Shown here: in pieces, positions 1 through 64,000 of the stretch
Layout of the letters: every line of letters starts with the position of its first letter
Numbering within the stretch: the stretch's first letter is position 1
Sequence record: PQ464595.1
Reading direction: 5' to 3' (one strand)
Length of the DNA stretch: 64,000 nucleotides
The notes under the pieces: generated by a model
Database searches by the model: none
Told to the model about the DNA's origin: nothing
What the model saw: only the letters and a program-made list of their open reading frames with translations
Translations under genes and position numbers: made by a program

Positions 1-413
1 TCTTCAGTTTCATAGTAACGGTACTTTTTATAGGTAACATGTTTTTTAGGTTCACCAATTAATAATGTTAACTGGTTTCTAACCATAGATGCCATAACCG
101 AACGAATAGAAGGATCAGTTTGTTCATCTAATGTTGAATTGAGAATTTCTGCATAATGAGCGTACTGTACTTTTCGTTGTTCATATTCAAGTTGTGATAA
201 TGAATCGTTTAACGCATCACCATAAATGTCACGAACTTCAATTTCTGTATCAGTAATTCCTAAACAATATCCTTCATTAGAACTAAGGCGTATAGTTCCA
301 TCTGGATCAATTTCGTATTGATACAAATCAAAAGATGTATTCAGCAATTCACCTAAACCAGAAAGTACTGCTATTGTAAATTCTTCATTATTAGTAACCG
401 TAGTTTCTTCCAT
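1..413 (-). CDS. hypothetical protein (runs off the window start)
   Basis: Manual translation: ATG at 413, open to position 1 (MEETTVTNNEEF...). Confidence 0.7.
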   Translation of the reverse strand, partial: MEETTVTNNEEFTIAVLSGLGELLNTSFDLYQYEIDPDGTIRLSSNEGYCLGITDTEIEVRDIYGDALNDSLSQLEYEQRKVQYAHYAEILNSTLDEQTDPSIRSVMASMVRNQLTLLIGEPKKHVTYKKYRYYETE

Positions 414-458
414 ATTGTACCTATAAAAATAGGGAGCAATTTGCTCCCTTCATAATCA

Positions 459-647
459 TTAATTAGATTGGTTTTGACTTGGGTCTACTGGAGCATCAGG
501 TTGAACAGCAGATTCGTCAGTACTTGGTGCGTCAATGCCATTAGGATCGGCAGGGATACCAACATCGAGAACTGAATTTTCAGGCTCTTTGTTGAGTGCG
601 GCAAATACTGATTTGATCCAAGACCAAATTTTACTTAATAGATTCAT
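459..647 (-). CDS. small hypothetical protein, acidic Pro-rich tail
   Basis: ORF track; GGAG SD upstream. Confidence 0.7.
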   Translation of the reverse strand: MNLLSKIWSWIKSVFAALNKEPENSVLDVGIPADPNGIDAPSTDESAVQPDAPVDPSQNQSN

Positions 648-723
648 GTAAGTACTCCTAAAATGAACAGAACTTTGTTCTGCTAATTATTTAATTCAAG
701 AGTACTTACACAGAAGGTAAATT

Positions 724-1302
724 TTATTTTCCAGTTGTAACAGTTGTAACAGGAGGCACTTGTTCCTTCTTCATATGTACATTAACTGCTGGAACACAGC
801 TTACGGATGTATCCCAAGTTACACTATTGGAAACCACGTAACAATTAGCATCCGGTTGTTCTACTTTTTTCATATAGTAAACATCTTTGCCCGAAGTACC
901 GATAATCTGAAGCTTACCAGCATTAGGAGCCAGTTGAGGTGAATCATCTTCTGATTCCTCTTGCTGAACTTCTGCTGGTTCAGGTTCTTCCGGTTTAGCT
1001 ACTGGAGTATTCTCAGAACTGGTGCTTTGAACTTCCTTTTGCTCAACAACCGGAGCTTCGTCTACTGAAGTACTAGTTGTAGTACTTGTCGTAGGTGACG
1101 CATCAGACTGTTTCTCCGTACCAGATGTGGTAGGAGTATTAACCGCTGGAGCTTTCGCTTGTTCAGGTGTTTTAGTCGGTTTATCAGCAGCAGGTGATGA
1201 TACCGGAACATCTGAAGGAAACGGTTCACAACCGGATAGCAGTACTGAAGTTGTTGCTACTACGAGTGTCATAACTATTGCTAAACGTTTCATTATATAC
1301 AT
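724..1302 (-). CDS. putative lipoprotein with Pro/Thr/Glu-rich linker
   Basis: Basic N-terminus, hydrophobic stretch, lipobox LSG-C. Confidence 0.7.
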   Translation of the reverse strand: MYIMKRLAIVMTLVVATTSVLLSGCEPFPSDVPVSSPAADKPTKTPEQAKAPAVNTPTTSGTEKQSDASPTTSTTTSTSVDEAPVVEQKEVQSTSSENTPVAKPEEPEPAEVQQEESEDDSPQLAPNAGKLQIIGTSGKDVYYMKKVEQPDANCYVVSNSVTWDTSVSCVPAVNVHMKKEQVPPVTTVTTGK

Positions 1303-1504
1303 ATACCCTGTTAGTGTTTGTAATCACCTGGTACTTCTTACATTTCACCTAAGTAGCGAGCTACAATATAGTAATCTGGAGTTTCTTCAGGTAAATCTTT
1401 ATTACATTCAGTTACAGCAGCATTGGCTTCTTCAATGGTATCAAAACCACGATGCCAAATTTCACCCCAACCACGTTCTGATTCAATATACTTAACGATG
1501 TGTT

Positions 1505-2401
1505 TCATACAATATCCTTCATAAAGTCAAACCATTTAAGATGTTTACTAAGAACACTTGTTCGTTGATCATCACTATCACGTTCAACCGCAGGTATTAT
1601 TTCTTCATCATAATTTCCGTCTTTAACTAATTCAATAAAAATTGAACCTTCATCATAACCAATGATAAGTTCTTGGTTATCATAATCGGATGGCAATTTT
1701 TTGTTCAGTTTATTTTTCATAAAACATGAAGATAAACTTAAAGCTTTTTTAAAATTTTCATATGATTTTTCACTTTTAAAATCATCACGATGAATTAATG
1801 ATTCATCGGCAACATTAAAATATCGCTGCTCAGCACCTGTTACTTTGTGTACAGGTTTATCCCAGCGACTGTACATAACTATTGTTAATTGTTTAATATC
1901 AACAACAGAGTCGTCATCTTCAAAGCTAAATCCCCACAATCCAGTGTACGGATTACGTTCAATTCGTGATACGGTATTGCATAGATTTCCACTTTTGAAT
2001 GGGTTTCCTGATTTTTTAATAACTAATGATCCTGACAAATTACAGTGTTCACGCCAAACTTGATAATCTTCTTGACGCATATATTCGCGACGATCTTCAG
2101 ATTTGGCAACAAACCATTTTGGAATGTCATATGAATTATAATTACGAATAACATCAGCGTAATATACTTCATCACAATCAAAAGTTGGAGTAATTAAAAT
2201 ATCAACTTCTGCTGGAATCTTATCAAGTTTCCCTTCATAATGCATCCAACGTGCTACTTCAGAACCTTCATGGAACACCTCACCGTTCTCTTTACCCATT
2301 TCATAATCTGTCGCAATGATTTCCAGCATTTTGCTGGTTAACATACGAGAAGAAGGGCTGATACAGATAAGAACAGAACGCATAGGCTTGATAGTTGGCA
2401 T
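1505..2401 (-). CDS. hypothetical protein
   Basis: 298-aa ORF on the coding strand; no family recognised. Confidence 0.75.
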   Translation of the reverse strand: MPTIKPMRSVLICISPSSRMLTSKMLEIIATDYEMGKENGEVFHEGSEVARWMHYEGKLDKIPAEVDILITPTFDCDEVYYADVIRNYNSYDIPKWFVAKSEDRREYMRQEDYQVWREHCNLSGSLVIKKSGNPFKSGNLCNTVSRIERNPYTGLWGFSFEDDDSVVDIKQLTIVMYSRWDKPVHKVTGAEQRYFNVADESLIHRDDFKSEKSYENFKKALSLSSCFMKNKLNKKLPSDYDNQELIIGYDEGSIFIELVKDGNYDEEIIPAVERDSDDQRTSVLSKHLKWFDFMKDIV

Positions 2402-2422
2402 GATATTCTCTCTTTATTAAAA

Positions 2423-2505
2423 GTTGAGTATAATAGGGGTTTCACCTACACTGACGACCAGCATTACCTGTTAAAATCGCTGCTCTATAATTAAGCTATA
2501 TACTC
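2423..2505 (-). ncRNA. tRNA-like RNA with 17-nt expanded anticodon loop and atypical T loop
   Basis: Acceptor GAGTATA/TATACTC, D arm GCTT..GAGC, stem GCGAT/GTCGT, T-like arm with TGAAAC loop. Confidence 0.6.
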
Positions 2506-2510
2506 TAAAT

Positions 2511-2598
2511 TGGTGGTACGGGTAGGATTCGAACCTACGTAGCCCTTTAGGACGCCTGATTTACAGTCAGGTGGTTTTAGCCACTCACCCACCATACC
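2511..2598 (-). tRNA. tRNA-Tyr(GTA)
   Basis: Full cloverleaf, loop CTGTAAA, long variable arm, CCA. Confidence 0.95.
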
Positions 2599-3284
2599 AG
2601 TTATATGATAGTACTACATCGTGTCAGTACTATCAAGTTTTTTCGTTAAAAGTCTGGATGTTCATCTTTCATTTAACGTACTCCACGTGGTTTACAGAAT
2701 AGCAGTACTCATGATCGTAATAAGAACTACCGAACGCACCTTTAAGAATTTGAATATTGTTCTTTAAACAATATTCTTCGAACACGCTAATGTTCGCAAA
2801 TACTTTAAACGGTACTTTATGAGAACTATCTTCATAGCGATGATAGTAATCAACTGCTACTACTTGAGTCGTCATGTTTACGCTCCGCTTCAGATTTTCG
2901 AATATGCTCTATCGCATCTTTAAACCGATTATACATGGCTGGATTGTTCAAGTCAAGCCCATTGTTAGCTGAGTTTTCACCCATACATGCGTGAATCCCT
3001 TCGCAGCCACAATGAGGGCATTTGCCAAGCTTTACCATATTCGTTTGCCGATTAGGAACGCACCTGAAATGATAGTCATCGCAATCGCAGTTACCCATGC
3101 CGCAAATTTTACCACACCTAATACAAAGAATCCAAAGGTCATTGCTGCTGGCCCGATTGTAAATAGCTGCCAAAGAGCAACAAGAACCGCACCGGTACAC
3201 AATGAACCGAAGAATACTTGTACTGTTGTTATGATAAATGCGACAATCGCAAAGAACACAACACCAATAGAATCTTTCATGATT

Positions 3285-4249
3285 TTACCTTATTTTAGTT
3301 TTCCTGAATCCTTGAACTCCTTCGAGTTTGTTGATCTCACGAACAACTTCTTCTACTGAGTCGAAGATTCGGGATTTATTACCACTGTACATCACTTCAC
3401 CATTTTTAGTGATACAGTATCCCCAGCCACCAGAACCATGTTCACGAGAAACCCCATAAGGACTCGGTGGTAATGCAGCTTCAGGGTTGACTACCTGGTT
3501 GAATAACCGTGCGGAAGTCTTTTTATTCATTACGTAAACAATACAAATGGTAATAAACGCAATGAGACAACAGAATAGCAATACTTGAATATCACTCATG
3601 ATATTAATCCAATGTTGTTACACGAACACGATCAAGTTTTTCATAAACATTCATCTGGTTTAAAGCGGATTTTAAATCCAGATAAACATCAAAAGCACCT
3701 TGAGTTCCGGCAATATTGATATACTTATCATTTTTCAAAATAGTATACCCGTATTGACCATTATTACTTTTAGCACGTTTTAGTGTATATGGGCTTTCTG
3801 GTAAATCAGATTCTGGATTATCATGAACCCGTACCGTTTTTATATAAATGTCTGCGGCAATTCGCTTCACATTAAAATAAGTGAGACAAGCAGCACAGAA
3901 CATAACGATTGCGGCAATTAATAGAGGATGCATATTACACCACCTTAGTATGTGTATAACCTTCCAACTGCTCTAGCTCATTCAGTGATGTTTGAGCTTC
4001 TTTCGCAGTACTGAAACGCCGATCCACATGCATTGTATTACCTTTATAGATGTAATACAGGTCTTTGTTTTGATATGTATTCCAGTATCGTGCGATACGA
4101 TACGGAGACTGTTTGAGTTCACCAGGTTTAGGTTCTTCTACTAAACGAACATAAAGAATACTGGCAATCCTAAGATAGCCAAAGTACGAAAGCATCGCAG
4201 CCAACAAAAGCATAGTAGATACGATAAGCAAAACAATATTAGTCGTCAT
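3285..4249 (-). CDS. three tandem paralogous membrane-anchored proteins (3935-4249, 3604-3933, 3285-3599)
   Basis: Each 104-109 aa, N-terminal TM helix, shared SPY motif and A..(S/E)(L/I)N..E.(L) tail. Confidence 0.75.
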
Positions 4250-4554
4250 ATTATGCTTTCCCGTTCAGTACTGAACAATACCACTGAAGTAATTCAAGGT
4301 ACGCTTGTTCTTCGTAATTACGTTCTTTGATAGAACGCATCGCTCGCATATCATCAATGATCCATTGTTCCGGTTTCATCTTCATCGTCCTCTATAGGTG
4401 AATCCAAATCAACTTCAACACCAGCAGTGAGTTCTTTAATGTGATTCCACATTTCAGTACTGACTGGTACGAGGTTTTCAGGATGTTCATCAATATCTTT
4501 GGATAAAAAATCCAAGAATTTTTCTTCGGTGCTTTTCATATGTACCTTAAAAGT

Positions 4555-4631
4555 TAGTACCCCGTCCGAGACTCGAACTCGGAACCTTCCGATTAAAAGT
4601 CGGATATTCTAACCAATTGAATTAACGAGGC
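4555..4631 (-). tRNA. tRNA-Lys(TTT)
   Basis: Cloverleaf, loop CTTTTAA; 3' end A-CTA. Confidence 0.95.
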
Positions 4632-5326
4632 ATTGAAAAGGCAATTACTTGCCTTTATTTTCGTCCAATTTCTTGAACATATCCAGAAGTTTATCTGCTT
4701 TTTCATCAACAGTACCTTCTAGATGGATAGTCTTAGCGTTTAGATTCAATAACGCAGCAACTTGTTCAGGATCAACATTATCGAATTCGTCAATAATGAT
4801 AACACCTTTAGGGTCGCCGTGAATTGTTCCACGTTGAATGAAATCATCATCAACATTCATTGACTGCTCAATGAAGTCTTCAAGACCTTTATTCTTTTGT
4901 GGTTCCATCTTTACCATCCTGAGTGAGTGTTTTAACTCGACTTGTTCCTAACTTCTTTCCGCAATCCTTACAGATGCGTTGATATTCAAGTACTGTAAGA
5001 TTCGGTTTATAATGAATTTTACAAACTTCCATACTGACATAATGCCCACAAAATAGCTGTTTGAAAAAGTTCATTATTAATTAAGGCTCAAGTATATCCA
5101 TAATTTCATCTGGATATTCATAGCTACATGCTACGATACCATTGATAACTTCACCATTTTCAGGATCAACTAAGTTACCATTGAATAATTGGAATTCTTC
5201 TTCTGGTTCAGAACCAGAAATATCTTTTACTTCATAACCTGCCATTCTAGCAAGTTGTTCGATTTGTTTACGATTGAGAATCATAACTTTCCTTATTAGG
5301 GGAACCGGAGTTCCCCACGTAGACGA

Positions 5327-5794
5327 TTATTCCGCGTCTTTAGATTCCTTTACAGGAGCATTCAGATGTTGATGAATGGCATCCTGTACGGACATACCTT
5401 GATAGCGACGCTTGCCTACATACACGTCATGGGTAACATAACTGGCTGGCTCACCAGTACTGGTTTCCCAATTCAACGGTGTTGGAACTAAACGTACACC
5501 ATTGGTAATGATGAAGTCCAGAATCGCAGCAGGGTTTAGCTGTTGGGAAGCAGTTGACATGTCAAAGATTTTCGCTTCGTAGATTTCAGTTTTCTCTACG
5601 CTTTTACAGTAACACTGGAAAGTAACTTCACCTTCAGCATTACGAGTCGTTGTAGTTTGTGCCGCCAGAATAGCAGAGACTTGTTCAGTCGCTTCTTTCT
5701 GAGAGGCCGAGAGAATCGTAACGGGCGTGTCTTCCACACGATTCTCAAGAGGCCACAGACTTACTAAGTTGATAGTACTTTTAATCTTGCTCAT
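5327..5794 (-). CDS. hypothetical protein
   Basis: 155-aa ORF downstream of the sigma70-like promoter at 5826-5855. Confidence 0.75.
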   Translation of the reverse strand: MSKIKSTINLVSLWPLENRVEDTPVTILSASQKEATEQVSAILAAQTTTTRNAEGEVTFQCYCKSVEKTEIYEAKIFDMSTASQQLNPAAILDFIITNGVRLVPTPLNWETSTGEPASYVTHDVYVGKRRYQGMSVQDAIHQHLNAPVKESKDAE

Positions 5795-5825
5795 TTCCGG
5801 TTTCCCATTCTGATTTAAGGATAAT

Positions 5826-5855
5826 AGTGTAACACACAGGCAAAGCCCTCGTCAA
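5826..5855 (-). promoter_or_regulatory. sigma70-like promoter
   Basis: TTGACG-N18-TACACT. Confidence 0.6.
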
Positions 5856-5863
5856 GTACTTTT

Positions 5864-5940
5864 TGGTGGGACGGGCGAGATTCGAACTCGCGACCACTAC
5901 ATTTTCAGTGTAGCACTCTGACCAACTGAGTTACCGACCC
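5864..5940 (-). tRNA. tRNA-Phe(GAA)
   Basis: Cloverleaf, loop CTGAAAA, CCA. Confidence 0.95.
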
Positions 5941-5977
5941 ATAGTAGCACAATTTTAAACGTTGTGCAACCGTTTTG

Positions 5978-6052
5978 TGTGGCTGGCGAGACTCGAACTC
6001 GCGTCATCTGCGTCACAAGCAGGAACGTTAACCAACTACGCTCACAACCACC
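5978..6052 (-). tRNA. tRNA-His(GTG)
   Basis: Cloverleaf, loop TTGTGAC, G-1 present; discriminator A, no encoded CCA. Confidence 0.85.
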
Positions 6053-6770
6053 ACTGACTTATTCGATTATTTCAGCATATGGCAAGAACGGATGTTCAGT
6101 ACCATCATCTAAATGATGTGCTTCTTTTTCAGTACTTCCCCAATCGTAAAGGAACATACCATCAACCCACATTGCTCGTTCAACAGTACCGAATACTTTA
6201 TACCAACGAGCTTGTTTCATTTGATGCTTAGGTATTACTCGGAAAGTAGTATCTTCAGCAATTGGTTCAAATACATCATGAACATTATCATCTTCTGGAT
6301 GCTTAATAGTCATGTTGTGTTCATCACCGTACCATTCAGTTTGTACGAAATGGAATTTGTATCCATCCCATACAGCTTCAGTAGTACTTCTAGATTTTCC
6401 GATATACTTTACACCAGGAACTAAATGACTTTTAGGAATCATTTCTTCTTAGCCTTATGCTTAGCGATATTGTTTTGAATATCGTTATAGTAAAGTACTT
6501 TACCACGTGGACCACCATCTTGATTATGACGTTTACGTGCTGAGCTAGTATGTTGATTACCAGCACCAAGTTTATCACACCAACGCATCATCTCACGACA
6601 TATCCATCCAATATCTGAACGGAGTTCACAAGCCATTTCATCACTGAATTTACCATTAACAAATAGTCTTGCATGCCATTGATTCTTAATCTTAGTTACT
6701 TTAATGTCTGTTTCTGATTCAGTACTTAAAAGCATTTGTCGATTACGTTTCATCTTGGTTCCTTAATATT

Positions 6771-6847
6771 TGTCTGCGTGAGAGGATTCGAACCTCTGAC
6801 CCGATGCATCCAAAGCACCCACTCTGACCAGGCTGAGCTACACACAG
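6771..6847 (-). tRNA. tRNA-Pro(TGG)
   Basis: Cloverleaf, loop TTTGGAT, C1-G72, A73. Confidence 0.95.
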
Positions 6848-6855
6848 AATTTGTT

Positions 6856-6931
6856 TGTCCTTGTTACAAGATTCGAACTTGTGACTTCCACCGTGTAAAG
6901 ATGGCACTCTAACCAACTGAGTTAAACAAGG
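6856..6931 (-). tRNA. tRNA-Val(TAC)
   Basis: Cloverleaf, loop TTTACAC. Confidence 0.93.
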
Positions 6932-6933
6932 TT

Positions 6934-7009
6934 TGTCCGTGTGGAAGGATTTGAACCTTCGACCCCTCCGCCCCAAACGGAGTACTCTACCAAACTGAGC
7001 CACACACGG
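6934..7009 (-). tRNA. tRNA-Pro(TGG), second copy
   Basis: Cloverleaf, loop TTTGGGG. Confidence 0.93.
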
Positions 7010-7026
7010 AATGTGTTACTAAGAAC

Positions 7027-7055
7027 ATTATACCACATTTTTTGATGCCGTTTCA
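7027..7055 (-). promoter_or_regulatory. TGAAACG-class promoter
   Basis: TGAAACG-N16-TATAAT, with TGG immediately before the -10; same spacing at 8 other sites. Confidence 0.75.
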
Positions 7056-7073
7056 TGTTCTTAGTGTGATTTT

Positions 7074-7508
7074 TTAAGCTGTTTCTTCAGCTTCTTCTTC
7101 AGTACCGTACAACTCATTAAGTTTAGCAAGGTACTTAATATAGCGGTGTTCTAAGAATCCCAAATCATATTGAGTACTAATCTGGAACATCCACTCTGGA
7201 GTAATATCATAATTGATATTGAACTCATATTCAGAACCCCAATTGGATTCCGTCAGGTTTTTCTTTTCTCTGTAATGGCGACCAACCCAAACACTCATAT
7301 GTTCTGGATGACAAGTCACAATAGTTCTTGAATCATCCTGGTGTACAGTAATAGCCAACTGGTCTATCATATTTGCTTCAATAGATAGTGTATTACCTTG
7401 AAATAGTACTGCTTTCTTGACGAACAAGAAGTCATATATAGTACTTCTGTCCAGTTCATTTACTTCAGTATAGACTTTAAATTTCTGTACTAATGTCTTT
7501 GCTGCCAT
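7074..7508 (-). CDS. hypothetical protein, EEWxFQxST paralog family
   Basis: C-terminal ITPEWMFQISTQ motif. Confidence 0.7.
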   Translation of the reverse strand: MAAKTLVQKFKVYTEVNELDRSTIYDFLFVKKAVLFQGNTLSIEANMIDQLAITVHQDDSRTIVTCHPEHMSVWVGRHYREKKNLTESNWGSEYEFNINYDITPEWMFQISTQYDLGFLEHRYIKYLAKLNELYGTEEEAEETA

Positions 7509-7538
7509 TTACTGCTCCAATAAAAAAGGAGAGCACCC

Positions 7539-7907
7539 TTATGGGAACTCTCCTATTAGAAATTCATAGATTTGTTTAAGTAGCATGATTTCATCGAATG
7601 TTAGATCGTAATAATCATGTACAGTACTTTGCTGAAAGAATGATTCTTCTGAATGTACTTTATCTATGTATCGGGGAGTTCCGTCGAAATACACATATAG
7701 TGTGTTAAAACAAAACCCCGTATCATGGATATAAGCGTACTTTCGGAAGTACTCATATGTGAAGTACGATGTACAGTACTCAATGCCTACTTTCTGACAT
7801 ATTTCAAGTACGTAATGTATCTTCGTCCATTGTTCGGAGGAAGGAAAATCTCTTTTATCAGGATAATCCTTCCAACTTTCATCATGCATTCTCTTTCTCG
7901 GTAGCAA
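7539..7907 (-). CDS. hypothetical protein, EEWxFQxST paralog family
   Basis: C-terminal SEESFFQQSTVH motif. Confidence 0.65.
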   Translation of the reverse strand: MLPRKRMHDESWKDYPDKRDFPSSEQWTKIHYVLEICQKVGIEYCTSYFTYEYFRKYAYIHDTGFCFNTLYVYFDGTPRYIDKVHSEESFFQQSTVHDYYDLTFDEIMLLKQIYEFLIGEFP

Positions 7908-8119
7908 TCATTTCTAAGTGCTTACGAATCCAACGCATGAAGAACGTGGCTTTGTCTTCATTTTTAAATTCTGCGTTACCAGTATCAGCTACGGGAACGG
8001 GGAACATAAAGCCACATTCAGTAGTATACCATAACTCATTTTCTTTATAATGGCTAAAATAGACTTTTTTGTCTTTAACCATAGATACCAATGTTTTCAT
8101 TTCGTTTAATCCTTAGATT

Positions 8120-8198
8120 TAGTGTTCATGGCAGGACTCGAACCTGCGACCCTTTGTTTCGTAGACAAATGCTCTAATTCCAACTGAGCTACACAAAC
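8120..8198 (-). tRNA. tRNA-Arg(ACG)
   Basis: Cloverleaf, loop CTACGAA; 3' A-CTA. Confidence 0.93.
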
Positions 8199-8215
8199 AT
8201 TTTATATTTAATTTA

Positions 8216-8440
8216 ATAGCCCTTCAGGGCTATTCGGTAAAGCGGTACTTTGTTATAGATCGTATCGTTAGACATTGGTTTCTATAACCATACCCATTTG
8301 CTTCTTATCGGTGTACTTTCGTACTCAACACCCTTTCGGGTCTGCCCGTCCTAGAACGGGGGCTTGACGTTTTACAGTACTGGACTAACCTTTTTAAAGG
8401 AAACGGAGGGCGATATTTCTATCCAAGTAACCCCTCTTTT
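8216..8440 (-). ncRNA. candidate multi-hairpin structured RNA (~220 nt)
   Basis: ORF-free; hairpins CCCGTT/GACGGG, ACCC-GAAA-GGGT, GTAC-GAAA-GTAC, GGTT/AACC, terminal AATAGCCC/GGGCTATT. Confidence 0.55.
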
Positions 8441-9106
8441 TTTTATTTATACAATTTCGGTTATTTCAATGTAATCGGAATGACTAATAGTACCCATTAC
8501 CTGATATTTCTTTCCATTGTACAAATAGACTTCATCCCAAAGATGAAGCGAAGAACCTGATGAAATCATTTCACCGTGTTCTTGTAACTCTTGATACGAT
8601 ACCATTTATTTAGTCTCAAAGGTATCAGTACTTTTCAGTACACAACTATGAGTCATCAAACCGAAATCGCCATATTGAGTTGTTACCTTATTACGGCACT
8701 CTTTCTCAATGAGATGGTTCAGTACTGCTTGATTGTCGGCTGTCAGTACTACAGTGTCTTCACGAGAAGATTCACCATCGTATGAATACCAAGTATGTTC
8801 AAAAATTAATACTGCTTTATGCATTCTTATTTCCACACATTAAACCTACACTTTGTTCTAAGCGTATGTCTTCTGCTAATTGTTCAGGTGTTCGTTGCCA
8901 GCGTTTTGCTTCTTCTGGATCATGTGAAAGGTCTGCTATAATCCTAGCTTCCGACCTTCGAGTATACTTACTCTTAGTAACCAGAAGAATATGTTTTTTA
9001 ATCATATGTTTAAACTTTGGCGTTTGACAATGTTCAGGCATAGTAGCCATTACAGTATCAAAGATACGCTTCTTAGCTTTCTTGTTCATATTGTACCTTT
9101 TTAATT

Positions 9107-9180
9107 TGCGGAACCAGCGGGAATCGAACCCGCCCCACTCCCGTGACAGGGGAGTATCCTAACCGATAAACGATGGCTCC
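9107..9180 (-). tRNA. tRNA-Asp(GTC)
   Basis: Cloverleaf, loop CTGTCAC, G73. Confidence 0.95.
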
Positions 9181-9397
9181 AACAGATATTATAACCTGTT
9201 CATGGCAATAATATCAAAATATGTTTCTGGCATTTTATGTAGTTCTTTTAAGATATTCTGAACTTCATAAATGTCATCTAACTCTTTATCAGTACTGATA
9301 ATATGTGAATCAGTTTCTTCAGTATGCCCTGAACCTTCTGAATCCCAGCTTACATGACGATAATAAGTGTACTGATAGCGTACAAAGTACTTGAACA

Positions 9398-9907
9398 TCA
9401 TTTCCCCTTAAACACGTCACGTGTTGCGTCGCGTTCGTCGTTTACTACGATGTGTGTCTTTGTAGCCATTACACCCTGAATATAACCTAACCAACGATGT
9501 TTCTTTGTTTCAGACATATCGGGGTTAGACAATTCAGTTAACATCCACGCTAAGTGACTATCAGTAAGTGCTTCATTTGAATTTTCAATTGGAGCACAAT
9601 TTAACAGGTCAAAGTAACGTTGACGCAATTCAGGATAAAAGTCACCATGAATTGGTTTACTTTCTTCCTTTACTTTTTTTAATACATCAATCGCAACCAG
9701 AACTGAATTGGAGTACAAAGAAGTATCTAAACTATCTAATGTACCATTCAAGTACTGTTCAATTACAAATTTAGCACCGCTATGAATCTGTAATTTATCA
9801 CGCTTCAGTAAGTCTATAATGCGTTCTTTATCTCGAATGAGTATATCGAACGCAATTCGTGCTTGAGAAATCTCCGATGAATTCATATTACCCGCCGAAG
9901 CGTTCAT
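9398..9907 (-). CDS. hypothetical protein
   Basis: 169-aa ORF on the coding strand. Confidence 0.7.
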   Translation of the reverse strand: MNASAGNMNSSEISQARIAFDILIRDKERIIDLLKRDKLQIHSGAKFVIEQYLNGTLDSLDTSLYSNSVLVAIDVLKKVKEESKPIHGDFYPELRQRYFDLLNCAPIENSNEALTDSHLAWMLTELSNPDMSETKKHRWLGYIQGVMATKTHIVVNDERDATRDVFKGK

Positions 9908-10168
9908 TCAGACGACGCATAACTTCGTCGATGAATTCTACTGCTTTTTCTGGTGGTAAATTTTCAGGCAGTGTCATACGAAACATACCTTCATCTTCAC
10001 CAGCATCAATCATCTTCTGAACGATTTCTTCAATTTGATTGGTGAAATCGTCAATTGATACAGGTTTAATACCAGCTTTCGCTTGTTCCATTTTCTGTAC
10101 TTCTTTGAAGTACGCGAAGTGCATAAACTCACGTGCCATATCAGTGTTCCTCAGTTGAGAATAAAGAC

Positions 10169-10229
10169 TAGAATCTATTTTCTGTTTTTTCGATAAAAGT
10201 GAATAGAGTGTGGTTGCTGTTAGATTCTA
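10169..10229 (-). ncRNA. CAGCAA module E1 (free hairpin)
   Basis: TAGAATCTA-ACAGCAA-(variable)-AAACAGAAAA-TAGATTCTA. Confidence 0.75.
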
Positions 10230-10235
10230 AAATTG

Positions 10236-10562
10236 TTATTTGGTCTTAAGTTCTGCTACTACAGCAGCAACTAAGTCCGGTGTAAAATCAATGCCGAAAA
10301 CTTCGGAATAATGTTTTACTGTACCTTCATAACCATGACGCTTGTCATTCAAGCGGTAACGCAATTCAAGAATCGCATTGTCAAAGTTAAACCAAGGATT
10401 GTTTTGACTCGCATGTAAGCGACCCCAATCAGTCAATGGTACGAAACCTTCATCAGCAGACTTACCCCGAAGAATATTATAGATAATATGCTCGTGTACA
10501 GTGTGCTCTTTCTCAAGTTTCCAGGTTGTTGTTACAGTAATGAATTGTTCTTTGGTCAACAT
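10236..10562 (-). CDS. hypothetical protein
   Basis: 108-aa ORF with SD. Confidence 0.7.
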   Translation of the reverse strand: MLTKEQFITVTTTWKLEKEHTVHEHIIYNILRGKSADEGFVPLTDWGRLHASQNNPWFNFDNAILELRYRLNDKRHGYEGTVKHYSEVFGIDFTPDLVAAVVAELKTK

Positions 10563-10682
10563 AGTATGTTCCTTTTGGATAGTAATTAATTTAGTGTTTT
10601 GTTCTGAATTAACTTTATCCGGTGGACCAGTACTGAATTTCTATAGCATCATAGGATTTACCTTTTTGTTTGTTTACTTAAT

Positions 10683-10758
10683 TAGAGCGAGTAATCGGAT
10701 TCGAACCGATGTGACCGACTTGGAAGGACAGCATATTAAGCCTCTATATGATACTCGC
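10683..10758 (-). tRNA. tRNA-Gly(TCC)
   Basis: Cloverleaf, loop CTTCCAA, U73; 3' CTA. Confidence 0.9.
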
Positions 10759-10761
10759 AGG

Positions 10762-10895
10762 TTGTACTGCCGCTCTCAGTACTGTACATACTTGTTCTTT
10801 ACGAACTGACCTGTACAGGTGCTACGCGGTTCCCGTCATATAATTTTACAAGCTGGGGGAATCATACAAGCTTGTTTCACACAGGAAGTGAATGA
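10762..10895 (-). ncRNA. candidate pseudoknotted RNA between tRNA-Gln and tRNA-Gly
   Basis: Hairpins TTCAC/GTGAA, ACAAGCT/AGCTTGT (loop TTCCC can pair with downstream GGGAA), TGTAC/GTACA, GTACTG/CAGTAC. Confidence 0.5.
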
Positions 10896-10906
10896 AATCT
10901 TTAAAT

Positions 10907-10982
10907 TAGCAGGCCCACAAGGACTCGAACCCTGAACGCGAGAATCAAAATCTCGTGTGTTAACCAATTACACCATGAGCCT
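10907..10982 (-). tRNA. tRNA-Gln(TTG)
   Basis: Cloverleaf, loop TTTTGAT, G73; 3' CTA. Confidence 0.92.
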
Positions 10983-10986
10983 AATC

Positions 10987-11030
10987 AAGAATCTATATAT
11001 TATTAACCGTGTTAATGCAGAAAGATTCTT
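10987..11030 (-). ncRNA. CAGCAA module E2 (minimal variant, CTGCAT)
   Basis: AAGAATCT-TTCTGCA-TTAAC ACG GTTAA-TAATATAT-AGATTCTT. Confidence 0.55.
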
Positions 11031-11079
11031 TGTTCTGTTCAGAATTTTTATTCATATCAAACCTGCCTGAACATCACTT

Positions 11080-11155
11080 TGCGGTCGTGCTTGGACTCGA
11101 ACCAAGATAAAAGAGTTAACAGCTCTCCGTAATTAAACCTTTATACGACACAACC
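11080..11155 (-). tRNA. tRNA-Asn(GTT)
   Basis: Cloverleaf, loop CTGTTAA, G73. Confidence 0.92.
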
Positions 11156-11174
11156 TTTTGTTTTTCTTACTTAT

Positions 11175-11203
11175 ATTATACCACATTATTTTGTGGCGTT
11201 TCA
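11175..11203 (-). promoter_or_regulatory. TGAAACG-class promoter
   Basis: TGAAACG-N16-TATAAT. Confidence 0.75.
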
Positions 11204-11212
11204 TCTTTTTTC

Positions 11213-11713
11213 TTAATTTTCTAAATTAAGTTCTTCATGAATTTCTCGATGACAGTTAGCACAGACTAACATACATTTATCTAATTCACTTTGAATCAGT
11301 TCCCATGAACGAGTAATACCTTCATCTGAAATACCAAAATCTTTTTGATTTGGGTCTTTATGATGGAAGTCTAACGCAGCTATTGATTTGTCATAACCAC
11401 ATCGTTCACATTTACCGCCAAGATATTCAACGGCTTTTATCTTTAATCGTTTACGATGTTCTGTAACTCCTTCAGAATTACATTTCATACATACACGCTT
11501 ACCGTCGGTTCTTTGTGAAAATTCAACATTGTGTTTTAAACATATTGAAGACTCACGTTGAATCATTATATGAGTTTTTAAACTCAAATCTTTGAAATAC
11601 TTCTTCATTGTAGTTGCTGATACATTACAAGTATTAGCAATCTGTTGAATAGTACTTCCACGTGAAATCATTTCCTGAACTACACGATTATCAATTTCAA
11701 GTTTTCTGCTCAT
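11213..11713 (-). CDS. HNH endonuclease (probable free-standing homing endonuclease) with N-terminal HTH
   Basis: CERCGY...LDFHH..P...C..VCANCHREIH motif. Confidence 0.9.
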   Translation of the reverse strand: MSRKLEIDNRVVQEMISRGSTIQQIANTCNVSATTMKKYFKDLSLKTHIMIQRESSICLKHNVEFSQRTDGKRVCMKCNSEGVTEHRKRLKIKAVEYLGGKCERCGYDKSIAALDFHHKDPNQKDFGISDEGITRSWELIQSELDKCMLVCANCHREIHEELNLEN

Positions 11714-11730
11714 AATTCACTTAAAAATAC

Positions 11731-11792
11731 TGGAATCCATTTTGATTTTTCAATTAACAGTTGATTTCATTTATGGTTGCTGCTGGATTCCA
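11731..11792 (-). ncRNA. CAGCAA module E3 (free hairpin)
   Basis: TGGAATCC-AGCAGCAACC...AAAAATCAAAAT-GGATTCCA. Confidence 0.75.
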
Positions 11793-11816
11793 AATCCGGT
11801 TTTGTTCAATTAAAGC

Positions 11817-11871
11817 TAGAATCTATTTTTGTTTTCTATATCCGAGAAGTTTTAATTGCTGGTAGATTCTA
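11817..11871 (-). ncRNA. CAGCAA module E4 (free hairpin)
   Basis: TAGAATCTA-CCAGCAA...AAAACAAAAA-TAGATTCTA. Confidence 0.75.
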
Positions 11872-11879
11872 AATGAGTA

Positions 11880-11987
11880 CAAATTGAGTTTACAGAAGTC
11901 CTTCCAAGGGACTAATACGTATTCTATTCTGACCTTAATAGGATAACATGCTATCCGTGTCACACCATAGTACGCCTGGTGAATTTG
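11880..11987 (-). ncRNA. candidate multi-way-junction RNA
   Basis: Closing CAAATT/AATTTG with hairpins CACCA/TGGTG, GGATA/TATCC, CTATT/AATAG, AGTCC/GGACT. Confidence 0.5.
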
Positions 11988-11995
11988 ATTAATAC

Positions 11996-12110
11996 TGGAA
12001 TTTATTTCGTTTTAGGCGGCTGCTCTCCCAACTGAGCTACAGTACTAGTACTGACAGGACTCGAACCTGCGACATGCTGCGTGATAGAAGTTAGTTGCTG
12101 TTAAATTCCA
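11996..12110 (-). ncRNA. CAGCAA module E5 carrying a circularly permuted tRNA domain
   Basis: Order: stem, ACAGCAA, anticodon 3' half, T arm (GCAGG TTCGAGT CCTGT), closed acceptor CAGTACT-AGTACTG, D arm (GCTC AGTTGGGA GAGC), stem. Confidence 0.8.
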
Positions 12111-12392
12111 AATTTTGTTTTAAAGATACGGATTATAGTTCGGATCACTAAAAATATTGTACTCTTTATGTTTACCATCCACAATAGTGTAGAAAGTAAA
12201 GTTCACAGAGTTATATGATTTACGGTCATTTTCTAAGTATATTGAAGTACTAGAACCGCCGATATTCACACGACTCACAACATAATAATGATCAGAATCT
12301 AACGCTAATGCGTTTATTCTATCACTTTCGTAACCAGCTTTAAGCTCAGTTACTTTAGCATATAAAATATCCATATCTTTCCTAATTAATAC

Positions 12393-12529
12393 AAGAATTC
12401 ATCGTTTATTGGATAGCCGTGTCTACCTATTTCACCATCACTATTCAGTACTGACATAGTTCGTAGGACTCGAACCTACACGCCATAAGGCCGCTATTTG
12501 GGTTAACATTTAGTTGCTGTTGAATTCTT
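12393..12529 (-). ncRNA. CAGCAA module E6 carrying a circularly permuted class-II (Leu-like) tRNA domain
   Basis: Variable arm, T arm GTAGG TTCGAGT CCTAC, acceptor closed by a TCAGTACTGA hairpin, D arm GTG AAATAGGTAGA CAC, GCTAT/ATAGC stem. Confidence 0.78.
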
Positions 12530-12541
12530 TAATTTACTACT

Positions 12542-12617
12542 TAGTGGGAATAGCTGGACTCGAACCAGCGGCGACTCGATTATCGGTCGAGCATTCTACC
12601 AACTGAATTATATTCCC
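12542..12617 (-). tRNA. tRNA-Ile(GAT)
   Basis: Cloverleaf; loop CCGATAA (C33 instead of U33); 3' CTA. Confidence 0.88.
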
Positions 12618-12870
12618 ATTTAATGCCTGTTACCAGGCATAATCACCAGTGCCGATGTAACATGCTTTGTTACAATGACCACTCATTGCGTCAAGTACAT
12701 CGTTCAGTTCTTCAAAGCGAGGATCTTTTTCATCCATTTCAAAGAACACATAAGTCAGTGCTTGGTACAAATCAATGTTATTTGGACGTTCGTTTGCGTC
12801 AACAAACTTACGAACCGCTTCGTGCATATTAGCACTATTCAGAATTTCATCTACGATGGTTTCCATAATA

Positions 12871-13329
12871 TCACCTAAAAGGATATGGTACAATGTTATG
12901 ATGTTCCCTAAGAAATTCTATGCTATGATTAACTTTCATCATATCTTCAAAGTACTTAACGAACTCGCGTAACCGTGTTACAAATTCGTAACTGAACGGA
13001 ACTTCTTTTAACGTACTTAACTGGAAGTGCCATTCCTCACTTATACTGTAAGGAAAACCATTGACTTTTAATATATCTTTATCGTCTTTATCCCAATAAT
13101 GTACGTTGAACCTGTTTGATAACAAGTCAACTACTATTGAAAGGGTGTTATCCTTTTCGTCCGACAAATAAAAATGAATTATCCCATCTCGTGAAGAATA
13201 ATGATCATTGTCATTAAAAACCACAGTATTAGATAATCCATCAATATTCGATCTACATCGTTCCGGTACATGTAATAACGAAAGGAAATATTCTTCTCCA
13301 ATTTCGTACAACACATTGTATTTGCTCAT
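12871..13329 (-). CDS. hypothetical protein, EEWxFQxST paralog family
   Basis: ISEEWHFQLSTL motif. Confidence 0.7.
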   Translation of the reverse strand: MSKYNVLYEIGEEYFLSLLHVPERCRSNIDGLSNTVVFNDNDHYSSRDGIIHFYLSDEKDNTLSIVVDLLSNRFNVHYWDKDDKDILKVNGFPYSISEEWHFQLSTLKEVPFSYEFVTRLREFVKYFEDMMKVNHSIEFLREHHNIVPYPFR

Positions 13330-13560
13330 TTAGAATGAATCCGGTTTTGCTACGCTCCGTACTGCCGACATGAAACCTTTTTGGAGGTCAGTCTTGGCAA
13401 TCGCCAGCCAACGTTTATCAATATCAGGATGATCTTCAAGTGCTTCGATCATATCTCCGACTTTAGCAGCTAAGTCCTTAATTGCGTTCATTGCATTAAT
13501 TTCTTGCTGATTAAGATCTCGATACCCTTTAATTTGTTTGTGTTGATTATCCATAATCAT
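13330..13560 (-). CDS. acb2: anti-CBASS cyclic-oligonucleotide sponge Acb2
   Basis: MDNQHKQIKGYRDL...RWLAIAKTDLQKGFM.AVR.VAKPDSF closely follows the Acb2 sequence as recalled. Confidence 0.92.
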   Translation of the reverse strand: MIMDNQHKQIKGYRDLNQQEINAMNAIKDLAAKVGDMIEALEDHPDIDKRWLAIAKTDLQKGFMSAVRSVAKPDSF

Positions 13561-13578
13561 TATCTCTCAATTAAATGC

Positions 13579-13636
13579 TGGAATCCACAAGGTCAAAGTA
13601 AAAGTTTGATTTTTGTGTGGTTGCTGGAGGATTCCA
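13579..13636 (-). ncRNA. CAGCAA module E7 (free hairpin)
   Basis: TGGAATCC-TCCAGCAACCACAC...GGATTCCA. Confidence 0.75.
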
Positions 13637-13878
13637 AATTCTTTATTCTACGTAGCCAATAAAGCCAACGTGTTCTTTAACAGTACTTTTCTTCTTAGTT
13701 TCTTCGTCATGAACTTCACGTTCAAAAACTACTGGTTCCAAAAGAACAACTGCTTTTTGTGCTCCGAAGATATTGCTAACTTGCTCGTCATTCAATTCTT
13801 CAGCACTAGTATGACGACGCAAAGCACCATCTACTTTGTAGTAGTAATCGTAAAACATTTTTTTCTTCCTTGTGTGAT

Positions 13879-13975
13879 TGGCGGTAAAGAGAGGATTTGA
13901 ACCTCCGAGGCTAGGGATTACCTAACCTGGCCGCTTTCCAGGCGACTGCATTAAGCCAAGCTCTGCCACTTTACC
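13879..13975 (-). tRNA. tRNA-Ser(GGA)
   Basis: Class II cloverleaf, loop CTGGAAA, G73, CCA. Confidence 0.95.
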
Positions 13976-14152
13976 TTTTAATATATTCCAAGTATTTATC
14001 ATTTAATACTTTATGTCTATAGCCACCCTTCTTTCTCAAGGACTTGATATAAAAGGTAGCTTTAGGATCTAATCCTTTGCTAATAAGATAATCTTTTTCA
14101 AATTCATCTTGTAGTTTAGACATGTATGACTCACTTGAGTAAATTAAAAAGC

Positions 14153-14212
14153 TAGAATCTATAATCTTTGTTTTCACCAATTGAATAAGAGTATGTTTGC
14201 TGTTAGATTCTA
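14153..14212 (-). ncRNA. CAGCAA module E8 (free hairpin)
   Basis: TAGAATCTA-ACAGCAA-ACATAC...AAAACAAAGATTA-TAGATTCTA. Confidence 0.75.
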
Positions 14213-14336
14213 TGCGAGAAAGGTTGGACTCGAACCAACGACCAGGCCATTAAAAGTGGATGAAGTATGGTTGCTGAGAAATTACATTACAGTAATTTTT
14301 GGGTTCTACCTGCTCTACCAACTGAGCTACTTTCTC
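14213..14336 (-). tRNA. tRNA-Lys(TTT) interrupted by a 49-nt CAGCAA insert (14260-14308) in the anticodon stem
   Basis: Deleting the insert gives the perfect arm GGCCA-CTTTTAA-TGGCC; acceptor, D and T arms are intact. Confidence 0.75.
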
Positions 14337-14344
14337 ATAAATTT

Positions 14345-14448
14345 TGGGGCAAGGAATGGAGTTGAACCATTTCCAGGATCAGTGGCATCTCCAGTGTTTT
14401 ATCACTCAGAAGACAATGCCCATTGGGTAATTAAGTTCCTCAAGCCTC
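14345..14448 (-). ncRNA. tRNA-like RNA: T arm plus acceptor-like stem and a long hairpin in place of the anticodon arm
   Basis: AATGG TTCAACT CCATT; GGCA/TGCC, TCTTC/GGAGA, AGTG ATAAAA CACT. Confidence 0.5.
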
Positions 14449-14524
14449 TACTAAGTTATAGTTCCCTATAGATGAATATAACGTTCGCTTTCTGCGGCCT
14501 CTAATGTGCCTATCCTTAATTACT

Positions 14525-14617
14525 TGGAGGAAGATGTGGGATTCGAACCCACGGAGGGCTATTAACCCCCGCCTGATTTCAAGTCAGGTACAATAAGCCA
14601 AACTCTGCCAATCTTCC
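14525..14617 (-). tRNA. tRNA-Ser(TGA)
   Basis: Class II cloverleaf, loop CTTGAAA, CCA; discriminator U. Confidence 0.93.
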
Positions 14618-14647
14618 AAAAAAGTACTTCACAGTACTTTGTACGCT

Positions 14648-14802
14648 GGATTCTCATTAATTGAGCAACTATCTAGCACGGCTCAATATAACTAATTACT
14701 ATCTCCCTAGTTACCAGGTGGACACGAAGGGAGTTTTACGTCCGAGTATCCAATCTCATTTATGATTGATTTTTAAGATTTTATGTGTTGCTGTCAGAAT
14801 CC
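14648..14802 (-). ncRNA. CAGCAA module E10 with a ~135-nt structured payload
   Basis: GGATTCT-GACAGCAA...AGAATCC; inner CTCCCT/AGGGAG, GGAC/GTCC (pseudoknot), ATTGAGC/GCTCAAT. Confidence 0.65.
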
Positions 14803-14831
14803 GAGTGCTAATTCGGTTTTAATTAAAAGAC

Positions 14832-14937
14832 AAGAATCGTTGTTTTCTGTCCCCACAACCAGTGGTAAATCGGAATTGAACCGAAGGTGTTTTTCGCCAA
14901 ATGAAATATAAAGAGTTATGTTTGCTGGACGATTCTT
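14832..14937 (-). ncRNA. CAGCAA module E11 with T arm and closed acceptor-like hairpin
   Basis: AAGAATCGT-CCAGCAA...TCGG TTCAATT CCGA...CCAC/GTGG...AAAACA-ACGATTCTT. Confidence 0.7.
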
Positions 14938-14938
14938 T

Positions 14939-15012
14939 TAGCGTTCCCAACGGGGTTCGAACCCGTGTTGCCTGAGTGAAAGTCAGGTATCCTACCGCTA
15001 GATGATGGGAAC
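14939..15012 (-). tRNA. tRNA-Glu(TTC)
   Basis: Cloverleaf, loop CTTTCAC, G73; 3' CTA. Confidence 0.95.
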
Positions 15013-15195
15013 AATTTTTATTCAGATTCTTTCAATGACCATTCTGTACTTTTATCGGTACTTTTGGTTACTTCAAAACCTAATTCGGACATTACTTCAG
15101 GAAGGTTATTGTTATCAATACCACTAAGGATATGACGAACGATTACCATGTTTTCTTCAGATGATGCCATTTTACTATCCTTTGTTGAAGGAACT

Positions 15196-15311
15196 GAAAT
15201 CTTTGTTTTTCTGGCCCCAAGCACAGCCTACATAGCAACGTGGCTGCTGCGGATTCGAACCGCACCGTTTTTTTCGCATAAAAAATATTGTTTTGTTTGC
15301 TGTAAGATTTC
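15196..15311 (-). ncRNA. CAGCAA module E12 with T arm, closed acceptor and mini D arm
   Basis: GAAATCTT-ACAGCAA...TGCGG TTCGAAT CCGCA-GCAGCC/GGCTGT-GC TTGGG GC-AAAAACA-AAGATTTC. Confidence 0.72.
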
Positions 15312-15328
15312 GTGTTGCTAATACTTTT

Positions 15329-15357
15329 ATTATACCACAAATATTTGATTCGTTTCA
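15329..15357 (-). promoter_or_regulatory. TGAAACG-class promoter
   Basis: TGAAACG-N16-TATAAT, directly upstream of E12. Confidence 0.75.
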
Positions 15358-15378
15358 AATATTTCTTAATTAAATTCA

Positions 15379-15500
15379 GGAATCTCGTTTTATCCAGCAC
15401 CAAGCTCCCACTATTTGAATAAGGCAGATGTTCGTGGGTGGGGAATTGAACCCCGTCGTTTTGTTTTCATCAAAAGGTTTAATTTTTGCTGTAAGATTCC
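15379..15500 (-). ncRNA. CAGCAA module E13 with T arm, closed acceptor and mini D arm
   Basis: GGAATCT-TACAGCAA...GGGG TTCAATT CCCC-CCCAC/GTGGG-AGC TTGGT GCT-AAAACG-AGATTCC. Confidence 0.72.
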
Positions 15501-15517
15501 GCTGCCTTATGTACTAC

Positions 15518-15546
15518 ATTATACCAGATTTTTTTGAGTCGTTTCA
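15518..15546 (-). promoter_or_regulatory. TGAAACG-class promoter
   Basis: TGAAACG-N16-TATAAT, directly upstream of E13. Confidence 0.75.
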
Positions 15547-15572
15547 AATTTTTCTGTATAATTTTCAGAAAC

Positions 15573-16259
15573 TTAATCACTTACATAAGTTTCTAATTTG
15601 TTCCTGAACTGTACACCATCTTGGCTGTACTGTTGTGTTAATTTCGGGTTTTGCGTGTTGTTCACATCGTTGATCATGATTGGTACAAAGGACACACGAA
15701 TGAACGTGCGTACCTGACCAGTACTAACCACAGGACGACGATGAAGAATGTACGGGTCTAAACAGTACACGACATTCTCTTTACAACGTTTTACTTCAGA
15801 CGTGATGTTCTGTTCCAGGAAATGGTTCACGTTATGTTTCAGTGGGTCAAAATCATCAGGAAACTTCACAGAAACATTGGTGTATTCTGTCGGAATACGA
15901 TTAGTCCAAATGTAGTTCTGTTCAGGAACGTGAGCGACCTTAGTACTGAAACCGTCAACATGCCATTCGTCATCAGTTACAGATTTAACAACACCGTGTC
16001 GTACAGTAATGTAGCAGTACTGCTTGTCACCGTCAACAGCATTTTTCTGATGATTAAGCGACTCTATCAATACTGGAGATAACCAACGGAGTTCATCTGG
16101 TATTAACAGATTCTCACCGTCAGCACATACACACATACGCAGAATGTATTGTTCATCGAAAGGACATACTACATCAACTTTCGATAACTCAATTGGTTCA
16201 ACATTGTTTTCAAATTCACTTACAGAAACATTACGCTTTGCTCGTTCAATGATACCCAT
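15573..16259 (-). CDS. putative 2OG-Fe(II) oxygenase-like protein
   Basis: WHVDG (HxD) ... ILHRRP (H) ... RTFIRVSF (R) spacing typical of the double-stranded beta-helix fold. Confidence 0.55.
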   Translation of the reverse strand: MGIIERAKRNVSVSEFENNVEPIELSKVDVVCPFDEQYILRMCVCADGENLLIPDELRWLSPVLIESLNHQKNAVDGDKQYCYITVRHGVVKSVTDDEWHVDGFSTKVAHVPEQNYIWTNRIPTEYTNVSVKFPDDFDPLKHNVNHFLEQNITSEVKRCKENVVYCLDPYILHRRPVVSTGQVRTFIRVSFVPIMINDVNNTQNPKLTQQYSQDGVQFRNKLETYVSD

Positions 16260-16295
16260 GATGTACCTCTCATTTAAAATAGGGCATTGCTGCCC

Positions 16296-16772
16296 TTAGT
16301 CCAGAACCACTTCTTCATCTGAGCTACGTTTAGTAGCCTGTTTCGGTGCGTCAGGAGATACCTGATTACCGGAAGTGCTGTCCAGTGATTTCTCAAGCTT
16401 GATAATACGCTTGAAGGTTTTAATGTCAGGTTTGTTACAAGCCCAATCTTTGCTATCATTCGCACCATAACGGTACAGATTGCCATAAGAGTAGTACTTG
16501 TTACCAACCCAAATTACACCTGCTCGTTGACCAGTTTCCTTATCGGTGAAGATAAGTTCCTTAGTTTCCCGGCGTACAGTCAGAAGACCAGCTTCGTACT
16601 TATCCATCAGAAGGTTCAACTTGATAGTTGCTTCTTCATTATAAGACAAAGATGACATTAAGAACTGAGCGGTTTTAAGACGTTCAGTACCCATAGATGA
16701 TGTAACAACCAACATCCACAGAATGAACAGTACTAAAGCTCCCAGCAAACCATACAATGCTATAGCAGCCAT
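16296..16772 (-). CDS. membrane-anchored hypothetical protein
   Basis: N-terminal TM helix. Confidence 0.7.
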   Translation of the reverse strand: MAAIALYGLLGALVLFILWMLVVTSSMGTERLKTAQFLMSSLSYNEEATIKLNLLMDKYEAGLLTVRRETKELIFTDKETGQRAGVIWVGNKYYSYGNLYRYGANDSKDWACNKPDIKTFKRIIKLEKSLDSTSGNQVSPDAPKQATKRSSDEEVVLD

Positions 16773-17396
16773 TTTTTCTCTCCAGTTAAGAGTTGATGAT
16801 TTCAGAAATAACCACTTCTTTCAAATCGTTGAAGTCCAACTGACGACCACGAATATCATAGATTAGGTTCGTTTGTAACTGACGCAACTTAGCGAGGTGC
16901 TTCGTTTCGTCTTTCGTTTTGTTCTCTTTCGAGTCCAGTTGATTGATTTCGGTGTTAACCATCATCAATTGACCTTTCAAGAGTTCAATACGTTTGTGTA
17001 GGTTTTTCAGTTCTGTAGCACTTTTCATGATACGTCTTCCCTATTACTTACTTAAAGATGCCGCTAACATCGTTAACGGCATAGGCTGGCAATTACTTGT
17101 GGTAACGTGCCTTTTGCTGAGCCTTACGGATTTCGTGAAGCTCAGTCTGTAACGACTTCTTCCAGTCCAGGAGATGTGCGTAGCAGATCTTTGGCTTATC
17201 GCTGTTAGCGAAAGGAGCCAGCAGTGCTTCTGCCTGAGCAATCTGGAACTGAATGTAGTTCACGTTGCGTTCTACTTCGCCAATATCAGTAATAGTGTTT
17301 TTAGCCATGTTTTGTAATGCCCTTTTCTTTATTCATAAGATAAGTACCTTCGACATGAAGTGTACCCGAAACGTTTTACATCCGTCGATGTGGTAC

Positions 17397-17425
17397 ATAG
17401 TACCGGAATCGTTAAGCCCTGTCAA
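17397..17425 (-). promoter_or_regulatory. sigma70-like promoter
   Basis: TTGACA-N17-TACTAT. Confidence 0.7.
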
Positions 17426-17443
17426 GGACTTTTTTTGAACTTT

Positions 17444-17944
17444 TTAATCTTGTAGACCGTAGTCCAGGATAACGAGTTCACCGTTGGCGTCTTCGCCCAT
17501 GTTCTCGAACCCTACGTCATACAGTATCTCAGAAATTTCGTCCTGAGTCAAGCCACTTTCTTTAAATTTTTTCGCAAAATTGTCGAATTTGACATTTTTG
17601 TGAATTTCGAGGAATTGTTCAAGGTTCTCTGGATAGTACTGAATAGCACATACCAGTTCGTTGATCAAATCTTCATATTCATCAGTAATGTTATCCATAA
17701 GGTTATATGGCTTAACACGTTCCATGATTATACGCTTTTCATTGCTGCTGTCAACCAGAATTTTACACAACGGTAGTTTAGCACCGTACTTAATGTAAGT
17801 TTCCAGTTCTACACGGCATTGTTCAACGCCCCACGAAGCCATTTCATTTTGGTCCTTCGCGATCTTGATTACCAGGTTATCATTGATTTCGTACACGGTA
17901 CGTGCCGCACCTTCATCAATGTACTTAAACGGAACATCACTCAT
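17444..17944 (-). CDS. protein-kinase-like fold protein
   Basis: GAARTVY, VIKIA (K), E helix, D...N (YDVGFENMG), DYG motifs. Confidence 0.6.
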   Translation of the reverse strand: MSDVPFKYIDEGAARTVYEINDNLVIKIAKDQNEMASWGVEQCRVELETYIKYGAKLPLCKILVDSSNEKRIIMERVKPYNLMDNITDEYEDLINELVCAIQYYPENLEQFLEIHKNVKFDNFAKKFKESGLTQDEISEILYDVGFENMGEDANGELVILDYGLQD

Positions 17945-17967
17945 TGGATTACCCTTTTAGCTCAATT

Positions 17968-17990
17968 AAAAAGGGGAACTAAGTTCCCCT
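17968..17990 (-). terminator. intrinsic terminator after the adhesin gene
   Basis: AGGGGAAC/GTTCCCCT hairpin followed by a U tract on the - strand. Confidence 0.75.
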
Positions 17991-18006
17991 GTTACGTATT
18001 ATGGTA

Positions 18007-20544
18007 TTACCACTCTACGCCTACACCAGCACCCCACAGTACTTCAGACTGAGTGTTAGTACTGACAGATACCTTAGTGGTGACACTTTCGCTTACACGA
18101 GCACTGAAGCCCACAGCTACTGCTTGTTCACCATCATAACCACCAATACCCGCACCTACAGATACGTTGCCGTTCTGAGTTACCTGTGGGATGTTTGCCA
18201 TCGCACCAGCACCAGCGATACCAGCACTTGCTACCTTACGATTATCACCAATACGTTTATCAATGTCTGAGAAACGGCGGTTCGTTTGGTTTTCGAAGTT
18301 AGATACACGCTTTTCAACAGAACCAATACGGTTAGTATTGCTGGTGATACGTTCATCGTGTTGTACTAACGTAGCATCGTTAGAATCGATCCGGCTGGAC
18401 AACTTAGCATCAGCAGATTTGCGTGACGCAGTTTCACTTGCCAGTTCTTTCTTACTCGCCTTAGTTGCGATAACCTTATCCTGATTGGAATCAGTTACAG
18501 CCTGGTCAGATTTGTTTTTGTCGATATTAGCTTTCAGGGCATTATCCGCATTGGCACGAGTACTAGACTCAGTATCAATGTTCGCCTGAAGGTTTTTATC
18601 GGCGTTCTGACGTGCCACGGTTTCACTTGCCAGTTCTTTCTTACTTGCCTTAGTTGCGATAACCTTATCCTGATCGGAATCGGTTACTGCTTGGTCGGCT
18701 TTGTTCTTGGCGATGTTTGCTTTCAGGGCAGTGTCACCAGCGATACGGTTATCAGTTTCAGCACTGAGAGCCTTATCTTGTGTAGCATCAGTTACAGCTT
18801 GATCCGCTTTGTTCTGATCAATATTGTTCTTCAACGCAGTATCGGCGGTAGCACGAGTTTGGGCTTCAGAATCAATATTGGATTGAAGTACTTTGTCAGC
18901 ATCTTTACGGGCTGCTACTTCTTTATTCAGATCAGCTTTGTCAGCTTTAGTTACAGCAAGACCAACAATCGCAGCATCCTGAACGGCATCGTGAACAGCT
19001 TGCTTAGCTTTATCAACAGCGTAGGTAGATTTATCTACTTTACTGTCAATTGCGGCATTTTGCTTCGCGTCGGTTTTTGCTTGGTCAGATTTGTTTTTGT
19101 CGATATTAGCCTGTAACTGTTTATCAGCATCAGAACGAGTCTTTGCTTCATCACTCAATGCTTTGTCTTGCTTAGCATCAGTTTTGGCTTGAGCCGCTTT
19201 GTTCTGATCGATATTGTTCTTCAACGCAGTATCAGCTTTTTGACGATCAGTTACTTCTTTACCAATCGCAGCGTTTTGTGCGTTATCAGTACTGGCCTGG
19301 TCTGATACTGCTTTATTGATCTTGTCATCCAGTGCTTTATCACCTTTGACACGATCCGCAGTTTCTTTGTTCAGATCGGACTTATCAGCTTTTGATACTT
19401 CAAGGCCAATAATCGCACCATCTTGTAATGCGTCATGGATACCTTGAACTGCCTTATCAACAGCATAGGTAGACTTGTCTACTTTACCATTGATCGCCTT
19501 ATCTTGTTTGGAATCAGTTACAGCTTGTCCCGCTTTGTTCTGATCAATATTGTTCTTCAACGCAGTATCGGCATTCTGACGATCAGTTACTTCTTTATCC
19601 AATGCTGATTGGTCAGCTTTACCAGCGATAGCGGTATCTTGCTCAGCGTTTTTGGCTTCTACACCATCTAAACGTTCAGCATTGTTAATACTGCGAGAAT
19701 CAGTTACTTCCAACTGTTTGTTGGTTTCACGAATAGCACCTTCAGTTGAATCGGCACGATGTTCCAGATCAGTAGCACGGTTATTGGCAGTTTGGGCTGC
19801 GTCTTGTACCGCATTGATATGTTCATCTTGACCTGAATCACGAGTGGCCTGGGTATCTTTGTCAACTTTGGTATTCAGGCTGGCATCAGTTTCAGCTTTA
19901 TTAGCATCAACTTTATTGTCAACATCAGTGATCTTCTTGCCATTATCAAGTACTTGTGGGATTAACCCATAAACAGTACTTAACGCATTGTTGGCAGTCG
20001 CACGACCTTCAACCGCAATATCAAACGCATGATCAGTTTTCACTGAAACATCATTTAACGCAGTTTTATCAGCTTTAGAGTCAATAGCTGTATCCTGGGC
20101 AGAGTCACGTGCGGCCTGAGTATCTTTGTTGACCAGGTTAGAGGTATCGGCATCTTTACCATCTGCCCCATCTTTACCCGGATCACCTTTATCGCCTTTG
20201 TCACCTTTATCACCCTTATCACCTTTGGTTGGTGAAGTATTGCCACCACCAGTACTGATAGAGTTATTAAAGTCGTCCAAGGACGAAGGAACATTACCAG
20301 TTTTTAACGAATCTAGCAAAGCTTTTGCTTCTTCTGCTGTACCATTGAAACGGTTGTTGAACGTGGAAATGAAACGTGCGTCGTTCCAATTTCCGTTTTC
20401 TTTGGCGTTCATCAAGTCCTGAACAGCCGGACCCCATTGATCGCCAGATGATTTCAACGATACGGCGGCGTTAGCCATATTAACCGTCATCACAGAAACC
20501 ATTAAGGCTACTGCCAGCATAATCTTTTTCATTTTGTCACCCAA
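18007..20544 (-). CDS. YadA-like trimeric autotransporter adhesin (signal peptide, collagen-like GXY repeats, repetitive coiled-coil stalk, C-terminal anchor)
   Basis: GDKGDKGDKGDKGDPGKDGADGKD; tandem stalk repeats; C-terminal GIAGAGAMA..PQ..GAGIGGY.GEQAVAVG...GAGVGVEW beta-barrel anchor. Confidence 0.9.
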   Translation of the reverse strand: MGDKMKKIMLAVALMVSVMTVNMANAAVSLKSSGDQWGPAVQDLMNAKENGNWNDARFISTFNNRFNGTAEEAKALLDSLKTGNVPSSLDDFNNSISTGGGNTSPTKGDKGDKGDKGDKGDPGKDGADGKDADTSNLVNKDTQAARDSAQDTAIDSKADKTALNDVSVKTDHAFDIAVEGRATANNALSTVYGLIPQVLDNGKKITDVDNKVDANKAETDASLNTKVDKDTQATRDSGQDEHINAVQDAAQTANNRATDLEHRADSTEGAIRETNKQLEVTDSRSINNAERLDGVEAKNAEQDTAIAGKADQSALDKEVTDRQNADTALKNNIDQNKAGQAVTDSKQDKAINGKVDKSTYAVDKAVQGIHDALQDGAIIGLEVSKADKSDLNKETADRVKGDKALDDKINKAVSDQASTDNAQNAAIGKEVTDRQKADTALKNNIDQNKAAQAKTDAKQDKALSDEAKTRSDADKQLQANIDKNKSDQAKTDAKQNAAIDSKVDKSTYAVDKAKQAVHDAVQDAAIVGLAVTKADKADLNKEVAARKDADKVLQSNIDSEAQTRATADTALKNNIDQNKADQAVTDATQDKALSAETDNRIAGDTALKANIAKNKADQAVTDSDQDKVIATKASKKELASETVARQNADKNLQANIDTESSTRANADNALKANIDKNKSDQAVTDSNQDKVIATKASKKELASETASRKSADAKLSSRIDSNDATLVQHDERITSNTNRIGSVEKRVSNFENQTNRRFSDIDKRIGDNRKVASAGIAGAGAMANIPQVTQNGNVSVGAGIGGYDGEQAVAVGFSARVSESVTTKVSVSTNTQSEVLWGAGVGVEW

Positions 20545-20597
20545 AAGGTAATTGAAGTTTGAACTACATTTAGGCCGACTCGCTGGCCTTGAACAAC

Positions 20598-20626
20598 ATA
20601 ATACAGTACTGAAACTATTCCGTCAA
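20598..20626 (-). promoter_or_regulatory. sigma70-like promoter of the adhesin gene
   Basis: TTGACG-N17-TATTAT. Confidence 0.65.
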
Positions 20627-20644
20627 GGACTTTTTAGAATTATT

Positions 20645-20731
20645 TGGTGGGGATAGTCGGACTCGAACCGACACGCCATTTCTGGCAAGGGATTTTGAAT
20701 CCCCCGCATCTACCAATTACACCATATCCCC
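20645..20731 (-). tRNA. tRNA-Leu(CAA)
   Basis: Class II cloverleaf, loop TTCAAAA, CCA. Confidence 0.95.
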
Positions 20732-20736
20732 AAATT

Positions 20737-20762
20737 AAAAAGCCCTTAAATAAGGGCTTTTT
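20737..20762. terminator. bidirectional terminator-like hairpin
   Basis: AAAAAGCCCTT/AAGGGCTTTTT. Confidence 0.65.
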
Positions 20763-21316
20763 ATTAAAACATTTTTAATTACACTGCCTGGATCTTAATG
20801 ATGTGAAGGCGATTTGCCTCAATCGGAATACCAGTGTGTTCAGTAACATACTCAGCCAGTTTAGGCAGAATGGCTTCTTCAGTCAGCGGGCCATTTGAGT
20901 AATGGTACAGATTAGCAGTGAACTTCTCTGCTGGTTCAGATACGAAGTTGTATTCAACGTAAACTGAATGAGTTCCAGAAGGGGCAGTACCTTCCGCTTC
21001 GGCAATGATCTCCTGAACCGTTTTGTACTTACGATTCGGAGCGATCCACACAATCACAGTGAGAGCACCAGCAAAGATTGCCAATGGAATCTGACCGAAC
21101 GCGAACAGAAGAATAGTTACAGCGACTAACAGTACTTCGAAGAAATGTTTCATGTTTTTGTCCTATTAATTAGGTATTCAATAAAGCATCCAGTGATGAA
21201 CACTCCGATGCCGACAAATGCGATTATAGCACTCTTGATGACTACTGTCAATAACGCAATGAGAATTACAATCGCGATTAGTATTTCGTAGAAGTATTTC
21301 ATACCTCAACCCCCAT

Positions 21317-21345
21317 ATGATAGCGGAGTTTTGGCATTATGTCAA
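21317..21345 (-). promoter_or_regulatory. sigma70-like promoter
   Basis: TTGACA-N17-TATCAT. Confidence 0.7.
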
Positions 21346-21365
21346 GCGTTCCCGCTGTTTTTTAC

Positions 21366-21995
21366 TTAGTAACCTGAGACATTGAACAGTGTACCGTTCT
21401 CGTCGAAGTACGTGACTTCATCAATACTACCAGACGCGGCAACTTGATGATCGCAGGTGTGATCACCCTGCCCTTCAAAACGAATTTCAGTACCTTCAAT
21501 GGTGAAGCGACATTGATAACCATTAACAACAATAGGAATCGCTGCTTCAGGAGCAATATTATCTTCACCGCTCGGTATTTCGTATTTAGTACCGTCACAT
21601 TCCAGGATCGTAACGTCTTCGTTCGCTTCAACAACTGTGCCGAACTTCATCTGACGCTCGATATAGTACTTGTGATGTACTTCATTAACGAAGTGTAACT
21701 TAGCACCCACAATTGGAATACCAGTATCTTCATTGATGTTAGTACTGTTCCAGTCTTCATCGTTCATGATGAATGGTGCTGGATGATAACTATCATCATC
21801 CATCCAATCCAGACCAGTACTGATACCTTCCATAATACGGTCAATCAGTTCTTCTTTGTTCTGAGATTCTGGAAGTGTAAAGCTGTATGTTTCGTTTGTG
21901 TATCCATCAGCATCACCATGCATGAATTCCAGTTTAACACGTAAGGTGTTTTTAGGATTAGATGACGGTACTGCTGGTGTGAGTTTAACTGCCAT
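21366..21995 (-). CDS. hypothetical protein (FMHGDAD family; paralog of 32360-32767)
   Basis: Shared KxxFMHGDADxY motif and VTYFD.NG C-terminus. Confidence 0.75.
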   Translation of the reverse strand: MAVKLTPAVPSSNPKNTLRVKLEFMHGDADGYTNETYSFTLPESQNKEELIDRIMEGISTGLDWMDDDSYHPAPFIMNDEDWNSTNINEDTGIPIVGAKLHFVNEVHHKYYIERQMKFGTVVEANEDVTILECDGTKYEIPSGEDNIAPEAAIPIVVNGYQCRFTIEGTEIRFEGQGDHTCDHQVAASGSIDEVTYFDENGTLFNVSGY

Positions 21996-22285
21996 TCGGG
22001 AGTACCTTCTTAACAGAGTTAATTATGGTTTCAACAGTGTCGCCAATTACTTTGTCCAGTTTAGACATTTCACCAGCTTCATAATGATACTTTGGTTTAC
22101 CATCTTTGCCAAGTACTGTGTAACGATCATACGCAGTCGGGTTAATCGACTTAGACGATTGTTCACGAGCAACAGCAGGGTCAACCATAGTTACACCAGT
22201 ATAGGTGTAATCTTTCAGTTCTTGTACTTTCTGTTTAAAGTACTTTTTCAGTTCTTCGACAATATACATAATATATCCTCAAGTA

Positions 22286-22404
22286 TGCGGTGAGTACAGG
22301 AATCGAACCTGTGACTTCGGCGTGAAAGGCAATTGTTTGATTGCTGTTAGATTCAGTACTGGAATCCATTTTTTTACGCTATTTTACCACTAAACTAACT
22401 CACC
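22286..22404 (-). tRNA. tRNA-Glu(TTC) interrupted by a 46-nt CAGCAA insert (22331-22376) at 29/30
   Basis: Deleting the insert gives GCGGC-CTTTCAC-GCCGA; acceptor GGTGAGT/ACTCACC, G73. Confidence 0.75.
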
Positions 22405-22410
22405 AGATTT

Positions 22411-22767
22411 TTAAGTGCGATTAGGACGTGAGTTTTTGATCAACTCAACACCCGCAGCAGTACAACGTTCAATTTGACCGTCATACAATTTCTCTACAAC
22501 GTCTTTATCAGAACTATGTAGATATATTTGTTTCAGTTTCGGGAAAGCATTACGCTTCAGACGGTGAGTTACCATCATCAGCAAATCAGCCCCCGTATGG
22601 GTACGATCACCCAGGAAGTTATCAAAGTGAAGTACTTCAATTTCTTCACTATTAGCGAAGATGAAGTTCTTTGCTTCCCACCACTCTTTCAGCCAAACAA
22701 TACCTTCTGATTGTTCAGCCGTTAAATGATTTTCAGGATTGCGAATATCGTCTACGTAAATTTTCAT
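22411..22767 (-). CDS. cyclic-phosphate-processing receiver (cREC)-like domain protein
   Basis: IYVDDIRNP...LHFDNFLG..TGADL...IYLHS pattern. Confidence 0.7.
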   Translation of the reverse strand: MKIYVDDIRNPENHLTAEQSEGIVWLKEWWEAKNFIFANSEEIEVLHFDNFLGDRTHTGADLLMMVTHRLKRNAFPKLKQIYLHSSDKDVVEKLYDGQIERCTAAGVELIKNSRPNRT

Positions 22768-23159
22768 TAGTAGTTATTCTCCTGACTATTGTTAATCAGT
22801 TCAACCCCAGCTTTAGCCAGTTCTTCCTTATAGTCTTCGATCATTTCTTCGACCATATCAGAATCAGAGGAATGAAGATAAATCTGTTTCAGATTTTTCC
22901 ATTCTTCTTTATCTCCCCACATACAATCACCAGCAACCATAAAGAACAAGTCTTTACCAGTTAGCGTTGGTTCATCCATGTAGTGATCGAAGTGAATCAC
23001 TTCCAGGGTGGCAGCATTTTCGATCAGGAAACGTTTTGCTTCCCACCATTCTTTGATCCAAACAATACCTTCGGCTTGTTCCGCATTCAGATAACGTGCT
23101 GGATCACGAATGTCGTCAATGTAAACTTTCGTGTTAGACATATTAACGCCCACCCTCAA
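22767..23159 (-). CDS. cyclic-phosphate-processing receiver (cREC)-like domain protein, tandem paralog
   Basis: VYIDDIRDP...IHFDHYM..TGKDL...IYLHS. Confidence 0.7.
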   Translation of the reverse strand: MRVGVNMSNTKVYIDDIRDPARYLNAEQAEGIVWIKEWWEAKRFLIENAATLEVIHFDHYMDEPTLTGKDLFFMVAGDCMWGDKEEWKNLKQIYLHSSDSDMVEEMIEDYKEELAKAGVELINNSQENNY

Positions 23160-23441
23160 CAGTTAAATGATGACCACCAGCAGTGGCAATGAAACGGTCA
23201 ACACCACAACCACGCGGATCAATTTCGGAAACTTTGAAATCAGCTTCACCGAGATCTACGTAAGTAGTAGTACCGAAAGTTCGGTCAACCCGTAATTCGT
23301 ATACGTGGTCTTCCTGAAGTTCCTGAACACCATTCGCTGGATGTGACTCTGGAACGATGTGACCGATAATGATACCGCCAGGCATAACCTGGATACGTGC
23401 TGTCATAGCCATTTCTGTACCCTCATTGATTAAGAGGTAGT

Positions 23442-23470
23442 ACTATATCATGCCACGTTAGGGCTGTCAA
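23442..23470 (-). promoter_or_regulatory. sigma70-like promoter upstream of the cREC/tRNA-Glu unit
   Basis: TTGACA-N17-TATAGT. Confidence 0.7.
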
Positions 23471-23627
23471 GGACGTTTTAACGGTTTAGGACGAATGCTA
23501 TCATTGTACAACCCACGGATGTACAAATATGTACTAAAACGACATACTCCGAGTTTGTACATTTCTTCAGTATCTTTCATGATACCATATAGTCTAGAAT
23601 TCAAACGTTTCATTCGGTTTCCTTAAT

Positions 23628-23707
23628 TAGTGCGAGGGGATGGACTTGAACCACCGACACGGAGTTACCCTAAGATAATCTTGCTCTACCATCTGAGCTA
23701 CCCTCGC
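23628..23707 (-). tRNA. tRNA-like gene with aberrant anticodon arm (anticodon not assignable)
   Basis: Perfect acceptor GCGAGGG/CCCTCGC, D and T arms; anticodon/variable region about 5 nt too long with irregular pairing (AGATTATCTTAGGGTAACTCCG). Confidence 0.6.
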
Positions 23708-24244
23708 GAAAAGTTATGAGTAATTCACATAACCTTCATATTTGATATTGATCGCTGGACGTAACCCGCCTTCAGGAATCATGAAGTAATCATAAAGCTC
23801 AGGTACAGATAACTGTAACTTATGCATCATACCTAAATCATTCCTGATAGTACTGGCATCATGAAGTTCAATACCTACATGAAAGTACGGGTCTAATTCA
23901 GACTTCAGTTGTTCAACCGCCGCTTCATCTGTAATACGACTTTGGTTACAGAAGCGAACTATTGTACGCCATCCTTCACCAGTTGCGGCGTATTCAAAGA
24001 ATAATACGCTTTGCATGTTATACCTCGACTTCTTCCAGACACTCCATTTCTTCTTCGCTGAAGAAACAGCTATCTGAAACAGGTTTGCCATTTTTGGCGA
24101 TGTAATAGAATTCATCATCTTTGATCAATTCTACACCAGTAGTATTCAGTTCTGGAAAGTACTTCAGAAGATCATCAGCACCGAATACTGTACTTTTAAA
24201 TAAGTCTAAGTTTTTAATCTTACACTTCATGGTATATCCTAATT

Positions 24245-24359
24245 TGTGGAGAGGGGTGGATTCGAACCACCGTACCGTTCTTATGAATGAAATTTATGGA
24301 TGCCGTAAGATTCCATCTGGAATCGCTTTTCGTGTCCTGGGCCGCTAGACGACCTCTCC
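24245..24359 (-). tRNA. tRNA-CAT-like gene interrupted by a 39-nt CAGCAA-family insert (24292-24330; core CGGCAT)
   Basis: Deleting the insert gives CGTTC-ATTCATAA-GAACG (8-nt loop); the insert has a GATTCC AGAT GGAATC stem. Confidence 0.6.
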
Positions 24360-24994
24360 AGTTTTAATTAGTCACTAATAGTGACTGTCATTGGTTTAAA
24401 TTCTGTATAACCATGTGATTTTAAAATCTTCACCATTTCATTATACAGTTTTTCTTCTTCATTGCTTGGATATGCTGGACGGTTAATACCTTCCAGTTCC
24501 ATACGTACAGAAGTGGGATCAGTTGAATTCTCATTACCCGCAAATAGGGTATCATAAGTCGTCCAATCCCCGTAACGCTCAATACAAATGAGTTTCACAC
24601 ATAGTCCTTAGTCATGTCATAGACCGCAGAGTTAATATCGGCGAACTTCACTTTCCACGGTGCGTAGTACTGCTGAAGAATTTGATCCTTCTTGAACAGT
24701 GATTCTAACGCAGTAATAGCGAATTTCGCATCTTCAAGAAACTTATCTTTAACTTTCTTGATGTACTCAGGTTTCATACCATCGAAGCCCATCTTATAGG
24801 CAACTTCTAATTCACGGTATGAAGCACCGAGATCACCCAATGGGTTTTTAACGTTCTCAGGGAAACAGAAGCGATAGACTTCTTCGCATGTTTCCTTGAG
24901 GCGTTCTTCCGCTTTCGCTTCTTTGCCGTACTTCTCGAAGAAGATTTCAGCAGGTGGATAAGTCTTTACATTCTTCATCCACGTTACGATTAAC

Positions 24995-25822
24995 TCATTC
25001 ATAGCATTTCTCCGCAAATCCAGGTACAGAAGCGATGTTTTCAACTTCTTGAGTCATGTCAAGAATTTCAGCACCACGAATCGGTGAAGTTACCGGAATA
25101 TTAGCCAAAGAATGAAGTACTGCCATCATTTCATGCCAAGATTCTTCTTTAGCGATGTAATAGGAATGACTCTGACGATAACGGTTAATATACTCGTTAC
25201 ACAACGCCATGAACTCACCTTTCCAGAACACCAGAATGGTAGCATCACCATACTTACGATCTTGATCTGTATCATCATAAACAATACGAAGTTCAAGTTC
25301 TTCAGGTTTCTTTTCTGGATAGCAGAACAGTTCGTGTAAGTTACACGTCAGTTCATAGTTATCATCAATGCCGTGATATTCTTCAAATGTTTCTTGGAGA
25401 ATATCAAGTTCAGCATCTCCCAGCTTAGGAGCTTTCAGTAAATCATCCCAAGTTGGCATAACCAATTCAATAGGACTGAATGCAGAAGTTTCAATGTAAC
25501 GGGTTTCTGGTAAGAAGTCTACCATTTCGTCATCACTGAATCCAGTACTGAGGAATGTATGCCATCCCTGTTCCTGAATGTGTTGAAACACTTCATGCTG
25601 AAGATCGTCACCCGCCGGATAAACAAATGTATTAGTATCAGAAAAGCTTACTAATACATCAGTTTTAGAATTCGGAAGAACAATCGGATGTACACATAAG
25701 AATTTTTTCTCTGCGATCATACGATTATAGAATTTAGAGTTCTGGCGACTTTTGCTGTAATACTCTTTGAATCCAGTGATGAACTTCTCAAGTACTGTCA
25801 TGATACAATCCTTAATAATCAA
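24995..25822 (-). CDS. hypothetical protein
   Basis: 275-aa ORF on the coding strand. Confidence 0.75.
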   Translation of the reverse strand: MIIKDCIMTVLEKFITGFKEYYSKSRQNSKFYNRMIAEKKFLCVHPIVLPNSKTDVLVSFSDTNTFVYPAGDDLQHEVFQHIQEQGWHTFLSTGFSDDEMVDFLPETRYIETSAFSPIELVMPTWDDLLKAPKLGDAELDILQETFEEYHGIDDNYELTCNLHELFCYPEKKPEELELRIVYDDTDQDRKYGDATILVFWKGEFMALCNEYINRYRQSHSYYIAKEESWHEMMAVLHSLANIPVTSPIRGAEILDMTQEVENIASVPGFAEKCYE

Positions 25823-26060
25823 CAGATTTTGCGAAAAGAATTCCCCAAATTACAAGAACGAGAACCCAAAGGAAACATAACCCACCAGCAGAAATGCTAT
25901 ACCACAAACGCTGGTCTTCAGACATATAGTACCAATGTCCAACTGGCTGATGAACAACAATTAAGATGGTTATGATTATTGCTGCCAAAAATGTAGCTAA
26001 CGCAGTAATTACAGCATGAATGGGTTTCATTTGTTTTTTCCTATTCAATTAAGATACAGT

Positions 26061-26089
26061 ACTGTACCACATAGGCTCAGTACTGTCAA
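26061..26089 (-). promoter_or_regulatory. sigma70-like promoter
   Basis: TTGACA-N17-TACAGT. Confidence 0.6.
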
Positions 26090-27709
26090 GCAGTTTTTAC
26101 TGGTCAAGTAATTCCAAATCATAGAGGTCTTTCGCTAATTCTGCGAAATCAGAATGATCATTAATTACATGAGTGAATACTAACTGTCCTTTCGGCGTTA
26201 CTCGCCAGCATTGCCCTGGGTGAGAAGTGAGATAACGATTTTCTTCTCCATCAGGCCATGACAGATTCATAGTACGTACAGAGTAGTCATCGTAGACAAA
26301 ATCCACAATAGTAATATCAGTACGGTTCTTCCAGTCGAATGAGAATGCTTGTGTTTCTTCCACCAGTAATTCAGTATTACTAGCAAAGCAAAGGCACAAC
26401 ATCTCATTTGTATCTTCTTCGTATGGGAAACGAATTTCCTGATTCTTTGAATAATCGATCCATGTCAGATGCTTAGCATCGAATGTAAAGATTTCGCAGT
26501 TTTCAGTTACGAGAGATACGGTTTTTAGTACTTTTGACATGATTAATCCTCTTGGGTAACAATTAAGGGCATCATGTGATGCCCTTCTTTAATAGAGGTT
26601 AGAAATCGTCGATGATGCGAAGACTATCAATATTTGGATTATCTGTGAAGATCTTTTCAAAGATGGCAGTGATCATTTCATTTTCGAAAGTCGTAGAGCG
26701 ACTAACTGAGCAATAACCCGAACCATCTTCACCGTACAACCCTTCTTCTTGACATGCGTCGCAGACCGTATTCCAGTCGAACCCCAGCAATTCACCAACA
26801 ACATTAATGTCGCTGTTATCAATGCTGTACGATGGTTCAATAATGAATGGTTCAGCCATTATTTCACCTTAACAGCAGTACGAGCCGCATCGTAGTACTT
26901 GTTGACTTTGTTGCGATACGCAATAGCCGCATCAAATTCAGTACTATCAACATCATCTTTCATCGAACGAACACCTTCGGCATCGTACTGATAAAAGTTA
27001 GAATTGATCTGTGCCAGTACTGAGGTACGATGGTTTTTCAAACGCTGAAGATTCATTTTCTTCAGTACTTCGTCTTCTACAATCTTCATGGTTTCACCAT
27101 ATTAATTTTACAATCGGTATTAACGATTTGAACCCATTCGCCATCATCGTTAATCATCGTAAGTTCTTTTTTGTCCTTAGACAAAGTATACTCTTTCGTG
27201 TAAACATAGTCGAAGCGACCGCAGTTCAGACGGAAGTACTTATATCCAGGTTTGATGGTGTAGGTAGTACCTACATCAGTAGGAGCAACTTCAGCAGTAG
27301 CAGTTTTATCTTCTGCCAGTACTGAAGCAGAGAGCACTGTTAACAGTGCTCCGAGGATGAATTTATTCAACTTCTTCATCGTCATCTTCCGCTTCTTCGG
27401 CTTCAGCCTTTTCGTGATTACGCTGTACTGCGAGTTTGAATTCTTCAGTCTCCAGTACTGCGTCATCGCCATATACCAGTTCCCACTGTCCAGCACCATA
27501 CGCTTCATCGTAGTTGCTGTGTTTCCAGTCAGAACCGATACCCATATCGTGCTTGCCCCAGCTTTCGTTGCTACTGAGATGACTGGCAACAACATCACCG
27601 TCTTCAGTAAGAGCCAGCATTTGAACGCCGAAAGCATGTGAAGCATAAGGTAATACAAAGATCTTTTTCATGATTTGTACCTTCAGTTTGTTGTAGCCAT
27701 TATATTAAT

Positions 27710-27800
27710 TGGTACGGGTGACGAGATTCGAACTCGTAGAACCATCAAAGGTTCGAGGGATTTTAAATCCCTTGTGTACTGCCAATACCACCACACCCGC
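27710..27800 (-). tRNA. tRNA-Leu(TAA)
   Basis: Class II cloverleaf, loop TTTAAAA, CCA. Confidence 0.95.
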
Positions 27801-27808
27801 ATTATACA

Positions 27809-28255
27809 TTAACCAGCGTCTAATTCAAGGTACTGGTTAGAATTTTCTTCGTGTAAATTGCTCATTTTATCCCAAAAGGTTAATGAACCAAGTACACCGC
27901 ATCCAGCTTCGAATGAACCATCAAAGCCTTTCGTAATAAGACGCTTATTCATTTCTGTATAAAGCATCTTACCATAGCCTTTTAGACGATGTTCTTCTTT
28001 GATGAACGCCTGAATATTTGTTCCCCAATAACGATGACCGAATTCATCGTTGTGGAACATTGCCCCAATATACTTACCGAAGTTACTCTTTAAAAGAATG
28101 AGTTCAGAAGTTTCTGCTACGTTAATATCATTAATAATATCACGGTAGCAAGTAATGATTGTCCACGATGGTGAGTGGTACAATTCGGAATCCAGTGCTA
28201 TCTGAGCTAATTCCGAAATAGGAAGGTCATCAGGCGTTATGATTTTCATTACCAA
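27809..28255 (-). CDS. GNAT-family acetyltransferase-like protein
   Basis: Motif A: FIKEEHRLKGYGKML. Confidence 0.65.
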   Translation of the reverse strand: MVMKIITPDDLPISELAQIALDSELYHSPSWTIITCYRDIINDINVAETSELILLKSNFGKYIGAMFHNDEFGHRYWGTNIQAFIKEEHRLKGYGKMLYTEMNKRLITKGFDGSFEAGCGVLGSLTFWDKMSNLHEENSNQYLELDAG

Positions 28256-29043
28256 AGTCCTGTGTGGTTCACCGAGAAGATACGAAGGAACGCATCAATC
28301 CAAACAATTGCGAAAGGTATAAACATACCAGTCGCAGACCAAAACTTTTTCACATTCCAGGATATTGCTGCTTTAATCGAATTACTCAGATGGTAAACCG
28401 AAAACAGTAATGCCCAAAGACATATCAATGCCAGAACTGGACTCATTTTTCGAGATCCTTAATGTTTTCAGTACTTGAAGTTTCCACACCGTCTAAGCGA
28501 TGATAGAATTCACCAAATACCTTACCGATAAGAAAAGTACTGATCATAATTATCGTCAGACCAATACTACCGATAGAACCACCAATAATCGCACCGTACA
28601 TCAAACTCGCAATGAAACCGATTATAACAGAGATGACCATTTGAATCAAGAAAGAAAGCTTCATGGTACGATTTCCCAATCATTTACTTCAGTTTCGCGA
28701 CGAGTCAGTTCAACAATCCAAACTTTACCATTCTGACAGTGATATGACATACCAGCTTTATTGATATAGATTTCAATATCTAATTCAACGAATGATGGAC
28801 GACGAATATAAAATCCGTTCTTAAATGAAGTTCTTAGTACTTTCTGAATTTCCGCTATAGTCATAGGTGTCTCACTTGTGGATGCGATATGTTTCATCGA
28901 TCATCTGCTGTGTAACAATACGACCGATACCTTCAGCGACTGCGTTAATCACAATCGCACTTACGATTACAAGAAGTAATCCGAACAAGATAAAACAAGC
29001 ATTGTCTTTTAAGTACTTAATCATATCTCGTTCCTCAATTAAA

Positions 29044-29380
29044 GCCGCATAGGGGATTCGAACCCCTTCAGATTATACGCGGAACCACCCCGCTCAGGTA
29101 TATCTACCCGTAATCCTATCACAATACCATTATTGATACTAGTACTTTCTTGTGCACCTTCCAGTACTTTCTCTCAGTGATTGATAAGGAGTCGAACCCT
29201 ACCACGGCATATTCTCAATTAATATATGGTTGGGGGTCGTGACCTTCTCAGAGTTACCTCTCCAGCCCCATCCCATTCTTGCCACGTCAAGATATGAGTA
29301 CTCTCATATTAGAGCTTATTTTACCACGATTAACTGGCTACATTCGAGGATAGCAATTCCCCTAGCTACTAATCAAGTAG
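29044..29380 (-). ncRNA. candidate large structured RNA(s) ending in tRNA T arms
   Basis: T arms TAGGG TTCGACT CCTTA and AGGGG TTCGAAT CCCCT; hairpins ATATGAG/CTCATAT, TCTTG/CAAGA, AGAG GTAA CTCT, GGTA/TACC, GCGG/CCGC; no ORF. Confidence 0.55.
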
Positions 29381-29731
29381 CGTGTATCTTAATTTACCAG
29401 CATTACGTAGTAGCCATCAACGTAATCAACATCATCATCCGATGGTGTATCTTCGTCGTCTTCGTCCATATGCTGATCGTATTCGTCTTCCTGGATAACG
29501 CGAATCCACGGAACCCCATCAACTTCAACGTCGATAGTATGATCCCAATTACCATTGAAGACATACTTTTCAATATCTTCAGCAATCGCATTTAAATGCG
29601 GAGAGAAGTCGAATTTATCTTTGAAGTGATCAACGAATGTTTGAGCCAGATCAATTGATTCTTCTGCGATAGTTTTGCCTTGATATGGCATCATGAAATT
29701 CTGATTCATGGTCAGTACTCCAGGTTTTAAA

Positions 29732-29821
29732 TGGTGATCCCGGCTGGATTCGAACCAGCGATGTGTCATTAACTGTATTCAATTATGAGTTGAGTGCCTT
29801 CGGCCTCTAGGCAACGGGACC
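29732..29821 (-). tRNA. tRNA with CAT anticodon (Met/Ile2) and a long variable arm
   Basis: Cloverleaf, loop CTCATAA, 18-nt variable region, A73, CCA. Confidence 0.85.
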
Positions 29822-30607
29822 AGTTTTAGGTTTCTCTTTACCGCAGTACTCACACTGTACTACTACGGTAGGTTCTCCACCTTCTTCACCAGTAATGAAC
29901 TCAGAAGGGATTGATTGTTTTTGGTAATTATGACCAGCACCGCTGGCTACGCATTCATCATACGGTTGAGACATTTTGTACCTCACTTATTACGACGCAA
30001 TAGCTTACGCAACATTAAAGTTGGCATAGCTGGTTTTTTCAATTCTTCTTGTACTTTGCTGAATGATTCTTCGGACAGTACTTTACGATTTCCAGTACTG
30101 TTACAAGGCATACATTCATATACCATACCGTCACCAGCATAGTGATAACCAGTACCTGAACAAGATTCACATTCTGACATAATGTAATCTCCCTTAAAAA
30201 TTTAAACCAATACTAAAGACATTACCCAATAGTATTTGTTGTTTTCATTAAGCACTGTGACGTTCGATAATACAGAGAACATCGGAGTTCCGTCCGTGTT
30301 ATGAACATTAACAGTACTTTGACCTTTAGTGAAAGGGCAAAACTTATCAATATGTTTAGGAAGAACACAACTGCGATCATATGTTCCAGCTTTTTTAACA
30401 TCAATGACATTATCATTGTCATCAAGTTCAGGAACATCATAAAGACTTGGACCGTGAACACGGTACATATCTTTATAGAAACCCTCAGTTACAAACTCAA
30501 ATACATCATAACCTTGAACTTCAACTTTCAGTGTTAAACGTTGAGTGTCAACTAACTCTTTCATTTCAACAGCATTCAGTACTATCATGATGTTCTCCAA
30601 TTAAAAA

Positions 30608-30718
30608 GGTGCTAAGAACAGGATTCGAACCTGTAAGGAAACCTCGCGGTACTTCCCACGTCCTATTGTCGCTTTCGCTATCGTCAGACGCTACGTTTAC
30701 CAATTCCGTCATCTCAGC
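30608..30718 (-). ncRNA. class-II tRNA scaffold with a 24-nt expanded anticodon loop
   Basis: GCTGAGA/TCTTAGC, Leu-like D arm, GCGTC/GACGT stem, loop contains GC-GAAA-GC, long variable hairpin, T arm. Confidence 0.7.
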
Positions 30719-30855
30719 GTGGCGGGGATATTCCGCACCCTACCATGCGTTGGAAGCCAAAGGGTGTTATCGGCTATATGCCCCATAATATGGTCGCCAA
30801 TATAAGGTAGTTTCATCTACGCACGACCCGACAGGTACTCGCCCTGTAACGCCGC
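30719..30855 (-). ncRNA. candidate pseudoknotted RNA between the suppressor tRNA and the tRNA scaffold
   Basis: CAGG/CCTG, GGTCG/CGACC, GTAG/CTAC, AGCC/GGCT with loop CACCCT pairing to downstream AGGGTG, GCGG/CCGC. Confidence 0.55.
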
Positions 30856-30881
30856 TTCGAATAAGCCTTTATACTAGCATT

Positions 30882-30956
30882 TGTGGCTCATACCAGATTC
30901 GAACTGGTGTGGACAGAGATTTAGAGTCTCCCGCTACGCCTCTCAGCTAATGAGCC
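30882..30956 (-). tRNA. amber suppressor tRNA (anticodon CTA)
   Basis: Cloverleaf GGCTCAT/ATGAGCC, arm GGAGA-CTCTAAA-TCTCT, A73. Confidence 0.9.
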
Positions 30957-30977
30957 ATTGATTCATTTGATACGTTT

Positions 30978-31006
30978 ATTATACCAGAGTTTTTTAAGTC
31001 GTTCCA
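30978..31006 (-). promoter_or_regulatory. TGAAACG-class promoter (TGGAACG variant) driving the suppressor tRNA
   Basis: TGGAACG-N16-TATAAT. Confidence 0.7.
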
Positions 31007-31461
31007 TCTTTTTCTCAAAAAATTTCACGACTTCAATCACTTAGGCGTCGCAATCGTCGTAAGTAAGAAAACGATTACGAAGTACGCAGAACAGATGTGT
31101 CCACACGTCACCGTCTTCGAGTTCAGCCGAACAGATGAATACACCTTCTTCTGTATCGCTTTTCCAAATACCTTCAGACATATAAGGTTTCTGAAACCAT
31201 GCCTGAACAGTACCATACATGTTTATGGATACTATTGGCATTCCAGAAGGAATATCCAATACACATCCGTTAACATTGACCTGTACTTTATTTGTGTTTC
31301 GACGAAGTTTCAAAATTACTTCCTCAAGAAGTTCACAAATACGACATTGCTATCTTTATTAATCATAGCCATAAGTCGTGCCTTTTGTTCATCACTCATT
31401 GGTGTGACATGACCACGTGTAGGTAAATCTTTCATTTCGTACCTCTCGTTGGTAGGAGTAC

Positions 31462-31490
31462 ATAATACGCTGTAACGCACTGGCTGTCAA
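31462..31490 (-). promoter_or_regulatory. sigma70-like promoter
   Basis: TTGACA-N17-TATTAT. Confidence 0.7.
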
Positions 31491-31667
31491 GGACTTTTTT
31501 TGTCTTTTTTCGCTGGTAACTCATGAACAGGCATGGTTGGCGTTTTAAGAACATCCTTCAAACGATCCAGGGGATTTTCTTTCTTAGGCTCTTTACTCAT
31601 AATGCCCTCCCTAATCAGTACAGCTATTATATCAAAGCCCCGCCCTAAACGCAAGGATTTCATGCAA

Positions 31668-31694
31668 TAAAAAACCCAGCGTTAAGCTGGGTTT
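31668..31694 (-). terminator. intrinsic terminator after tRNA-Arg
   Basis: AAACCCAGC/GCTGGGTTT hairpin plus U tract. Confidence 0.75.
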
Positions 31695-31700
31695 GTTGAG

Positions 31701-31772
31701 CCTCCAGTATAGGAATCGAACCTATATCAATAGCTTAGAAGGCTACTGCTCTATCCATTGAGCTAACCGGAG
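31701..31772 (-). tRNA. tRNA-Arg(TCT)
   Basis: Cloverleaf, loop CTTCTAA; no encoded CCA. Confidence 0.93.
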
Positions 31773-31795
31773 AAAAGTACTAATTACAGTACTAT

Positions 31796-32149
31796 TTATT
31801 CTTCGAGGGCAGATTCATCGAAAGGAGTATAAGTGATTTCAGCCTTTTGAGTCTTACCACCATAATAGTAATGGCAGGTTGAATCACCAGGTTCTTCACC
31901 ATGTACCTGTACTGTGAATAACACACCTTCGTACATAGCCGAAAGCTGTTTCATATGATCTGCGTAATCGTACCAGTATGTTTCATCAATACTGACAATT
32001 CCATCAGAGCCGCTTACAGAGAAAGATTCATTTGGTTCAAGTTTCTTCAGATCGTCGATGACAGATTTAATGTCAACACGACCACCAGTAATACCACGTG
32101 GAGCTTTGTGCAATTTAGCACGAATGTCAAAAGTCGATTGATAACCCAT
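31796..32149 (-). CDS. conserved phage hypothetical protein
   Basis: MGY...WY...M..LS..Y..VLF.V..HGEE pattern seen in phage proteins of unknown function. Confidence 0.7.
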   Translation of the reverse strand: MGYQSTFDIRAKLHKAPRGITGGRVDIKSVIDDLKKLEPNESFSVSGSDGIVSIDETYWYDYADHMKQLSAMYEGVLFTVQVHGEEPGDSTCHYYYGGKTQKAEITYTPFDESALEE

Positions 32150-32359
32150 GTTATGCCTCGGTAGTTTCTTCTTGTTCGTCGATAATATAATCTAAATCAG
32201 AATCTTCGCAATCCTGTACCCAGGAATCACGTTCTTCTTGTGTATCGAACACAAATACAAATCCACGATATGTGAATCCGAATTTCGATCCATAAGATGG
32301 ATTTAGATTATCGTTAATAGTAACTTTATTTGTAACCATGTTGCTTTCCTTAGCGTACA

Positions 32360-32767
32360 CTAATTAGTGTACTTAACTTTTACTTCGTGTTCGATACCAT
32401 TAGCATCGAAATAAGTTACTGTTACACCAGTTAATGATGACCAGCAACCTTCATTACAAGGCCAATTCAGACTGTCGAGTTCTTCGAAATCTTCAGGGGC
32501 TTCGTCATAATCATACATGTCGAAGAATATCCAGAAACCTTCAGCTTTATCGTAATTATCATAACCACCTTTACCGCGAGGATACAGGTTTTGACAATTT
32601 TTCAATACTTCAAGGAGCTTTTTAACGATTTCTGGATCTTCGTATACCGCTTCTTCAGTATCATAGAAATCAGCATCACCATGCATGAAATCCATTTTTA
32701 CCACATATTTGTTTTTATATGGTGCTGGAGGAACGATAGGGTTCAGTACTGTTAATTCAACATTCAT
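32360..32767 (-). CDS. hypothetical protein (FMHGDAD family)
   Basis: KMDFMHGDADFY motif. Confidence 0.75.
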   Translation of the reverse strand: MNVELTVLNPIVPPAPYKNKYVVKMDFMHGDADFYDTEEAVYEDPEIVKKLLEVLKNCQNLYPRGKGGYDNYDKAEGFWIFFDMYDYDEAPEDFEELDSLNWPCNEGCWSSLTGVTVTYFDANGIEHEVKVKYTN

Positions 32768-33260
32768 AATTTACTCACTCAGTGCATTAAACTTCTTCAT
32801 TAGTAATTCATAATCATCAATTACCGGATGAACTTTATTTTCTGGTGTAGCATAAGCCGAGAAGTCCAGAATAAAAGTACAACCAGTACAGTCACCGTAA
32901 CCACTAAAGGTAACTACCAAATGATCGTTTGGTCCATAATTCCCATTTTGGGCAATTGCTTTTGCCATAGAGAAAATATAACCCATATTACCCTTTTCAG
33001 TACTGAAAAGAACTTTATGAGCATCTTCACGGCAATTCTTTTCACCGATCTTACGATACAAATGTGCATCATAACGTTTAATGTACTCATGCTCAAACAA
33101 GTCATATGTTTGTTCAGGAGTGAAGTACTGTAACTGTAAAGTACAGAGATCGTGAAGACCGGAGTTTTCACCTTCATAGATAAACGTTTGGAATTTCAGA
33201 GTTGGTTCTTTCATAAGGATATTACCTTAAAAAAGCACTTCCGAAGAAGTGCTATTCTTT

Positions 33261-33827
33261 TTATTTAGGTAAAGAGTTTAAGTACCTCTTACCCGCCTGG
33301 ATAAGTTTCTTCTTCTTGATTTTAAAAGAAGTACTATCCTGTCCACCAAACATTGTACAGTTCGCAAGGATTTCAGCCCATGCAGTTATATACAGAGTAG
33401 GTGCTAAAGGATCAGTCCAGATGGTATCAAAGTCCTCGGACTTAGCCATGTGGAATGTCATATCTTTACGCATCAATTCTGAAATAACTGATTCTTCTGG
33501 AAATAGGTTCATCCATACATCAGCACTAACATTAGCGTGATCAGGGAAGTGAACTTTACCTTCATCATCAACAGTACGACACAATGGTTTACCACAATCA
33601 TGATATTCTTGATAACGCAGTACAATATCATCAGGCAGAATCTTATCTTTAATTTTGCCGTATACTTCAAGCAGTACAGGATCGCCCTATCCAGTGTCAA
33701 GTTCAGAGATCAGTACTTTATACTGTTCTTGAACCATCAGACCATGTGCGTGAACACTAAGCCCTTTCATCTGTTCAGTACTTTGCATTACATGAAGTAG
33801 TTCTTCGAAAGTGTTAGGATAAATCAT
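33261..33827 (-). CDS. HD-domain phosphohydrolase with an in-frame TAG at codon 47 (33687-33689)
   Basis: Manual translation from ATG 33827: ...SVHAHG...ELDTG*GDP...YHDCGKP...HFPDHA; the HD motifs lie on both sides of the stop in one frame. Confidence 0.8.
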
Positions 33828-34162
33828 TTAGCACCTCCGCGAAATAGTTGATATTTCTTAAAGATACTACGCTGTTCAGCAGTTACTGGAGCACTGGCAA
33901 AGGCAGTGAAGCCATAATCCCAATCAGGTTCATGGAACTGGACAAATCCAATACCAGAATCTTTGAGTTCATCAAATGCTTTTTGTAACTTATGTTTATT
34001 CTTACATGAAATAACGATAAGAGAACTAGTCTCAGTACTGTTATTTTCGAAGGCCAAGCCGCTTTCATAAGCTGCGTGGTTTGATTGTACCACAATCTGT
34101 TCTAACGGTAAGTCCGTGCGAACAAATACGTAGATCCAAGTTTTTTCATTCTAGTGAGCCAT
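33824..34162 (-). CDS. PTH2-like peptidyl-tRNA hydrolase with an in-frame TAG at codon 4 (34151-34153)
   Basis: GAGG SD, then ATG GCT CAC TAG AAT...WIYVFVRTDLPLEQIVVQSNHAA; the PTH2 N-terminal strand lies upstream of the GTG start used by the ORF track. Confidence 0.75.
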
Positions 34163-34401
34163 TTTTATTTCCTCTATTTTGGTTTACTTAATTAATTCCC
34201 AATGCCATAAATTCCCACGTATTGGCATGGTTTCACCAGCATCCAGATAGGTTTCCCCATCAAAAATTACTGGTTGTGAAAGTTCGAATCGTTCTTGGTT
34301 AGTTAACATATAACTACCCTCGATTTCTGTACCTAATGGGATTCGAGCACTATCAGAATATACGCATACAAATTTACCCATATATTTCTCCTTAATTAAA
34401 A

Positions 34402-34655
34402 GGCCGTTGATGGTGTGCTATTACGCCAAAGTCTCTAAGGGTCTATATTAGCATCTACTACAGAAGTCGCACCACACGCCCTTCTTATAATATCAGATAC
34501 ACGCCGCCCGTGTGTAACAAACTAATATAACTGTATCCGGTCTTTTCTTCCCCTGAGCTTATACGTTGGTACTAAGTGGTGTGTTTTCCCATACGGATCG
34601 CTCTCGACACTCATTATATGGTGGCTGCCTCTAAGCCAACATCCCAACAACGGTC
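34402..34655 (-). ncRNA. 23S rRNA GTPase-associated-centre (H42-H44) mimic with a 181-nt insert
   Basis: GGATGTTGGCTTAGAGGCAGCCACCATATAATGAGTG matches recalled E. coli 23S 1055-1091 at 31/37; GCGTAATAGCACAC matches 1091-1104 at 13/14; compensatory pair changes; self-closing stem CCGTT/AACGG. Confidence 0.85.
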
Positions 34656-35202
34656 AGTGTTTGTTACATATGAACCAGTTTGATTTCAACTAGTTCTACT
34701 TTGAAGTCAGGATTTTCATCTTCCCAATCTTCGCCGTATAGACGCACCATTTCATCACGTGCGTCACCTTTATATTTGAACATAGTAGTGAGGAACAGAT
34801 CCGTTGTACGTGAATCGTGTCCAGCCCAATACTTAGTACTGTATTCTTGATCTAATTTCATGCTTGTACCTTGTGCTTTTCATCCATCGCATCGAGGAAT
34901 TGAGCATGAGTATAATACTGCTTAAAATTGTTATACTCGTACTCAAAGTGTTCTTTGTAAATGGCCTTAACACGTTCATCAGTACTACTGATGTAGTTGT
35001 AAGCCGTTTGTATCAGGGCTTTGATCATGGAACTTTTGATATGGAAATAAATCAAATCCTGACCATGTTCACAAATGTACGTTTCAGTACGTTTCATTTC
35101 CTGAATTTTATTATCACGCAGGATGAACTGACGCCCATTCATTTCAAGAGCATTGCCAAGTTCAATCAATGTGTTTACACCGATTTCCATGATCTTCACC
35201 TT

Positions 35203-35904
35203 TTAGTAGCTATCGTAATTGTCAGGATGTAAGATTACAATCTCAATTACATCGTTAACATGATTTTCGTTCTCATAGAACACAATAACCTTACCATGAT
35301 TGACCGAATCAATCAAGTACCGCAAGATACCTTTTTTCGTATAAACCCGCTCAATCACACCAGTATCTTCAACTACGATACCGTCGATGGTAGTACTGAA
35401 TTGTACTTCATCAAGGTAATTGGGTTTATCTTTCAGGAAGTTTTTCAGTTCTTCCTGTTTACGCCAGGCAGATTCACGCTTTAAGCGTGAAGCATTACGT
35501 ACCATATATTCTACAGTACTGTAATCGAATTCTTCAACCGTAGTCAAAGTACCCTGACCGTATACATGAGTAATGCGAATGCCGAAGCGTGGCAACTCAA
35601 TGTGACTCGTCGGAAAGATAGCTGTTGGATCGTCATAATTAGAACGAGCCGTCTTGCGAGTGTAGTTCCAGAACAGATTAGACAATTCCGGCACTACTTC
35701 ACCTTCAAATGGTGGATGGAAGGTATAACTTCCATTCTCAAAAAATGTACGCAGATGTTCCAGTTCAACTAAGAACTGTTCTTCAGTGTATGCCTTTTCC
35801 TGTTCAGGAGTATAGCCATACAAAGAGGTAAAGAACTCTTCTGGAGACATTTTATCAATAGATTCCAAAGCGGCATCTAATGCTTTTTTCATTTTCTCGT
35901 TCAT
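35203..35904 (-). CDS. hypothetical protein
   Basis: 233-aa ORF; its C-terminal domain resembles that of 36221-36796. Confidence 0.7.
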   Translation of the reverse strand: MNEKMKKALDAALESIDKMSPEEFFTSLYGYTPEQEKAYTEEQFLVELEHLRTFFENGSYTFHPPFEGEVVPELSNLFWNYTRKTARSNYDDPTAIFPTSHIELPRFGIRITHVYGQGTLTTVEEFDYSTVEYMVRNASRLKRESAWRKQEELKNFLKDKPNYLDEVQFSTTIDGIVVEDTGVIERVYTKKGILRYLIDSVNHGKVIVFYENENHVNDVIEIVILHPDNYDSY

Positions 35905-36220
35905 TTGAATATCTCCATTAAGTCATTTACAATGGCTTCAATTTCTTCAGGAGTCTTGCGTTTAACATTAGGATCACGATATTTGAGCCTGAAGTTAGAA
36001 AACGCACGTTTACCTAAGTAACCAACACGCCACGTGAATACCACGTTCAGTACTAGATCTTTATGTTGCTGTACTGGAAAGTTAGTAATAGGGAATTCAA
36101 TTACATCAACGAATTCATGATGTTTAGCATCGTATAAACGAGCCTGGATTTCACCATCATCACGAATTTCATCAATCACCCCGTACCAGTCAGCATGAAT
36201 AGTTACTTTCTGTTTCATGG

Positions 36221-36796
36221 TTACATCCCGAATTCGTCTTCAGCACGTTCAACAACTTGAATAGAGTCATTGTGCCATGCTGGATTATTAATGAATACGT
36301 GGTATTCCCAATCCAGTGTGCCAGATTGTTTAATTCGGTACATAACAATACCTTCATCCATGTCTTTAATTTCGACACGATTGATTACACCATTCGCAGT
36401 GAATACAGTACCGTTATCATCAGTGGTAGTGAAAGATACAGTATCACCAAGACGTGGCTTATCTTCAAGGAAAGCCATTTCTTGCTGGAACTGAGTTAGT
36501 TCAGGGCGACATACTGATGTTTCACACGGCGTACCCAGGAAAGGTTTAAAGTTTTCCTCAACATGATTGATAGCATCAATCACGGATTCAACTACCACGT
36601 CTGGAGCATGACCGGACATTGCGAAACGAACATCACTAATCAGTGAGTTAATGAAACTGATCTTCGCGTTACACAGTACGAAACAGTACTGAGCACCTGA
36701 TTCCAACGATTCGTTAGAACGGTTACGAAGATTCATGACCTGCGTGAAAAGGTCATCTTCGGCTTTCTTTAAAAAGGCTAATTGTTCAGTATTCAT
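36221..36796 (-). CDS. hypothetical protein
   Basis: 191-aa ORF. Confidence 0.7.
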   Translation of the reverse strand: MNTEQLAFLKKAEDDLFTQVMNLRNRSNESLESGAQYCFVLCNAKISFINSLISDVRFAMSGHAPDVVVESVIDAINHVEENFKPFLGTPCETSVCRPELTQFQQEMAFLEDKPRLGDTVSFTTTDDNGTVFTANGVINRVEIKDMDEGIVMYRIKQSGTLDWEYHVFINNPAWHNDSIQVVERAEDEFGM

Positions 36797-36916
36797 TAAT
36801 AGTGCCTCACGGTTAGAACTTGATTTTGGTTTAGAGTTCCGATAACACCAGTACTTGAAATGTAATGGTATTGTACCATGTTATTCAGTACTTCTTTTCG
36901 CACAACATTCAGTACT

Positions 36917-37801
36917 TCACGAGTCTGACTGTTTAGATAGGTTAACATCGAATATCTCTCTTAATAGATGTTCAATTACTGGTACTGTCCAACCATTACC
37001 AAGCATTTTGTATGCTTGTGTGTTAGAGGACACTTTAAAGAAGTCATCAGGAACTCCCTGAAGACGACAACATTCTACCACGCTGAGCTTCCTGTAGTCA
37101 ACCCCATTTTTGCCATTTTCAATCAAAAATGCCTTTGAGATATTTGGATTAGAAAACACAAGCTGTCTACGGGATTTGTTAAAGTACTGATTACAATCAC
37201 CACCTTTGAAATAGTTCGCATCTATACAATAAGATTTCGATCTATCTGTATGTCCTGATTCTAAGATAGTACTTAAATCTGGAGATAACATTAATGCTGG
37301 TGGTACAATGTAGTTGTCAGTACTAACCCAATAGTAACGTTGTCTAAAATGGGCAGTATAATGTTGAGAGTTAATTAGATGTGGTGTTCTTCCAATAATA
37401 CCAGAACAGTATTCTTCGAAGTCCTTCTTCATCTTAACATTCTCGAACAAGTACTTCACATCTGGATTAACACTCTTGATGTGATTAAAAATATCAACCA
37501 TCGTATGGAATAGCATTCCACGAGGATCAGTTGTTCCACCTTGCTTACCAGCTACAGACCAAGCCTGGCAGGGGAATCCACCCATCAGTAAGTCTATTGA
37601 ACTCCAGTCAATATCCCATTCTTCCCATTTCGTAACATCGCCCAATTGAACAATGTCGGGGAAGTTCTCTTGACTTTCCGCAATTGCGTACTTATCAATC
37701 TCTGACGAGTAATATGTTTGTACTGGTACACCAGCATTCTGTAATGCCATGTACCCACAAGACATGCCGTTGAATAACGACAGTACTGTAATTGGTTCCA
37801 T
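36917..37801 (-). CDS. DNA (cytosine-5)-methyltransferase
   Basis: Motif I LSLFNG, motif IV GGFPCQ, motif VI ENV, motif X GNGW. Confidence 0.93.
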   Translation of the reverse strand: MEPITVLSLFNGMSCGYMALQNAGVPVQTYYSSEIDKYAIAESQENFPDIVQLGDVTKWEEWDIDWSSIDLLMGGFPCQAWSVAGKQGGTTDPRGMLFHTMVDIFNHIKSVNPDVKYLFENVKMKKDFEEYCSGIIGRTPHLINSQHYTAHFRQRYYWVSTDNYIVPPALMLSPDLSTILESGHTDRSKSYCIDANYFKGGDCNQYFNKSRRQLVFSNPNISKAFLIENGKNGVDYRKLSVVECCRLQGVPDDFFKVSSNTQAYKMLGNGWTVPVIEHLLREIFDVNLSKQSDS

Positions 37802-39139
37802 AGAAATCCTTTTCTATTAGATTATTCTTCGTTTTGTTCATCCATGTAAGCATCGTCGGGATCAATACCACCGTACCGTGCTTCGTACTCTTTAGCAACT
37901 ACTGATTCAGCACCAGGATTATGAGTACTGCGATCCAGAAGATTATATACTGAGGTTTTACCTTCCAGTACAAAATTAACGGATTCCAACATACGCTCAA
38001 GTTCAGCTTTCAGTTCGAGAATAGCTTCTCGTTCAGTTTCACCAGTTCCCATTGGTGCGATTTCACTAGTACTACCAACAGCATTAGGTTCATAATAAAC
38101 CTCAATGATACTGGCACTGAATTCAGTGTAATCATCCATTTCAGTTTTGGTTACTTCTACACGATTATTCCACATATTTGTACCTTATTTAAAGACAGTG
38201 AATTCATGCTGGTCTTCTGGCAGTTCATCAATAGTGATAACCTTCAAAAGACCACGTTTCATGTAAAGATTGAAAACGGGAAAGTAGTTCCCGAAAATTG
38301 TTTCCGGTTCAACATGAATTTCAGTGACAACGACTTGTTCTTCACCTTTACACAAACGTTTGAATAGCTGACGATGTATTTCAAGGGTTTTAAATTCATC
38401 AGTATCCAGTACTCGGCGTTTACGAACTACTTTAGTCATTTGAATCTCACATCTTACGAATTTGAATTGTGCTATAGAATAGCAGAGTATTACCGTTGCT
38501 GTCAACCTGTTTTACAGGGTTTTCGAACACTACGAGTGTTTTAGGCTCGTAGCTGGTAATCATGAATGTACGACCGTTACGGGTACTTACTAGAAAGACA
38601 GGTTTGTTCATTAGTATACATCGTCTGGATGCCCGTAAATCATAATGAGTTTACCAGCAGGGTTATACTCGCGAGTCACTACACCTTTACGGTCAGTACC
38701 ACGAGTCCATTTAATCATACTAACTTTAGTACCGTCAGCACAAGTGTAGAAAGTGTTATTCTCTGGATCAGTACTAGCAGTACATTGTTCATTCTTGACT
38801 TTAGCAAGAAGACTGATGTACTTAGGCTCGTTCTGACGAATAGGATCATGTAATGCTTTCTGTTCTTCTTCGTACTTCAGTTGTGGCTTAACCTGATAGA
38901 TGTACAAATTCAAACAAGTAAACAGAATCCAAAACACGAGAAAGCAATTAAGATTGGTGTTACTCATAGATTGTTTCATTTACTTTTCTCCAGAAATAAA
39001 AAAAGCTGCGTTAAGCAGCTTGAATTCTTAACACGACCATTATTACATAATAAGGGCTGTGTGTCAAGGAAAATGTGAAAGGCGTGTAAATTAGGATTTA
39101 ACCTAAAGGACTCCAAAAATAAAAGGACACTATTAAAAA

Positions 39140-39224
39140 TGGTGGGGATGGTCGGACTCGAACCGACACGGATTGCTCCGCCAGAACCTAAATCTGGTGC
39201 GTCTACCAATTTCGCCACATCCCC
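39140..39224 (-). tRNA. tRNA-Leu(TAG)
   Basis: Class II cloverleaf, loop TTTAGGT, CCA. Confidence 0.95.
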
Positions 39225-39243
39225 GTTCTGTTTATTTATCTAT

Positions 39244-39272
39244 ATTATAGCACAAAAAAGCGTTCCGTTTCA
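39244..39272 (-). promoter_or_regulatory. TGAAACG-class promoter
   Basis: TGAAACG-N16-TATAAT. Confidence 0.75.
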
Positions 39273-39275
39273 TCT

Positions 39276-39644
39276 TTATGCTAAAATATTTAAAATATTT
39301 TTCACCATCTGAATATGATCAAAGCTTATCAGTGGATCAATAGTACTTAACTGGAAATGCCATTCTTCTGAAATATCCAAATTATGAGTGACGATAATAC
39401 CGCCAATCATGTACTCTATGTTTTTATTTATGAAATCAACATCCAGTACTGGTTTATCATCTACCAGAAAACGATGTAAATCTTTATTTTTATTTGATGC
39501 TACCGTATGAATATAGGTAAACTCAGTTCCTTGATGGAAGTATGAATAAAGAGGGGTTTTCATCATCCCCTCTTTAACAGAGTCTGAGCATTCTAATACA
39601 CGTTCAATAACACTTTCAACTTCAAGTATATCCACTACCAGCAC
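39276..39644 (-). CDS. hypothetical protein, EEWxFQxST paralog family
   Basis: ISEEWHFQLSTI motif. Confidence 0.7.
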   Translation of the reverse strand: MLVVDILEVESVIERVLECSDSVKEGMMKTPLYSYFHQGTEFTYIHTVASNKNKDLHRFLVDDKPVLDVDFINKNIEYMIGGIIVTHNLDISEEWHFQLSTIDPLISFDHIQMVKNILNILA

Positions 39645-40063
39645 CGTAAACGTTTGACCGCCTTAATTTCATCCTTATTAGGATAGATGATTAACCCTGT
39701 TTGAGTTAAACCATCAAAGAAGTTAAAGCCGTAATCCTGAATGTCATGCACAAAGAAACCAGGATGATAATCGTGTGCGTCGATTTCTGCTTGTATCTTA
39801 GCTTTGACCGTATTCATATGGTCTTCATCTTTGATACGCAGAACAATCTTCCTGCGGCCTTCGGTCAACCAACCTTCAAAGTTTGCCACTGGCATGATCA
39901 GGTCTTCATTGTCCTCTGTACGACGACGCTCTTTGAACGTATTGTACTGACCCCATACCTGGTCTAAACCATGACCAACTTGTACTGCGAACTTACCTAA
40001 TGGCATGTTCAGGTCTTCACGAAGAAGAACATAGCACTTATACTGTAGTACTGGCTTTTCCAT
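39635..40063 (-). CDS. peptidyl-tRNA hydrolase, PTH2 family
   Basis: YVLLREDLNMPLGKFAVQVGHG...KIVLR...D.G...T.T.L.I.P. Confidence 0.88.
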   Translation of the reverse strand: MEKPVLQYKCYVLLREDLNMPLGKFAVQVGHGLDQVWGQYNTFKERRRTEDNEDLIMPVANFEGWLTEGRRKIVLRIKDEDHMNTVKAKIQAEIDAHDYHPGFFVHDIQDYGFNFFDGLTQTGLIIYPNKDEIKAVKRLRCW

Positions 40064-42051
40064 TTCTAATTCTCCGAGTAGCTTCTAAAATATTATCACA
40101 AAATTCAATGTGAGCGATTATAGCATCCATCGGGAGTTCCGTCAAGTCCTGTCGGGTCATTTCCATGAAATATCCTTCCTCAGTACAAATCTTCCTACAA
40201 CGGGTGAAGTTAATAATTCCATCCGGTGCTGAATGACTATAATGACCACTATAACGATTAGTATAATACATCGTTAGGGTATCATTCCGAGAATCATAAT
40301 TCATGTAAAACGTTCTACCCGTATGAGGCTTATAGATTACTTCTACAAGCCCTTCATCGTTACATTTAATCGTGTAGTTTTCAGAAACATGAGTAAATGT
40401 AAAATAACAATGATCAGCACGGTTGACAGTCTTATAGACAGTACTAGCTCGTTTTGCGACCCTGCCTAATATGTCGCTTATTGGGTTGGCTTTCCAACTC
40501 ATTCAAAATTCCTTCTAAGTAGTCAGAACCTTCTGAGTAATCATTACGTTCCAACCATTCTTTAAGGAATTTTACCGCAAAACTTTGATCTTCTGTAGAC
40601 ATAATCCGATTCCGTACAACACGCACAAAAAAGCGTACATAGTCCAGATAATCAGATGAAACAGAACCTTTTTCTTCACAAAATTCGATACACGACTGAA
40701 CATAATGCCTCGTTAGATCCATAGTTCGTTCAACTTCACTCGAACGTTCCCATGCGTTAATCCACACTTTATAACGTTCGAACCCCGCTTTAAAGATATA
40801 TTCCTCTGGTACGTAACCAGACCATACATCATTGATATAAACGCAGTACTCACTAACTGACGGATGCCAATGTACGTATGTAGTACTCCACATAACCTCT
40901 GGAAATTCATCAGCAAGATAATCAATGAAATCTTCATTCAGATTAGGATCTTTTCGTTCAAATTTATATCCACGTTGCCAGTTAGCGTTGTCTGTCATTT
41001 TATCAGGTCATCCATAAAAGAGCAATCATCTTTTTTCGGTGTTTCAACGATGACGATACCACCGTTATAATCTGGATGTTCTTCATTCCAGTATTCTTCT
41101 AACCAATCTTCATCTTCATAGCAGTTATGAACATCAAATTCAATATCAATGCCACGATCTGCCAGAATCTTATTAACTTGACTAAGAACGTATTCAGCAC
41201 TATCCCATACAGAACGTGCGTAATCCATTTCTTCATCAGTTACATTAAATGTTACCTTAGTACTCATTTAGTTTCACCTTTGTAATCTTCTTCTTCGTGC
41301 CATGAACAGCCGACTTCACAATCACCATCTACTAGTGACCATTGAATGCCATGAAGAATATTACCCTGTAATACATATGATTCACCCCAAGCTTCTTCTG
41401 AGCCAATATTAAGGCTTTCAATGAAACGCTCGAACGCAATTTCTAGATCAACCTGATCACCTTCAGGTAATGTCAAACAAATAGTTTTATTCATTTTCAT
41501 CCGTTGGATAGTTATAGAACCCGTAGCCACTAACTTCTTCATACAGTTGTCGCATAATACGACGATTTGCTTCTTGGCGGCGTTGATGTTCTTCAGTGGT
41601 TTCTAATTCAAATTTTCCATCACGCACAATCATACCACGTAAACCGTGACCATGATCATAACGCATACACATACTTTCAATCAAACGAGCATCTGGCTCT
41701 TTTGGTAAATTTGGTTTCATTACTTGTCCTTTATTCCGTTAAGTACTTCCATGAACTTCTCTACATCAGTACTTTCAAAGAATAAATGTTCCCATTGAGT
41801 CATTTTCTGAAAGTGCCAAGCTTCATCAGCAAGACGAGAGAAGTTAGGATATTTATAACGGCGTTTTGAACCCATCCAATCTTCAACTACAAGAAAGTCA
41901 CTACCAGGAAAATAACGAAAATTCCAGCACTTGTTGTACAAGAATGTTAAATCAATTTCAATCATCTGAACACCATCTTCTTTCTTACAGCGTTCAGTTA
42001 ATTCATATGCCAAGTTTTCTGAGCATTCGAAGTACTGTTCAATGAAATTCA

Positions 42052-42873
42052 TCATAAGGACAACATAGCCTCAACGATTGATGGAATATCACATTCGTAG
42101 AATCCAGCACAATTGATATTATTAACTTCCAGTACTTTATACCCTTCAGACGTTTCAGCAAAATCCATTACAAAGGCATCTGCTGGAACCCATTTTTTAC
42201 ATAGTTCTTCAGCTTTATCAACTATATACTTAGGTGCAGTTTGTGCAAGACGAACTTCACCATGTAATTTATAAAGTGACCAAGCTACGACTTCACCTTT
42301 TACAATAAAGAGACGATATTCAGAAATAATATCTTTACATGAAGAAACCATTATTTCAAAATCATCAGATACAGTTTCTTTAAATTGGTTAATAGCATAT
42401 TCAAAATTATCACGTTCAATAACAGTAGCTATCATCTTTTTAGTATCATGTACTGGACGAATAAAGACTTTATCAGTCCAGATAGGATTTAACCTTTCTG
42501 TAATATTGGATACAGTACCGAAAGATGCATCCCCATTAAGAAAATTAGGTCTTCCCCAATATGTAGTCATTTGTTCAAATATGTTGAAGTTTTCATTTAT
42601 AAATCCACCAGGAGTATAACCTTCTTCAACAAGTTGATTAGCTAATGCATAACTTCCAAATGACATAGTGGGTACTGATTTATCAAAGTACTTTTCATAT
42701 GAAGCATCAGTATAATCAGTAACATCTTCAGGAACAAATATATTCAAAAATGGAACTGGTTTAACTGAAGTGTGAGATATGTTATTCTGTACCATATATT
42801 CTTTCATGATACGAAAACCATCTTCATTGAAATACTTATCCATTATTAGAAAGTGCATGTATATCCTTAGCAA
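42052..42873 (-). CDS. ATP-grasp domain protein (DUF4343/R2K-like)
   Basis: VFIRP..D.K, EYR.F, FVMD, VLEVN.IN.AGFY. Confidence 0.85.
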   Translation of the reverse strand: MLRIYMHFLIMDKYFNEDGFRIMKEYMVQNNISHTSVKPVPFLNIFVPEDVTDYTDASYEKYFDKSVPTMSFGSYALANQLVEEGYTPGGFINENFNIFEQMTTYWGRPNFLNGDASFGTVSNITERLNPIWTDKVFIRPVHDTKKMIATVIERDNFEYAINQFKETVSDDFEIMVSSCKDIISEYRLFIVKGEVVAWSLYKLHGEVRLAQTAPKYIVDKAEELCKKWVPADAFVMDFAETSEGYKVLEVNNINCAGFYECDIPSIVEAMLSL

Positions 42874-43141
42874 TTAGCGTGAAAATAATCCAAGTACTCT
42901 CGTGGTATTTCAAAACCACCATCAACGAGCGTACCATGACGTTCAGAAGTTAGTTCAAGTACTAAAAATTCATCACCAACTTTGATACCATCACGTAACG
43001 CCCAGCCATATACTTCAAGAAATTCTGGATCAACTAATTTCAGTTTATCATATCCAGGTCGTAAATCAGACCATGTATAACACCATGTGAAGTTATTTGA
43101 TTCATTAACAGAATTAGAACTCATGTAGTACTCCAGAAATG

Positions 43142-43165
43142 AAAAAACCAGCAGGAAGCTGGTTT
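43142..43165 (-). terminator. intrinsic terminator
   Basis: AAACCAGC/GCTGGTTT hairpin plus U tract. Confidence 0.7.
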
Positions 43166-43172
43166 AGTTAAT

Positions 43173-43294
43173 TAGTCGGGAATTGTGGACTCGAACCACA
43201 TCTCACGGCTCCCTATGCAATTGTATTGGTTGCTGTGAAATTCCATTACAAGAATTTATGTTATACGGTGTGCTAACCCTTACACTAATTCCCG
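43173..43294 (-). tRNA. tRNA-Pro(AGG)-like gene interrupted by a 47-nt CAGCAA insert (43219-43265) at 29/30
   Basis: Deleting the insert gives CCGGC-ATAGGGA-GCCGT; C1-G72, A73 and G37 fit Pro identity. Confidence 0.7.
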
Positions 43295-43491
43295 ATAAGT
43301 ACCTTTCGGTACTATTTATTGTCATTCTGTTTCTTGGCTGACGAGCCTCAGAAATAATTCGAGGACAGCGTTTGCTGTGTCTGAGCTTTAATAACAGCGG
43401 ATTATAGTCTAGCTGTGACGACTCATGATAAAAATAAAACAAATGAAAAAAATCTGGAAAGATTTATTCACCTACAACACGCCTACAGGGA

Positions 43492-43833
43492 TTACCAGGA
43501 GGAATTCTTTTTATTGTAACCTTGACGGGTTACATATTGCATAAACAAGTCGAATGAACCGATTTCTTCTTCATCCCACTGACCTTCTAAACCATAACAT
43601 GAACAGTGACCACCGTGTACTTCGTAGTATGTATCGTTTAGATTATTATAGAAGAAAACAGTAGCTGAACCGGAGTAATCTTCGTACTCGTAAAATGCGT
43701 AAATGATTTGTTTATCGTTCAGTACTTCAATGTCAATACTAAACTGATCAGCAATATCTTGCTTACAGCTAAACAATTCATTGTAGATATTTGGAAAGAT
43801 TTCTAAAACTTTAATACGTTGGTCTTCAGTCAT
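43492..43833 (-). CDS. conserved phage hypothetical protein (likely start MTEDQ at 43833)
   Basis: YSG.A..FF...YYEVHGGHCSCYGLEGQW motif; the longer ORF call overlaps tRNA-Thr. Confidence 0.7.
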   Translation of the reverse strand: MTEDQRIKVLEIFPNIYNELFSCKQDIADQFSIDIEVLNDKQIIYAFYEYEDYSGSATVFFYNNLNDTYYEVHGGHCSCYGLEGQWDEEEIGSFDLFMQYVTRQGYNKKNSSW

Positions 43834-43853
43834 TTTATATCTCTTACAATAAT

Positions 43854-43929
43854 TAGTGCTCCAAGTAGGATTTGAACCCACGGCTTCCTCATTACAAGTG
43901 AGGCACTCTACCAACTGAGTTATTGGAGC
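43854..43929 (-). tRNA. tRNA-Thr(TGT)
   Basis: Cloverleaf, loop CTTGTAA; 3' CTA. Confidence 0.95.
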
Positions 43930-43976
43930 AGTGGTACATTTTTATTTATCAATATAAAAACGACCAAAAAGATTGT

Positions 43977-44226
43977 GTTGAAGAAGCGAAGCAACCAGGC
44001 AACCTGACAACCCAGCAACCTTACAATCAAGTTGAATGCCGTTTCCACAACCAAGCAAGTTATAATAACTGTTCAGTATAAACGGAGCAAACTCTTTAAT
44101 AGTAGATTACATAAATTGTAATTGACCATTCTTCATATGAGAAGATAAAAGCGTTGAAATTCATCAACGTGCTTCTTCAACAAGGGGAGTTAGAGAGAGT
44201 AAGTTAAGCGACTACACTCTAACTCC
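43977..44226 (-). ncRNA. candidate structured RNA with tandem 8-nt GGTTG(C/T) repeats
   Basis: 11-bp closing stem GTTGAAGAAGC/GCTTCTTCAAC, inner hairpins, five 8-nt-period repeats at 43991-44030, upstream 10-bp hairpin GGAGTTAGAG/CTCTAACTCC. Confidence 0.6.
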
Positions 44227-44234
44227 AATTTTGA

Positions 44235-44813
44235 TTAAAGAACCTGAAGTTCTTTAAACAGTACTGCGAACTTGTCATCAATTTCGATTTCAAGTTTGTT
44301 GTTGATGTAAGCGAGTTTGTCGCTCACACTTTCTTGTTCTTGCTTCAACTCGACATACAGGGTATTCAAGTTGTTGTGCATCACTTCAGAGATGCCACCT
44401 ACACGAGTGTAAGTACTGCGATACTCTGAAGAACTCTCATGCATATCCTGTACTTCACGTACAGTTTTAGCTAGGAGTTCGGCATCCGTGGTTTTCATTT
44501 TCTCACGGAACGAAGCCAGTACTTTCATCTGACCTTCAATAAGAACCTTACGGCTCAGAAGGGTATCAACGGAATTACCGTCGATTTCGGTTCCATTTGC
44601 TTTCTGTAAAGCGGCACGAATGACGTTAATCGCTTCGTGGACATTCAACGCAGTTTCCACTGCTTTGAAATTGCTGCTGTTAACAGCTACGATAGCTGCT
44701 TTTACTTCTTCAGGTGTTGCTGAATGGTGTACGTCTTTTTGTTCAAAACGCAAACCGGACTTTTGGCCTAAATCTTTAACCAGGCGATGTGCCTTACGCA
44801 ATGTCAATTTCAT
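44235..44813 (-). CDS. coiled-coil hypothetical protein
   Basis: 192-aa helical ORF with its own TGAAACG promoter. Confidence 0.75.
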   Translation of the reverse strand: MKLTLRKAHRLVKDLGQKSGLRFEQKDVHHSATPEEVKAAIVAVNSSNFKAVETALNVHEAINVIRAALQKANGTEIDGNSVDTLLSRKVLIEGQMKVLASFREKMKTTDAELLAKTVREVQDMHESSSEYRSTYTRVGGISEVMHNNLNTLYVELKQEQESVSDKLAYINNKLEIEIDDKFAVLFKELQVL

Positions 44814-44854
44814 ATTTGATTCTCCACAATTCGTTCAATTTCTTTCATGTCTAC

Positions 44855-44883
44855 ATTATACCACAAAATTTTGAACCGTTTCA
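44855..44883 (-). promoter_or_regulatory. TGAAACG-class promoter
   Basis: TGAAACG-N16-TATAAT. Confidence 0.75.
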
Positions 44884-45490
44884 AAATTCTTCACTTAATA
44901 GTGGACATTTTTCAACATCCACATTTGAACTTATTCTACCGCAGGACGAGCTTTTTCAACTTCGTCAAAGAATTCGTTATTCATTGCGATTAAGTCAGCG
45001 TACCAGAAAATACCAGTTTCACCAGGAGTGATAGGTAAATCATTTACAGCAGCGAACAATAGTTCAGCTTTAGTAATATCACAACGAGTCCAAGTACCAT
45101 TAGTAAAACCAGTTAGGATAGTAAACTCTCCACGGCAATCTTCAGCAAGTTTCTCAGTCAAATATACAGTATTAACCATGTCATCCTGATAGGATCGAAG
45201 CATGATATTAGTACTGTTAATGTAAGACATGAGATTGAAGTTCGCTTCAGTTGTTACTAAGAAACGTTCAAATCCTTCAGACTTATCTAGTTTGAAATCT
45301 AGAGTAAATCCAAGTTTTTGGACTACTTTCTCCATGAGATATAGTTCATAACCATGATAAATGGTTGGATCGCCATCACGAGCAAATACACGGATAGCTA
45401 AGTAATCGTCTTCAATTACAGTTTCGAAATTATCGTTATCAGCTAAAAACGCTTCAATGCGTTTGATAACATCTTGTACTTCTTGTAACA

Positions 45491-46072
45491 TTAAATTCCC
45501 TCTATATGTTTTAGTACTTCATCCCAGGTCGGAAATTCTTCTGAACCGAAATGAATGAATGTACCTTCAAATGATTCACAGTTCGCTTTATGCGGCCTGT
45601 CATCAATTAGTACATCACCACGCAGACAACCCTTGTCTGGTGTAATAATTGTTTTATCAAGTAACTCTGGAATATACTCATTAATCCAGTGTTTCTTCTC
45701 AGAATCAGCTAACAGATTATGAGTAGGAGTTTTCGTTGCTATCCAAACATCATGACCAGAAGCAATTAATGTACGAACTGCTTCTAGAGCACCTTGAATT
45801 GGGTCTAAACGAATATATGTACCAGGCATCAGTTTTACTGATTTAGGATTACGACCTTTGAGATTAGCCTCAAAGTCAGCAATCACTCCGTCCATATCTA
45901 CATAGATACGCAATGAACGTTTAGCACCTGATAGTACTGGTAATGGTTCTGGTGTAGTCTGACGTTGTGCGTGTGGATATTCATGTCCATTAGCACAAAT
46001 TGTTGGGCCGACAGGATTACGGGCAGCATTCACACCTTCAGCACCACATTTAGGGCAATAGCCGTATGGCAT
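45491..46072 (-). CDS. 5'(3')-deoxyribonucleotidase (HAD, NT5C-like) with an N-terminal Zn-ribbon
   Basis: IYVDMDGVIADF (DxD) ... DKG..RGDVLIDDRP; CPKC..C..GH N-terminus. Confidence 0.88.
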   Translation of the reverse strand: MPYGYCPKCGAEGVNAARNPVGPTICANGHEYPHAQRQTTPEPLPVLSGAKRSLRIYVDMDGVIADFEANLKGRNPKSVKLMPGTYIRLDPIQGALEAVRTLIASGHDVWIATKTPTHNLLADSEKKHWINEYIPELLDKTIITPDKGCLRGDVLIDDRPHKANCESFEGTFIHFGSEEFPTWDEVLKHIEGI

Positions 46073-46431
46073 AGTTAGTCCTCTTTTGGTTCTTCTGGAG
46101 GGGTTGGATTAAACATAGGTGGAATAGTACCGCGAGGTTTCTTTCCCTTATGTATGTCGTACCGTATCCAGTCATGCTCACGAATACATTTACTGAATTC
46201 GCCCATTTGGTACGTATTTAGTTGTATCAAATTGGCCTCTGGCATGATGAATATCTTACCACGATCCCAATCAGTACCACGATACGCACCAGTAATGTTA
46301 GTACTAGGACGTGGACCGGCTGTAATAAAGGTACAACTAGCAGGTATTACTACCTCTGTATCTAAGTCGTATCTTAATAATTGTTCAATTAATTCTTGTA
46401 CTGTCATTGTTATACCAATAAAAAAGACGCA

Positions 46432-46911
46432 TTAAGCGTCTTTTTCTAAAATTGTTTCATCCCAAATAAGAGCATGTTTGCTCCAGAACTCATTAGCTTC
46501 ATGAGCTTCTTCATATTCAAGATGTGGGTCATGTACTTCTTTTGTTGCTAAACCACCAACATAAGCAGTCAGCAACGTATAACCGTAGTTCTCACTATTA
46601 GGAGTACGTTTCATGATAACCGTAACAGTACTACATGGTTCTGGTTCACGGTTCTTAACGAAACGAGTTGGGTATTTCCTTCCAATGCGTTTAGCGTACT
46701 GGAATTCATCACCTTCACGTACTGTAACGCAAGTACTAACACCGATTTGTTTACCGAAGTCAATACATACTTTGATGAAACGTTCATCCTTAGAGTCGAT
46801 GCGATGAACCGCTTCTTCTAAGAGATCAATTACGTCAGCATGTACCTTCAAGTGGTACTTACTGTAGTAAACTTTATGACCATCGTTCGTTACCAGTTTC
46901 AATGGTTTCAT
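46432..46911 (-). CDS. conserved phage hypothetical protein
   Basis: 159-aa ORF with LLTAYVG...E..DP...FW..HAL pattern. Confidence 0.7.
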   Translation of the reverse strand: MKPLKLVTNDGHKVYYSKYHLKVHADVIDLLEEAVHRIDSKDERFIKVCIDFGKQIGVSTCVTVREGDEFQYAKRIGRKYPTRFVKNREPEPCSTVTVIMKRTPNSENYGYTLLTAYVGGLATKEVHDPHLEYEEAHEANEFWSKHALIWDETILEKDA

Positions 46912-46941
46912 AGAAAAAGCCCTTTCGATTAAGATAGGGCT

Positions 46942-46970
46942 ATTCTACACGCACGGTCATGGGATGTCAA
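46942..46970 (-). promoter_or_regulatory. sigma70-like promoter
   Basis: TTGACA-N17-TAGAAT. Confidence 0.72.
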
Positions 46971-46977
46971 ATTTATT

Positions 46978-47052
46978 TGGCGGGAGCACAAGGAATCGAA
47001 CCCTGATCTTGTGGTTTGGAGCCACACATAATCGCCGTTATACTATACTCCC
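46978..47052 (-). tRNA. tRNA-Trp(CCA)
   Basis: Cloverleaf, loop CTCCAAA, G73, CCA. Confidence 0.95.
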
Positions 47053-47084
47053 AAATGAGAGGTCTTTTGAACCTCTCTTATTTA

Positions 47085-48278
47085 TTACTTACCGTCGAAC
47101 ATGGTTTCAATCACGTCCGGTGACTCAGCTTTGCTGAACTTCACGTGTAGACGGTGTTCACCGAATTCACGGTTGATAACAATACTAGTACTGTTAACAA
47201 TGGTGTCAGACTTGCTGAACTCCAGGTTCACGAAGTACTGAATCTCTTTGATTGGTGTTTCAACTTCTTCACCATCAACATCGACTTCAGTTCCTTCTTC
47301 TTCGTCATCCCAATCCATGTCGTATACACGAGCATCAATTGCCTTCATCTCTTTCTCAAGAGTACCTTCATCTGCGAAGATGTAAGCACGAAGGGTATCG
47401 TACTTCGCCATGAATGAGAAGCTGGTCATACGATTCATTGCTTTATCGTCGAACTTCACTTCTTTACCATCAATGGTGAACTCAGATACTACGAAGGAGT
47501 TACCTTCACGAGCTTCTACTTCAACGTTCAGTTCACGGAAGGTTTCAGTGAAAGTCTGAGTTGGGTAGCGGTTCAGTTCTTCGATCAGACACTGGATCAT
47601 ATCGAAGCTGATAGTTTCTGCCACTTCCCACAGTGTTTCGAACTGAGGAATGTAGCTCTTGTTAACCAGCTTGTCGTTCAGCAGTTCAATCATAACCTGC
47701 TTAGCCAGTTTCTTGTACTCGAAGTGGTAGAAGATACGGCTTGGACGGTTACGAAGGAACTCGGAAACGTTGCGGTTGTTCGAGGTCAGGATGTACAACT
47801 TGTTGTAAGAACCAGTACCATCAAGCAGGGTCAGGATCGCTTCCTGATGCTCACGTTCTGCGTAAACCTTCTCGAATTCATCAAACAGAATCAGAGCTTT
47901 GTCTTCAATAGCTTTGATGAAGTTAATGAAACCACCATCAGTATAACAGTTCTGAATGATAATGGTTGGAATACCCATTTCAGCCAGAGCAAGACTTACA
48001 TCTTTAGCAAGCTGAGTTTTACCAGCACCTTTAGTACCGCTCAGAAGCACACCAGTATTCTTACCTTCACGTTCCAGGTAAGTGTTGATCACTTTGTTGT
48101 TACGTGAAGCCATTTCACCGTAAACTTTCGCAGGGCGAGTAAACGGAGTGGACTTCAGTAGGTAGTACTGCCCATTTTGTGGATTATATTCCACGGTATA
48201 AGTACCCGCAGGAATAGTTTCAATTTTGTTACCGAATTCACGAGCAATCGTGATAATATCACCGCTTTGATTGTACAT
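47085..48278 (-). CDS. AAA+ ATPase
   Basis: Walker A GTKGAGKT, Walker B LILFDEFEK, sensor TSN, RPSR. Confidence 0.9.
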   Translation of the reverse strand: MYNQSGDIITIAREFGNKIETIPAGTYTVEYNPQNGQYYLLKSTPFTRPAKVYGEMASRNNKVINTYLEREGKNTGVLLSGTKGAGKTQLAKDVSLALAEMGIPTIIIQNCYTDGGFINFIKAIEDKALILFDEFEKVYAEREHQEAILTLLDGTGSYNKLYILTSNNRNVSEFLRNRPSRIFYHFEYKKLAKQVMIELLNDKLVNKSYIPQFETLWEVAETISFDMIQCLIEELNRYPTQTFTETFRELNVEVEAREGNSFVVSEFTIDGKEVKFDDKAMNRMTSFSFMAKYDTLRAYIFADEGTLEKEMKAIDARVYDMDWDDEEEGTEVDVDGEEVETPIKEIQYFVNLEFSKSDTIVNSTSIVINREFGEHRLHVKFSKAESPDVIETMFDGK

Positions 48279-48354
48279 CTTAGTTCCTGTTCTATTGGCT
48301 TCTTTGTTACTTGTTACTTAAAAGAAAGCCCACATTACTGAGCTTTCGTAAATC

Positions 48355-49626
48355 TTATTTTGCTTTCAGATGAAGATCTAAAGTTTTATTCCAGATTAAG
48401 CTACGGAGGAATTTATTTTCCTCTTTCTCTAAATCATCTTTAGTGAATACTACTACATCGTTATCACCAATTAGGTTATTGATGTAAGTAATATGTTCTT
48501 CTAAATCATCTTCACCTTCGTACCATTCAGTTACACGTTCCACGATTTGCGGTACTGTTACTTCCTGCCATGAGGTGGAGAACTTTTGAGTTACAACATG
48601 TTCATCTTCTTCCCACGGAGCAGCCAACGCACCTACAGCAGCAGCAACTTTGTGTAAGAATACACTATCTGCCGCACGATCATGTACTTGACCAGAAATG
48701 ATGATTGGACGATACATAAGATTACGTTCTTGCATACGACTGTTGAAGTACATTGCTTCGAACTCAAGAGCACGAATAGCATTCAAATCCAGTTCAACAG
48801 AACGGTCAGGATTCTTTTCATTGAACCGTGTTACTGATTCTACTACTTCCCGATAGATGCTGCCAGTACTGTAAGCATATTGCATCTTATGTGAATCACG
48901 ATCCATCAGACGCATTTCAGCCATACGATTACAACGGTCATGCATCTGATCTTCGGTCATCACACCGCTTTTCAGATCTTCCTGATACATAGAATAGAAC
49001 TCTTTAGCAATAATAGCTTTTTCGACTTCTAAATCACGTGTCATTTCTTTCTGTAAAGAAATTTGGAAATTGCGATTTTCATAAGGATGGAAATCACTAT
49101 CATACCCAACACCTTCAGGATAACCAATATATACTTCGTGGTCTTCTTCCAGAATCAGTTGATATACACTTTCGTGAATAGCCATGATACCGAGATACGG
49201 AGTATTGTAGTTACCATAACCCTGAAGCCAGAAACATTCACGATGATGCATGTCAAATACTAACGGCCAGGTAAGGTCAGCAGCAGGAATATCAAGGAAA
49301 TCTTCTTCCCATCCATTATACTCCTTACCTTCTTCGCGAGTTTGCATCAGATAGTTTTGACGCAGTTTCATCATAATGAAACGAGCTTCAATACTTGATT
49401 CGTCAACTGTATAGTCGTCGTAATCAGCGTACTTAGCTTTCAGTGGGAATCCACCGATTACCTGAAAATCATCCCAAGGATAACACTGACAGCCATGAGC
49501 TAAGCCAGTTTTCTTTACGTCTTTTTCAACATAAAGCTTATTTGATGCTAAAAGAAAAAGGCGAACTTCATCGCCTTCAAGAATTGGCGTATTAGAAACC
49601 GCACAAGTGGTATTGAACGAACCCAT
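48355..49626 (-). CDS. conserved jumbo-phage hypothetical protein
   Basis: 423-aa ORF beginning MGSFNTTCAVS.TPI..GD.V. Confidence 0.75.
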   Translation of the reverse strand: MGSFNTTCAVSNTPILEGDEVRLFLLASNKLYVEKDVKKTGLAHGCQCYPWDDFQVIGGFPLKAKYADYDDYTVDESSIEARFIMMKLRQNYLMQTREEGKEYNGWEEDFLDIPAADLTWPLVFDMHHRECFWLQGYGNYNTPYLGIMAIHESVYQLILEEDHEVYIGYPEGVGYDSDFHPYENRNFQISLQKEMTRDLEVEKAIIAKEFYSMYQEDLKSGVMTEDQMHDRCNRMAEMRLMDRDSHKMQYAYSTGSIYREVVESVTRFNEKNPDRSVELDLNAIRALEFEAMYFNSRMQERNLMYRPIIISGQVHDRAADSVFLHKVAAAVGALAAPWEEDEHVVTQKFSTSWQEVTVPQIVERVTEWYEGEDDLEEHITYINNLIGDNDVVVFTKDDLEKEENKFLRSLIWNKTLDLHLKAK

Positions 49627-49631
49627 TAAAG

Positions 49632-50450
49632 TTAACCTTCATAGTAGGCTTGAACAGTACTAAACAACTTCATGGTATCCATGTGGTAAAGTCCAGAACA
49701 GTTCCAGCAATTATATTCAACAATCTTAATGCCATTTGGAGTTTCAGCCAAATCCATAGTATAGAACTGAGCAGGAATATACAGTTTAGCGTATTCATGT
49801 GAAGCAGCTAATACTTGTTCGGGAATTTCAGAACTATAGATAGTACTGTTATTCCGGCGATACTGCGAACCGCTAATAGGTTCACCATTCTGACAGATGA
49901 AACGATATTCAGCGTCAATCTGAACAACATCGTTTATCAGTACTGTTTCTTCCTGATAATTCTCACGATGGAAGTTCGATTCGATGAAGTATTTCAGTAC
50001 TTCACCAGCTTCCATAACTCCAGCAGTAAATGCTTTCAGGTCGGAGCTTGGTTTTACAAATTTATCAACCCCAAAGGATGCGAACAAATCACGGTCATCT
50101 TTGAGATTCAAAAACTCAGGTGTTCCGTTCAACAATGGTAATCCTAAAGTTGAATAAAACGCCTGATCGAAATTACGAATGTCATAAGACAAGCCTTGAC
50201 GCATTTTGGCAATCAGTTCAGGTGGCAGATTATCAGAAGTACCTGACTCCAGGATTTCTACCATCTTAGTACCGCCACGCATGATGAATGTATCATTCAC
50301 ATCCAAATCATCTAAGCCAGTAATAGTCTTAGTGAAAGGAATAACACCGAATGGTACAATCTCATAGCCTAACTTCTGGAGAGGAATGAATTCATCTTCA
50401 AGAGCTTGGTACATACGAGCAGTATCTTGTACTAACCATTTAATAGCCAT
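49632..50450 (-). CDS. ATP-grasp domain protein (DUF4343/R2K-like), paralog of 42052-42873
   Basis: FVKPSSDLK.F, EYRF, YTMD, IVEYN..NCSGLY. Confidence 0.85.
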   Translation of the reverse strand: MAIKWLVQDTARMYQALEDEFIPLQKLGYEIVPFGVIPFTKTITGLDDLDVNDTFIMRGGTKMVEILESGTSDNLPPELIAKMRQGLSYDIRNFDQAFYSTLGLPLLNGTPEFLNLKDDRDLFASFGVDKFVKPSSDLKAFTAGVMEAGEVLKYFIESNFHRENYQEETVLINDVVQIDAEYRFICQNGEPISGSQYRRNNSTIYSSEIPEQVLAASHEYAKLYIPAQFYTMDLAETPNGIKIVEYNCWNCSGLYHMDTMKLFSTVQAYYEG

Positions 50451-50791
50451 AAATGCCTCAATTAGCCGTTACAGAAGAAAACACCAATAGAATTTTCTTT
50501 ATAATCTTCTGGAAGATGCTTTTTAATTACTGCGATGTAATCAATGATTTCTTCATCTGGATCACCCTCAGTTGGGTCTTCCAAAAACAGAGTTCCAGAC
50601 AAATGGAATACAGCAGTGAAATCACCATCCATATAATCATACATGTTTTCCATTTCCATACAGTGATGTGATAGATCTTGTAACTGATCTTCTGATAAGC
50701 CAAGGTCATCAGCATCAATTTTAAATGGAGCAGGTTGTTTCCAAGGTGTTACATTAGCAATTGTCATTTTGATTTTCTCACATGTTAAATG

Positions 50792-50880
50792 TGCGGAAGG
50801 TGTGGGATTCGAACCCACAAGCCGATTCTCACCGACCGAAGGATTAGCAATCCTCTCCAATACCGTTATGGGAACCTTCC
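50792..50880 (-). tRNA. tRNA-Ser(GCT)
   Basis: Class II cloverleaf, loop TTGCTAA, G73. Confidence 0.95.
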
Positions 50881-50889
50881 AATACTTAC

Positions 50890-50918
50890 ATTATAGCACA
50901 ACTTTTTTTATCGTTTCA
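50890..50918 (-). promoter_or_regulatory. TGAAACG-class promoter
   Basis: TGAAACG-N16-TATAAT. Confidence 0.75.
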
Positions 50919-51626
50919 TCTTTTTTCAAGATTTTTAACAATTCGTTGTGCAAGTTATAGAGAACAAACACATTCTCACGAGTGAGACGGTATTTCTCCA
51001 GGTGTTCGTCAGTAATATCATCCATAGATGGAAATAGTACTAAACAGTCTTCATCACTTAGGCGAGTATTATCGAAGAATTGAACAAACCCTTCTGGATC
51101 ATTGTCAGTGAAGATAACATTGGTAAGCTCATAACCATGAAGGTCAAAGAACTGAACATGATAGTTATACTGATTGATAGACACAGATGCTACCAAATCT
51201 TCACCTAACCGCATAGTACTGTTAAAGCACATATATGGTTCATGAACAACAGATGGATATTCATAAAATTCGTCAAATGTACGCTTAGCGTCATTAGCAT
51301 CGAATGCTACCAGTTGATTGTACTTGTTCATTGTAGACTCCGATAATGACTTAAGATTGCGTTAACATCATCTTTGGTAATACCAAAGACTTCATCTTTA
51401 TCACCTTCAAGGAAGACATGATAATCAATGGATGCGATGGTTTCACGATTAAAAGGAATACCATGATGTGGATTAACTAAGTTCATATTGAACTGTACTT
51501 TATCCAGCTTCATGTATGTAGGGGTCACTTTTACTTCATAATCTGTAGTACTAATGACCAGTACGTTATTAATACCGTCATAGCGTTCATAACGGTCAGT
51601 GCCTAATAGGGATTCAAAGGTTGAAC

Positions 51627-52010
51627 TTAACATGGTTTCTCTCCTGTACATAAGTTTTTGAAAACATCTTTAACGAATTCAATATCAGAGTACCGCAAAG
51701 AGCCAAAATCATGAATAGTACTTAATTGAAAGAACCATTCTTCAGTGATATTGGTATCAAGCATCTTCCTAGCTACTGTATCATCTCTGAGCCAGAAACG
51801 CAAGCCAGATTCAGACATTTTTAACGAAAAATCAGCCCCGCTCAATGAGGCGTAAGATAATATTGGCATTAAAATGCCGTTATTAATATTGAGAATCTTA
51901 TTTTCACCATCGAGGGTTATTTCAGATGAAAATAGTCCAACATCAGGTTTAACTATAATATCAGAGTGCGTCGAAACGCACTCATTGTTTTCAAGGTATT
52001 TAGATAGCAT
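51627..52010 (-). CDS. hypothetical protein, EEWxFQxST paralog family
   Basis: ITEEWFFQLSTIH motif. Confidence 0.7.
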   Translation of the reverse strand: MLSKYLENNECVSTHSDIIVKPDVGLFSSEITLDGENKILNINNGILMPILSYASLSGADFSLKMSESGLRFWLRDDTVARKMLDTNITEEWFFQLSTIHDFGSLRYSDIEFVKDVFKNLCTGEKPC

Positions 52011-52543
52011 TACAGTACTTCGTATTCTGTCCAGTTGCGTTGTTCTTTCGCAGCAGCTTTTTGTTCTGGAGTACGGGTATCTTCAAGACGACTTACAGCA
52101 TCTTTCAGTACTTCCACGTCTACCATAGTTTCCATATAATGCATATGGTCAGTATAGCCGAACATGTACTTAATTCCAGTCCAAACACGCTTATACCACG
52201 CCTGGCGAATCTCCATACAAAGATTGATATTACACATTCCTAAATGCTTATCATCGTGTTCATCACCAGTATTGTACTGACCAATATGAATGGAATGTTC
52301 ACGAACATCTCCGCAATGACAACGGACGATGATTACTTTGCTTTCAGAACTCATAAAGTTCTCCTTAGTTATTTTACCGACATTATCGGTTTGTACTGCT
52401 GTTAACTCAGCTTAGTGTACAAACCGTATATCGGGATAGAACTAATAATCATTATTGACCTCCATCACAATTACATAAATGCCTTGGGCCTAAACAATAA
52501 GGACACCAACCATACGGTGCTTCTTCATTGATTTTATAGATAA

Positions 52544-53196
52544 TCATAGCAGAGGCATCAAAATGTCACCAATCAAATCTGGAAGATTGGTATAATCACT
52601 GAAACGATATTTATCGTTCAATGTAATACGCTGAAGATTATGTTCATCAAGAACAATATCAACTACCAGGTTTTGGTGATCAACATTCATTTGGCACATG
52701 GCTGAACGAATGGCTGACATAAACAATTCCTGACCAACTTCAAAGTAATGAAATTCGTCAGTACTGCCATGTTCCTGTACAATCTTGTCAGCGATTTTAA
52801 GAATAGCACCATCATTGAAAGCGATTGGACAGTTCGGATTATACTTGACATGAATCATTAGAATAATTCCATCAGCATTTTAGTACTGTAGTCTGGATAG
52901 TCAAAGCGACCTTCAAGACCATAGTCTAGGTTATAAGTTTCTTCCACCAGCACAGTTGTTTTTCCTTCCTCACCATTAATAATAGAAGGAACTACAAACA
53001 CGATACGGGAAGCATCAATTTGGTTCTGTTTCAACGCATAGCGAAATGCGGTCATCATGAATTCGCTACCAACAGTAATGTCAAAACGTTCAGTTTTAAC
53101 CATTTTGTCAGCATATGCCATTGATGATTTATCAGGAAGAACCATGCCCATAGTATCATCGTAACGAACTATGAAGTCAAATTGTTCGAGATTCAT
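52544..53196 (-). CDS. two tandem paralogous small proteins (52858-53196, 52544-52858)
   Basis: Shared VG(Q/S)E(L/F).M.A.R motif and similar C-termini. Confidence 0.65.
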
Positions 53197-53894
53197 AATA
53201 ACCTCTTAACAGTACTGCGGTGGAGGTGGTAAATCACCAAGGCGATCCGCCCAATAATGATATACAAAAATGAATGTACCCTCAGAGTTTACTTTGTAAA
53301 CACTATGGTAATTCGGATGCCCGATACGGACATAACCTGATTTATGATCACGTTTAGCAAACATATCTGCCATAACACGTGTCGGGAACAGGTTATAGAA
53401 GCGGCGACGTTTGTCAGCTTCATGTTTATTCTGGAACAGTTTGTTAAACAGAAGACCAGTTTTGTATTGGGCTTCAGTAATCTGTTCAGCACGATTGCGG
53501 CGGCAATCCATGTTGAATACCCAGCTATTGTTCTCTTCAAATAAAGAGATAGCTTCATCCAGTAGATCTTCGTCGGACATTGAGTATTCTTCTAATGCGA
53601 AGTACTCCCAAAAATCCCAACCATGACCGGATGCATCAGTTTCATTAACACGAAAGAATTTCATTTTTAATCCTTCAGGAATCCGATGATTCCACATACT
53701 AATTGAACAGCGACGAGTACTCCACCGATTACATTACCGTAAAATCCACCAATAGTATACATCAATGGCATTTGAAGCAATGGCATGAACATACCAACTA
53801 AACTGAACCCGTTAGAACTAACACGGTCACGAAGCTGTTCATTGATGAATTTCCAATATAACCCATACATAGGATACTCCCTCTCGATTAATAT

Positions 53895-53914
53895 GTCCAG
53901 TACTAGTACTGGAC
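53895..53914. repeat. perfect 20-bp palindrome GTCCAGTACTAGTACTGGAC (terminator-like)
   Basis: Intergenic, followed by a T tract on the + strand; contains two AGTACT. Confidence 0.7.
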
Positions 53915-54160
53915 TTTTTTGTTACAGCTCAACCAGAGTTTCAGTCCAGTGAGTACCTTCCAGGTCGAACGTACCAACTTCGTACATATCGTCACCGTTA
54001 GGATCTTCCCACCAGTCGAATTCAACGTCTGGATGTGGTAGACCTTCGAATCCGATAGTTTTACCGGATTTATCAGTCGCGATGAAGTTGATGTTCTCAG
54101 GAACATGGACTTCAGTACCGTGATAATTTACGGCTTTCATTTTTAGTAGTTCAATTGCTT

Positions 54161-54967
54161 TCATACATTACCCTTACGCCATTGATACCAACCATACACC
54201 GAGTTCATCCAGAATGTTACCCACATTGCCAGTACTGCGAAGCCCTGGTTCTGATGATGCATAACTGCGATGACCCACATAATTACTGCTACCGTGTTTA
54301 CCAGAATCCAGATAAGCCACTGTTCAGCGTAACGCATAACCATCAATGTAGTTGCTACGATACTCAGAATAGCTGTCGCTGAATCTAAACCAGGTGTTGC
54401 CCCTTCAAGGTAACGTAAGAACAAAGCATATGCGGCAATCGCAATACCAGTACCGACGAACAGAAGGACACGCTGTTTAGTACTCATTACCTTACGGATA
54501 ACGTCAGTATTCTCTACCTTGCTATTACGAATCCAGTAGTAATAACCGGACACTTGCATCGGGAGGAACAACAGAGCATACGTAATTGTTTCACCGTACA
54601 GTTTATACTTATACGAGATAAGAATGTATAGACCAGTACCGACGAATCCCCAAACATAAGAGCTAATCTTACCTTTAGCGACCAGAATCGCACCGACAAT
54701 ACTCGTGAATGAACAGATGAATTCAATCCATCCACCACCCATGATAACTGATGTTGCCAGAATAATGGAAGGAGCGATAAGCACCCACGCATATTCTTTG
54801 GCTGACCAGCCTTGGAAATCCGTTACGCAAGTACTGAATACCTGCGAGAATTTCAGATCAGTTTTCGCAATACGGAGTACATAGAAACCGCATACGAAGA
54901 ACAGGAATGCTGCGTAGCTCCACAGTAAGTGTGGAGAGAGATTAAGACTCGTCACCAGTGTGTTCAT
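54161..54967 (-). CDS. pnuC: nicotinamide riboside transporter PnuC
   Basis: Multi-TM protein with GYYYW, P..DS, W..W..VN and YQW motifs; adjacent to NadR; start reassigned to ATG 54967. Confidence 0.9.
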   Translation of the reverse strand: MNTLVTSLNLSPHLLWSYAAFLFFVCGFYVLRIAKTDLKFSQVFSTCVTDFQGWSAKEYAWVLIAPSIILATSVIMGGGWIEFICSFTSIVGAILVAKGKISSYVWGFVGTGLYILISYKYKLYGETITYALLFLPMQVSGYYYWIRNSKVENTDVIRKVMSTKQRVLLFVGTGIAIAAYALFLRYLEGATPGLDSATAILSIVATTLMVMRYAEQWLIWILVNTVAVIMWVIAVMHHQNQGFAVLAMWVTFWMNSVYGWYQWRKGNV

Positions 54968-56018
54968 TGGTTGTTCCTTGAAGTAAGTTTTGAACCATTT
55001 GTACTGCTGTTTTAAAACGTTCGTCATAGTCCGACCCACTAATGAGGTGGTACTTGACACCATGTGCTTTACAGAGGAACTTCAACAGATCATGCGTTGT
55101 ACTGCGACGTTCTGGTGAATCGTTCAGCCTAAGTGGATCATACACCCACGGCACGTCTATGTCAAGCATAATTACGAGATCATAGTCTTCCGCGTGTGCC
55201 ATCTGGCTCAGTACTGTGCTGGTTTTACCCATACATTCCGCTGCGAACAGAGTAATCAGATTGTTAGTATCGCTGAACATCACTTTGTTAGCGGTCTTAG
55301 CAACCTTGTGTTCTTTTACTTTATGCTCCATTGCGACGTACTCATAATCTTCGATATTCATCATATCTTCAGACCAATGGTATTCATCTTCGCAAATGGT
55401 GCGACCAACTTCTTCCACGTACTGAGTACTGAAATGGTTGGCGAGGTTAATGGTTAAAGTACTTTTACCAGTACTCTCAACCCCAATGATACAAACCTTC
55501 TTCACGAAGTGTTTGTGTGCCGCTGGTGCTAACTTATCCCAATGTTCATATGGGTTAGCACGTACACGTGTCGCACTAATATCCACGAATTCACGTGGAG
55601 GATCAATTAGCACGTGTTCAGCTTCAGGCCAGTACTTTTGGAAGTACTCGCTGTATTCGGTTTCTGAACTGAATACTTTATCCATGTCTGGTGATTCACG
55701 ACTTCCAGTACTATGAAAGATTTCATTACGTACTAGGTTAGTGAAATCTTCACTACCATCTGGATAGGACTGAATCGGAGATTCATCTACGCACAACACA
55801 CGAATTTTAGACATGTGCTTGAAAGTATCTTTCAGCCACATCATGCGGTTGCGTTTAGTCATGACCTTTTGTAATTCAGGCGTCAATGTATTCTGGAATT
55901 TTTGATCCCAGCACATTACTACAAATAGTTCATCAACTAATGTAGCTGCTTTCTGAATTGCCGCGATATGTCCAGTCGTTAATGGGGCGAACTTACCAAA
56001 GAATAAGCCACGTGACAT
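54942..56018 (-). CDS. nadR: NadR-like NMN adenylyltransferase / ribosylnicotinamide kinase
   Basis: FFGKFAPLTTGH, ISAT.VR, Walker A GVESTGKST, DTN; start reassigned to ATG 56018. Confidence 0.92.
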   Translation of the reverse strand: MSRGLFFGKFAPLTTGHIAAIQKAATLVDELFVVMCWDQKFQNTLTPELQKVMTKRNRMMWLKDTFKHMSKIRVLCVDESPIQSYPDGSEDFTNLVRNEIFHSTGSRESPDMDKVFSSETEYSEYFQKYWPEAEHVLIDPPREFVDISATRVRANPYEHWDKLAPAAHKHFVKKVCIIGVESTGKSTLTINLANHFSTQYVEEVGRTICEDEYHWSEDMMNIEDYEYVAMEHKVKEHKVAKTANKVMFSDTNNLITLFAAECMGKTSTVLSQMAHAEDYDLVIMLDIDVPWVYDPLRLNDSPERRSTTHDLLKFLCKAHGVKYHLISGSDYDERFKTAVQMVQNLLQGTTNEHTGDES

Positions 56019-56272
56019 GTTATTTCCCCAATACTGAAGTTTGAACGTAGACTTTATGCTGACTACGTTTCTGTAGTGTTGCTTTGAATTCTTCGCAAGC
56101 TTTATCAGCTTTAGCTTTGTCAAAGTATACACCAATTACACCATCTACGTCATGGTGAGAACTGCTGATACGCATAACACAATATACCGGAATATCAATA
56201 TTCGATACATCAGCGTTAGCCAACAGTTTATTCAGTTCTAACAGCAGGTTAGGAGCACTCATAGTATTCTCC

Positions 56273-56578
56273 TTACTGGCATTCGTAAACTTGCGAAACG
56301 CGAGTTACGGACTTTTTGGTAGGGTTGATGGTTGAACCCTGATACCAACGGGATTCAGAACTCAGAACATTCCCAACATGGGCTTCCGTTTGAGGAATAA
56401 CCGCATCAAAGCAGGTTTCGCCCATGCTGTCTTTCATATGCTTCCAGATACTCAGAGAGAAGCGTTCAAGTTTATTACAAACCTGAACACGGCAAAGTGG
56501 TTCCTGCTTCATTTCAGCATGAGCAGAGGTTGACAGTACTGCGAGTGCTACCAAACAAACCATCATTACTTTTTTCAT
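56273..56578 (-). CDS. small secreted Cys-containing protein
   Basis: Signal peptide (AHA cleavage), 4 Cys in the mature part. Confidence 0.65.
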   Translation of the reverse strand: MKKVMMVCLVALAVLSTSAHAEMKQEPLCRVQVCNKLERFSLSIWKHMKDSMGETCFDAVIPQTEAHVGNVLSSESRWYQGSTINPTKKSVTRVSQVYECQ

Positions 56579-56611
56579 TTTTGTTACCCGTCTTCATTAA
56601 ATTAGGCAATC

Positions 56612-56640
56612 ATTATCGCTGATTGCCGTCTGTAAGTCAA
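56612..56640 (-). promoter_or_regulatory. sigma70-like promoter
   Basis: TTGACT-N17-GATAAT. Confidence 0.6.
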
Positions 56641-57095
56641 GGACTTTTTAGTTAATTTCGAAATCCTGTACATCACCGTAGGCACGGTAAATGTCAGCCA
56701 ACTCGTTACGAGTCATGTTTGGAAATTGAACCTGAAGAACAGTCAATGCTTCTTCTTCTGAACCGTTGAAACCTTTACGGTCTAAACCACGAATCGCACG
56801 TTGTACGCATTCGAGCGGTTCATCAAAGTTGAAACTCTCGTTTTCTGGAGTTGACATAATTCACCTCGGAATGTATAGGAACTCATAAAACTGAACAGTA
56901 CAATCCTCATAGAGCGGATTATCTTTCAAAATCTGATCTATGATTTGTGCGTGTGAATTACACTGCCAGGCTTTTGATGGCTTATAGCGTAGTACTGAAC
57001 CTTCGTGAATAATCCAGTACCGCTTCATGTACACTATACTACCTTCGCTCGGTACTGTCAACGAATCCAGAGGATATTTTTCAAATAATTCCTCG

Positions 57096-57800
57096 TTAAA
57101 TGCCACGCTGTTCAGCCTCGAACTCTTTACCACGTTTCAGGTATTCATTTGCCTTAGTTACGGCTTCGTACAATGTACGACCGAAGAAGGTGTGATGCCA
57201 AATTCCGTCTTCATCCATACCTTGATATGGTGCTTCACGATGACGAATGCTCCAACGTACACGAGCATTATATGCGTCAGTCATACGCTTGTCATCAGTG
57301 TTGTACTGTACTAACCATTCTTCATTGATAGCCATTACTTCATCAATGGAACAACCAAAGTACTTGAATACTTTATCACCATCAGAAATAGCAGGTTCAT
57401 TTTCATCTTTGGTTTCGAATCCTAGTACTTCAGATACTACAGCATCTTCTAGGTCATAACCACTTACGATCCATTTTTCACCATCCCATACGTATGCGTA
57501 TTCTTCATCGTAACGAACTTTATCACGAATCTGCATCTCAGTACCTTCTTCACCACGATCACGACCGTAGTATACAGTATATCCTGGCACTGGATCATCA
57601 AAGGTATGACCTTCTGGTTTATCACATGATTCATATACTGAACTCATGTCACCATTGGATACCAGCTTTTCAGCAAGTTCCTGGGAGTTATAATTCAGTA
57701 CTAAAGTTTTACCAACACCTTCAGGATAACCATCCCAATGAGTATAAACAGTTTGGTATACATCACCAACTTTAACATTGATATTACTACGAGTACCCAT
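57096..57800 (-). CDS. conserved phage hypothetical protein (HWDGY family)
   Basis: MGTRS...YTHWDGYP.GVG..L motif. Confidence 0.75.
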   Translation of the reverse strand: MGTRSNINVKVGDVYQTVYTHWDGYPEGVGKTLVLNYNSQELAEKLVSNGDMSSVYESCDKPEGHTFDDPVPGYTVYYGRDRGEEGTEMQIRDKVRYDEEYAYVWDGEKWIVSGYDLEDAVVSEVLGFETKDENEPAISDGDKVFKYFGCSIDEVMAINEEWLVQYNTDDKRMTDAYNARVRWSIRHREAPYQGMDEDGIWHHTFFGRTLYEAVTKANEYLKRGKEFEAEQRGI

Positions 57801-58818
57801 TTGTTACTTCCTTATAGTTTAGAGAGATAATCAGTTATCTCTTCTTGATATTTTTTGACAGTTTCTTTTAGATCATTATATGCGGCAGTTACAGATTCTT
57901 TACTGTAACCCTGTAAGTTTGAATCATCATTAATTGTAATATAAAGATGACTAAACATATATGAAGTTTGTTCGTTATATACAGAATATTCCATCATTAC
58001 AGTTCCGTCTTCATTAGAAAACCTAATAAAGTTATTACTATGCTTATAGGTCATAGACCAATTAGGCTTCAATGAATTTAGTTCATCTAAAATATTTGTA
58101 ATGAGTTCATCCATTTGGCCTGTATTTTCAACGAATTCGTAACATTCACAGTACTTACAACCTACTGGAGCCATATCTTCATATGAATCAAAATGACGAT
58201 GATACTGATGGCCACATTGACATTCACGTTCATCACCAAAGTTCGGATTATATGATTGTACTTCAATGATACGAGTTATATAAGGTTCATTGCTCATTAT
58301 TGTTCTTCTTCCTTCTGAGCTTTACCCCAATCAAACCCACGCTTGAATTGCTGGTGGAGTTTATCTTCTTTCATTGCTTCAGCACCGCCAATACCAGAAA
58401 TAAATGATAAATGTGGATTATCATATTCTTCATTTTCATAACCACTACGTTTACCTTCGTAAAACGCATTAAGTTCATCTTCACTAAACATTATTAATCT
58501 CCATCATTAGGGTGGAAGAAAAAGTCTTCATCAGCCCTGTCTTTTCCTACGATTGCTTTATGCATCTCGTATTCTTCTAATCGTGCTTCTTCTGCTTCTT
58601 CAGCAGCATAACGTTCTTCTTCTTCGTTCTGAAGCATTTCTTCAATTTCTTCTAAACGATCATTCATTGTTTGTAATTGATCATACAAAGCATCGTAAAA
58701 TCGACGTTCAGTTTTAGACAAATTATCAGGATGAAAATCTTCCTCATACATTTTGTCAATAATATCTTGCATGTCCTTTGAAGTATTCTCAAACATACAA
58801 TATTCCATATTCGGCATA

Positions 58819-59748
58819 TCAGTTATTCCAGTCGTAAAGTCTTTCAGCTAAAGATACAATCCCTTCGGAATTGGTAAGCTTCTGTACCCATTCTTCAGGA
58901 ATAGATTTAATACCATAGAAAGCTCCAGCCAACTGACCAGTAATAGCAGCTACAGTATCTGCGTCATCTCCTAAATTAGCAGCTAACAGTACTGCCTCTT
59001 GGAATGACGATGTTTTTGCGAAGCACCATAAAGCAGCTTCTAATGAGTCAATGACGTATCCAGTACTCTTAATTTCAGAACGTTCTTTCCAGAGATAGTT
59101 TTCAATATCAATGGTACTCTTTACTACATCATTAGTGATACCAAACTTTTCTGGTTCACGAATTTCAAGAATATCAAGTTTATCTGAACCATGAATAGCA
59201 CGGTTAATCATAATAGAAAAAGCAATACATGATTGTACTGGTACTTCATTGGCATGAGTTGTCGTTGAACTCAATGCGGCATAACGAATCAGATCAACGA
59301 AAGCGTCTGAATACATTTCAGGAGTATTATAGAAAATTGGAATAGGAGCTAAACGCATTAGACTTCCATTACCCGCATCCATGAAATGTGTGTTATGTTC
59401 TAAAGTTTTATTCTGTAGGAATCCACGAATAGCAATACGTGTAGTTGCTCCAATATCGAAACATACTCCAGTACTACTCATATATCCATAATTCATCCAG
59501 TTAGCATAACGTGTTAACTGGTCTTCAGAATCAAAACCATAACGAGCTAACAGACTAGTACCTAAGCATAACGCCATACTGGTATCATCAGTCCATTCGC
59601 CAGGTTGTAAATCAAATGGCCCACCACCAACCATATCAGTGATGTGTTCATAGGTATCACGCTCATGGAATTCCAGTACTGTACCTAATGCGTCACCAAC
59701 TGCTAATCCTACTAGAGCACCAATAGCTCTTTCTCGGTTGTCACTCAT
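58819..59748 (-). CDS. ADP-ribosylglycohydrolase (DraG/ARH family)
   Basis: GLAVGDALG, WTDDT, GNGSLMR, TH, GDDADT motifs. Confidence 0.93.
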   Translation of the reverse strand: MSDNRERAIGALVGLAVGDALGTVLEFHERDTYEHITDMVGGGPFDLQPGEWTDDTSMALCLGTSLLARYGFDSEDQLTRYANWMNYGYMSSTGVCFDIGATTRIAIRGFLQNKTLEHNTHFMDAGNGSLMRLAPIPIFYNTPEMYSDAFVDLIRYAALSSTTTHANEVPVQSCIAFSIMINRAIHGSDKLDILEIREPEKFGITNDVVKSTIDIENYLWKERSEIKSTGYVIDSLEAALWCFAKTSSFQEAVLLAANLGDDADTVAAITGQLAGAFYGIKSIPEEWVQKLTNSEGIVSLAERLYDWNN

Positions 59749-59756
59749 AATATTCC

Positions 59757-60227
59757 TTAGTGAAACTTAACCGCACCATTATTGGATGCGAGTTCAAACA
59801 TTGTTTTCCATTCGTAGTACTTTGTGAGATTATATCCTTCCAGATGTAAACAAGCATGTTCTTCAAAATCAGTGAAGTCCTTAGCCAGTTTAGTACTACA
59901 CATAGTACCGATTACTCCTTCACAATCAGAGTAATTAATCAGTTCATAGAATGGATAATAACCATTTTCATCAAGAGGTAAACGAGTGGCTAACTGACGT
60001 AAAGTACTACGCCATGAATTATATCCACCATAGGAACCTGCCCTCATATGATTACTGTCATCATAACTGTACAAATATGAGGCATCAACATCTATATGTT
60101 GATAGCAATCTTGATCGTTGTGAATATAGAAATATGTCCAGCCATGATCATATGCTTCATCTACATCCATATTTTCGCGTTGTGTTTCTTTCTTGAGATT
60201 ACTGTACGCGGTAATATCTAAACCCAT
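59757..60227 (-). CDS. conserved phage hypothetical protein (MGLD family)
   Basis: MGLDI...LINYSDCEG. Confidence 0.72.
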   Translation of the reverse strand: MGLDITAYSNLKKETQRENMDVDEAYDHGWTYFYIHNDQDCYQHIDVDASYLYSYDDSNHMRAGSYGGYNSWRSTLRQLATRLPLDENGYYPFYELINYSDCEGVIGTMCSTKLAKDFTDFEEHACLHLEGYNLTKYYEWKTMFELASNNGAVKFH

Positions 60228-60269
60228 TTGAAAATTTACCTTATGTGATTTGCCATTCTTCGAATGTCA

Positions 60270-60640
60270 AAGAATTATCGTCAGTACTCACTCTCGTTCG
60301 TACTAGACTCAATTCTATTTCTAAATTAAACATTATTCACTGACGAGATTTGGGGAGGACATTTTCATCCCCCCACAGGGGAATGAAGACGTAAAAAAAG
60401 TACACGTGTAGGTGTACTGAATTGTCTGACGATGATAGTCGTCGGAATCTATCGAATAGTGAATTTCTCTGAATTTTAGATACAACTTCTCTGTACTAGA
60501 ATTAGAGAGCGAAAGCGGGTTGCTCGGTTTCTCTCATATCACTGTCATATGCAACGGTCGGAGTTTTATACATTGCTCCACTCAGTACTGATCTATTCGA
60601 CCAAACCTGTACTGTGCCATAAATGGCTCCCTTAGCGTAT
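60270..60640 (+). ncRNA. candidate large structured non-coding element
   Basis: ORF-free; TCGTCAGT/ACTGACGA, TTCAT-CCCC/GGGG-ATGAA, AGTACAC/GTGTACT, CTGACGA/TCGTCGG, GAGAG/CTCTC; G-U pairs favour the + strand. Confidence 0.45.
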
Positions 60641-60893
60641 TGGTAAGTGACCTTATATGTCTATCTAGGAAGTGTCTTATATGCTTATCACACTTCTTTA
60701 TACAGCCGCATTGCCGTGATTCATAGTCTTATATCGTGTTGGATTGACTGCTATTACTCTAACGGGTTTCTTTTGCTGTTCGTACTGATTGAACTACTCA
60801 ACTATCCAATTACGTTTTCATCGGATCAGGGTTCACTCGTCAAGGACTATCCTTGTCAATCAGAGTTGTATCTAAAAATATTGTTGTACCATC

Positions 60894-60922
60894 ATTATAC
60901 CAGATAAAAACGGCACGATCCA
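60894..60922 (-). promoter_or_regulatory. TGAAACG-class promoter (TGGATCG variant)
   Basis: TGGATCG-N16-TATAAT with TGG before the -10. Confidence 0.55.
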
Positions 60923-60934
60923 AAAATCTCAATT

Positions 60935-60963
60935 AAAAAAATACCAGCACAAGGCTGGTATTT
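60935..60963 (-). terminator. intrinsic terminator
   Basis: AAATACCAGC/GCTGGTATTT hairpin plus U tract. Confidence 0.8.
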
Positions 60964-60970
60964 GTGGTTC

Positions 60971-63151
60971 TTATAGGTCGGTTTTCTCAATGAGCATAAC
61001 GTGACCATTTACAGGTACTTCATAGAATGCGAAGTTTGGTACATGTTCAATGTAATAGTAATAATCATCTAATTCATAATTAGAACGAATTTCATCAGTT
61101 ACTAAAGATAGTGGAATGAAGAAATCACCTTTTCCATCATTTATAATTACTTTTACTAATGAATAGCTGTTGTTGTTTTCAACATCTAGTTTTACACCTT
61201 TCTTTACACCGGAAATACGGGTTTCAGTACGTTCCTTACGGGAAGCATGAGCCGTCAAATCTTCCCAATCAATGATTAGGTTAACTTCGTCTTTTAGTGC
61301 GTTGAAATCTTGTTCCATATCAAGTAGAGCTTTGCGAATCTTAGCAGTACTTTCGCGTACAAAGGTATTGTGCTTCTGAACACGATTCAAGAACTCTTGA
61401 ACAACGTCACGGTCTAGTACTTGATTCAGTTCAGATACGAACTTAGCAGTAATAGCAGGTTGTTCTGGTTTTTCAATCCAACCAGTGTCAAGACTGTTCA
61501 TCATATCGTGGAACTTCTGAATCTTCTCAATAGGAGTATTTGAACCTTCCATGTACTTGATTAGTACTGTAGTCGGTGTGAACAAATCCCATCCAACGAT
61601 ATTGTGAGAAGCAGCATATTCATCAAATGAACCGAAGCTGATTAGAGCTACTTTAAGTTCAATGGTTTCAATTACTGTATCACCAATACTGAATTGAGCA
61701 AGTTCTTCTTCAGATAGTTCTTCATGCCCTTCAGCATCTGGTGCTGTAGCAGTATATGTGTTGTTGTCTGATACTTCGAAATCAACATCAGCTAGACGGA
61801 TCTTAGAACCACCTAAAATAGTTGCTTCACCATCAACTTTCATAACATCTAGTAGTTTTTGCATTTCAGCAATATCACGTTCACGTCCTGTCAACAGTGA
61901 CAAAGTACGTTCTGGTAGTTTGTATGGTTTATCATTAGCAATAGCATCTAAATCTGAAATCAGATTAGCTATGTCTTGAGATGTGCGATCAGTTGGTTGA
62001 CCATCAATGAACTTTAGCCAATCTTCATGACCTGGGTGACGTGGACTACCTGGATGTGTAGGTTCTGACGCACCTTGCACAACAGGGATTTCAGTACCTT
62101 CAAGATCCATACGTAGTGCTTCATCCATAGTTAGGTTCTCACCTAGTACTTCACGAACTGAAATCATTAGTTCTTTTAGAATGTCTTGTTCAGTACGATC
62201 AGATTTCTGAAGTTCAGTTAGGCTTTCTTGAAGATCGAAATCAAATACAAATTCAGCAAGATTCTGATCTTCGATATTATATGTTTCCATAACTGCTTTG
62301 ATAGCTTCTAGGTATTCACCTTCACTAATCTTAATGTTATCAACTAAGAAAACATCATCAGACATGAATCGTGCTACCTCGGCTTCTAGTTCTTCAAATG
62401 CCTGAACAATATCCGCATAGTTTTCATCAGAAAATGCATCAAGTATATTACGCATTTCTTGTACTTCTTTTTCATGACGTGCCGCAGCATCAATTTTAGC
62501 ATTTTTCTCTGCGTCGATAGTCAGTTCACGTACTGCTTTCAGATTATCACGAATTTCCTGAATTTGTTCTTCAGTTAGTTCATCATCTGGTATGATAGTT
62601 TCAGGTTCTTCTGAACGAGAAGTTTGTAGCAGACGGACAGTACCGGTAGCTTGATTATAAGTACTGTAATCAATAACAACGTTACATTGTTTCTCAATGA
62701 GTACTAGACCATTTTCAGTACTGATAGATACTAGACCATCGTAAGTACTAAGTTGACCTAGTTTGAATTCTTTAGTTAAAAGATAATCAATTTGTGGGTC
62801 ACGGTCAAAGATGATTGCCATTGCTGCTAGTGGTTCATCAGATTTTTGTTCAGCAAATGCTTCCTGTACTGAACCTTCAGTGTAAGAAGAATTTTCCTTA
62901 ACAATATCTTCAACGACATTAATTAGGCTGAATTCTTTACCATCAACTTCTAGTTCAAACGTTACTAGACCTTTGGTTGGAATAACTTCAATGTACATGA
63001 TAGCATGTTTTGGAGTTACCGAGTAACGAACGATACTAACATTACCGATAGCTGACTGTAGCTTGTCCTTTAGGACTTGAACAGACGTAATGCCTTCGAT
63101 GTTAACTAGTACTTGAATGACGGATTTAGTATTAATCATATAACACTCCAT
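60971..63151 (-). CDS. large acidic hypothetical protein, possibly late/virion-associated
   Basis: 726 aa, Glu/Asp-rich, coiled-coil segments; TATAAATA 23 nt upstream. Confidence 0.75.
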   Translation of the reverse strand: MECYMINTKSVIQVLVNIEGITSVQVLKDKLQSAIGNVSIVRYSVTPKHAIMYIEVIPTKGLVTFELEVDGKEFSLINVVEDIVKENSSYTEGSVQEAFAEQKSDEPLAAMAIIFDRDPQIDYLLTKEFKLGQLSTYDGLVSISTENGLVLIEKQCNVVIDYSTYNQATGTVRLLQTSRSEEPETIIPDDELTEEQIQEIRDNLKAVRELTIDAEKNAKIDAAARHEKEVQEMRNILDAFSDENYADIVQAFEELEAEVARFMSDDVFLVDNIKISEGEYLEAIKAVMETYNIEDQNLAEFVFDFDLQESLTELQKSDRTEQDILKELMISVREVLGENLTMDEALRMDLEGTEIPVVQGASEPTHPGSPRHPGHEDWLKFIDGQPTDRTSQDIANLISDLDAIANDKPYKLPERTLSLLTGRERDIAEMQKLLDVMKVDGEATILGGSKIRLADVDFEVSDNNTYTATAPDAEGHEELSEEELAQFSIGDTVIETIELKVALISFGSFDEYAASHNIVGWDLFTPTTVLIKYMEGSNTPIEKIQKFHDMMNSLDTGWIEKPEQPAITAKFVSELNQVLDRDVVQEFLNRVQKHNTFVRESTAKIRKALLDMEQDFNALKDEVNLIIDWEDLTAHASRKERTETRISGVKKGVKLDVENNNSYSLVKVIINDGKGDFFIPLSLVTDEIRSNYELDDYYYYIEHVPNFAFYEVPVNGHVMLIEKTDL

Positions 63152-63173
63152 GTTGTATAAAAAAAGGTAGAAC

Positions 63174-63181
63174 TATTTATA
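63174..63181 (-). promoter_or_regulatory. T4-type late promoter motif TATAAATA
   Basis: Exact TATAAATA in the intergenic gap upstream of the 726-aa gene. Confidence 0.55.
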
Positions 63182-63199
63182 AAATTGATCATTCTTTGA

Positions 63200-63712
63200 T
63201 CAGTTCGATTCTTTGAGGACAGTTCTAATATCCTCGTAACTTGCACTGAGCCAGTCGAATCCTTCTGGCATTATAACTCTACCATGATACTCATAGTAAT
63301 GAACAAATGGTAAAGTACTTTCTTGTAATAATTTGGCTATAGCTGGATTATGAGCAATCTTAGTTACTAACATATTCTCCATGATTTCTAAATCTTCATG
63401 AGATAATCCGAGAACGTCCAGCCTGTCGTCTCTATATTTACGTCCAGCTTTTTTGGCTTCGAAACCATGTAGTTCTCTGAGATCGTCATGTTGTTGACCT
63501 GTAAGATACCAGTACCAGAACCCTTCAGCACTGGTAAAGTACCCATAAGGTTCATAGACGAATGGAGAACGGGCGAAGTTTGATAGTAGTCTGCCTAATT
63601 CAGTTCTGGCTTGACTATAGATGTTGATGTGCGTTACGCCATCTTCTTCGGGGTCGTAAATGGGGGTTATATCGAATTCAAACATTTTACTTCCATGTGA
63701 AAAACCCCTCAC
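63200..63712 (-). CDS. NADAR-like protein
   Basis: LGRLLSNF...F.SAEG.W...AK..GR...K pattern as in phage NADAR (T4 gp30.3-like) proteins. Confidence 0.6.
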   Translation of the reverse strand: MRGFSHGSKMFEFDITPIYDPEEDGVTHINIYSQARTELGRLLSNFARSPFVYEPYGYFTSAEGFWYWYLTGQQHDDLRELHGFEAKKAGRKYRDDRLDVLGLSHEDLEIMENMLVTKIAHNPAIAKLLQESTLPFVHYYEYHGRVIMPEGFDWLSASYEDIRTVLKESN

Positions 63713-63729
63713 TAGGAGGGGTTCAGGTA

Positions 63730-63966
63730 TTAATATGGGTCTGAGTTGTGGGTATCATCACCTGGATTGCCACGAGTACGGTTAATGTCAATATAGACAC
63801 CAGCAGCGTTCTTGGCCTGACACTGATCCATCCACCACGAGTACTGCGTTTGAGCATTCGTGATCATACCTTGCGTGGAGCAAGAACCCATTTTGTACAG
63901 TTTAACTGAACATAACAGTGTAGCGATAATAACTGCTGCCAGCATAGTTTTTAGGAAGCGTTTCAT
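63730..63966 (-). CDS. small membrane-anchored hypothetical protein
   Basis: N-terminal hydrophobic helix. Confidence 0.65.
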   Translation of the reverse strand: MKRFLKTMLAAVIIATLLCSVKLYKMGSCSTQGMITNAQTQYSWWMDQCQAKNAAGVYIDINRTRGNPGDDTHNSDPY

Positions 63967-64000
63967 GTTATCACCGATAACGAGAACCCAATCATCCTTT

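What the first reader, a model, noticed from the sequence alone, without database searches (positions are those of the whole stretch)
30882..30956. Amber suppressor tRNA with its own promoter in a genome that still uses TAG as a stop
Seen: a CUA anticodon in a well-formed tRNA. TAG terminates some genes (e.g. 39635-39637), yet two nearby genes have in-frame TAG. Inference: partial, timed readthrough as a regulatory switch rather than full recoding.
Basis: partly seen in the sequence, partly recalled or inferred. Interest (0 to 1): 0.75.

Follow-up and report, generated by a model that had tools for sequence, protein, structure and literature searches.

The report
Suppressor tRNA licensing amber-gated phage genes
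A jumbo phage that otherwise uses the normal genetic code carries an amber-suppressor tRNA and three genes that each need a conserved in-frame TAG read through; two of them, tRNA-directed hydrolases, recur next to such tRNAs in many unrelated phages, which suggests why standard-code phages keep "orphan" suppressor tRNAs.

Summary
The window is Erwinia jumbo phage Kaldavass (PQ464595.1, record 62001-126000). The tRNA(CUA) at 30883-30956 (minus strand) is real: ARAGORN calls it, Rfam scores it 53.7 bits, 12 of 19 pairs covary among relatives, and the anticodon loop is invariant. GenBank already notes it as a suppressor. The genome is not recoded: TAG ends 26 of 542 ORFs. Three genes carry a conserved in-frame TAG. 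One is a PTH2-type peptidyl-tRNA hydrolase (33824-34162, TAG at codon 4). The second, overlapping it, is an HD phosphohydrolase (33261-33827, TAG at codon 47) whose fold is closest to the HD domain of CCA-adding enzymes. The third has unknown function (10236-10652, TAG at codon 4). All three are mis-annotated as fragments. The TAGs persist in nine lineages despite near-saturated synonymous change, and dN/dS is 0.03-0.16 on both sides of the HD TAG. In 72 distinct HD homologues from viral contigs, 50 have an in-frame TAG, mostly SD-ATG-(1-6 codons)-TAG. 49 of 71 have a CUA tRNA within 10 kb, always on the same strand. The amino acid inserted and the logic of the circuit remain inferred.

The parts
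30883..30956 (-). Amber suppressor tRNA, anticodon CUA, class I, discriminator A73, no encoded CCA
   Evidence: ARAGORN; Rfam RF00005 53.7 bits; 12 of 19 pairs covary among 6 phages and the anticodon loop CTCTAAA is invariant; identical copy in XbC2
30978..30986 (-). Extended -10 promoter-like motif TGGTATAAT, 21 nt upstream of the tRNA
   Evidence: Conserved in 5 of 6 relatives, with a TTGAAA -35-like hexamer in GAP32 and Yen9-04; motif enriched 15 vs 4.9 expected. Function is inferred.
33824..34162 (-). PTH2-like peptidyl-tRNA hydrolase gene, 112 codons, amber-gated: SD AGAGGA (34170-34175), ATG 34160-34162, in-frame TAG at codon 4 (34151-34153). Its stop overlaps the HD start (ATGA). GenBank CDS0237 starts at an internal GTG (34093).
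   Evidence: TAG and leader conserved in 9 lineages with variable leader codons; BLASTP to the XacN1 PTH2 domain 41% identity, E 4e-25; family profile vs PDB 2ZV3 E 2e-7; Pfam PTH2 in 10 of 14 family members, window member alone E 0.013
33261..33827 (-). HD-domain phosphohydrolase gene, 188 codons, in-frame TAG at codon 47 (33687-33689). GenBank splits it into CDS0236, CDS0234 and a spurious CDS0235.
   Evidence: TAG invariant in 9 lineages while only 19% of 4-fold sites are invariant, and dN/dS is 0.03-0.16 in all segments; both pieces hit phrog_14850 colinearly; invariant H-G before and HDCGK, H, D, H after the TAG; single-domain model pLDDT 93.9; closest folds are the HD domains of CC-/A-adding tRNA nucleotidyltransferases
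10236..10652 (-). Third amber-gated gene, unknown function: ATG ATG CTA TAG (TAG 10641-10643), then 134 codons. Lies just downstream of tRNA-Gly. GenBank starts it at the internal ATG 10562.
   Evidence: scan; relatives align from residues 1-3 after the TAG; leader and TAG conserved in GAP32, CBB and Yen9-04; no Pfam hit
39635..40063 (-). Context: canonical PTH2 paralogue that ends in TAG (39635-39637, followed by T), with a second in-frame TAG 13 codons later
   Evidence: Pfam PTH2 E 1.6e-11

Best explanation
The gene at 30883-30956 is a functional amber-suppressor tRNA of a standard-code jumbo phage. Its demonstrable clients are a small fixed set of phage genes that begin with, or contain, a conserved UAG: a PTH2-type peptidyl-tRNA hydrolase (UAG at codon 4), the overlapping HD phosphohydrolase (UAG at codon 47) and one gene of unknown function (UAG at codon 4). 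Ribosomes start at a normal SD-ATG and meet the UAG. They make the full protein only if the charged tRNA(CUA) outcompetes release factor 1. The output of these genes is therefore tied to the activity of the phage's own suppressor, an 'amber gate'. The same arrangement (a PTH2-like gene and/or an HD gene, each with an early in-frame TAG, and a CUA tRNA about 1 kb away on the same strand) recurs in many unrelated phages, so it is a conserved module. Both gated enzymes resemble enzymes that act on tRNA 3' ends: PTH2 cleaves the peptidyl-tRNA ester, and the HD fold is closest to the end-healing domain of CCA-adding enzymes. I therefore infer a self-sensing loop in which the amount of tRNA-end hydrolases made tracks the level of suppression. 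Their role could be to clear the by-products of read-through (peptidyl-tRNA from ribosomes that run past natural TAG stops) or to tune the suppressor itself. Shown here: the tRNA structure and its conservation, the conserved in-frame TAGs, purifying selection on both sides of the HD TAG, the family-wide linkage and the read-through-type context. Inferred: that this tRNA is the decoder, which amino acid it inserts, the enzymes' substrates, and the sign and purpose of the loop.
For: tRNA: (12 of 19 pairs compensatory, anticodon loop invariant while the body diverges to 66-71% identity). Standard code: 415 TAA, 101 TGA, 26 TAG terminators. HD gene: TAG at codon 47 in 6 isolates and 3 metagenomic lineages; dN/dS 0.03-0.16 before the TAG, between the TAG and the first ATG, and after it; 19% of 4-fold sites invariant, so about 0.007 chance of an unchanged TAG if it were free to drift; catalytic-type residues on both sides; one compact domain, with the TAG position in an inter-helix loop. 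PTH2-like gene: SD-ATG-2 codons-TAG in 9 lineages with varying leader codons and no start codon for 19 codons after the TAG. Third gene. Genome scans with TAA and TGA as controls find only these TAG sites. Family level: TAG is the first in-frame stop upstream of the invariant H-G in 43 of 72 HD genes (TAA 14, TGA 15), clustered 19-30 codons before it, behind SD-ATG leaders. 50 of 72 have an in-frame TAG at five or more different positions. A CUA tRNA lies within 10 kb in 49 of 71, median distance 1.1 kb, same strand 61:0, and CUA is the commonest of 534 anticodons; 11 of 14 loci with only 1-3 tRNAs have one. The PTH2-like neighbour is present in 38 loci, 33 with an early TAG. The loci are not globally recoded. 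Gate TAGs are followed by A 57, G 23, C 6, T 0, against 31% T after terminator TAGs. Hidden gates exist in XacN1 and RsoM2USA, whose authors reported suppressors without targets (PMC5852040, PMC8504454). Function hints: HD fold; the phage's CCA enzyme lacks an HD domain; HD-PTH2 fusions in XacN1 and pT24; PTH2 profile.
Against: There are no expression, charging or proteomic data, so decoding of these UAGs by this tRNA is inferred from co-occurrence. Within the HD family, presence of a TAG in the gene and presence of a nearby CUA tRNA are not correlated with each other (33/17 vs 17/5, p 0.41). 17 loci have the tRNA but no TAG in HD, so the tRNA is not merely a licence for HD. 17 loci have a TAG but no CUA tRNA within 10 kb; most of these have no tRNAs at all in the stretch, so the tRNA may lie elsewhere, and this was not checked. 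I ran no baseline for how often CUA tRNAs occur near unrelated phage genes. The loci are phylogenetically related, so the Fisher tests overstate significance. The BF/CBB/Yen9-04 suppressors have two acceptor-stem mismatches. The HD assignment rests on fold similarity of TM about 0.6 and sub-threshold Pfam hits. No excess of backup stops follows TAG-terminated genes. The amino-acid identity of the tRNA is unresolved.
Confidence: 0.7

Rival explanations
1. One reading: the suppressor drives partial, timed read-through as a global switch, as proposed for TAG-recoded gut phages where late and lysis genes are gated.
For: The genome is standard-code, low in GC and depleted in TAG, and it carries a suppressor. 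That matches the precursor state in the Borges et al. model. The tRNA has its own promoter-like site.
Against: Only three amber genes were found in 366 kb, none structural or lytic, and all lie in the early-looking tRNA region on the same strand as the tRNA. The promoter type is shared with ordinary tRNAs. The state is stable across two genera and is not an intermediate accumulating more TAGs.
Confidence: 0.12
2. The UAGs are passed or used without this tRNA. The 2-6-codon leaders would act as minigenes (as with lambda bar minigenes and Pth; my own knowledge), where termination or peptidyl-tRNA drop-off at the UAG is itself the signal. Downstream translation would come from near-cognate host tRNAs or re-initiation, and the CUA tRNA would have another main role, such as perturbing host termination, acting as a decoy against tRNA-targeting defences, or rescuing nonsense mutants.
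For: The leaders are minigene-sized and sit in front of a peptidyl-tRNA hydrolase gene. 17 loci have a CUA tRNA next to an HD gene without a TAG. RsoM2USA, XacN1 and others keep suppressors although very few genes need them.
Against: No ATG, GTG or TTG follows the TAG for 19-58 codons in the three Kaldavass genes, so re-initiation is unlikely. The HD TAG is at codon 47, inside the domain, so it is not a minigene. The tight same-strand linkage with CUA tRNAs specifically (61 of 534 tRNAs) and the purine at +4 fit tRNA-mediated suppression.
Confidence: 0.1
3. The in-frame TAGs are ordinary stops or decaying genes: the annotated fragments are the real products or pseudogenes, and the suppressor is a by-product of tRNA-array turnover.
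For: All public annotations treat them as separate short CDSs. One relative (CBB) has lost the promoter motif and has a mismatched T stem.
Against: Strong purifying selection acts on the unannotated stretches (dN/dS 0.04-0.16 between the HD TAG and the first ATG). The TAG is invariant where neutral sites are near saturation. Catalytic motifs are split across the TAG. The tRNA shows covariation. The pattern recurs across unrelated phages at different positions.
Confidence: 0.04

Closest known systems
Stop-codon-recoded (code 15, TAG to Gln) phages with suppressor tRNAs: crAss-like, Lak and others (Borges et al., bioRxiv 10.1101/2021.08.26.457843; PMC9523058)
   Same: A phage-encoded CUA tRNA reads in-frame TAG in a host with the standard code; low GC and TAG-poor genome; read-through proposed to be regulatory.
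   Different: Here TAG remains a terminator (26 ORFs). Only three genes are affected. They are tRNA-related or early-region genes, not lysis or structural genes. The state is stable across genera. The gate is typically 2-7 codons after the start.
prfB (RF2) autoregulation by an in-frame UGA in E. coli (my own knowledge)
   Same: An early in-frame stop codon in a translation-factor gene makes its synthesis depend on how efficiently that stop is read, which closes a loop.
   Different: RF2 uses a +1 frameshift, not a suppressor tRNA, and its feedback is proven. Here the link between the gated enzymes and suppression is inferred from fold and family only.
Synthetic suppressor-tRNA feed-forward 'leak dampener' (PMC7969014)
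   Same: A gene carrying amber codons is expressed only when a co-regulated suppressor tRNA is present.
   Different: That system is engineered; this would be a natural, widespread counterpart with specific client genes.
Theta-ribozyme-associated suppressor tRNAs of gut phages (PMC10879173)
   Same: Suppressor tRNAs that mostly lack an encoded CCA, in phages enriched for CCA-adding enzyme and other tRNA-end enzymes.
   Different: No ribozyme was found here: no Rfam hit and no conserved 3' flank among 59 CUA tRNAs. That paper does not mention HD or PTH2 partners or amber-gated genes.
Classical suppressors (supE, supF, T4 psu1) and 'tRNA-Pyl' labels
   Same: CUA anticodon, and an A36-A37-A38 loop as in tRNAs that decode UNN codons.
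   Different: This tRNA is not a laboratory mutant of a sense tRNA but a conserved gene. It is not pyrrolysine tRNA: it has a canonical D loop with GG, a TPsiC loop and a 5-bp anticodon stem. 'Pyl' is the software's default name for CUA.

Membership tests
tRNA (Rfam RF00005) | Cloverleaf that scores above the family threshold | tested here: met
   53.7 bits against a gathering score of 29; ARAGORN call
tRNA (Rfam RF00005) | Helices maintained by compensatory change among homologues | tested here: met
   12 of 19 pairs have changes on both sides in 6 phages
Functional amber suppressor tRNA | Anticodon CUA in a 7-nt loop with U33 and a purine at position 37 | tested here: met
   Loop CUCUAAA is invariant in 6 phages and near-universal in 59 CUA tRNAs
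Functional amber suppressor tRNA | Expressed, CCA-tailed, aminoacylated, and decodes UAG in vivo | not testable with these tools
   CCA is not encoded; the phage has a CCA-adding enzyme; no expression data
Pyrrolysine tRNA (the label given by ARAGORN and several GenBank records) | Atypical tRNA-Pyl architecture (6-bp anticodon stem, small D loop without GG, 3-nt variable loop) together with pylS/pylBCD genes (features from my own knowledge) | tested here: not met
   The Rfam alignment shows a canonical D loop with GG, a 5-bp anticodon stem, GUUCGAAU T loop and a 6-nt variable region. No Pyl gene appears in the record's annotation tables.
Code-15 (TAG-recoded) phages | TAG abandoned as a terminator, with in-frame TAG in many genes | tested here: not met
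   26 of 542 ORFs end in TAG; three amber genes in 366 kb; relatives' loci show 0-2 read-through-like TAGs per 20 kb
HD-domain metal-dependent phosphohydrolases | H...HD...D/H metal-binding motif set | tested here: met
   Invariant H36, H84-D85, H105, D130 and H134 in 43 sequences
HD-domain metal-dependent phosphohydrolases | Match to the Pfam HD model above threshold, or a clear fold match | tested here: inconclusive
   Pfam HD E 0.016-0.05, below the cut-off, and only in distant homologues. Foldseek best hits are the HD domains of Aquifex, Deinococcus and Thermus tRNA nucleotidyltransferases, TM 0.56-0.61, E 5e-4 to 1e-3, then YfbR, PhnZ, OxsA and GlnD.
PTH2 peptidyl-tRNA hydrolase (PF01981) | Sequence match to the family | tested here: met
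   Family profile against PDB 2ZV3 E 2e-7 over the full length, also 1RLK, 1WN2 and 1RZW. 10 of 14 members hit PF01981, best E 1e-8. The window's own protein alone is sub-threshold (16.2 bits against 23) but is 41% identical to the XacN1 domain that passes.
PTH2 peptidyl-tRNA hydrolase (PF01981) | Hydrolysis of peptidyl-tRNA | not testable with these tools
   No assay was possible
Autoregulatory recoding (prfB-like) | The gene product alters decoding of the stop codon that gates its own synthesis | not testable with these tools
   Suggested only by the tRNA-related nature of the gated enzymes

The most novel reading that the evidence does not exclude
A widespread, so far undescribed three-part phage module: an amber-suppressor tRNA plus a PTH2-type peptidyl-tRNA hydrolase and a CCA-enzyme-type HD phosphohydrolase, whose own translation is gated by a UAG placed a few codons after the start. 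It would form a self-sensing circuit that measures suppressor activity and sets the level of tRNA-end hydrolases accordingly. This would explain the 'orphan' suppressor tRNAs of standard-code jumbo phages (XacN1, RsoM2USA, ME3, and the GAP32/CBB/BF group). It could also be the core from which full TAG recoding evolves.
Probability: 0.5. Interest if true: 0.88.

Novelty: new variant of a known kind. Interest (0 to 1): 0.8.

Why it matters
Suppressor tRNAs have been reported in many standard-code jumbo phages without any known target. The XacN1 authors searched explicitly and found none (PMC5852040). Others list them as 'tRNA-Pyl' or guess at many targets (PMC7760394, PMC8504454). This analysis names specific, conserved client genes and shows why they were missed: leaders of 2-6 codons, fragments annotated as separate CDSs, and database proteins with an artefactual Gln. 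It also shows that the same gene pair travels with CUA tRNAs across unrelated phages. That turns the open question of what these tRNAs are for into experiments that can be done with cultured phage-host pairs (Kaldavass/Erwinia aphidicola, GAP32/Cronobacter, CBB/Pectobacterium, BF/Serratia, ME3/Acinetobacter). It has three further uses. It gives a natural example of suppressor-gated gene expression. It suggests a minimal starting point for the evolution of stop-codon recoding. It also flags a systematic annotation error, since three genes per genome in this clade are mis-called.

Tried and rejected
(a) The whole-window Rfam gathering scan missed the tRNA. This was a filter effect; the local scan gives 53.7 bits.

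(b) Gln at HD position 47 in database proteins P0001, P0002 and P0004 looked like a clue to the inserted amino acid. The DNA has TAG, so this is a gene-caller artefact. Real uninterrupted homologues have I, V, T, K, S or F there.

(c) tRNA identity. The window holds no close paralogue and E. coli has no blastn match. A Leu-like T arm (23 of 26) occurs only in the BF/Yen type and looks like a conversion patch. Discriminator bases vary among 59 CUA tRNAs. Identity is unresolved.

(d) A theta/HDV-like ribozyme 3' of the tRNA, which could have given the HD enzyme a substrate. There is no Rfam hit and no conserved 3' flank, and the paper does not mention HD.

(e) Other TAG candidates. 4948-4950 and 4392-4394 have upstream pieces that do not look coding and the coding-score scans did not flag them. 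23443-23445 fails because relatives align only from the annotated ATG.

(f) Backup stops after TAG-terminated genes show no clear excess.

(g) The ORF-length ratio test for recoding was uninformative and was replaced by the coding-score test.

(h) My first N-terminal-gate scan returned nothing because the thresholds were too strict; corrected.

(i) TAG in HD and proximity of a CUA tRNA are not associated within the family (p 0.41).

(j) The simple promoter scan did not call the tRNA promoter and found no enrichment of two-hexamer sites.

Full report
**Identity of the window.** The window is identical to Erwinia phage Kaldavass (PQ464595.1, 366,556 bp; window position 1 is record position 62001). 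Kaldavass is a jumbo myovirus of the GAP32/CBB/XbC2 group, genus Mimasvirus, with Eneladusvirus as the sister genus (PMC11780129). The window carries 26 ARAGORN tRNAs, all on the minus strand, among small early-region genes.

**The observation.** A 74-nt tRNA with anticodon CUA lies at 30883-30956 on the minus strand. Rfam's tRNA model scores it at 53.7 bits in a local scan. The whole-window scan missed it through its speed filters. It has a regular cloverleaf, the loop CUCUAAA, discriminator A and no encoded CCA, like most tRNAs of this phage. GenBank already notes 'suppressor tRNA', and relatives label theirs Sup, Pyl or OTHER. Six phages carry a CUA tRNA at the syntenic place. Their bodies have diverged to 66-71% identity, yet 12 of 19 base pairs are kept by compensatory changes and the anticodon loop is invariant. 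This is a tRNA under selection for reading UAG. It is not tRNA-Pyl, because it has a canonical D loop, T loop and 5-bp anticodon stem. An extended -10 motif, TGGTATAAT, lies 21 nt upstream and is conserved in 5 of 6 phages. The motif is enriched in the window (15 found, 4.9 expected) and also precedes tRNA-Pro, Asn, Leu and Ser. So 'its own promoter' is plausible but not special.

**The genome is not recoded.** I reassembled the phage genome from the public record. Among 542 non-overlapping ORFs, 415 end in TAA, 101 in TGA and 26 in TAG.

**Amber gene 1, the HD gene.** The frame at 33261-33827 (minus strand) reads 46 codons, TAG (33687-33689), then 141 codons, with no ATG for 58 codons after the TAG. 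The same TAG sits at codon 47 in Kaldavass, XbC2, GAP32, CBB, BF and fHe-Yen9-04 and in three metagenomic lineages, with differing flanking codons. dN/dS is 0.03-0.16 before the TAG, between the TAG and the first ATG, and after it, while dS is 0.6-2.7. Only 19% of four-fold sites are invariant across these lineages, so an unconstrained TAG would survive with a probability of roughly 0.007. Homologues outside the clade are uninterrupted, with I, V, T, K, S or F at that position. Both pieces hit one PHROG family colinearly, and a second PHROG family consists of the 46-residue fragments. The family has invariant H-G before the TAG and HDCGK, H, D and H after it. A confident model (pLDDT 93.9) shows one helical domain with the TAG position in a loop. 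The best structural matches are the HD domains of the Aquifex, Deinococcus and Thermus CC-/A-adding tRNA nucleotidyltransferases (TM about 0.6, E 5e-4 to 1e-3), followed by generic HD hydrolases. A profile search points weakly to the same entries. The phage's own tRNA nucleotidyltransferase lacks an HD domain.

**Amber gene 2, the PTH2-like gene.** Directly upstream, and overlapping the HD start by ATGA, the sequence reads AGAGGA-N7-ATG GCT CAC TAG AAT GAA AAA ACT TGG..., with the TAG at 34151-34153. All nine lineages keep SD, ATG, two variable codons and TAG. The next possible start codon is 20 codons downstream. That is where GenBank starts the CDS, which cuts off a conserved strand. The protein is 41% identical (E 4e-25) to the PTH2 domain fused to HD in XacN1. 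The family profile matches archaeal-type PTH2 structures (2ZV3, E 2e-7), and 10 of 14 members hit Pfam PTH2. My first genome scans required at least 15 open codons before a stop and could not see this gate.

**Amber gene 3.** A scan for ATG-(1-8 codons)-stop-long coding ORF, with TAA and TGA as controls, recovers the PTH2-like gate and one more site: ATG ATG CTA TAG, with the TAG at 10641-10643, followed by 134 codons. Relatives align from the first residues after the TAG, and GAP32, CBB and Yen9-04 keep the same leader and TAG. Its function is unknown. A further candidate at 23443 was rejected.

**The pattern is general.** I searched the viral-contig collection with the HD family alone and obtained 80 loci with 10-kb flanks, containing 72 distinct HD proteins (71 by DNA identity) at 35-60% identity to the query.
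- A CUA tRNA lies within 10 kb in 49 of 71, at a median distance of 1.1 kb.
- All 61 such tRNAs are on the HD strand.
- CUA is the commonest of 534 anticodons in these loci.
- 11 of 14 loci with only 1-3 tRNAs include one.
- The first in-frame stop upstream of the invariant H-G is TAG in 43 of 72 (TAA 14, TGA 15). These TAGs cluster 19-30 codons upstream, sit behind SD-ATG-(1-6 codons) leaders, and have no start codon after them.
- Counting internal TAGs at four or more other positions, 50 of 72 HD genes carry an amber codon, and 67 of 72 have an amber codon and/or a nearby CUA tRNA.
- A PTH2-like gene abuts HD in 38 loci, and 33 of those have a TAG at codons 2-6.
- The loci are not globally recoded.
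- The 86 gate TAGs are followed by A (57), G (23), C (6) and never T. 31% of 278 terminator TAGs in the same loci are followed by T. From my own knowledge of E. coli, a 3' purine favours amber suppression and a 3' U favours termination.
- XacN1 and RsoM2USA, whose authors reported suppressors without identifiable targets (PMC5852040, PMC8504454), have unannotated gates (ATG AAG TAG; ATG AAA TCG TAG) just upstream of their annotated HD starts.

**Interpretation.** The shown facts support a dedicated arrangement. A standard-code phage keeps a UAG-reading tRNA together with a few genes whose translation requires UAG to be read. The amber codon is selected for, is usually placed right after the start, and sits in a context suited to read-through. 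That the window's tRNA is the decoder is an inference from co-conservation. The clients' nature (a peptidyl-tRNA hydrolase and an HD domain of the kind that heals tRNA 3' ends in CCA-adding enzymes) suggests a loop between suppressor activity and tRNA-end metabolism. Such a loop could compensate for peptidyl-tRNA and stalled ribosomes produced by read-through of natural TAG stops, could tune the suppressor, or could give positive feedback on its maturation. I cannot decide the sign or purpose of the loop.

**Caveats.**
- There are no experimental data.
- I ran no baseline for the frequency of CUA tRNAs near unrelated genes.
- The loci are phylogenetically non-independent.
- 17 loci have the tRNA but no TAG in HD, and 17 have a TAG but no tRNA within 10 kb.
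- The BF-type suppressors have acceptor-stem mismatches.
- The HD assignment is moderate in strength.
- The inserted amino acid is unknown; the 'Q' in database proteins is an artefact.

**Novelty.** Phage suppressor tRNAs and TAG recoding are known. I found no paper in the library that links HD or PTH2 genes with suppressor tRNAs or that describes these amber-gated genes. The tRNA alone is already annotated. The client genes and the conserved module appear to be new, so I class the finding as a new variant of programmed stop-codon read-through by phage suppressor tRNAs.

Noticed in passing
window 30610-30718 (-): A 109-nt tRNA-like element (Rfam tRNA 38.4 bits) directly downstream of the suppressor. 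It has about 17 extra nucleotides in the anticodon arm and a long variable arm. GenBank calls it tRNA-Arg, and two dubious short CDSs are annotated over it. XbC2 lacks it at this place.
   Followed up: partly
window 22288-22404, 14215-14336, 2425-2505 (-); GenBank also lists 24247-24359: Further long (81-122 nt) tRNA-like Rfam hits that ARAGORN does not call. GenBank lists two of them as tRNA-OTHER. They could be intron-containing or degenerate tRNAs.
   Followed up: no
window 23630-23707 (-): ARAGORN models this tRNA with an 8-nt anticodon loop and a four-base anticodon (ttag). GenBank calls it tRNA-Lys. Rfam gives 45 bits, with extra bases in the anticodon arm.
   Followed up: partly
all tRNAs of the window: Most do not encode CCA, and the discriminator is followed by C(A/T)AA. 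The phage encodes a CCA-adding enzyme without an HD domain, a Thg1-like enzyme, TyrRS, RNA ligases, PNK, a YqeY-like protein and a methyltransferase (record 58314-58853, 272039-274324, 297191-297940, 315533-316801).
   Followed up: partly
L004:8517-8589, L005:8108-8183, L006:7934-8006: The CBB, BF and Yen9-04 suppressors have two adjacent acceptor-stem mismatches (4:69, 5:68). Their T arm is 23 of 26 identical to the phage's tRNA-Leu(UAG), which looks like a gene-conversion patch. In GAP32 the suppressor sits 3 nt from tRNA-Leu(UAA).
   Followed up: partly
P0001, P0002, P0004; L019-L023; phrog_26054; GenBank CDS0234-0237 and CDS at record 72239-72562: Public resources mis-handle these genes. 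Some metagenome gene calls read TAG as Gln (a code-15 model applied to short contigs). One PHROG family is made only of the 46-aa HD fragments. Isolate annotations split or truncate all three amber genes.
   Followed up: yes
window 39635-40063 (-): A second, canonical PTH2 gene ends in TAG followed by T, and has another in-frame TAG 13 codons later. So the phage has one PTH2 copy terminated by TAG and one gated by TAG.
   Followed up: partly
L010:~615-640 (XacN1), L009:~600-625 (RsoM2USA), L050 (ME3), L007 (Arash): XacN1 and RsoM2USA have unannotated amber gates before their HD genes. ME3 has the gate in its PTH2-like gene, with a CUA tRNA 0.75 kb away. Arash's 50-aa 'peptidyl-tRNA hydrolase' next to HD looks like a truncated call of the same family.
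   Followed up: partly
L046, L055, L062 at locus position 9685; L070, L103, L113: A few other read-through-like TAGs lie in genes neighbouring the HD gene in distant loci. They may be additional client genes.
   Followed up: no
Kaldavass record 182603-184943 (L015): The large terminase is annotated as two adjacent CDSs in different frames. This could be an intron, a frameshift or an annotation problem.
   Followed up: no

What the first reader, a model, noticed from the sequence alone, without database searches (positions are those of the whole stretch)
33261..33827. HD-domain hydrolase gene split by an in-frame amber codon
Seen: a continuous 188-codon frame with a single TAG at codon 47, between the first His motif and the HD motif. 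The ORF track reports only the 3' part. Inference: full-length enzyme is made only when the phage suppressor tRNA is active.
Basis: partly seen in the sequence, partly recalled or inferred. Interest (0 to 1): 0.8.

Follow-up and report, generated by a model that had tools for sequence, protein, structure and literature searches.

The report
Amber-gated tRNA-repair genes with suppressor tRNA
A phage gene that looks broken by a stop codon is in fact built that way: it, and the gene before it, can only be fully translated when the phage's own stop-reading tRNA is working, and the same three-part arrangement recurs in dozens of unrelated large phages.

Summary
The window is Erwinia phage Kaldavass. 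The TAG is not an error or a pseudogene. It is invariant in 8 GenBank phages of two genera and in 5 metagenomic contigs, and both flanks evolve as coding sequence (dN/dS 0.03-0.15, dS about 1). All these phages encode a tRNA(CUA) 2-4 kb downstream.

The finding is one part of a larger unit. The overlapping upstream gene, a PTH2-type peptidyl-tRNA hydrolase, has its own conserved TAG at codon 4. Across 60 dereplicated lineages of large phages:
- 57 have the HD and/or PTH2 gene interrupted by a stop.
- The gates are 86 TAG, 4 TGA and 0 TAA.
- The gate codon matches a nearby suppressor tRNA anticodon in 38 of 39 lineages.

The HD protein resembles the tRNA-binding C-terminal half of a CC-adding enzyme.

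Best reading: a conserved module in which a phage suppressor tRNA licenses translation of two tRNA-end enzymes. I found no prior description. Published work on XacN1 could not identify its suppressor's targets, and XacN1 carries this gated gene. The decoding and the enzymology are inferred, not shown.

The parts
33261..33827 (-). HD-domain gene, 188 codons plus TAA. ATG at 33827-33825 overlaps the TGA of the upstream gene (ATGA).
   Evidence: Homologues. HD Pfam hits in 44/98 homologues. Model of the intact homologue P0014 has pLDDT 96.6. Best structural match is the CC-adding enzyme 3wfo-3wfs.
33687..33689 (-). In-frame amber codon (codon 47), context GGA TAG GGC. It corresponds to a variable surface-loop position between helices 2 and 3.
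   Evidence: Invariant in 13 related sequences. The family column is E/T/K/I/Q/R. Loop position from the model.
33824..34162 (-). PTH2-like peptidyl-tRNA hydrolase gene, 112 codons plus TGA. GenBank annotates only the 3' 89 codons, from a GTG.
   Evidence: 40% identical to the PTH2 domain of XacN1 ORF364. Profile hit to solved PTH2 structures, E 2.5e-7. Model pLDDT 93.4 and top 13 Foldseek hits all PTH2.
34151..34153 (-). In-frame amber codon 4 of the PTH2-like gene (ATG GCT CAC TAG AAT), directly before the first beta-strand of the PTH2 fold.
   Evidence: conserved as MAH*/MAQ*/MTH*/MSH* in all relatives. The PTH2 alignment starts right after it.
34169..34174 (-). Shine-Dalgarno-like GAGGAA, 6 nt upstream of the ATG of the PTH2-like gene.
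   Evidence: Read.
33234..33253 (-). Intrinsic-terminator-like hairpin (8-bp stem, TTCG loop, T run) immediately after the HD stop codon. It closes the two-gene operon.
   Evidence: sequence.
30883..30956 (-). tRNA with anticodon CUA (amber suppressor). Canonical cloverleaf, anticodon loop CUCUAAA, G1:C72, discriminator A73, CCA not encoded. ARAGORN's 'Pyl' label only reflects the anticodon.
   Evidence: Rfam tRNA 53.7 bits, gathering 29. Syntenic CUA tRNAs in GAP32, CBB, BF, Yen9-04 and XbC2.
30978..30986 (-). Extended -10-like element TGgTATAAT, 21 nt upstream of the tRNA(CUA) 5' end.
   Evidence: Read. Not flagged by the two-hexamer scan. Inference only.
10236..10652 (-). Candidate third client of the suppressor: AAGG-N8-ATG ATG CTA TAG (TAG at 10643..10641), followed by a 134-codon frame of unknown function (phrog_22448). 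The amber-dependent part is a 26-residue N-terminal extension.
   Evidence: TAG and extension conserved in GAP32, CBB and Yen9-04, but decayed in BF.

Best explanation
The TAG at codon 47 is a programmed amber codon. The HD gene and the overlapping upstream PTH2-like gene (TAG at codon 4) form one operon. Its full-length products can be made only when the phage's own tRNA(CUA), encoded 2.3 kb downstream, inserts an amino acid at UAG in competition with host release factor 1. Without the tRNA the ribosome releases a 46-residue fragment lacking the HD metal site (and a 3-residue peptide for PTH2). The output of both enzymes is therefore set by the activity of the suppressor tRNA. This is a translational licence or feed-forward gate, comparable in logic to the in-frame UGA of prfB or to synthetic suppressor-tRNA gates. 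The HD protein is a stand-alone relative of the HD-containing, tRNA-binding C-terminal half of class-II tRNA nucleotidyltransferases, and PTH2 hydrolyses peptidyl-tRNA. Together, and sometimes fused, they most likely clean or recycle tRNA 3' ends. Shown here by sequence comparison: the conserved stops, the linkage, the codon-anticodon covariation and the folds. Inferred: that the tRNA is charged and decodes these UAGs, which residue it inserts (Lys or Gln most plausible), the substrates of the HD enzyme, and why the phage gates these genes.
For: (1) TAG at codon 47 in all 8 GenBank relatives of two genera and in 5 metagenomic contigs down to 77% aa identity. dN/dS is 0.03-0.15 on both sides with dS 0.7-1.3.
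(2) The invariant His-Gly lies upstream of the TAG and the HD, HFPDH and DMxFH motifs lie downstream. The first in-frame ATG/GTG/TTG after the TAG lies beyond the HD motif.
(3) tRNA(CUA) is present in the window and syntenic in GAP32, CBB, BF, Yen9-04 and XbC2.
(4) Independent gates occur at about six other positions of the same gene in other lineages.
(5) In 60 clusters, 57 have a gated HD and/or PTH2 gene. Gates are 86 TAG, 4 TGA, 0 TAA, against HD terminal stops of 44 TAA, 14 TGA, 2 TAG. The gate codon matches the local suppressor anticodon in 38 of 39 clusters, including TGA with tRNA(UCA) in L064 and L091.
(6) In 8 MAG contigs the only tRNA within 20 kb is a tRNA(CUA) directly after a gene starting SD-ATG-NNN-TAG.
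(7) For N-terminal gates, the TAG-to-Met segment scores as the family's first helix (1.02 vs -0.81 bits/residue, p 4e-20). The SD precedes the pre-stop ATG in 24/36 clusters and the downstream Met in 1/36.
(8) The +4 base at gates is A 68, G 23, C 5, T 2, whereas ordinary terminators prefer T (p 2.5e-17). The window's genuine TAG terminators have +4 T.
(9) Folds: HD model vs CC-adding enzyme, TM 0.62. PTH2 model TM 0.71-0.76. HD-PTH2 fusions exist in both orders.
Against: There is no experimental evidence here of read-through, tRNA expression or aminoacylation. The suppressor's amino-acid identity is undetermined. About a third of gated clusters show no suppressor tRNA within 10 kb: most have no tRNA at all in the locus, while L089, L094 and L071 have tRNA arrays without a CUA tRNA. 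L097 has TAG gates but only a doubtful UCA tRNA. One Kaldavass-clade contig (L025) shows no CUA tRNA in its flank. The HD assignment rests on weak sequence hits (Pfam best 1e-4; PDB profile E 0.009) plus a predicted structure. The Kaldavass pieces themselves hit no Pfam family. The reason for gating is speculative: a repair enzyme that needs working tRNAs in order to be made is not an obviously sensible design.
Confidence: 0.82

Rival explanations
1. Sequencing error or recent pseudogene: the gene is dead and the TAG is an accident.
For: GenBank records annotate only fragments. Neither piece hits a Pfam family on its own.
Against: The TAG is identical in 13 independent sequences from two genera and from metagenomes. 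dN/dS is 0.03-0.15 on both sides with synonymous sites near saturation. There are no further stops or frameshifts. The same device appears in dozens of lineages.
Confidence: 0.01
2. Split enzyme or truncated product: the 46-residue peptide and a separately initiated C-terminal piece are the real products, or only the short peptide is.
For: Gene callers and phrog_26054 treat the 46-aa ORF as a family. A TTG at 33584 could start a 107-aa fragment.
Against: No start codon or SD follows the TAG before the HD motif, and the TTG product would lack HD. The residues right after the TAG are conserved and align without a gap to intact homologues. A split product cannot explain gates at codon 3-4, nor the TAG-only rule with matching tRNAs.
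Confidence: 0.03
3. Read-through or bypass without the phage tRNA: host near-cognate decoding, or a short hop of peptidyl-tRNA-Gly from GGA over UAG. T4 gene 60 also takes off from GGA-UAG at codons 46-47 (from my own knowledge).
For: The context GGA TAG GGC in the Kaldavass clade resembles the gene 60 take-off site.
Against: No coding gap exists: homology continues at the next codon. Other clades have CCG TAG ATT, GGG TAG AGC or ATG ACG TAG GTT, with no matching landing codon. This does not explain why a CUA tRNA is kept next to the gene, or why TGA gates sit with UCA tRNAs.
Confidence: 0.05
4. For the N-terminal gates in other lineages and in the PTH2-like gene: ATG-NNN-TAG is a tiny upstream ORF, and the real protein starts downstream (at the conserved Met or an adjacent AUU) by termination-reinitiation.
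For: Many database proteins and the family HMM start at the conserved Met. 33 of 98 gates are followed by ATT, a near-cognate start. In BF the third gene starts at its downstream Met.
Against: The TAG-to-Met segment is conserved as protein and the SD sits before the pre-stop ATG, not the Met. Reinitiation would work with any stop, yet TAA is never used in 90 gates. In the PTH2-like gene the fold's first strand begins right after the TAG, and the next start is 19 or more codons away. It cannot apply to the codon-47 gate.
Confidence: 0.07
5. The phage is simply a genome-wide TAG-recoded (code 15) phage or uses pyrrolysine, so nothing is specific to this gene.
For: ARAGORN labels the tRNA 'Pyl'. 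Database gene callers translated the gene with TAG=Gln. TAG is a rare terminator in the window: 8 of 133 ORFs.
Against: Only three genes in 64 kb have a supported in-frame TAG. Real genes still end in TAG, with a strong +4 T context. The tRNA has a canonical cloverleaf that scores well on the general tRNA model, and the 'Pyl' label follows from the anticodon alone. The HD-gene site is a variable column in the family, so no special residue is required there.
Confidence: 0.03

Closest known systems
Stop-codon recoding in phages (TAG or TGA read as sense via phage suppressor tRNAs; crAss-like, Lak and other gut phages; bioRxiv 10.1101/2021.08.26.457843, PMC9523058, PMC10879173)
   Same: A phage-encoded suppressor tRNA lets in-frame stop codons in phage genes be translated in a standard-code host. 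Gating of gene expression by the tRNA has been proposed there too.
   Different: In those phages 26-71% of genes carry in-frame stops, mostly late, structural and lysis genes. Here the genome keeps the standard code, and I found two or three clients in 64 kb. The clients are always the same two tRNA-related enzymes, physically linked to the tRNA, typically gated at codon 3-4. That paper does not mention PTH2 or HD.
Orphan CUA suppressor tRNAs of standard-code jumbo phages (XacN1, PMC5852040; RsoM2USA, PMC8504454)
   Same: The same kind of tRNA in the same kind of phage. Both phages carry this HD gene.
   Different: Those papers could not name the target genes. Here XacN1 ORF364 (an HD-PTH2 fusion) is seen to begin SD-ATG-AAG-TAG, and RsoM2USA_91 to begin ATG-AAA-TCG-TAG. 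The XacN1 read-through screen would have missed these because the pre-stop ORF is only 2-3 codons long.
Aquifex aeolicus CC-adding enzyme, class-II tRNA nucleotidyltransferase (PDB 3WFO-3WFS; its tail binds the tRNA elbow, PMC4810234)
   Same: The whole phage protein superposes on the enzyme's C-terminal half (TM 0.62, about 198 columns, top 17 hits). It shares the hHDxGKP...F.(D/E)H motif.
   Different: The phage protein lacks the N-terminal polymerase-beta head, so it cannot add nucleotides. Identity is 16-21%. Its activity is untested.
PTH2 peptidyl-tRNA hydrolases (archaeal/eukaryotic type; noted in jumbo phages as ribosome-rescue or RNA-repair genes, PMC7824862)
   Same: The upstream gene has the PTH2 fold and profile. 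The window also has a canonical PTH2 paralogue at 39635-40063.
   Different: This paralogue is divergent (Pfam E 0.013, below the cut-off), is paired or fused with the HD protein, and is stop-gated. The canonical copy is not gated.
Autoregulatory in-frame stop of prfB (RF2 frameshift site), and synthetic suppressor-tRNA feed-forward gates (PMC7969014)
   Same: An early in-frame stop makes the output depend on the balance between termination and an alternative decoding event. The synthetic circuit uses an amber codon plus a suppressor tRNA to license expression.
   Different: prfB uses frameshifting and senses its own product. The synthetic gate is man-made. Here the device is natural, relies on a dedicated tRNA, and its regulatory purpose is unknown. 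The prfB comparison rests on my own knowledge.

Membership tests
HD-domain metal-dependent phosphohydrolase superfamily | Conserved H...HD...D metal-binding residues | tested here: met
   Invariant or nearly invariant H30-G31, H78-D79, H95/H99, D124 and H128 in 98 homologues. The Kaldavass sequence has SVHAHG, YHDCGK, HFPDHA and DMTFH.
HD-domain metal-dependent phosphohydrolase superfamily | Significant match to Pfam HD (PF01966) | tested here: inconclusive
   Neither Kaldavass piece hits any Pfam family. 44 of 98 homologues hit PF01966 only weakly, best E 1e-4.
HD-domain metal-dependent phosphohydrolase superfamily | All-alpha HD fold | tested here: met
   The model of the intact homologue P0014 (pLDDT 96.6) is all-helical. 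Lower-ranked Foldseek hits are HD enzymes (PhnZ, YfbR, PgpH, MESH1) at E > 0.1.
HD-domain metal-dependent phosphohydrolase superfamily | Phosphohydrolase or nuclease activity | not testable with these tools
   Needs enzymology.
Class-II tRNA nucleotidyltransferase (CCA/CC/A-adding enzymes) | N-terminal polymerase-beta-like nucleotidyltransferase head domain | tested here: not met
   The protein is 188 residues and aligns only to the C-terminal half of 3wfo-3wfs (TMt 0.28-0.30; profile hit to chain residues 305-359). It is therefore not a member, only a relative of that enzyme's C-terminal region.
PTH2 peptidyl-tRNA hydrolase (upstream gene) | PTH2 alpha/beta fold and profile similarity over the full length | tested here: met
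   Profile vs PDB: 2zv3 at E 2.5e-7, plus 1wn2, 1rzw, 1q7s and 1rlk. Foldseek top 13 hits are all PTH2, TM 0.71-0.76. Pfam PTH2 is above its cut-off for the XacN1 fusion (25.3 vs 23 bits) but below it for the Kaldavass piece (16.2 bits).
PTH2 peptidyl-tRNA hydrolase (upstream gene) | Hydrolysis of peptidyl-tRNA; catalytic residues | not tested
   Invariant R11, D13, Q22, H25, E74 and P75 are noted but were not mapped onto known catalytic residues.
Programmed suppression by a cognate phage-encoded suppressor tRNA | In-frame stop conserved under purifying selection | tested here: met
Programmed suppression by a cognate phage-encoded suppressor tRNA | Well-formed tRNA whose anticodon matches the in-frame stop, co-occurring and covarying with it | tested here: met
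   (38 of 39 clusters match; TGA gates with UCA tRNAs).
Programmed suppression by a cognate phage-encoded suppressor tRNA | Demonstrated read-through product and aminoacylated tRNA | not testable with these tools
   Needs proteomics, reporters and tRNA sequencing.
Genome-wide stop-codon reassignment (genetic code 15) | A large fraction of genes with in-frame TAG; TAG no longer used as a terminator | tested here: not met
   Two or three gated genes in 64 kb. TAG still ends real genes (32360-32767, 39635-40063, 40444-40998).
Pyrrolysine decoding | Atypical tRNA-Pyl architecture and the pylS/pylBCD genes | tested here: not met
   The tRNA fits the general tRNA model end to end with a normal D arm and loops. 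The HD-gene site tolerates many residues in the family. Pyl genes were not searched for.
T4 gene 60-type translational bypassing | Take-off codon matched by an identical landing codon across a non-coding gap | tested here: not met
   GGA-TAG is present, but there is no gap: homology resumes at the next codon. Other clades lack any matching codon pair.

The most novel reading that the evidence does not exclude
The suppressor tRNA in these otherwise standard-code phages is not a general decoding aid. It is a dedicated regulatory RNA of a self-contained circuit: tRNA(CUA or UCA) + stop-gated PTH2 + stop-gated HD enzyme. The circuit measures the state of the translation system (charged phage tRNA versus release factor) and releases tRNA-3'-end cleaning enzymes in proportion. 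This could be a counter-measure to host defences that block or damage tRNA ends, or a checkpoint before the phage remodels the host tRNA pool. It would be a natural translational licence device, evolved repeatedly at different codons of the same genes.
Probability: 0.3. Interest if true: 0.9.

Novelty: new variant of a known kind. Interest (0 to 1): 0.82.

Why it matters
- **Open question:** it gives a concrete answer to a question stated in the literature, namely what the amber-suppressor tRNAs of standard-code jumbo phages are for (the XacN1 authors could not identify target genes). In these phages, clients of the tRNA include a PTH2-like and an HD-domain gene that sit beside it.
- **Annotation:** two gene families are systematically mis-annotated. 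They appear as fragments, with wrong starts, or with an artificial Gln in metagenomic protein databases.
- **Evolution of recoding:** this is a minimal, evolutionarily stable form of stop-codon recoding with one tRNA and two or three client genes. It may be an intermediate on the path to genome-wide recoding, or an independent regulatory device.
- **Function:** it links the HD protein to tRNA biology through three independent lines: the fold, fusion with PTH2, and genetic linkage to a tRNA. That makes its function directly testable.
- **Tools:** the tRNA-gate pairs are natural, diverse parts for translational control in synthetic biology.

Tried and rejected
- **Plus strand:** the plus-strand reading of the coordinates is full of stops. 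The gene is on the minus strand.
- **Pfam on the pieces:** Pfam on the two Kaldavass pieces gave nothing. PHROGs gave only families of unknown function.
- **Gln at position 47:** P0001, P0002 and P0004 seemed to show a sense codon in close relatives, but the DNA has TAG. The Gln is an artefact of gene calling with TAG=Gln.
- **blastn for the tRNA:** blastn with the Kaldavass tRNA(CUA) found it only in XbC2, which suggested the other phages lack it. Their suppressor tRNAs are too divergent for blastn and were found by annotation and ARAGORN.
- **Origin of the suppressor tRNAs:** nearest-neighbour comparison with 633 sense tRNAs was uninformative. Lys(CUU) was the commonest nearest neighbour, but only weakly.
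- **Theta-ribozyme idea:** I considered whether a ribozyme leaves a cyclic phosphate on the suppressor tRNA for the HD enzyme to heal. Rfam shows no ribozyme near the tRNA, and the paper does not discuss end chemistry. Dropped.
- **Other window candidates:** four further 'ATG-few codons-TAG-long ORF' candidates (TAG at 41605, 23445, 3975, 2911) were rejected, because homology in GAP32 starts only at the downstream Met and the TAG is not conserved.
- **Backup stops:** the distance to the next in-frame stop after TAG terminators does not differ from that after TAA or TGA.
- **Literature:** searches for a prior description of PTH2/HD gating found none.
- **Not done:** a family tree to count gate origins, and a scan of the rest of the Kaldavass genome.
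Full report
**1. What is there**

The window is 100% identical to Erwinia phage Kaldavass (PQ464595.1). This is a 367-kb jumbo phage related to GAP32, CBB and XbC2 (Mimasvirus) and to BF and fHe-Yen9-04 (Eneladusvirus).

The feature is on the minus strand. The ATG is at 33827-33825, there are 188 codons, the TAA is at 33263-33261, and a single TAG sits at codon 47 (33689-33687). The plus strand of the same interval does not code.

The 64-kb window carries 26 tRNA genes, all on the minus strand. One has anticodon CUA, at 30883-30956.

**2. The stop is conserved and selected**

All eight related GenBank genomes have TAG at codon 47, with the frame open to a TAA at codon 189. Every record annotates a 46-aa ORF plus a fragment.

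Three database proteins appeared to carry Gln at the site. Their five contigs have TAG in the DNA, so the Gln comes from a gene caller using TAG=Gln. One of these contigs is only about 77% identical and has a different context (GGG TAG AGC).

Pairwise dN/dS is 0.03-0.15 for codons 1-46 and also for codons 48-188, with dS 0.7-1.3. Both halves have therefore stayed under protein-level selection, in one frame, for a time long enough to nearly saturate silent sites, and the TAG never changed.

The invariant His-Gly of the family lies before the TAG. The HD, HFPDH and DMxFH motifs lie after it. No ATG, GTG or TTG follows the TAG until after the HD motif. Neither piece could be a working enzyme alone.

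In the family alignment the site is a variable column (E, T, K, I, Q, R...) after a conserved Gly. In a confident model of an intact homologue it lies in the loop between helices 2 and 3. The site should therefore tolerate whatever residue a suppressor inserts.

**3. The suppressor tRNA**

The CUA tRNA fits the Rfam tRNA model end to end at 53.7 bits, against a gathering score of 29. It has a CUCUAAA anticodon loop, G1:C72 and A73. ARAGORN's 'Pyl' label reflects only the anticodon. An extended -10-like TGgTATAAT lies 21 nt upstream of it (read).

GAP32, CBB, BF, Yen9-04 and XbC2 each have a CUA tRNA at the syntenic place, 2-4 kb downstream of the gene. These tRNAs have diverged stems but the same anticodon loop and discriminator.

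**4. The neighbour is gated too**

The gene immediately upstream ends in a TGA that overlaps the HD start (ATGA). Its annotated GTG start is wrong. Homology to PTH2 peptidyl-tRNA hydrolases begins 19 codons earlier, directly after a TAG at 34153-34151. That TAG is preceded by GAGGAA-N6-ATG GCT CAC.

The TAG is conserved in every relative while the two codons before it vary: MAH*, MAQ*, MTH*, MSH*.

The PTH2 assignment rests on four results:
- 40% identity to the PTH2 domain of XacN1 ORF364.
- A profile match to solved PTH2 structures, E 2.5e-7, starting at residue 2 of the enzyme.
- A confident model, pLDDT 93.4.
- Foldseek, where the top 13 hits are all PTH2 with TM 0.71-0.76.

A terminator-like hairpin follows the HD stop codon. 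The unit is therefore SD-PTH2(TAG4)-HD(TAG47)-terminator, with the tRNA(CUA) 2.3 kb further on.

**5. The pattern across phages**

The C-terminal piece finds more than 140 homologues. I analysed 80 IMG/VR loci, 15 genome or MAG loci and 6 further cultured phages, all with flanks.

Other lineages have a single TAG at other places in the HD gene:
- 'LPP*', 22-25 codons before the HD motif.
- Sites 45, 35 and 15-16 codons before the HD motif.
- Most often at codon 2-13, usually codon 3 or 4, after an SD and an ATG.

After clustering at 90% identity there are 60 clusters:
- 56 have a PTH2-like gene adjacent on the same strand or fused to the HD gene.
- 57 have a gated HD and/or PTH2 gene.
- The gate codons are 86 TAG, 4 TGA and no TAA.
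- The same HD genes end in TAA 44 times, TGA 14 times and TAG twice.
- Where a suppressor tRNA is present in the locus, its anticodon matches the gate in 38 of 39 clusters. This includes the TGA-gated loci L064 and L091, whose tRNAs are UCA.

Loci with an intact HD gene (Arash, ME3, L031, L034 and others) still keep the CUA tRNA, and there the PTH2 gene is gated.

In eight MAG contigs the only tRNA within 20 kb is a CUA tRNA placed directly after an HD gene that starts AAGGAG-N6-8-ATG-NNN-TAG.

The three homologues in clearly cellular contexts (Bosea, a Pseudomonas megaplasmid, Psychromonas) are intact and have no suppressor tRNA.

The base after the gate stop is A in 68 cases, G in 23, C in 5 and T in 2. 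Ordinary terminators in the same loci favour T (p 2.5e-17). From established work on E. coli, a 3' purine favours amber suppression and a 3' U favours termination. This point rests on my own knowledge.

**6. The main rival for N-terminal gates**

Many database proteins, and hence the family HMM, begin at a conserved Met 4-13 codons after the gate. I therefore tested whether ATG-NNN-TAG is only a tiny upstream ORF.

Three results argue against that:
- A profile of the nine residues before that Met, built only from proteins that are unambiguously longer, scores the TAG-to-Met segments of gated genes at 1.02 bits per residue. Other frames and shuffles score -0.81 (p 4e-20).
- SD-like motifs precede the pre-stop ATG in 24 of 36 clusters, and precede the Met in 1 of 36.
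- TAA is never used as a gate codon.

Together these make reinitiation unlikely. The rival does not apply to the codon-47 gate in any case.

**7. What the proteins are**

Pfam HD is hit weakly by 44 of 98 homologues. The best sequence and structure matches are both to the C-terminal, HD-containing, tRNA-binding half of the Aquifex CC-adding enzyme: profile E 0.009, and Foldseek TM 0.62 for the top 17 hits. Generic HD hydrolases score far worse.

The protein lacks the polymerase head, so it is not a nucleotidyltransferase.

HD and PTH2 are fused in both orders: HD-PTH2 in XacN1, Xoo-sp13, L065 and L084, and PTH2-HD in pT24, L083 and L093. The gate sits at the N-terminus of the fusion.

The fold, the fusions and the linkage to a tRNA all point to an enzyme pair acting on tRNA 3' ends. 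That is inference.

**8. How it most likely works**

Translation starts at the SD-ATG of the PTH2-like gene and meets UAG at codon 4. The coupled HD gene meets UAG at codon 47. With charged tRNA(CUA) the ribosome continues. Otherwise release factor 1 ends translation.

The amounts of both enzymes thus follow suppressor activity. The phage is not recoded: TAG ends 8 of 133 predicted ORFs, and the real TAG-terminated genes have a +4 T.

The purpose of the gate is open. It could be a timer, a proportional response to read-through, a checkpoint on the phage tRNA supply, or feedback on the suppressor itself.

The inserted residue is also open. The suppressor tRNAs are class I and very diverse, mostly with A73. 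Some have the Gln-like U1:A72/G73.

**9. Relation to the literature**

Phage suppressor tRNAs and stop-codon recoding are known, but as genome-wide recoding of late genes.

For standard-code jumbo phages the targets were unknown. The XacN1 authors read through all 18 amber stops and found nothing. The RsoM2USA authors only speculated. Both phages carry this gene with a codon-3 or codon-4 TAG.

PTH2 in jumbo phages has been noted, without gating. I found no description of this module.

**10. Limits**

- Everything here is comparative. Nothing shows read-through directly.
- About a third of gated clusters have no suppressor tRNA within 10 kb. Most of those loci have no tRNA at all, and in XacN1 the tRNAs are known to lie in distant terminal repeats.
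- L097 is a mismatch between gate codon and tRNA anticodon.
- The third client gene (TAG at 10643-10641) is only partly supported.

Noticed in passing
window 10236-10652 (-), TAG at 10641-10643: A third gene has the same start design (AAGG-N8-ATG ATG CTA TAG), followed by a 26-residue extension and then the annotated protein (phrog_22448, unknown function). The TAG and the extension are conserved in GAP32, CBB and Yen9-04. In BF the extension has decayed into several stops, so it seems to be an optional amber-dependent N-terminal isoform.
   Followed up: partly
L103 (XacN1 AP018399.1, ORF364), L104 (RsoM2USA_91), L108 (Xoo-sp13_327): These cultured jumbo phages have the gated gene (ATG AAG TAG; ATG AAA TCG TAG; ATG AAG AAG TAG), but it is annotated from a downstream ATG. 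The XacN1 paper states that no target of its two CUA tRNAs could be found.
   Followed up: yes
P0001, P0002, P0004 (Logan-derived database proteins); loci L013-L017: Metagenomic protein databases contain these genes translated with TAG=Gln. The proteins look intact and hide the stop codon, and 'translates_to_query' is 'no' under table 11.
   Followed up: yes
window 23630-23707 (-): ARAGORN calls a tRNA with a four-base anticodon 'ttag' (8-nt anticodon loop). Rfam tRNA scores it at 45.2 bits. It could be a quadruplet-decoding or frameshift-suppressor-like tRNA, or a degenerate one.
   Followed up: no
window 22288-22404 (-) and 30610-30718 (-): Rfam finds tRNA-like matches of 117 and 109 nt that ARAGORN does not call. 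Relatives annotate 110-127-nt tRNAs, 'tRNA-OTHER' or 'tRNA-Pseudo' at comparable places. These may be tRNAs with long insertions or introns.
   Followed up: no
window 39635-40063 (-): A second, canonical PTH2 gene (81% identical to GAP32_382) is not gated and itself ends in TAG followed by T. The phage therefore has one plain and one amber-gated PTH2 paralogue.
   Followed up: partly
L010:1996-2068 (CBB), L011:1667-1742 (BF), L012:1525-1600 (Yen9-04): The suppressor tRNAs of CBB, BF and Yen9-04 share two non-Watson-Crick pairs in the acceptor stem (U4-C69, U5-U68). Those of GAP32 and Kaldavass have perfect stems. The effect on charging identity or on EF-Tu binding is unknown.
   Followed up: no
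L039, L040, L041, L042, L047, L067, L088, L102 (IMG/VR loci): Several phages carry two different CUA tRNAs next to the module. Often one has A73 and the other has G73 or U1:A72 (Gln-like), which suggests two suppressors inserting different residues. L049 also has a UUA (ochre) tRNA.
   Followed up: no
window 33687-33692 (-): The codon pair GGA-TAG at codons 46-47 is the same pair, at the same codon numbers, as the take-off site of T4 gene 60 bypassing (from my own knowledge). There is no coding gap here, so it looks coincidental.
   Followed up: partly
L018, L019, L020, L022 flanks: The module sits among other tRNA- and NAD-related genes: RtcB RNA ligase and a second PTH2 in L018/L019, a PTH2 in L022, and NAMPT plus a NUDIX/CTP-transferase-like gene in L020. 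These are translation/RNA-repair islands of T4-like and jumbo phages.
   Followed up: no

Follow-up and report, generated by a model that had tools for sequence, protein, structure and literature searches.

We identified in Erwinia phage Kaldavass (PQ464595.1, 366 kb) a locus that is most likely the gene for a structured non-coding RNA of about 254 nt, belonging to a phage-restricted family that occurs in tRNA arrays. The analysis covered a window of 64 kb (the whole stretch of DNA that was analysed, 64,000 nucleotides), in which a position equals the record position minus 62000, and the gene, as delimited by sequence comparison, occupies positions 34402-34655 of the minus strand. The first-pass annotation of the window had proposed a selected, phage-encoded mimic of the uL11-binding GTPase-associated centre (GAC) of 23S rRNA at this site, and this core claim is backed by compensatory changes and by the co-variation of positions 1072 and 1092 in homologues. 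As to function, we lean, by a small degree, toward a stable trans-acting decoy copy of the ribosome's factor-binding platform, with a rebuilt GAC fold and cut from tRNA-array transcripts.

Two small minus-strand ORFs (34664-34861 and 34184-34381) leave between them a gap of 282 nt, in which the element sits. The annotated genes around it are on the minus strand too, as are all 26-27 tRNA genes of the window, and the relevant RNA is therefore that of the minus strand. Between the end of the element and the start codon of the next ORF (34381) there are 20 nt, which contain a U-run and AAGGAG. No recognisable promoter or terminator of its own was found for the Kaldavass copy, and none of the six neighbouring ORFs yielded a Pfam domain. 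A 30-aa CDS annotated in GenBank within the element was judged spurious because the region has covarying helices and shows 1-2-nt indels among relatives.

We compared the minus strand with the actual E. coli rrlH sequence, fetched as the reference. Positions 34402-34655 correspond exactly to 23S 1044-1115, and the identities given by the first-pass annotation proved exact: 31/37 to 23S 1055-1091 and 13/14 to 1091-1104. Over 23S 1051-1091, the 5' half is identical at 32 of 41 positions. When the whole 64 kb was checked against 23S by blastn, the sole significant match was 34611-34644 to 1055-1088 (E=7e-6). The rRNA-like part comprises only 47 + 25 nt and is bounded by a new covarying stem, CCGUUG/CAACGG, which had been noticed earlier and is indeed present. 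The positions of this stem covary extensively in the family (e.g., CG/AU/UA/GC at single pairs), and the version in Yen9-04 is CAUGUA/UACAUG. The lower part of H42, which we take to be the uL10 site, is absent from the phage RNA.

All four compensatory changes listed at the outset were found (1082/1086 U-A to A-U, 1090/1101 A-U to U-A, 1054/1105 A-U to G-C and 1053/1106 C-G to U-A). For three of these, covariation is also seen among homologues, and 1090/1101 is an invariant U-A in all phage copies. The H44 loop (GUAAUA) is identical to that of E. coli and the H43 loop is one base off (A1070G); A1067 and A1095 are both retained in Kaldavass. One earlier statement needed adjustment. An insert of about 181 nt had been described and is present (181-182 nt, by the assignment of G1091), but its site is 1090/1091 and not 1091/1092, because family-wide it is the insert that provides G1091, at its 3' end (UUUG-G). 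The MFE of the isolated RNA is ordinary (z=0.27), as was to be anticipated, since the GAC tertiary fold lies beyond what 2D folding can score. The parts of the RNA are listed in the table.

Table. Parts of the Kaldavass RNA in window coordinates, listed from its 5' end
Feature	Position	Strand	23S equivalent	Basis or pairing
Closing stem, 5' strand GACCGUU	34649-34655	minus	1044-1050	pairs with 34402-34408
GAC 5' half: top of H42, H43 with A1067 loop, 1082-1086 hairpin, G1087-U1090	34609-34648	minus	1051-1090	
Pj 5' strand GUC, then GA; non-bulged strand of the putative K-turn-like three-way junction	34604-34608	minus		family covariation
Helix Pa (GAGC/GCUC) enclosing subdomain A with conserved CGUAUAA	34555-34603	minus		13 complementary versions
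Pb 5' strand AGGG and conserved purine-rich joiner GAAGAAAAGACCGGAUACAG	34531-34554	minus		family comparison
Helix Pc (UUAUAUUAG/CUAAUAUAG) around the distal domain, which is variable and forms two hairpins in Kaldavass	34443-34530	minus		double changes
A, Pb 3' strand CCCU, bulged-strand UAGA, Pj 3' strand GAC, UUUG joiner	34427-34442	minus		
GAC 3' half: G1091, H44 with A1095 loop GUAAUA, 3' strand of H42 top	34409-34426	minus	1091-1108	
Closing stem, 3' strand AACGGCC; UUUUAAUUAAGGAG and the next start codon come after it	34402-34408	minus		

Related jumbo phages (XbC2, GAP32, CBB, BF, pEa_SNUABM_* and fHe-Yen9-03/04) have a homologue in the corresponding gap. The split GAC was also found in unrelated large phages, namely Xanthomonas XaC1/XacN1, Pseudomonas Milchi/pf16/Astolliot, Ralstonia RSP15, Acinetobacter ME3 and Aeromonas 4_4572. 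The genera and groups with homologues include Mimasvirus, Eneladusvirus, Lak-like contigs and other large phages. In one member (L018), the stretch corresponding to 23S 1052-1088 is identical at 37/37 positions. A family-specific search pattern, CCCKTAGAGNNTTTGGYGT, matched 69 IMG/VR viral contigs, mostly true elements, with about 45 distinct sequences. Scanning one genome per species for 185,579 bacterial and archaeal species with the same pattern gave 87 matches, close to the chance expectation. A 5' half accompanies only one of these, which is on a phage-like MAG contig of 14 kb and has an element identical to that of a viral contig. Judged by this pattern, which in the cellular genomes covered the type-1 architecture (type 2 is described below), the family is phage-restricted.

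The gene context was examined at 38 loci, where all 236 tRNA genes are on the strand of the element. In 12 of the 38, a tRNA starts no more than 15 nt downstream of the closing stem, often 1-2 nt away, and the pf16 copy fills a 253-nt gap between tRNA-Asn and tRNA-Pro. tmRNA and SRP-like RNAs occur in the same arrays. The XacN1 copy has a promoter-like site and a terminator (hairpin and U-run) of its own. The downstream gene differs in close relatives (65-aa, 68-aa, 109-aa and 157-aa ORFs), and CBB has no nearby ORF. From this context we infer transcription of a stable RNA gene that would be processed with the tRNAs, and not of a leader.

To quantify covariation, the GAC halves of 32 distinct members were joined (alignment A2), and pairs were counted with the secondary structure of rRNA as the model, to which the junction helix was added. 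Paired cells amounted to 84.4%, compared with 66.5% after shuffling, and double-change cells to 198, compared with 71. The covariation score was 0.481 versus 0.155; none of 500 shuffles reached the observed value, and slid controls were all ≤0.19. The check on homologues was extended to 10 diverse full-length members and a 40-pair model, and again bore out a selected structure: 96.7% of cells were paired, 27 of the 40 pairs showed double changes, and the score was 0.719 versus 0.182 (0/500 shuffles; slid controls all ≤0.136). RNAalifold, run independently on a MAFFT alignment of these ten sequences, on which the 40-pair model was also scored, arrived at the same helices. The GAC helices are all kept, with double compensatory changes at 1053-1055/1104-1106, 1058-1080, 1082-1086 and 1092-1099. 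Among the 32 members, 1058-1080 is UA in 21, GC in 7 and AU in 4; 1082-1086 is UA in 27 and AU in 5; and 1092-1099 is CG in 14, UA in 9 and UG in 9.

The same alignment bears on the tertiary fold. Positions 1072 and 1092 co-vary in the 32 members (C/C in 14, U/U in 18, discordant in 0), C1072 going with C1092-G1099 (14) and U1072 with U1092-A/G1099 (18). In rRNA, 1072 is said to form a covarying base triple with 1092-1099, a relationship reportedly described by Conn, Gutell and Draper in 1998. The co-variation in the phage RNAs is what retention of the GAC tertiary fold would produce. U1060, A1088, G1093, U1094 and A1098 are invariant in the 32, and A1095 is present in 30/32; the exception among core and loop nucleotides is position 1067, which is A in 20 and G in 12. 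Position 1061 varies (U/A/G) among phage copies and is likewise not conserved in rRNA (PMC6239185). G1087-C1102 is G-C and 1090-1101 is U-A in 32/32, and this U1090-A1101 is absent from the five bacterial 23S sequences compared. RNAalifold instead pairs the UG of the UUUG joiner with C1102/A1103, an alternative that covariation leaves possible because both of the rRNA-type pairs are invariant.

We further analysed the insert. Its order is Pj 5' strand, GA, Pa (around a subdomain with the conserved CGUAUAA at its end), Pb 5' strand, joiner, Pc (9 bp, with the variable distal domain), Pb 3' strand, UAGA, Pj 3' strand, UUUG and G1091, and in most clades the purine-rich joiner reads GAAGGACAAGURCAG. 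Complementary versions number 8 for Pj, 13 for Pa and 13 for Pc, and Pj is 100% paired family-wide. Because the Pa 3' and Pc 5' strands in these version counts were located partly by complementarity, reliance was placed on independent alignment-based counts. All 4 pairs of Pa and 8 of the 9 pairs of Pc show double changes, and the first Pb pair also covaries (A-U, C-G, G-U).

At the base of the insert, UAGA, which would be the bulged strand carrying G.A pairs, is invariant in 35/35; the dinucleotide opposite it reads GA in 31 members and AA in the other 4 (the second base, A, being invariant), the Pj and Pb helices covary, and the bulge is only 2 nt. These features fit entry of the insert through a K-turn-like three-way junction with a 3-bp helix and the third helix on the non-bulged strand, an arrangement that is presumably the k-junction of the Lilley laboratory. 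On this comparative evidence, the insert belongs to the same RNA as a conserved domain, and its covarying helices are predicted to be continuous with H44. No Rfam match to group I, group II or other introns was obtained at E≤10 in the element and its relatives.

A second architecture (type 2) was found in Milchi copy 2, 4_4572, L031 and L169-L172. The insertion site is the same, and the insert enters by a simple covarying helix (GGGG/CCCC, GGGA/UCCC, AGAG/CUCU, etc.), followed by UUUG-G1091. Type-1 and type-2 copies are in tandem in Milchi, and in L031 the type-2 copy comes directly after the type-1 3' end. Across the family, the inserted domain measures 67-370 nt and the whole RNA about 140-430 nt.

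Several other structural candidates for the insert were set aside. An alternative Pj register, suggested by RNAalifold for the close clade, fails in XacN1, whereas the Pj model adopted here is paired throughout. A pseudoknot of GAUCCG (after Pa) with CGGAU in the joiner was dropped, being uncompensated in XbC2 or GAP32. The joiner GGGGAAGGAUAAGUGC was considered as a mimic of 23S H97 (2735-2745), but this is a 9-mer match in one phage and lies partly in the variable Pc helix.

A second rRNA element was recognised in relatives of the Kaldavass RNA. Of 41 distinct members, 14, which represent four clades, have a hairpin with the sequence of the sarcin-ricin loop (SRL) at the tip of the distal domain. 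Its motif, AGUACGAGAGGA, matches 23S 2652-2665 exactly over 12 to 14 nt, and one clade has AUUACGAGAGGA instead; the hairpin stems differ by clade (GUUCCA/UGGAAU, GUUACG/CGUAAC, CCCGC/GCGGG and CCCGG/CCGGG). Compared with the SRL of rRNA (H95, 2653-2667), the L013 clade, L043 and L057 carry the exact motif with its GAGA tetraloop at the hairpin tip, whereas L025 and the Lak phages have AUUAC instead, with the bulged G replaced. Neither the Kaldavass RNA nor any other part of the window contains the SRL 12-mer (AGUA/GAGA/GGA bulged-G motif). An SRL in the Kaldavass insert, considered from GACCGGA and CGAGAG, was rejected, the family alignment assigning these bases to the joiner and to Pj/Pa. 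In the ribosome, GAC and SRL together make up the binding site of translational GTPases (PMC8661411).

The SRL-bearing L013 clade is about 70% identical to the element of Prevotella Lak megaphages. Lak-B3 and Lak-A2 retain the scaffold, but their H43 and H44 loops have lost the resemblance to rRNA and their SRL is changed. At least there, function needs no faithful mimicry. G1067 of the Lak-like clade matches G1067 in a Bacteroidota 23S (Hymenobacter), which hints that the loops track host rRNA. At 1058/1080, host tracking was not seen when the Acinetobacter and Ralstonia phages were compared with rRNA, and the overall picture is mixed.

One possible explanation, and the one we favour, is the decoy. 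The two ends of the RNA would meet and rebuild the 58-nt GAC (H42 top, H43, the 1082-86 hairpin and H44) with the tertiary fold as well, and the second conserved domain would leave H44 between 1090 and 1091 through the K-turn-like three-way junction. The RNA would be excised from tRNA-array transcripts, or be transcribed alone in some phages, and would accumulate as a stable species. The free-standing GAC copy may then act in trans by binding host uL11, a protein that recognises the GAC tertiary fold. The sequestered protein would be a normal reader of the 50S site, candidates being a translational GTPase (EF-G, EF-Tu), RelA or a GAC/SRL-directed toxin, and the toxin might come from a host defence or from a competitor. 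In the SRL-bearing relatives, one RNA would display the two rRNA elements of which the factor-binding site consists. The GAC folds autonomously in a Mg2+-dependent manner, and L11 binding requires its tertiary structure (PMC6239185). Both elements are also toxin targets: Tre23 modifies H44 by ADP-ribosylation at 1095-1098, and the SRL is cleaved by VapC toxins (PMC8661411).

A point against the decoy is that uL11 or factors might be kept from binding by steric hindrance from the insert at 1090/1091. In addition, a stoichiometric decoy must compete with tens of thousands of ribosomes. The ordinary MFE, G1067 in 12/32, the loop loss in Lak phages and the lack of an own promoter or terminator in Kaldavass were also counted against it, as were the missing lower part of H42, the pairing alternative at G1087-C1102 and U1090-A1101, and the lack of host tracking at 1058/1080 in the Acinetobacter and Ralstonia phages. 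More specifically, the RNA may be a modular "ribosome-in-miniature" (GAC, plus SRL in some clades) that serves as a decoy against ribosome-directed defence toxins or captures EF-G, EF-Tu or RelA; we put this forward tentatively, as a possibility that falls short of being probable. If it is true, these RNAs would form a new class of viral counter-defence or host-takeover RNA that works via rRNA mimicry.

The explanation named as the main rival to the decoy is an RNA-only scaffold, in which the GAC-like module would be a compact self-folding block of an ornate RNA like ROOL or GOLLD, and the function (assembly, encapsulation or tRNA-related) would be unconnected to ribosomal ligands. The genomic niche, phages beside tRNA islands, is common to ROOL and GOLLD (PMC12286853) and is consistent with this idea. 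So are the distribution of invariance, which is highest in the junction and joiners (UAGA, UUUG and GAAGGACAAG), the retention of the scaffold without rRNA-like loops in Lak phages, and the tandem paralogue pairs of some phages. However, the loops UUAGAAGCA and GUAAUA or GUAACA are near-identical to rRNA across phages of distant hosts, which a folding module would not obviously need. We take the H43 and H44 loops to be solvent-exposed in the rRNA fold. The independent appearance in four clades of the SRL, a second rRNA element of the factor site, and the coincidence of G1067 with the Bacteroidota rRNA state also argue against a scaffold, and we consider it unlikely.

A role directed at the ribosome or at tRNA is, in our estimation, less likely still. 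Such an effector would dock on ribosomes or on the tRNA elbow (cf. the GAC in the A/T state) and modulate translation or the maturation or use of phage tRNAs. Its appeal lies in the tight embedding of the element in tRNA arrays, often 1-2 nt from a tRNA, in the presence of tmRNA and SRP-like RNAs in the same arrays, and in the report that GOLLD pulls down ribosomes (PMC12286853). However, complementarity to rRNA or tRNA was looked for and none was found, and the sequence holds nothing that separates an effector from a decoy. To our knowledge, contact between the GAC and the tRNA elbow occurs only on the ribosome, which we also counted against this explanation.

A cis-regulatory leader, in which the mimicked rRNA site would let uL11 or a phage protein feed back on the ORF at 34184-34381, is very improbable and is largely refuted by gene context. 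In Kaldavass the arrangement looks suitable, with the element stopping 20 nt before a start codon and followed by a U-run and AAGGAG, and leaders of r-protein genes are known to imitate rRNA sites (cf. PMC3616713). However, the downstream gene is not conserved even among close relatives, a tRNA or terminator comes after the element elsewhere, the neighbouring ORFs lack Pfam domains, and neither L10_leader nor any other Rfam leader was matched. We give practically no weight to a neutral remnant, a captured and decaying piece of host 23S rDNA, perhaps with an intron or intervening sequence: the identity to 23S and the genuine rRNA sequence in at least one phage record (Pd_22F) recommend it, but the rRNA-like stretches are short and enclosed by a new covarying stem, the insert has no Rfam intron match, the U1090-A1101 pair is phage-specific, and the helices kept by compensatory changes, together with the 1072/1092 co-variation, in many unrelated large phages of different genera and hosts refute it.

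Finally, we investigated whether such RNAs have been described. The window, the element and eight relatives were searched against Rfam 15 at gathering and permissive thresholds. Nothing at the element matched an intron, a leader, ROOL, GOLLD or tmRNA, and the window also gave tRNAs. The sole Rfam match of the element was a sub-threshold one of LSU_rRNA_bacteria to the 5' half, at 12.9-18 bits (gathering score 50). No published description of these RNAs was found in PMC and bioRxiv full text, subscription-only literature being outside the scope of the search. These results agree with the first-pass statement that no phage RNA like this one was known, and the family is apparently undescribed.

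If the decoy reading is true, the phage RNA would, as far as we could find, be the first natural trans-acting RNA to copy a functional centre of the ribosome, and would suggest that phage-host conflict reaches the ribosome's site for factor binding. Members occur widely in large phages, among them relatives of megaphages from the gut and jumbo phages whose hosts are plant-associated or clinical bacteria, and the family offers a handle on the long-standing question of what the unexplained structured RNAs in phage tRNA arrays do. It is also a natural experiment on the GAC fold, in which a large insertion at 1090/1091 is tolerated and the 1072/1092 co-variation is kept. The RNA is small enough for direct structural and binding studies.

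The closest known counterpart is the GAC of 23S rRNA itself (H42-H44, nt 1051-1108), with which the phage RNAs share the same helices, hairpin loops and invariant nucleotides, and 1058-1080, 1082-1086 and 1092-1099 covary. In contrast to the rRNA domain, the phage RNA is a free-standing gene in which the lower part of H42 is swapped for a simple closing stem; it has a domain of 67-370 nt at 1090/1091, its U1090-A1101 pair is invariant, and one clade has G1067. ROOL and GOLLD are large structured phage and prophage RNAs of unknown function that lie beside tRNA islands (PMC12286853). They have this niche in common with the phage GAC RNAs, but no sequence or structure match was found in Rfam, and the GAC-RNA family is smaller (about 140-430 nt) and has recognisable rRNA modules. 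Ribosomal protein mRNA leaders, such as that of rplJ/L10, likewise imitate a protein-binding site of rRNA outside the ribosome. However, they act in cis upstream of bacterial r-protein genes, whereas the phage GAC RNA is linked to no r-protein gene.

Off-ribosome recognition of these elements has a biochemical precedent in the "ribosome-in-pieces" oligoribonucleotides of Munishkin and Wool in 1997, in which isolated GAC and SRL RNAs reportedly bound EF-G; those were, however, synthetic, separate fragments without a natural gene. A functional precedent for the decoy is pseudo-ToxI of phage PhiTE, an antitoxin RNA mimic that defeats ToxIN abortive infection (PMC3475682). There, too, a phage RNA mimics a host RNA to neutralise a host protein, but the mimicked RNA and its structure are unrelated to those of the phage GAC RNA, for which the decoy role is putative.

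Tandem copies of the GAC-mimic RNA, the phage-borne copy of the 23S rRNA GTPase-associated centre, were found in Pseudomonas phage Milchi (L008 360-875), where a type-1 copy (K-turn-like three-way junction) is followed by a paralogous type-2 copy (simple helix) and then by tRNA-Met. At another phage locus, L031, a type-2 copy lies directly after a type-1 3' end, which suggests the same tandem layout as in Milchi. In XacN1 (L009 1-490), the GAC-mimic RNA is directly preceded by a gene whose annotation reads 2'-5' RNA ligase, which is a function of the RNA-repair type.

Some of the tRNA arrays that carry the family also contain other translation-related RNAs. At each of three phage loci, a tmRNA gene and a GAC-mimic RNA share one tRNA array. 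[quoted passage not shown]

The dispersed tRNA array of the Kaldavass window includes one suppressor-type tRNA with the anticodon CUA and another for which the tRNA call gives an anticodon of four bases, uuag. ARAGORN made no tRNA call at either of two unusually long Rfam tRNA matches in the window; these matches may represent intron-containing tRNAs. The hypothetical CDS annotated inside the Kaldavass GAC-mimic RNA is probably a spurious call.

Features of the Kaldavass window and of other phage tRNA arrays with a GAC-mimic RNA
Feature	Location	Strand	Remarks
XGIBIPCR_CDS0239, hypothetical CDS, 30 aa	window 34522-34614	(-)	GenBank annotation, within structured RNA
CUA suppressor-type tRNA	window 30883-30956	(-)	tRNA call
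4-base-anticodon (uuag) tRNA	window 23630-23707	(-)	tRNA call
Long tRNA match, 117 nt	window 22288-22404	(-)	Rfam
Long tRNA match, 122 nt	window 14215-14336	(-)	Rfam
Bacterial small SRP RNA match	L057 7587-7630	(-)	scores 40.7 bits against a gathering score of 40; spans model positions 24-66
tmRNA gene	L067 2722-3121		phage-encoded, in GAC-mimic tRNA array
tmRNA gene	L169 5489-5882		phage-encoded, in GAC-mimic tRNA array
tmRNA gene	L170 1864-2208		phage-encoded, in GAC-mimic tRNA array

Genuine rRNA also occurs in one phage record. At its end, the record of Paenibacillus phage Pd_22F (L011, ~83.3-84.7 kb) contains contiguous bona fide 23S rRNA sequence, which derives from the host's DNA or from contamination of the assembly. 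The H43 segment is also matched by several short unannotated "Listeria/Staphylococcus phage" records (2.6-3.7 kb), which may likewise be rRNA.

Homologues of the GAC mimic were identified in the Prevotella Lak megaphages Lak-B3 (L176 130-560) and Lak-A2 (L177 130-560). They retain the scaffold (UUUAAAGAGU-UUC-GA... and CCCUUAGAGAAUUUG) and carry an SRL reading AUUACGAGAGGAA or AUUACAAGAGGAA; the H43 loop and the H44 loop have both drifted away from the rRNA sequence. In one Bacteroidota 23S rRNA, that of Hymenobacter tibetensis (L175; GGCUUGGAAGCAGCC), position 1067 is G, and G1067 is also present in the SRL-bearing, Lak-like phage clade (L013 clade). Judging from this nucleotide, the GAC mimic may track the rRNA of its host.

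Follow-up and report, generated by a model that had tools for sequence, protein, structure and literature searches.

YrlA RNAs (RF02553; Chen et al., 2014, PMC4201824) mimic tRNAs in permuted order: the 5' and 3' ends come together as the Ro60-binding stem, and a loop caps the acceptor. In M. smegmatis, cleavage of YrlA by RNase P and subsequent addition of CCA open the acceptor post-transcriptionally, leaving a Ro-bound mimic in two RNA pieces with a CCA-tailed acceptor end (PMC4201824). Bacterial rsr and Y RNA genes are also linked to the repair genes rtcB/rtcA (PMC4201824, PMC7790460). Phage Y RNAs and phage Ro60 proteins are themselves already known: the Ro60 of Thermus phage phiLo was shown experimentally to bind the adjacent Y-like RNAs Yrl1 and Yrl2, which present a stem-bulge-stem with CGAA, and it also complexes with the PNPase of its host (Hu et al., 2025, PMC12135203; structures 9KOP and 9L5Y). 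In the non-canonical tRNA introns and permuted tRNA genes of archaea and algae (PMC4090602), inserts occur in the anticodon stem near position 29/30 and the same element flanks the permuted genes.

The window analysed here is a stretch of 64,000 nt, bases 62001-126000 of the Erwinia phage Kaldavass record PQ464595.1 (366.6 kb). Kaldavass is a GAP32/CBB-like jumbo phage and the window spans its tRNA region, with 26 tRNAs found by ARAGORN and 27 by Rfam, every one on the minus strand. The region also holds a tRNA-Pro-shaped gene, here called the embedded Pro gene, in which 47 nt are inserted between positions 29 and 30. Our leading proposal, which we regard as evenly poised between right and wrong, is that this gene derives from tRNA-Pro and encodes a Y-RNA-like tRNA mimic in un-permuted form, in which the insert, a Y-RNA-type module, is retained as a handle for a Ro60-like protein.

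With YrlA, the locus shares a tRNA-like domain (T arm, D arm and acceptor-like stem) and an encoded Ro60-like protein, supplied in this case by the phage itself; the stem of its module may correspond to the Ro60-binding stem with its (C/R)GAA motif. The chain break lies elsewhere, however: the acceptor of the embedded Pro gene is open and its module is loop-closed. It differs from YrlA further in retaining a complete anticodon-loop hairpin, in its distance of about 173 kb from the Ro-like gene, and in module boxes (CAGCAAYYA and AAAAC) that depart from the Rfam YrlA consensus. The open, CCA-tailed state of M. smegmatis YrlA would be reached directly, the Pro gene itself being un-permuted. The phiLo Ro60 structure is among the top Foldseek matches of our model of the Kaldavass-type DUF2828 protein, although the Kaldavass protein is DUF2828/DUF7788 rather than Pfam TROVE, and the two phiLo RNAs adjoin the Ro60 gene, with neither described as tRNA-embedded. 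The resemblance to the archaeal and algal genes extends to the position of the insert and to the use of one element both there and around permuted genes; unlike them, the embedded Pro gene has no bulge-helix-bulge (BHB), the annotation of the related phage CBB is without EndA or RtcB, the host is bacterial and the flanking element is a Y-RNA module.

The embedded Pro gene and its insert

The original prediction placed the gene at 43173-43294; the gene itself occupies 43176-43294 on the minus strand, and the three additional bases belong to the trailer. Default ARAGORN makes no call here and Rfam gives no tRNA match, even at E<=10, while ARAGORN in intron mode reports a tRNA-Pro(agg) at c[43175,43294] with a 48-nt intron. 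Once the flanks are joined in silico, ARAGORN calls a 73-nt tRNA-Pro(agg), which bears out the earlier proposal that excision of 47 nt reveals a tRNA-Pro(AGG), and the best matches of the joined flanks outside the phage group are annotated mycobacteriophage tRNA-Pro genes (75% identity, all 72 nt). The 5' part reads CGGGAAT TA GTGT AAGGGTTA GCAC A CCG and the 3' part GC ATAGGGA GCCGT GAGA TGTGG TTCGAGT CCACA ATTCCCG A, with the anticodon AGG at 43212-43214 within the loop AUAGGGA, a 4-nt variable loop (GAGA) and no encoded CCA. The acceptor stem has seven perfect base pairs, and together with the D arm and a T arm with a GTTCGA-type loop it makes up the cloverleaf of the tRNA family (RF00005); the continuous 5-bp anticodon stem and 7-nt loop of that family appear only after in-silico joining, and the joined stem then has a C27.U43 mismatch in Kaldavass where relatives have A-U. 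The loop AU-AGG-GA and the determinants C1-G72, A73 and G37 that had been read from the sequence are all present on the minus strand, and the acceptor identity does agree with the hidden anticodon.

Orthologues of the embedded Pro gene are present in all 19 of 19 related GenBank records, with the insert in each. Since eight orthologues keep the gene with compensatory changes in the T stem (U-A to A-U, and G-C to A-U or G.U), comparison of these sequences indicates that it is not a chance match; the acceptor stem also has compensatory changes among related records. The trailer, CUAAUUAACU / CUAAUUAA, precedes the terminator and is common to canonical phage tRNAs. We found no promoter-like site near the locus. 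The two other tRNA-Pro genes found by the tools in the window both have the anticodon UGG. In GenBank, the locus is annotated variously as tRNA-Val(AAC), tRNA-Leu(TAA), tRNA-Pseudo, a CDS or nothing. The CDS XGIBIPCR_CDS0262 ('hypothetical protein', window 43203-43442, minus strand) overlaps the 5' part and the insert, and is probably a spurious call because CBB has no such ORF.

The insert reads TATAACAT-AAATTCT-TGTAAT-GGAATTT-CA-CAGCAACCA-ATACAATT as DNA and contains a 7-bp hairpin (AAAUUCU/GGAAUUU), flanked by UAUAAC on its 5' side and by CAGCAACCA on its 3' side (Table 1). Among eight orthologues it is almost invariant: the hairpin loop alone varies, in length and sequence, and the rest of the insert is better conserved than the tRNA arms. 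The hairpin is AU-rich and is not recovered by single-sequence MFE folding, and the case for it is therefore comparative. We rejected a group I intron or small self-cleaving ribozyme, as Rfam gives no group I, small-ribozyme or other intron signal at E<=10; at 47 nt, the insert is too short for the catalytic core of a group I intron (P3-P9, at least 200 nt). A BHB intron was likewise rejected, as inspection of the junctions CCG/UAU and AUU/GCA allowed no 4-bp helix with 3-nt bulges to be drawn. Neither target-site duplications nor transposon terminal repeats were found at the insert, and no insert-free allele was found in IMG/VR.

Four of the 14 module copies in the window sit inside tRNA anticodon stems. 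The Glu gene of this group shares with the embedded Pro gene the insert ends TA...CAATT and the position 29/30, just as had been noticed earlier. Rfam detects both the embedded Glu and the embedded Lys gene as long tRNAs. The Glu-like sister gene has a variant module, GAUUCC-AGAU-GGAAUC UUA CGGCAUCCA, and its joined flanks give an 8-nt loop, while those of its CBB orthologue give Glu(UUC). Over the eight embedded genes of Kaldavass and CBB, removal of the module in silico yields canonical 7-nt loops that fit the tRNA bodies in six and loops of 8 or 10 nt in the remaining two. In the embedded genes, a variable stretch of 14 to 17 nt separates the CAGCAA box from the 3' junction. Each of the two phages holds one embedded Lys(UUU), one Glu(UUC) and one Pro(AGG), at loci that differ between them, and one embedded locus is Glu(UUC) with G73 in one phage and Lys(UUU) with A73 in the other. 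We rejected gene conversion from the canonical Lys, Glu and Pro genes of the phage as the source of the hidden anticodons, as the identity is only 55-68%.

Table 1. Coordinates of the embedded genes, module units and neighbouring features (window positions unless the record is named).
Feature	Position	Strand	Remarks
5' part of embedded Pro gene	43266-43294	-	29 nt: acceptor 5' strand, U8 A9, D arm, A26, positions 27-29 (CCG)
Insert of embedded Pro gene, Y-RNA-type module	43219-43265	-	47 nt; motif match 43227-43244
Insert segment UAUAACAU	43258-43265	-	
Insert stem strand AAAUUCU	43251-43257	-	
Insert hairpin loop UGUAAU	43245-43250	-	
Insert stem strand GGAAUUU	43238-43244	-	
Insert CA and CAGCAACCA box	43227-43237	-	
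Insert segment AUACAAUU	43219-43226	-	
3' part of embedded Pro gene	43176-43218	-	43 nt: positions 30-31 (GC), anticodon loop, T arm, acceptor 3' strand, A73
Intrinsic terminator	43141-43165	-	43165-43145 plus T tract; 11 nt past A73 of the Pro gene
Embedded Glu gene	22288-22404	-	Module at 29/30; joined flanks tRNA-Glu(UUC), G73
Embedded Lys gene	14215-14336	-	Module at 28/29; joined flanks tRNA-Lys(UUU)
Glu-like sister gene	24245-24360	-	tRNA-Glu-like D arm, variant module
Unit A, YrlA-like Y RNA	11998-12112	-	Permuted tRNA-like body
Unit B, permuted tRNA-like	12393-12531	-	Long variable arm, GAAUUC closing stems, CAGCAACUA box
Three short T-arm units (in 14832-15503)	15378-15503, 15195-15314, 14832-14939	-	T arm and closed hairpin inside module
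Five A-rich units (in 10169-14214)	14153-14214, 13578-13638, 11817-11873, 11731-11794, 10169-10231	-	
Promoter repeats	7015-7064, 11163-11212, 15317-15366, 15506-15555, 30966-31015, 39232-39281, 44843-44892, 50878-50927	-	
Kaldavass DUF2828 gene	record 278662-280176		82% identical to CBB_183

A family of Y-RNA-type modules

A relaxed search finds 14 co-oriented module units in the window, and the pattern RGAATYYNNCAGCAAHYA (RGAAUYY-NN-CAGCAAHYA) has eight matches, all on the minus strand, against none expected. In CBB, 12 units lie on the coding strand and none on the opposite strand. In the consensus, a CAGCAAYYA box comes after the 3' strand of a 7-9-bp stem whose core is RGAAU, and a (U/G)AAAAC-type box comes before the 5' strand. 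Ten of the 14 units are inverted, with a stem strand and CAGCAA followed by a payload, the (U/G)AAAAC box and the complementary stem strand, and the module therefore closes the whole unit. Their payloads are of three kinds: permuted tRNA-like bodies, a T arm with a hairpin, and an A-rich stretch. Unit A runs in the order UGGAAUUUA, A, CAGCAACUA, T arm, closed acceptor hairpin, D arm, UAAAAC and UAAAUUCCA. The three short T-arm units, among which sits a tRNA-Glu (14941-15012), have compensatory changes relative to the CBB copies. The five A-rich units have only a 27-34-nt A-rich segment within the module, and tRNAs and ORFs are interspersed with them.

The closing helix is supported by covariation: over 22 distinct stems from five genomes, all seven pairs have changed on both sides, with 66 compensatory cells against 17.8 +/- 4.8 in shuffles, and 99.4% of positions are paired, a figure inflated by the choice of the stem set by complementarity. 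As the stems include G.U pairs and the units are biased to one strand, the module appears to act at the RNA level and not as single-stranded DNA. A MITE or an IS200/IS605-type ssDNA element was rejected, there being no target duplications or paired end hairpins, and so was a promoter, since neither spacing nor sequence fits sigma-70, sigma-54 (GG/GC spacing), a T4 MotA box or a late promoter, and the actual early promoters belong to another family of repeats. We also rejected the idea that unit A is two adjacent interrupted tRNA genes, as an ORF ends just upstream and the acceptor strands are complementary at 7 of 7 positions. In the CBB orthologue of unit A (L006 32579-32730), about 30 nt are inserted in the acceptor hairpin and acceptor pairing is lost; the inner stem of unit A is a perfect GCAGC/GCUGC in CBB and has a C.A mismatch in Kaldavass. 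The palindrome CAGTACT(G) recurs on the minus strand in the module hairpin loop of the embedded Glu gene (22356-22362) and in the acceptor hairpins of units A and B (12040-12053 and 12445-12455).

The link to Y RNAs comes from unit A, which matches Rfam YrlA (RF02553) at 12019-12077 with 41.9 bits (E 6e-7, or 2e-8 in local search), below the YrlA gathering score of 69 bits; the match covers the tRNA-like core, model positions 24-84. The embedded Pro gene has no Rfam YrlA match. It has the tRNA-like domain with T and D arms that characterizes YrlA, and the permuted topology, with the 5' and 3' ends forming the Ro-binding stem, is present in units A and B and absent from the Pro gene, where the module is an internal hairpin. 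We looked in the module for the GNCGAA/CGAA motif of the YrlA Ro60 site: the RGAAU core aligns with GCGAAUUAAACAG of a TROVE-linked RNA of Rhizobium phage RHph_Y65, and CGAA itself occurs in some copies only (e.g. at 15302).

BLAST with unit A identified homologues in unrelated phages, on the same strand as Ro60-like genes and just upstream of them: in RHph_Y65 the distance to the TROVE gene is 0.85 kb, and in Enterococcus phage vB_EfaM_A2 about 0.25 kb separates the homologue from a DUF2828 gene. The YrlA matches at these sites score 34-45 bits. The Enterococcus RNA has this same module, as AAGAAUCUA-A-CAGCGAU ... ACG-UAUAAAA-UAGAUUCUU, with a second, short unit after it, and it shares the three-way junction with mini hairpin, UUGC-CUAUGGA-GCCGU there and UUGC-AUAGGGA-GCCGU in the embedded Pro gene. 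Circularly permuted in silico, the Pro gene scores 89 against this RNA, compared with 35 +/- 5.4 for shuffles. On a 131-kb IMG/VR contig, three short units in tandem, with a promoter ahead of them, lie immediately upstream of the DUF2828 gene; covariation is seen between the stems (AGGAAUC, AGAGAGC, AGGAAGC), and the UAACAGCAAUUA and AAAAAC boxes are constant. On a second IMG/VR contig, one short and one YrlA-like unit are located 2.5 kb away from a gene of DUF2828-like type. In a scan of IMG/VR with a 17-nt motif, in which most single matches arise by chance, a DUF2828 gene was nearby at 2 of 119 loci, both of them genuine units. The module cannot be an intron in the permuted units because it forms the RNA ends there. 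Of the exon-intron design originally proposed, the hidden tRNA-Pro(AGG) is real, while the insert, judged by these sequence comparisons, is a copy of a conserved phage Y-RNA module and not an anonymous intron.

The Ro60-like protein and its neighbourhood

The CBB counterpart of the Kaldavass DUF2828 protein, CBB_183 (504 aa), is present in virions; the published CBB table assigns it to DUF2828 and gives Rsr of D. radiodurans as an HHpred match. Its Pfam domains are DUF2828 and DUF7788, and its VWA match is weak. By tblastn, the DUF2828 family extends over 710 phage records, where mycobacteriophage copies are annotated 'Ro-like RNA binding protein'. Searches of the PDB with the DUF2828 protein, by sequence and by profile, gave no Ro60 match, and the relation appeared by fold only. 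We modelled the orthologue from a metagenomic contig whose embedded Pro gene is identical to that of the window (AlphaFold, AF2; pLDDT 82, pTM 0.81). The top four Foldseek matches, all full-length, were the phiLo TROVE domain, Xenopus Ro60, D. radiodurans Rsr and the phiLo Ro60 dimer (9kop, 2i91_A, 2nvo and 9l5y_A; E 7e-8 to 1.5e-6). The Kaldavass DUF2828 protein is, on this model, predicted to have a Ro60-like fold.

In both CBB and Kaldavass, an RNA ligase is encoded one or two small ORFs upstream of the DUF2828 gene; in Kaldavass the order at record 278662-282089 is RNA ligase, two small ORFs, DUF2828 gene. ATP-dependent RNA ligases are present, and this one, with PF09414 and an OB domain, belongs to the NgrRnl/DraRnl type. 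Ligases of that type seal nicks in duplex RNA. EndA and RtcB domains (PF01974 and PF01139) are absent from the published Pfam/HHpred table of CBB. The pairing of a phage Ro60-like gene with an RNA ligase recalls the rsr-rtcB linkage in bacteria. A gene resembling a ribosome hibernation factor (S30EA) lies 3 kb downstream of the DUF2828 gene.

Known Y RNAs lie within 4 kb of their Ro60 gene. The YrlA-type arrangement, within about 4 kb of a Ro60 orthologue and on the same strand, is found in Enterococcus A2, in RHph_Y65 and on the IMG/VR contig L070, and does not hold in Kaldavass: no Y-like unit lies beside the DUF2828 gene, all units in this phage group sit in the tRNA region, and the embedded Pro gene is at about record 105200. 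The separation from the Ro-like gene counts against the reading of the embedded genes as Y-RNA mimics.

Possible roles of the embedded genes

The Y-RNA-like mimic is nevertheless the simplest reading, because the module forms the ends of the permuted units and the Enterococcus Y RNA keeps a junction of the type seen in the embedded Pro gene. The acceptor end of the RNA would be matured as that of a tRNA, through RNase P cleavage, trimming of the 3' end and addition of CCA, while the module would be kept and would be bound by the Ro60-like protein. The RNA could then serve as the tether or gate of a phage Ro RNP, displaying a tRNA-Pro-like body and an anticodon-loop hairpin, and would not be spliced into a decoding tRNA. 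The embedded Pro, Glu and Lys genes would in this case all represent the YrlA-like architecture with the chain break moved. Against a mimic count the 37% share of CCU among Pro codons in the window ORFs, alongside the two UGG genes as the only other tRNA-Pro genes found there, and the lack of a YrlA match at the Pro gene. So do the coordinated identity features of the embedded genes, namely C1-G72, A73 and G37 for Pro, the Lys- and Glu-type D arms, and the locus that is Glu(UUC) with G73 in one phage and Lys(UUU) with A73 in the other: an RNA selected to be aminoacylated and to decode would be expected to show them.

Such features would fit a protein-dependent tRNA intron, an alternative that we consider somewhat unlikely. 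The module would be recognised, perhaps by the Ro60-like protein together with a nuclease, and excised; the exon ends would abut as a nick in the anticodon-stem duplex, and the phage ligase would seal it to give a tRNA-Pro(AGG/IGG) for CCU, a codon that makes up 37% of Pro codons in the window ORFs. In keeping with splicing, the joined flanks are canonical tRNAs with body-consistent identity, the insert is invariably at 28/29 or 29/30, discriminator and anticodon switch together at the Glu/Lys locus, the trailer and terminator of the Pro gene are similar to those of canonical tRNAs, and the ligase adjoining the Ro60-like gene is of the type suited to the duplex nick that an insert in a stem would leave. 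However, the same module provides the RNA termini of YrlA-like units, and the identical 3-bp stem and mini-hairpin junction stays unspliced in the Enterococcus Y RNA. Splicing is further disfavoured by the missing BHB motif and group I or ribozyme match, by the CBB annotation without EndA or RtcB, by the variable distance from box to 3' junction, by the two embedded genes with 8- or 10-nt loops and by the failure to find an insert-free allele in IMG/VR; moreover, the Lys and Glu products would duplicate uninterrupted phage tRNAs. A wider version, unlikely in our estimate, makes the module a cut-and-join handle by which the Ro60-like RNP and the ligase would excise it from four pre-tRNAs and also process the permuted units. 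If true, a bacterial virus would have its own analogue of archaeal BHB splicing, and a rare A34 tRNA-Pro would result.

Within the Y-RNA reading, the RNP may instead use the anticodon loops as decoys or sensors, showing Lys(UUU), Glu(UUC) and Pro-type hairpins to host tRNA-targeting factors, so as to divert, for example, anticodon nucleases or to guide repair by the adjacent ligase. We think this quite improbable: the argument is purely inferential, the anticodon hairpin has only 2-3 bp, and Pro tRNA is, to our knowledge, not a known target of anticodon nucleases. It would fit with the upkeep of embedded Lys(UUU), Glu(UUC) and Pro(AGG) loops in each of two phages, with the RNA ligase next to the Ro60-like gene, and with the rtcB/rtcA linkage of bacterial rsr-Y RNA genes (PMC4201824, PMC7790460). 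The embedded genes might, finally, be disabled tRNA genes with functionless products, created when a mobile or recombining module landed in spare copies, and the redundancy of the Lys and Glu copies, the non-canonical loops of two embedded genes, the C.U pair 27-43 in Kaldavass and the inconsistent GenBank annotation could all be understood in this way. Such decay is very improbable, however, for a gene retained in 19 of 19 related records, with T and acceptor stems that have undergone compensatory changes and an insert that is nearly invariant and shows neither target-site duplication nor transposon terminal repeats, in a family whose every copy is co-oriented with transcription.

We found no description, in the literature searched, of putative Ro-binding modules embedded in otherwise intact tRNA genes, of a 14-unit family across a jumbo-phage tRNA region, or of permuted or interrupted tRNAs in these phages. 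One phage lineage holds a series of ordinary tRNAs, module-embedded tRNAs in which the anticodon loops are still plausible and the acceptor end is open, fully permuted mimics of YrlA type, and minimal units, which suggests a route from tRNA to Y RNA. These offer natural constructs with which to ask if CCA tailing, charging or splicing can occur on a tRNA mimic bound by Ro. They also tie the widespread phage DUF2828 'RNA-binding protein' to a definable RNA motif, a link that would aid the annotation of loci now called tRNA-Val, tRNA-Leu, pseudo-tRNA or hypothetical proteins.

Several other features of the tRNA region were recorded, all on the minus strand unless stated. They include an amber-suppressor-type tRNA with anticodon CUA (ARAGORN 'Pyl', 30883-30956), a tRNA with an 8-nt anticodon loop and the 4-base anticodon uuag (23630-23707), and a 111-nt tRNA-like gene with a different extra segment (30608-30718), which ARAGORN -i reads as Arg(acg) with a 17-nt intron and whose CBB orthologue is annotated as a 110-nt tRNA-Val(GAC). 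Directly downstream of tRNA-Tyr, an Rfam tRNA match of 43 bits at 2425-2505 is without an ARAGORN call, and two T-arm-like motifs at 29020-29200 are called by no tool. A family of promoter repeats, TGAAACG-N15-TGTGGTATAAT, has the form of sigma-70-like early promoters with an extended -10, and several lie directly upstream of tRNA genes. At 18400-20200, tandem repeats on the coding strand, with periods of 108 nt and multiples, suggest that a repetitive protein is encoded there.
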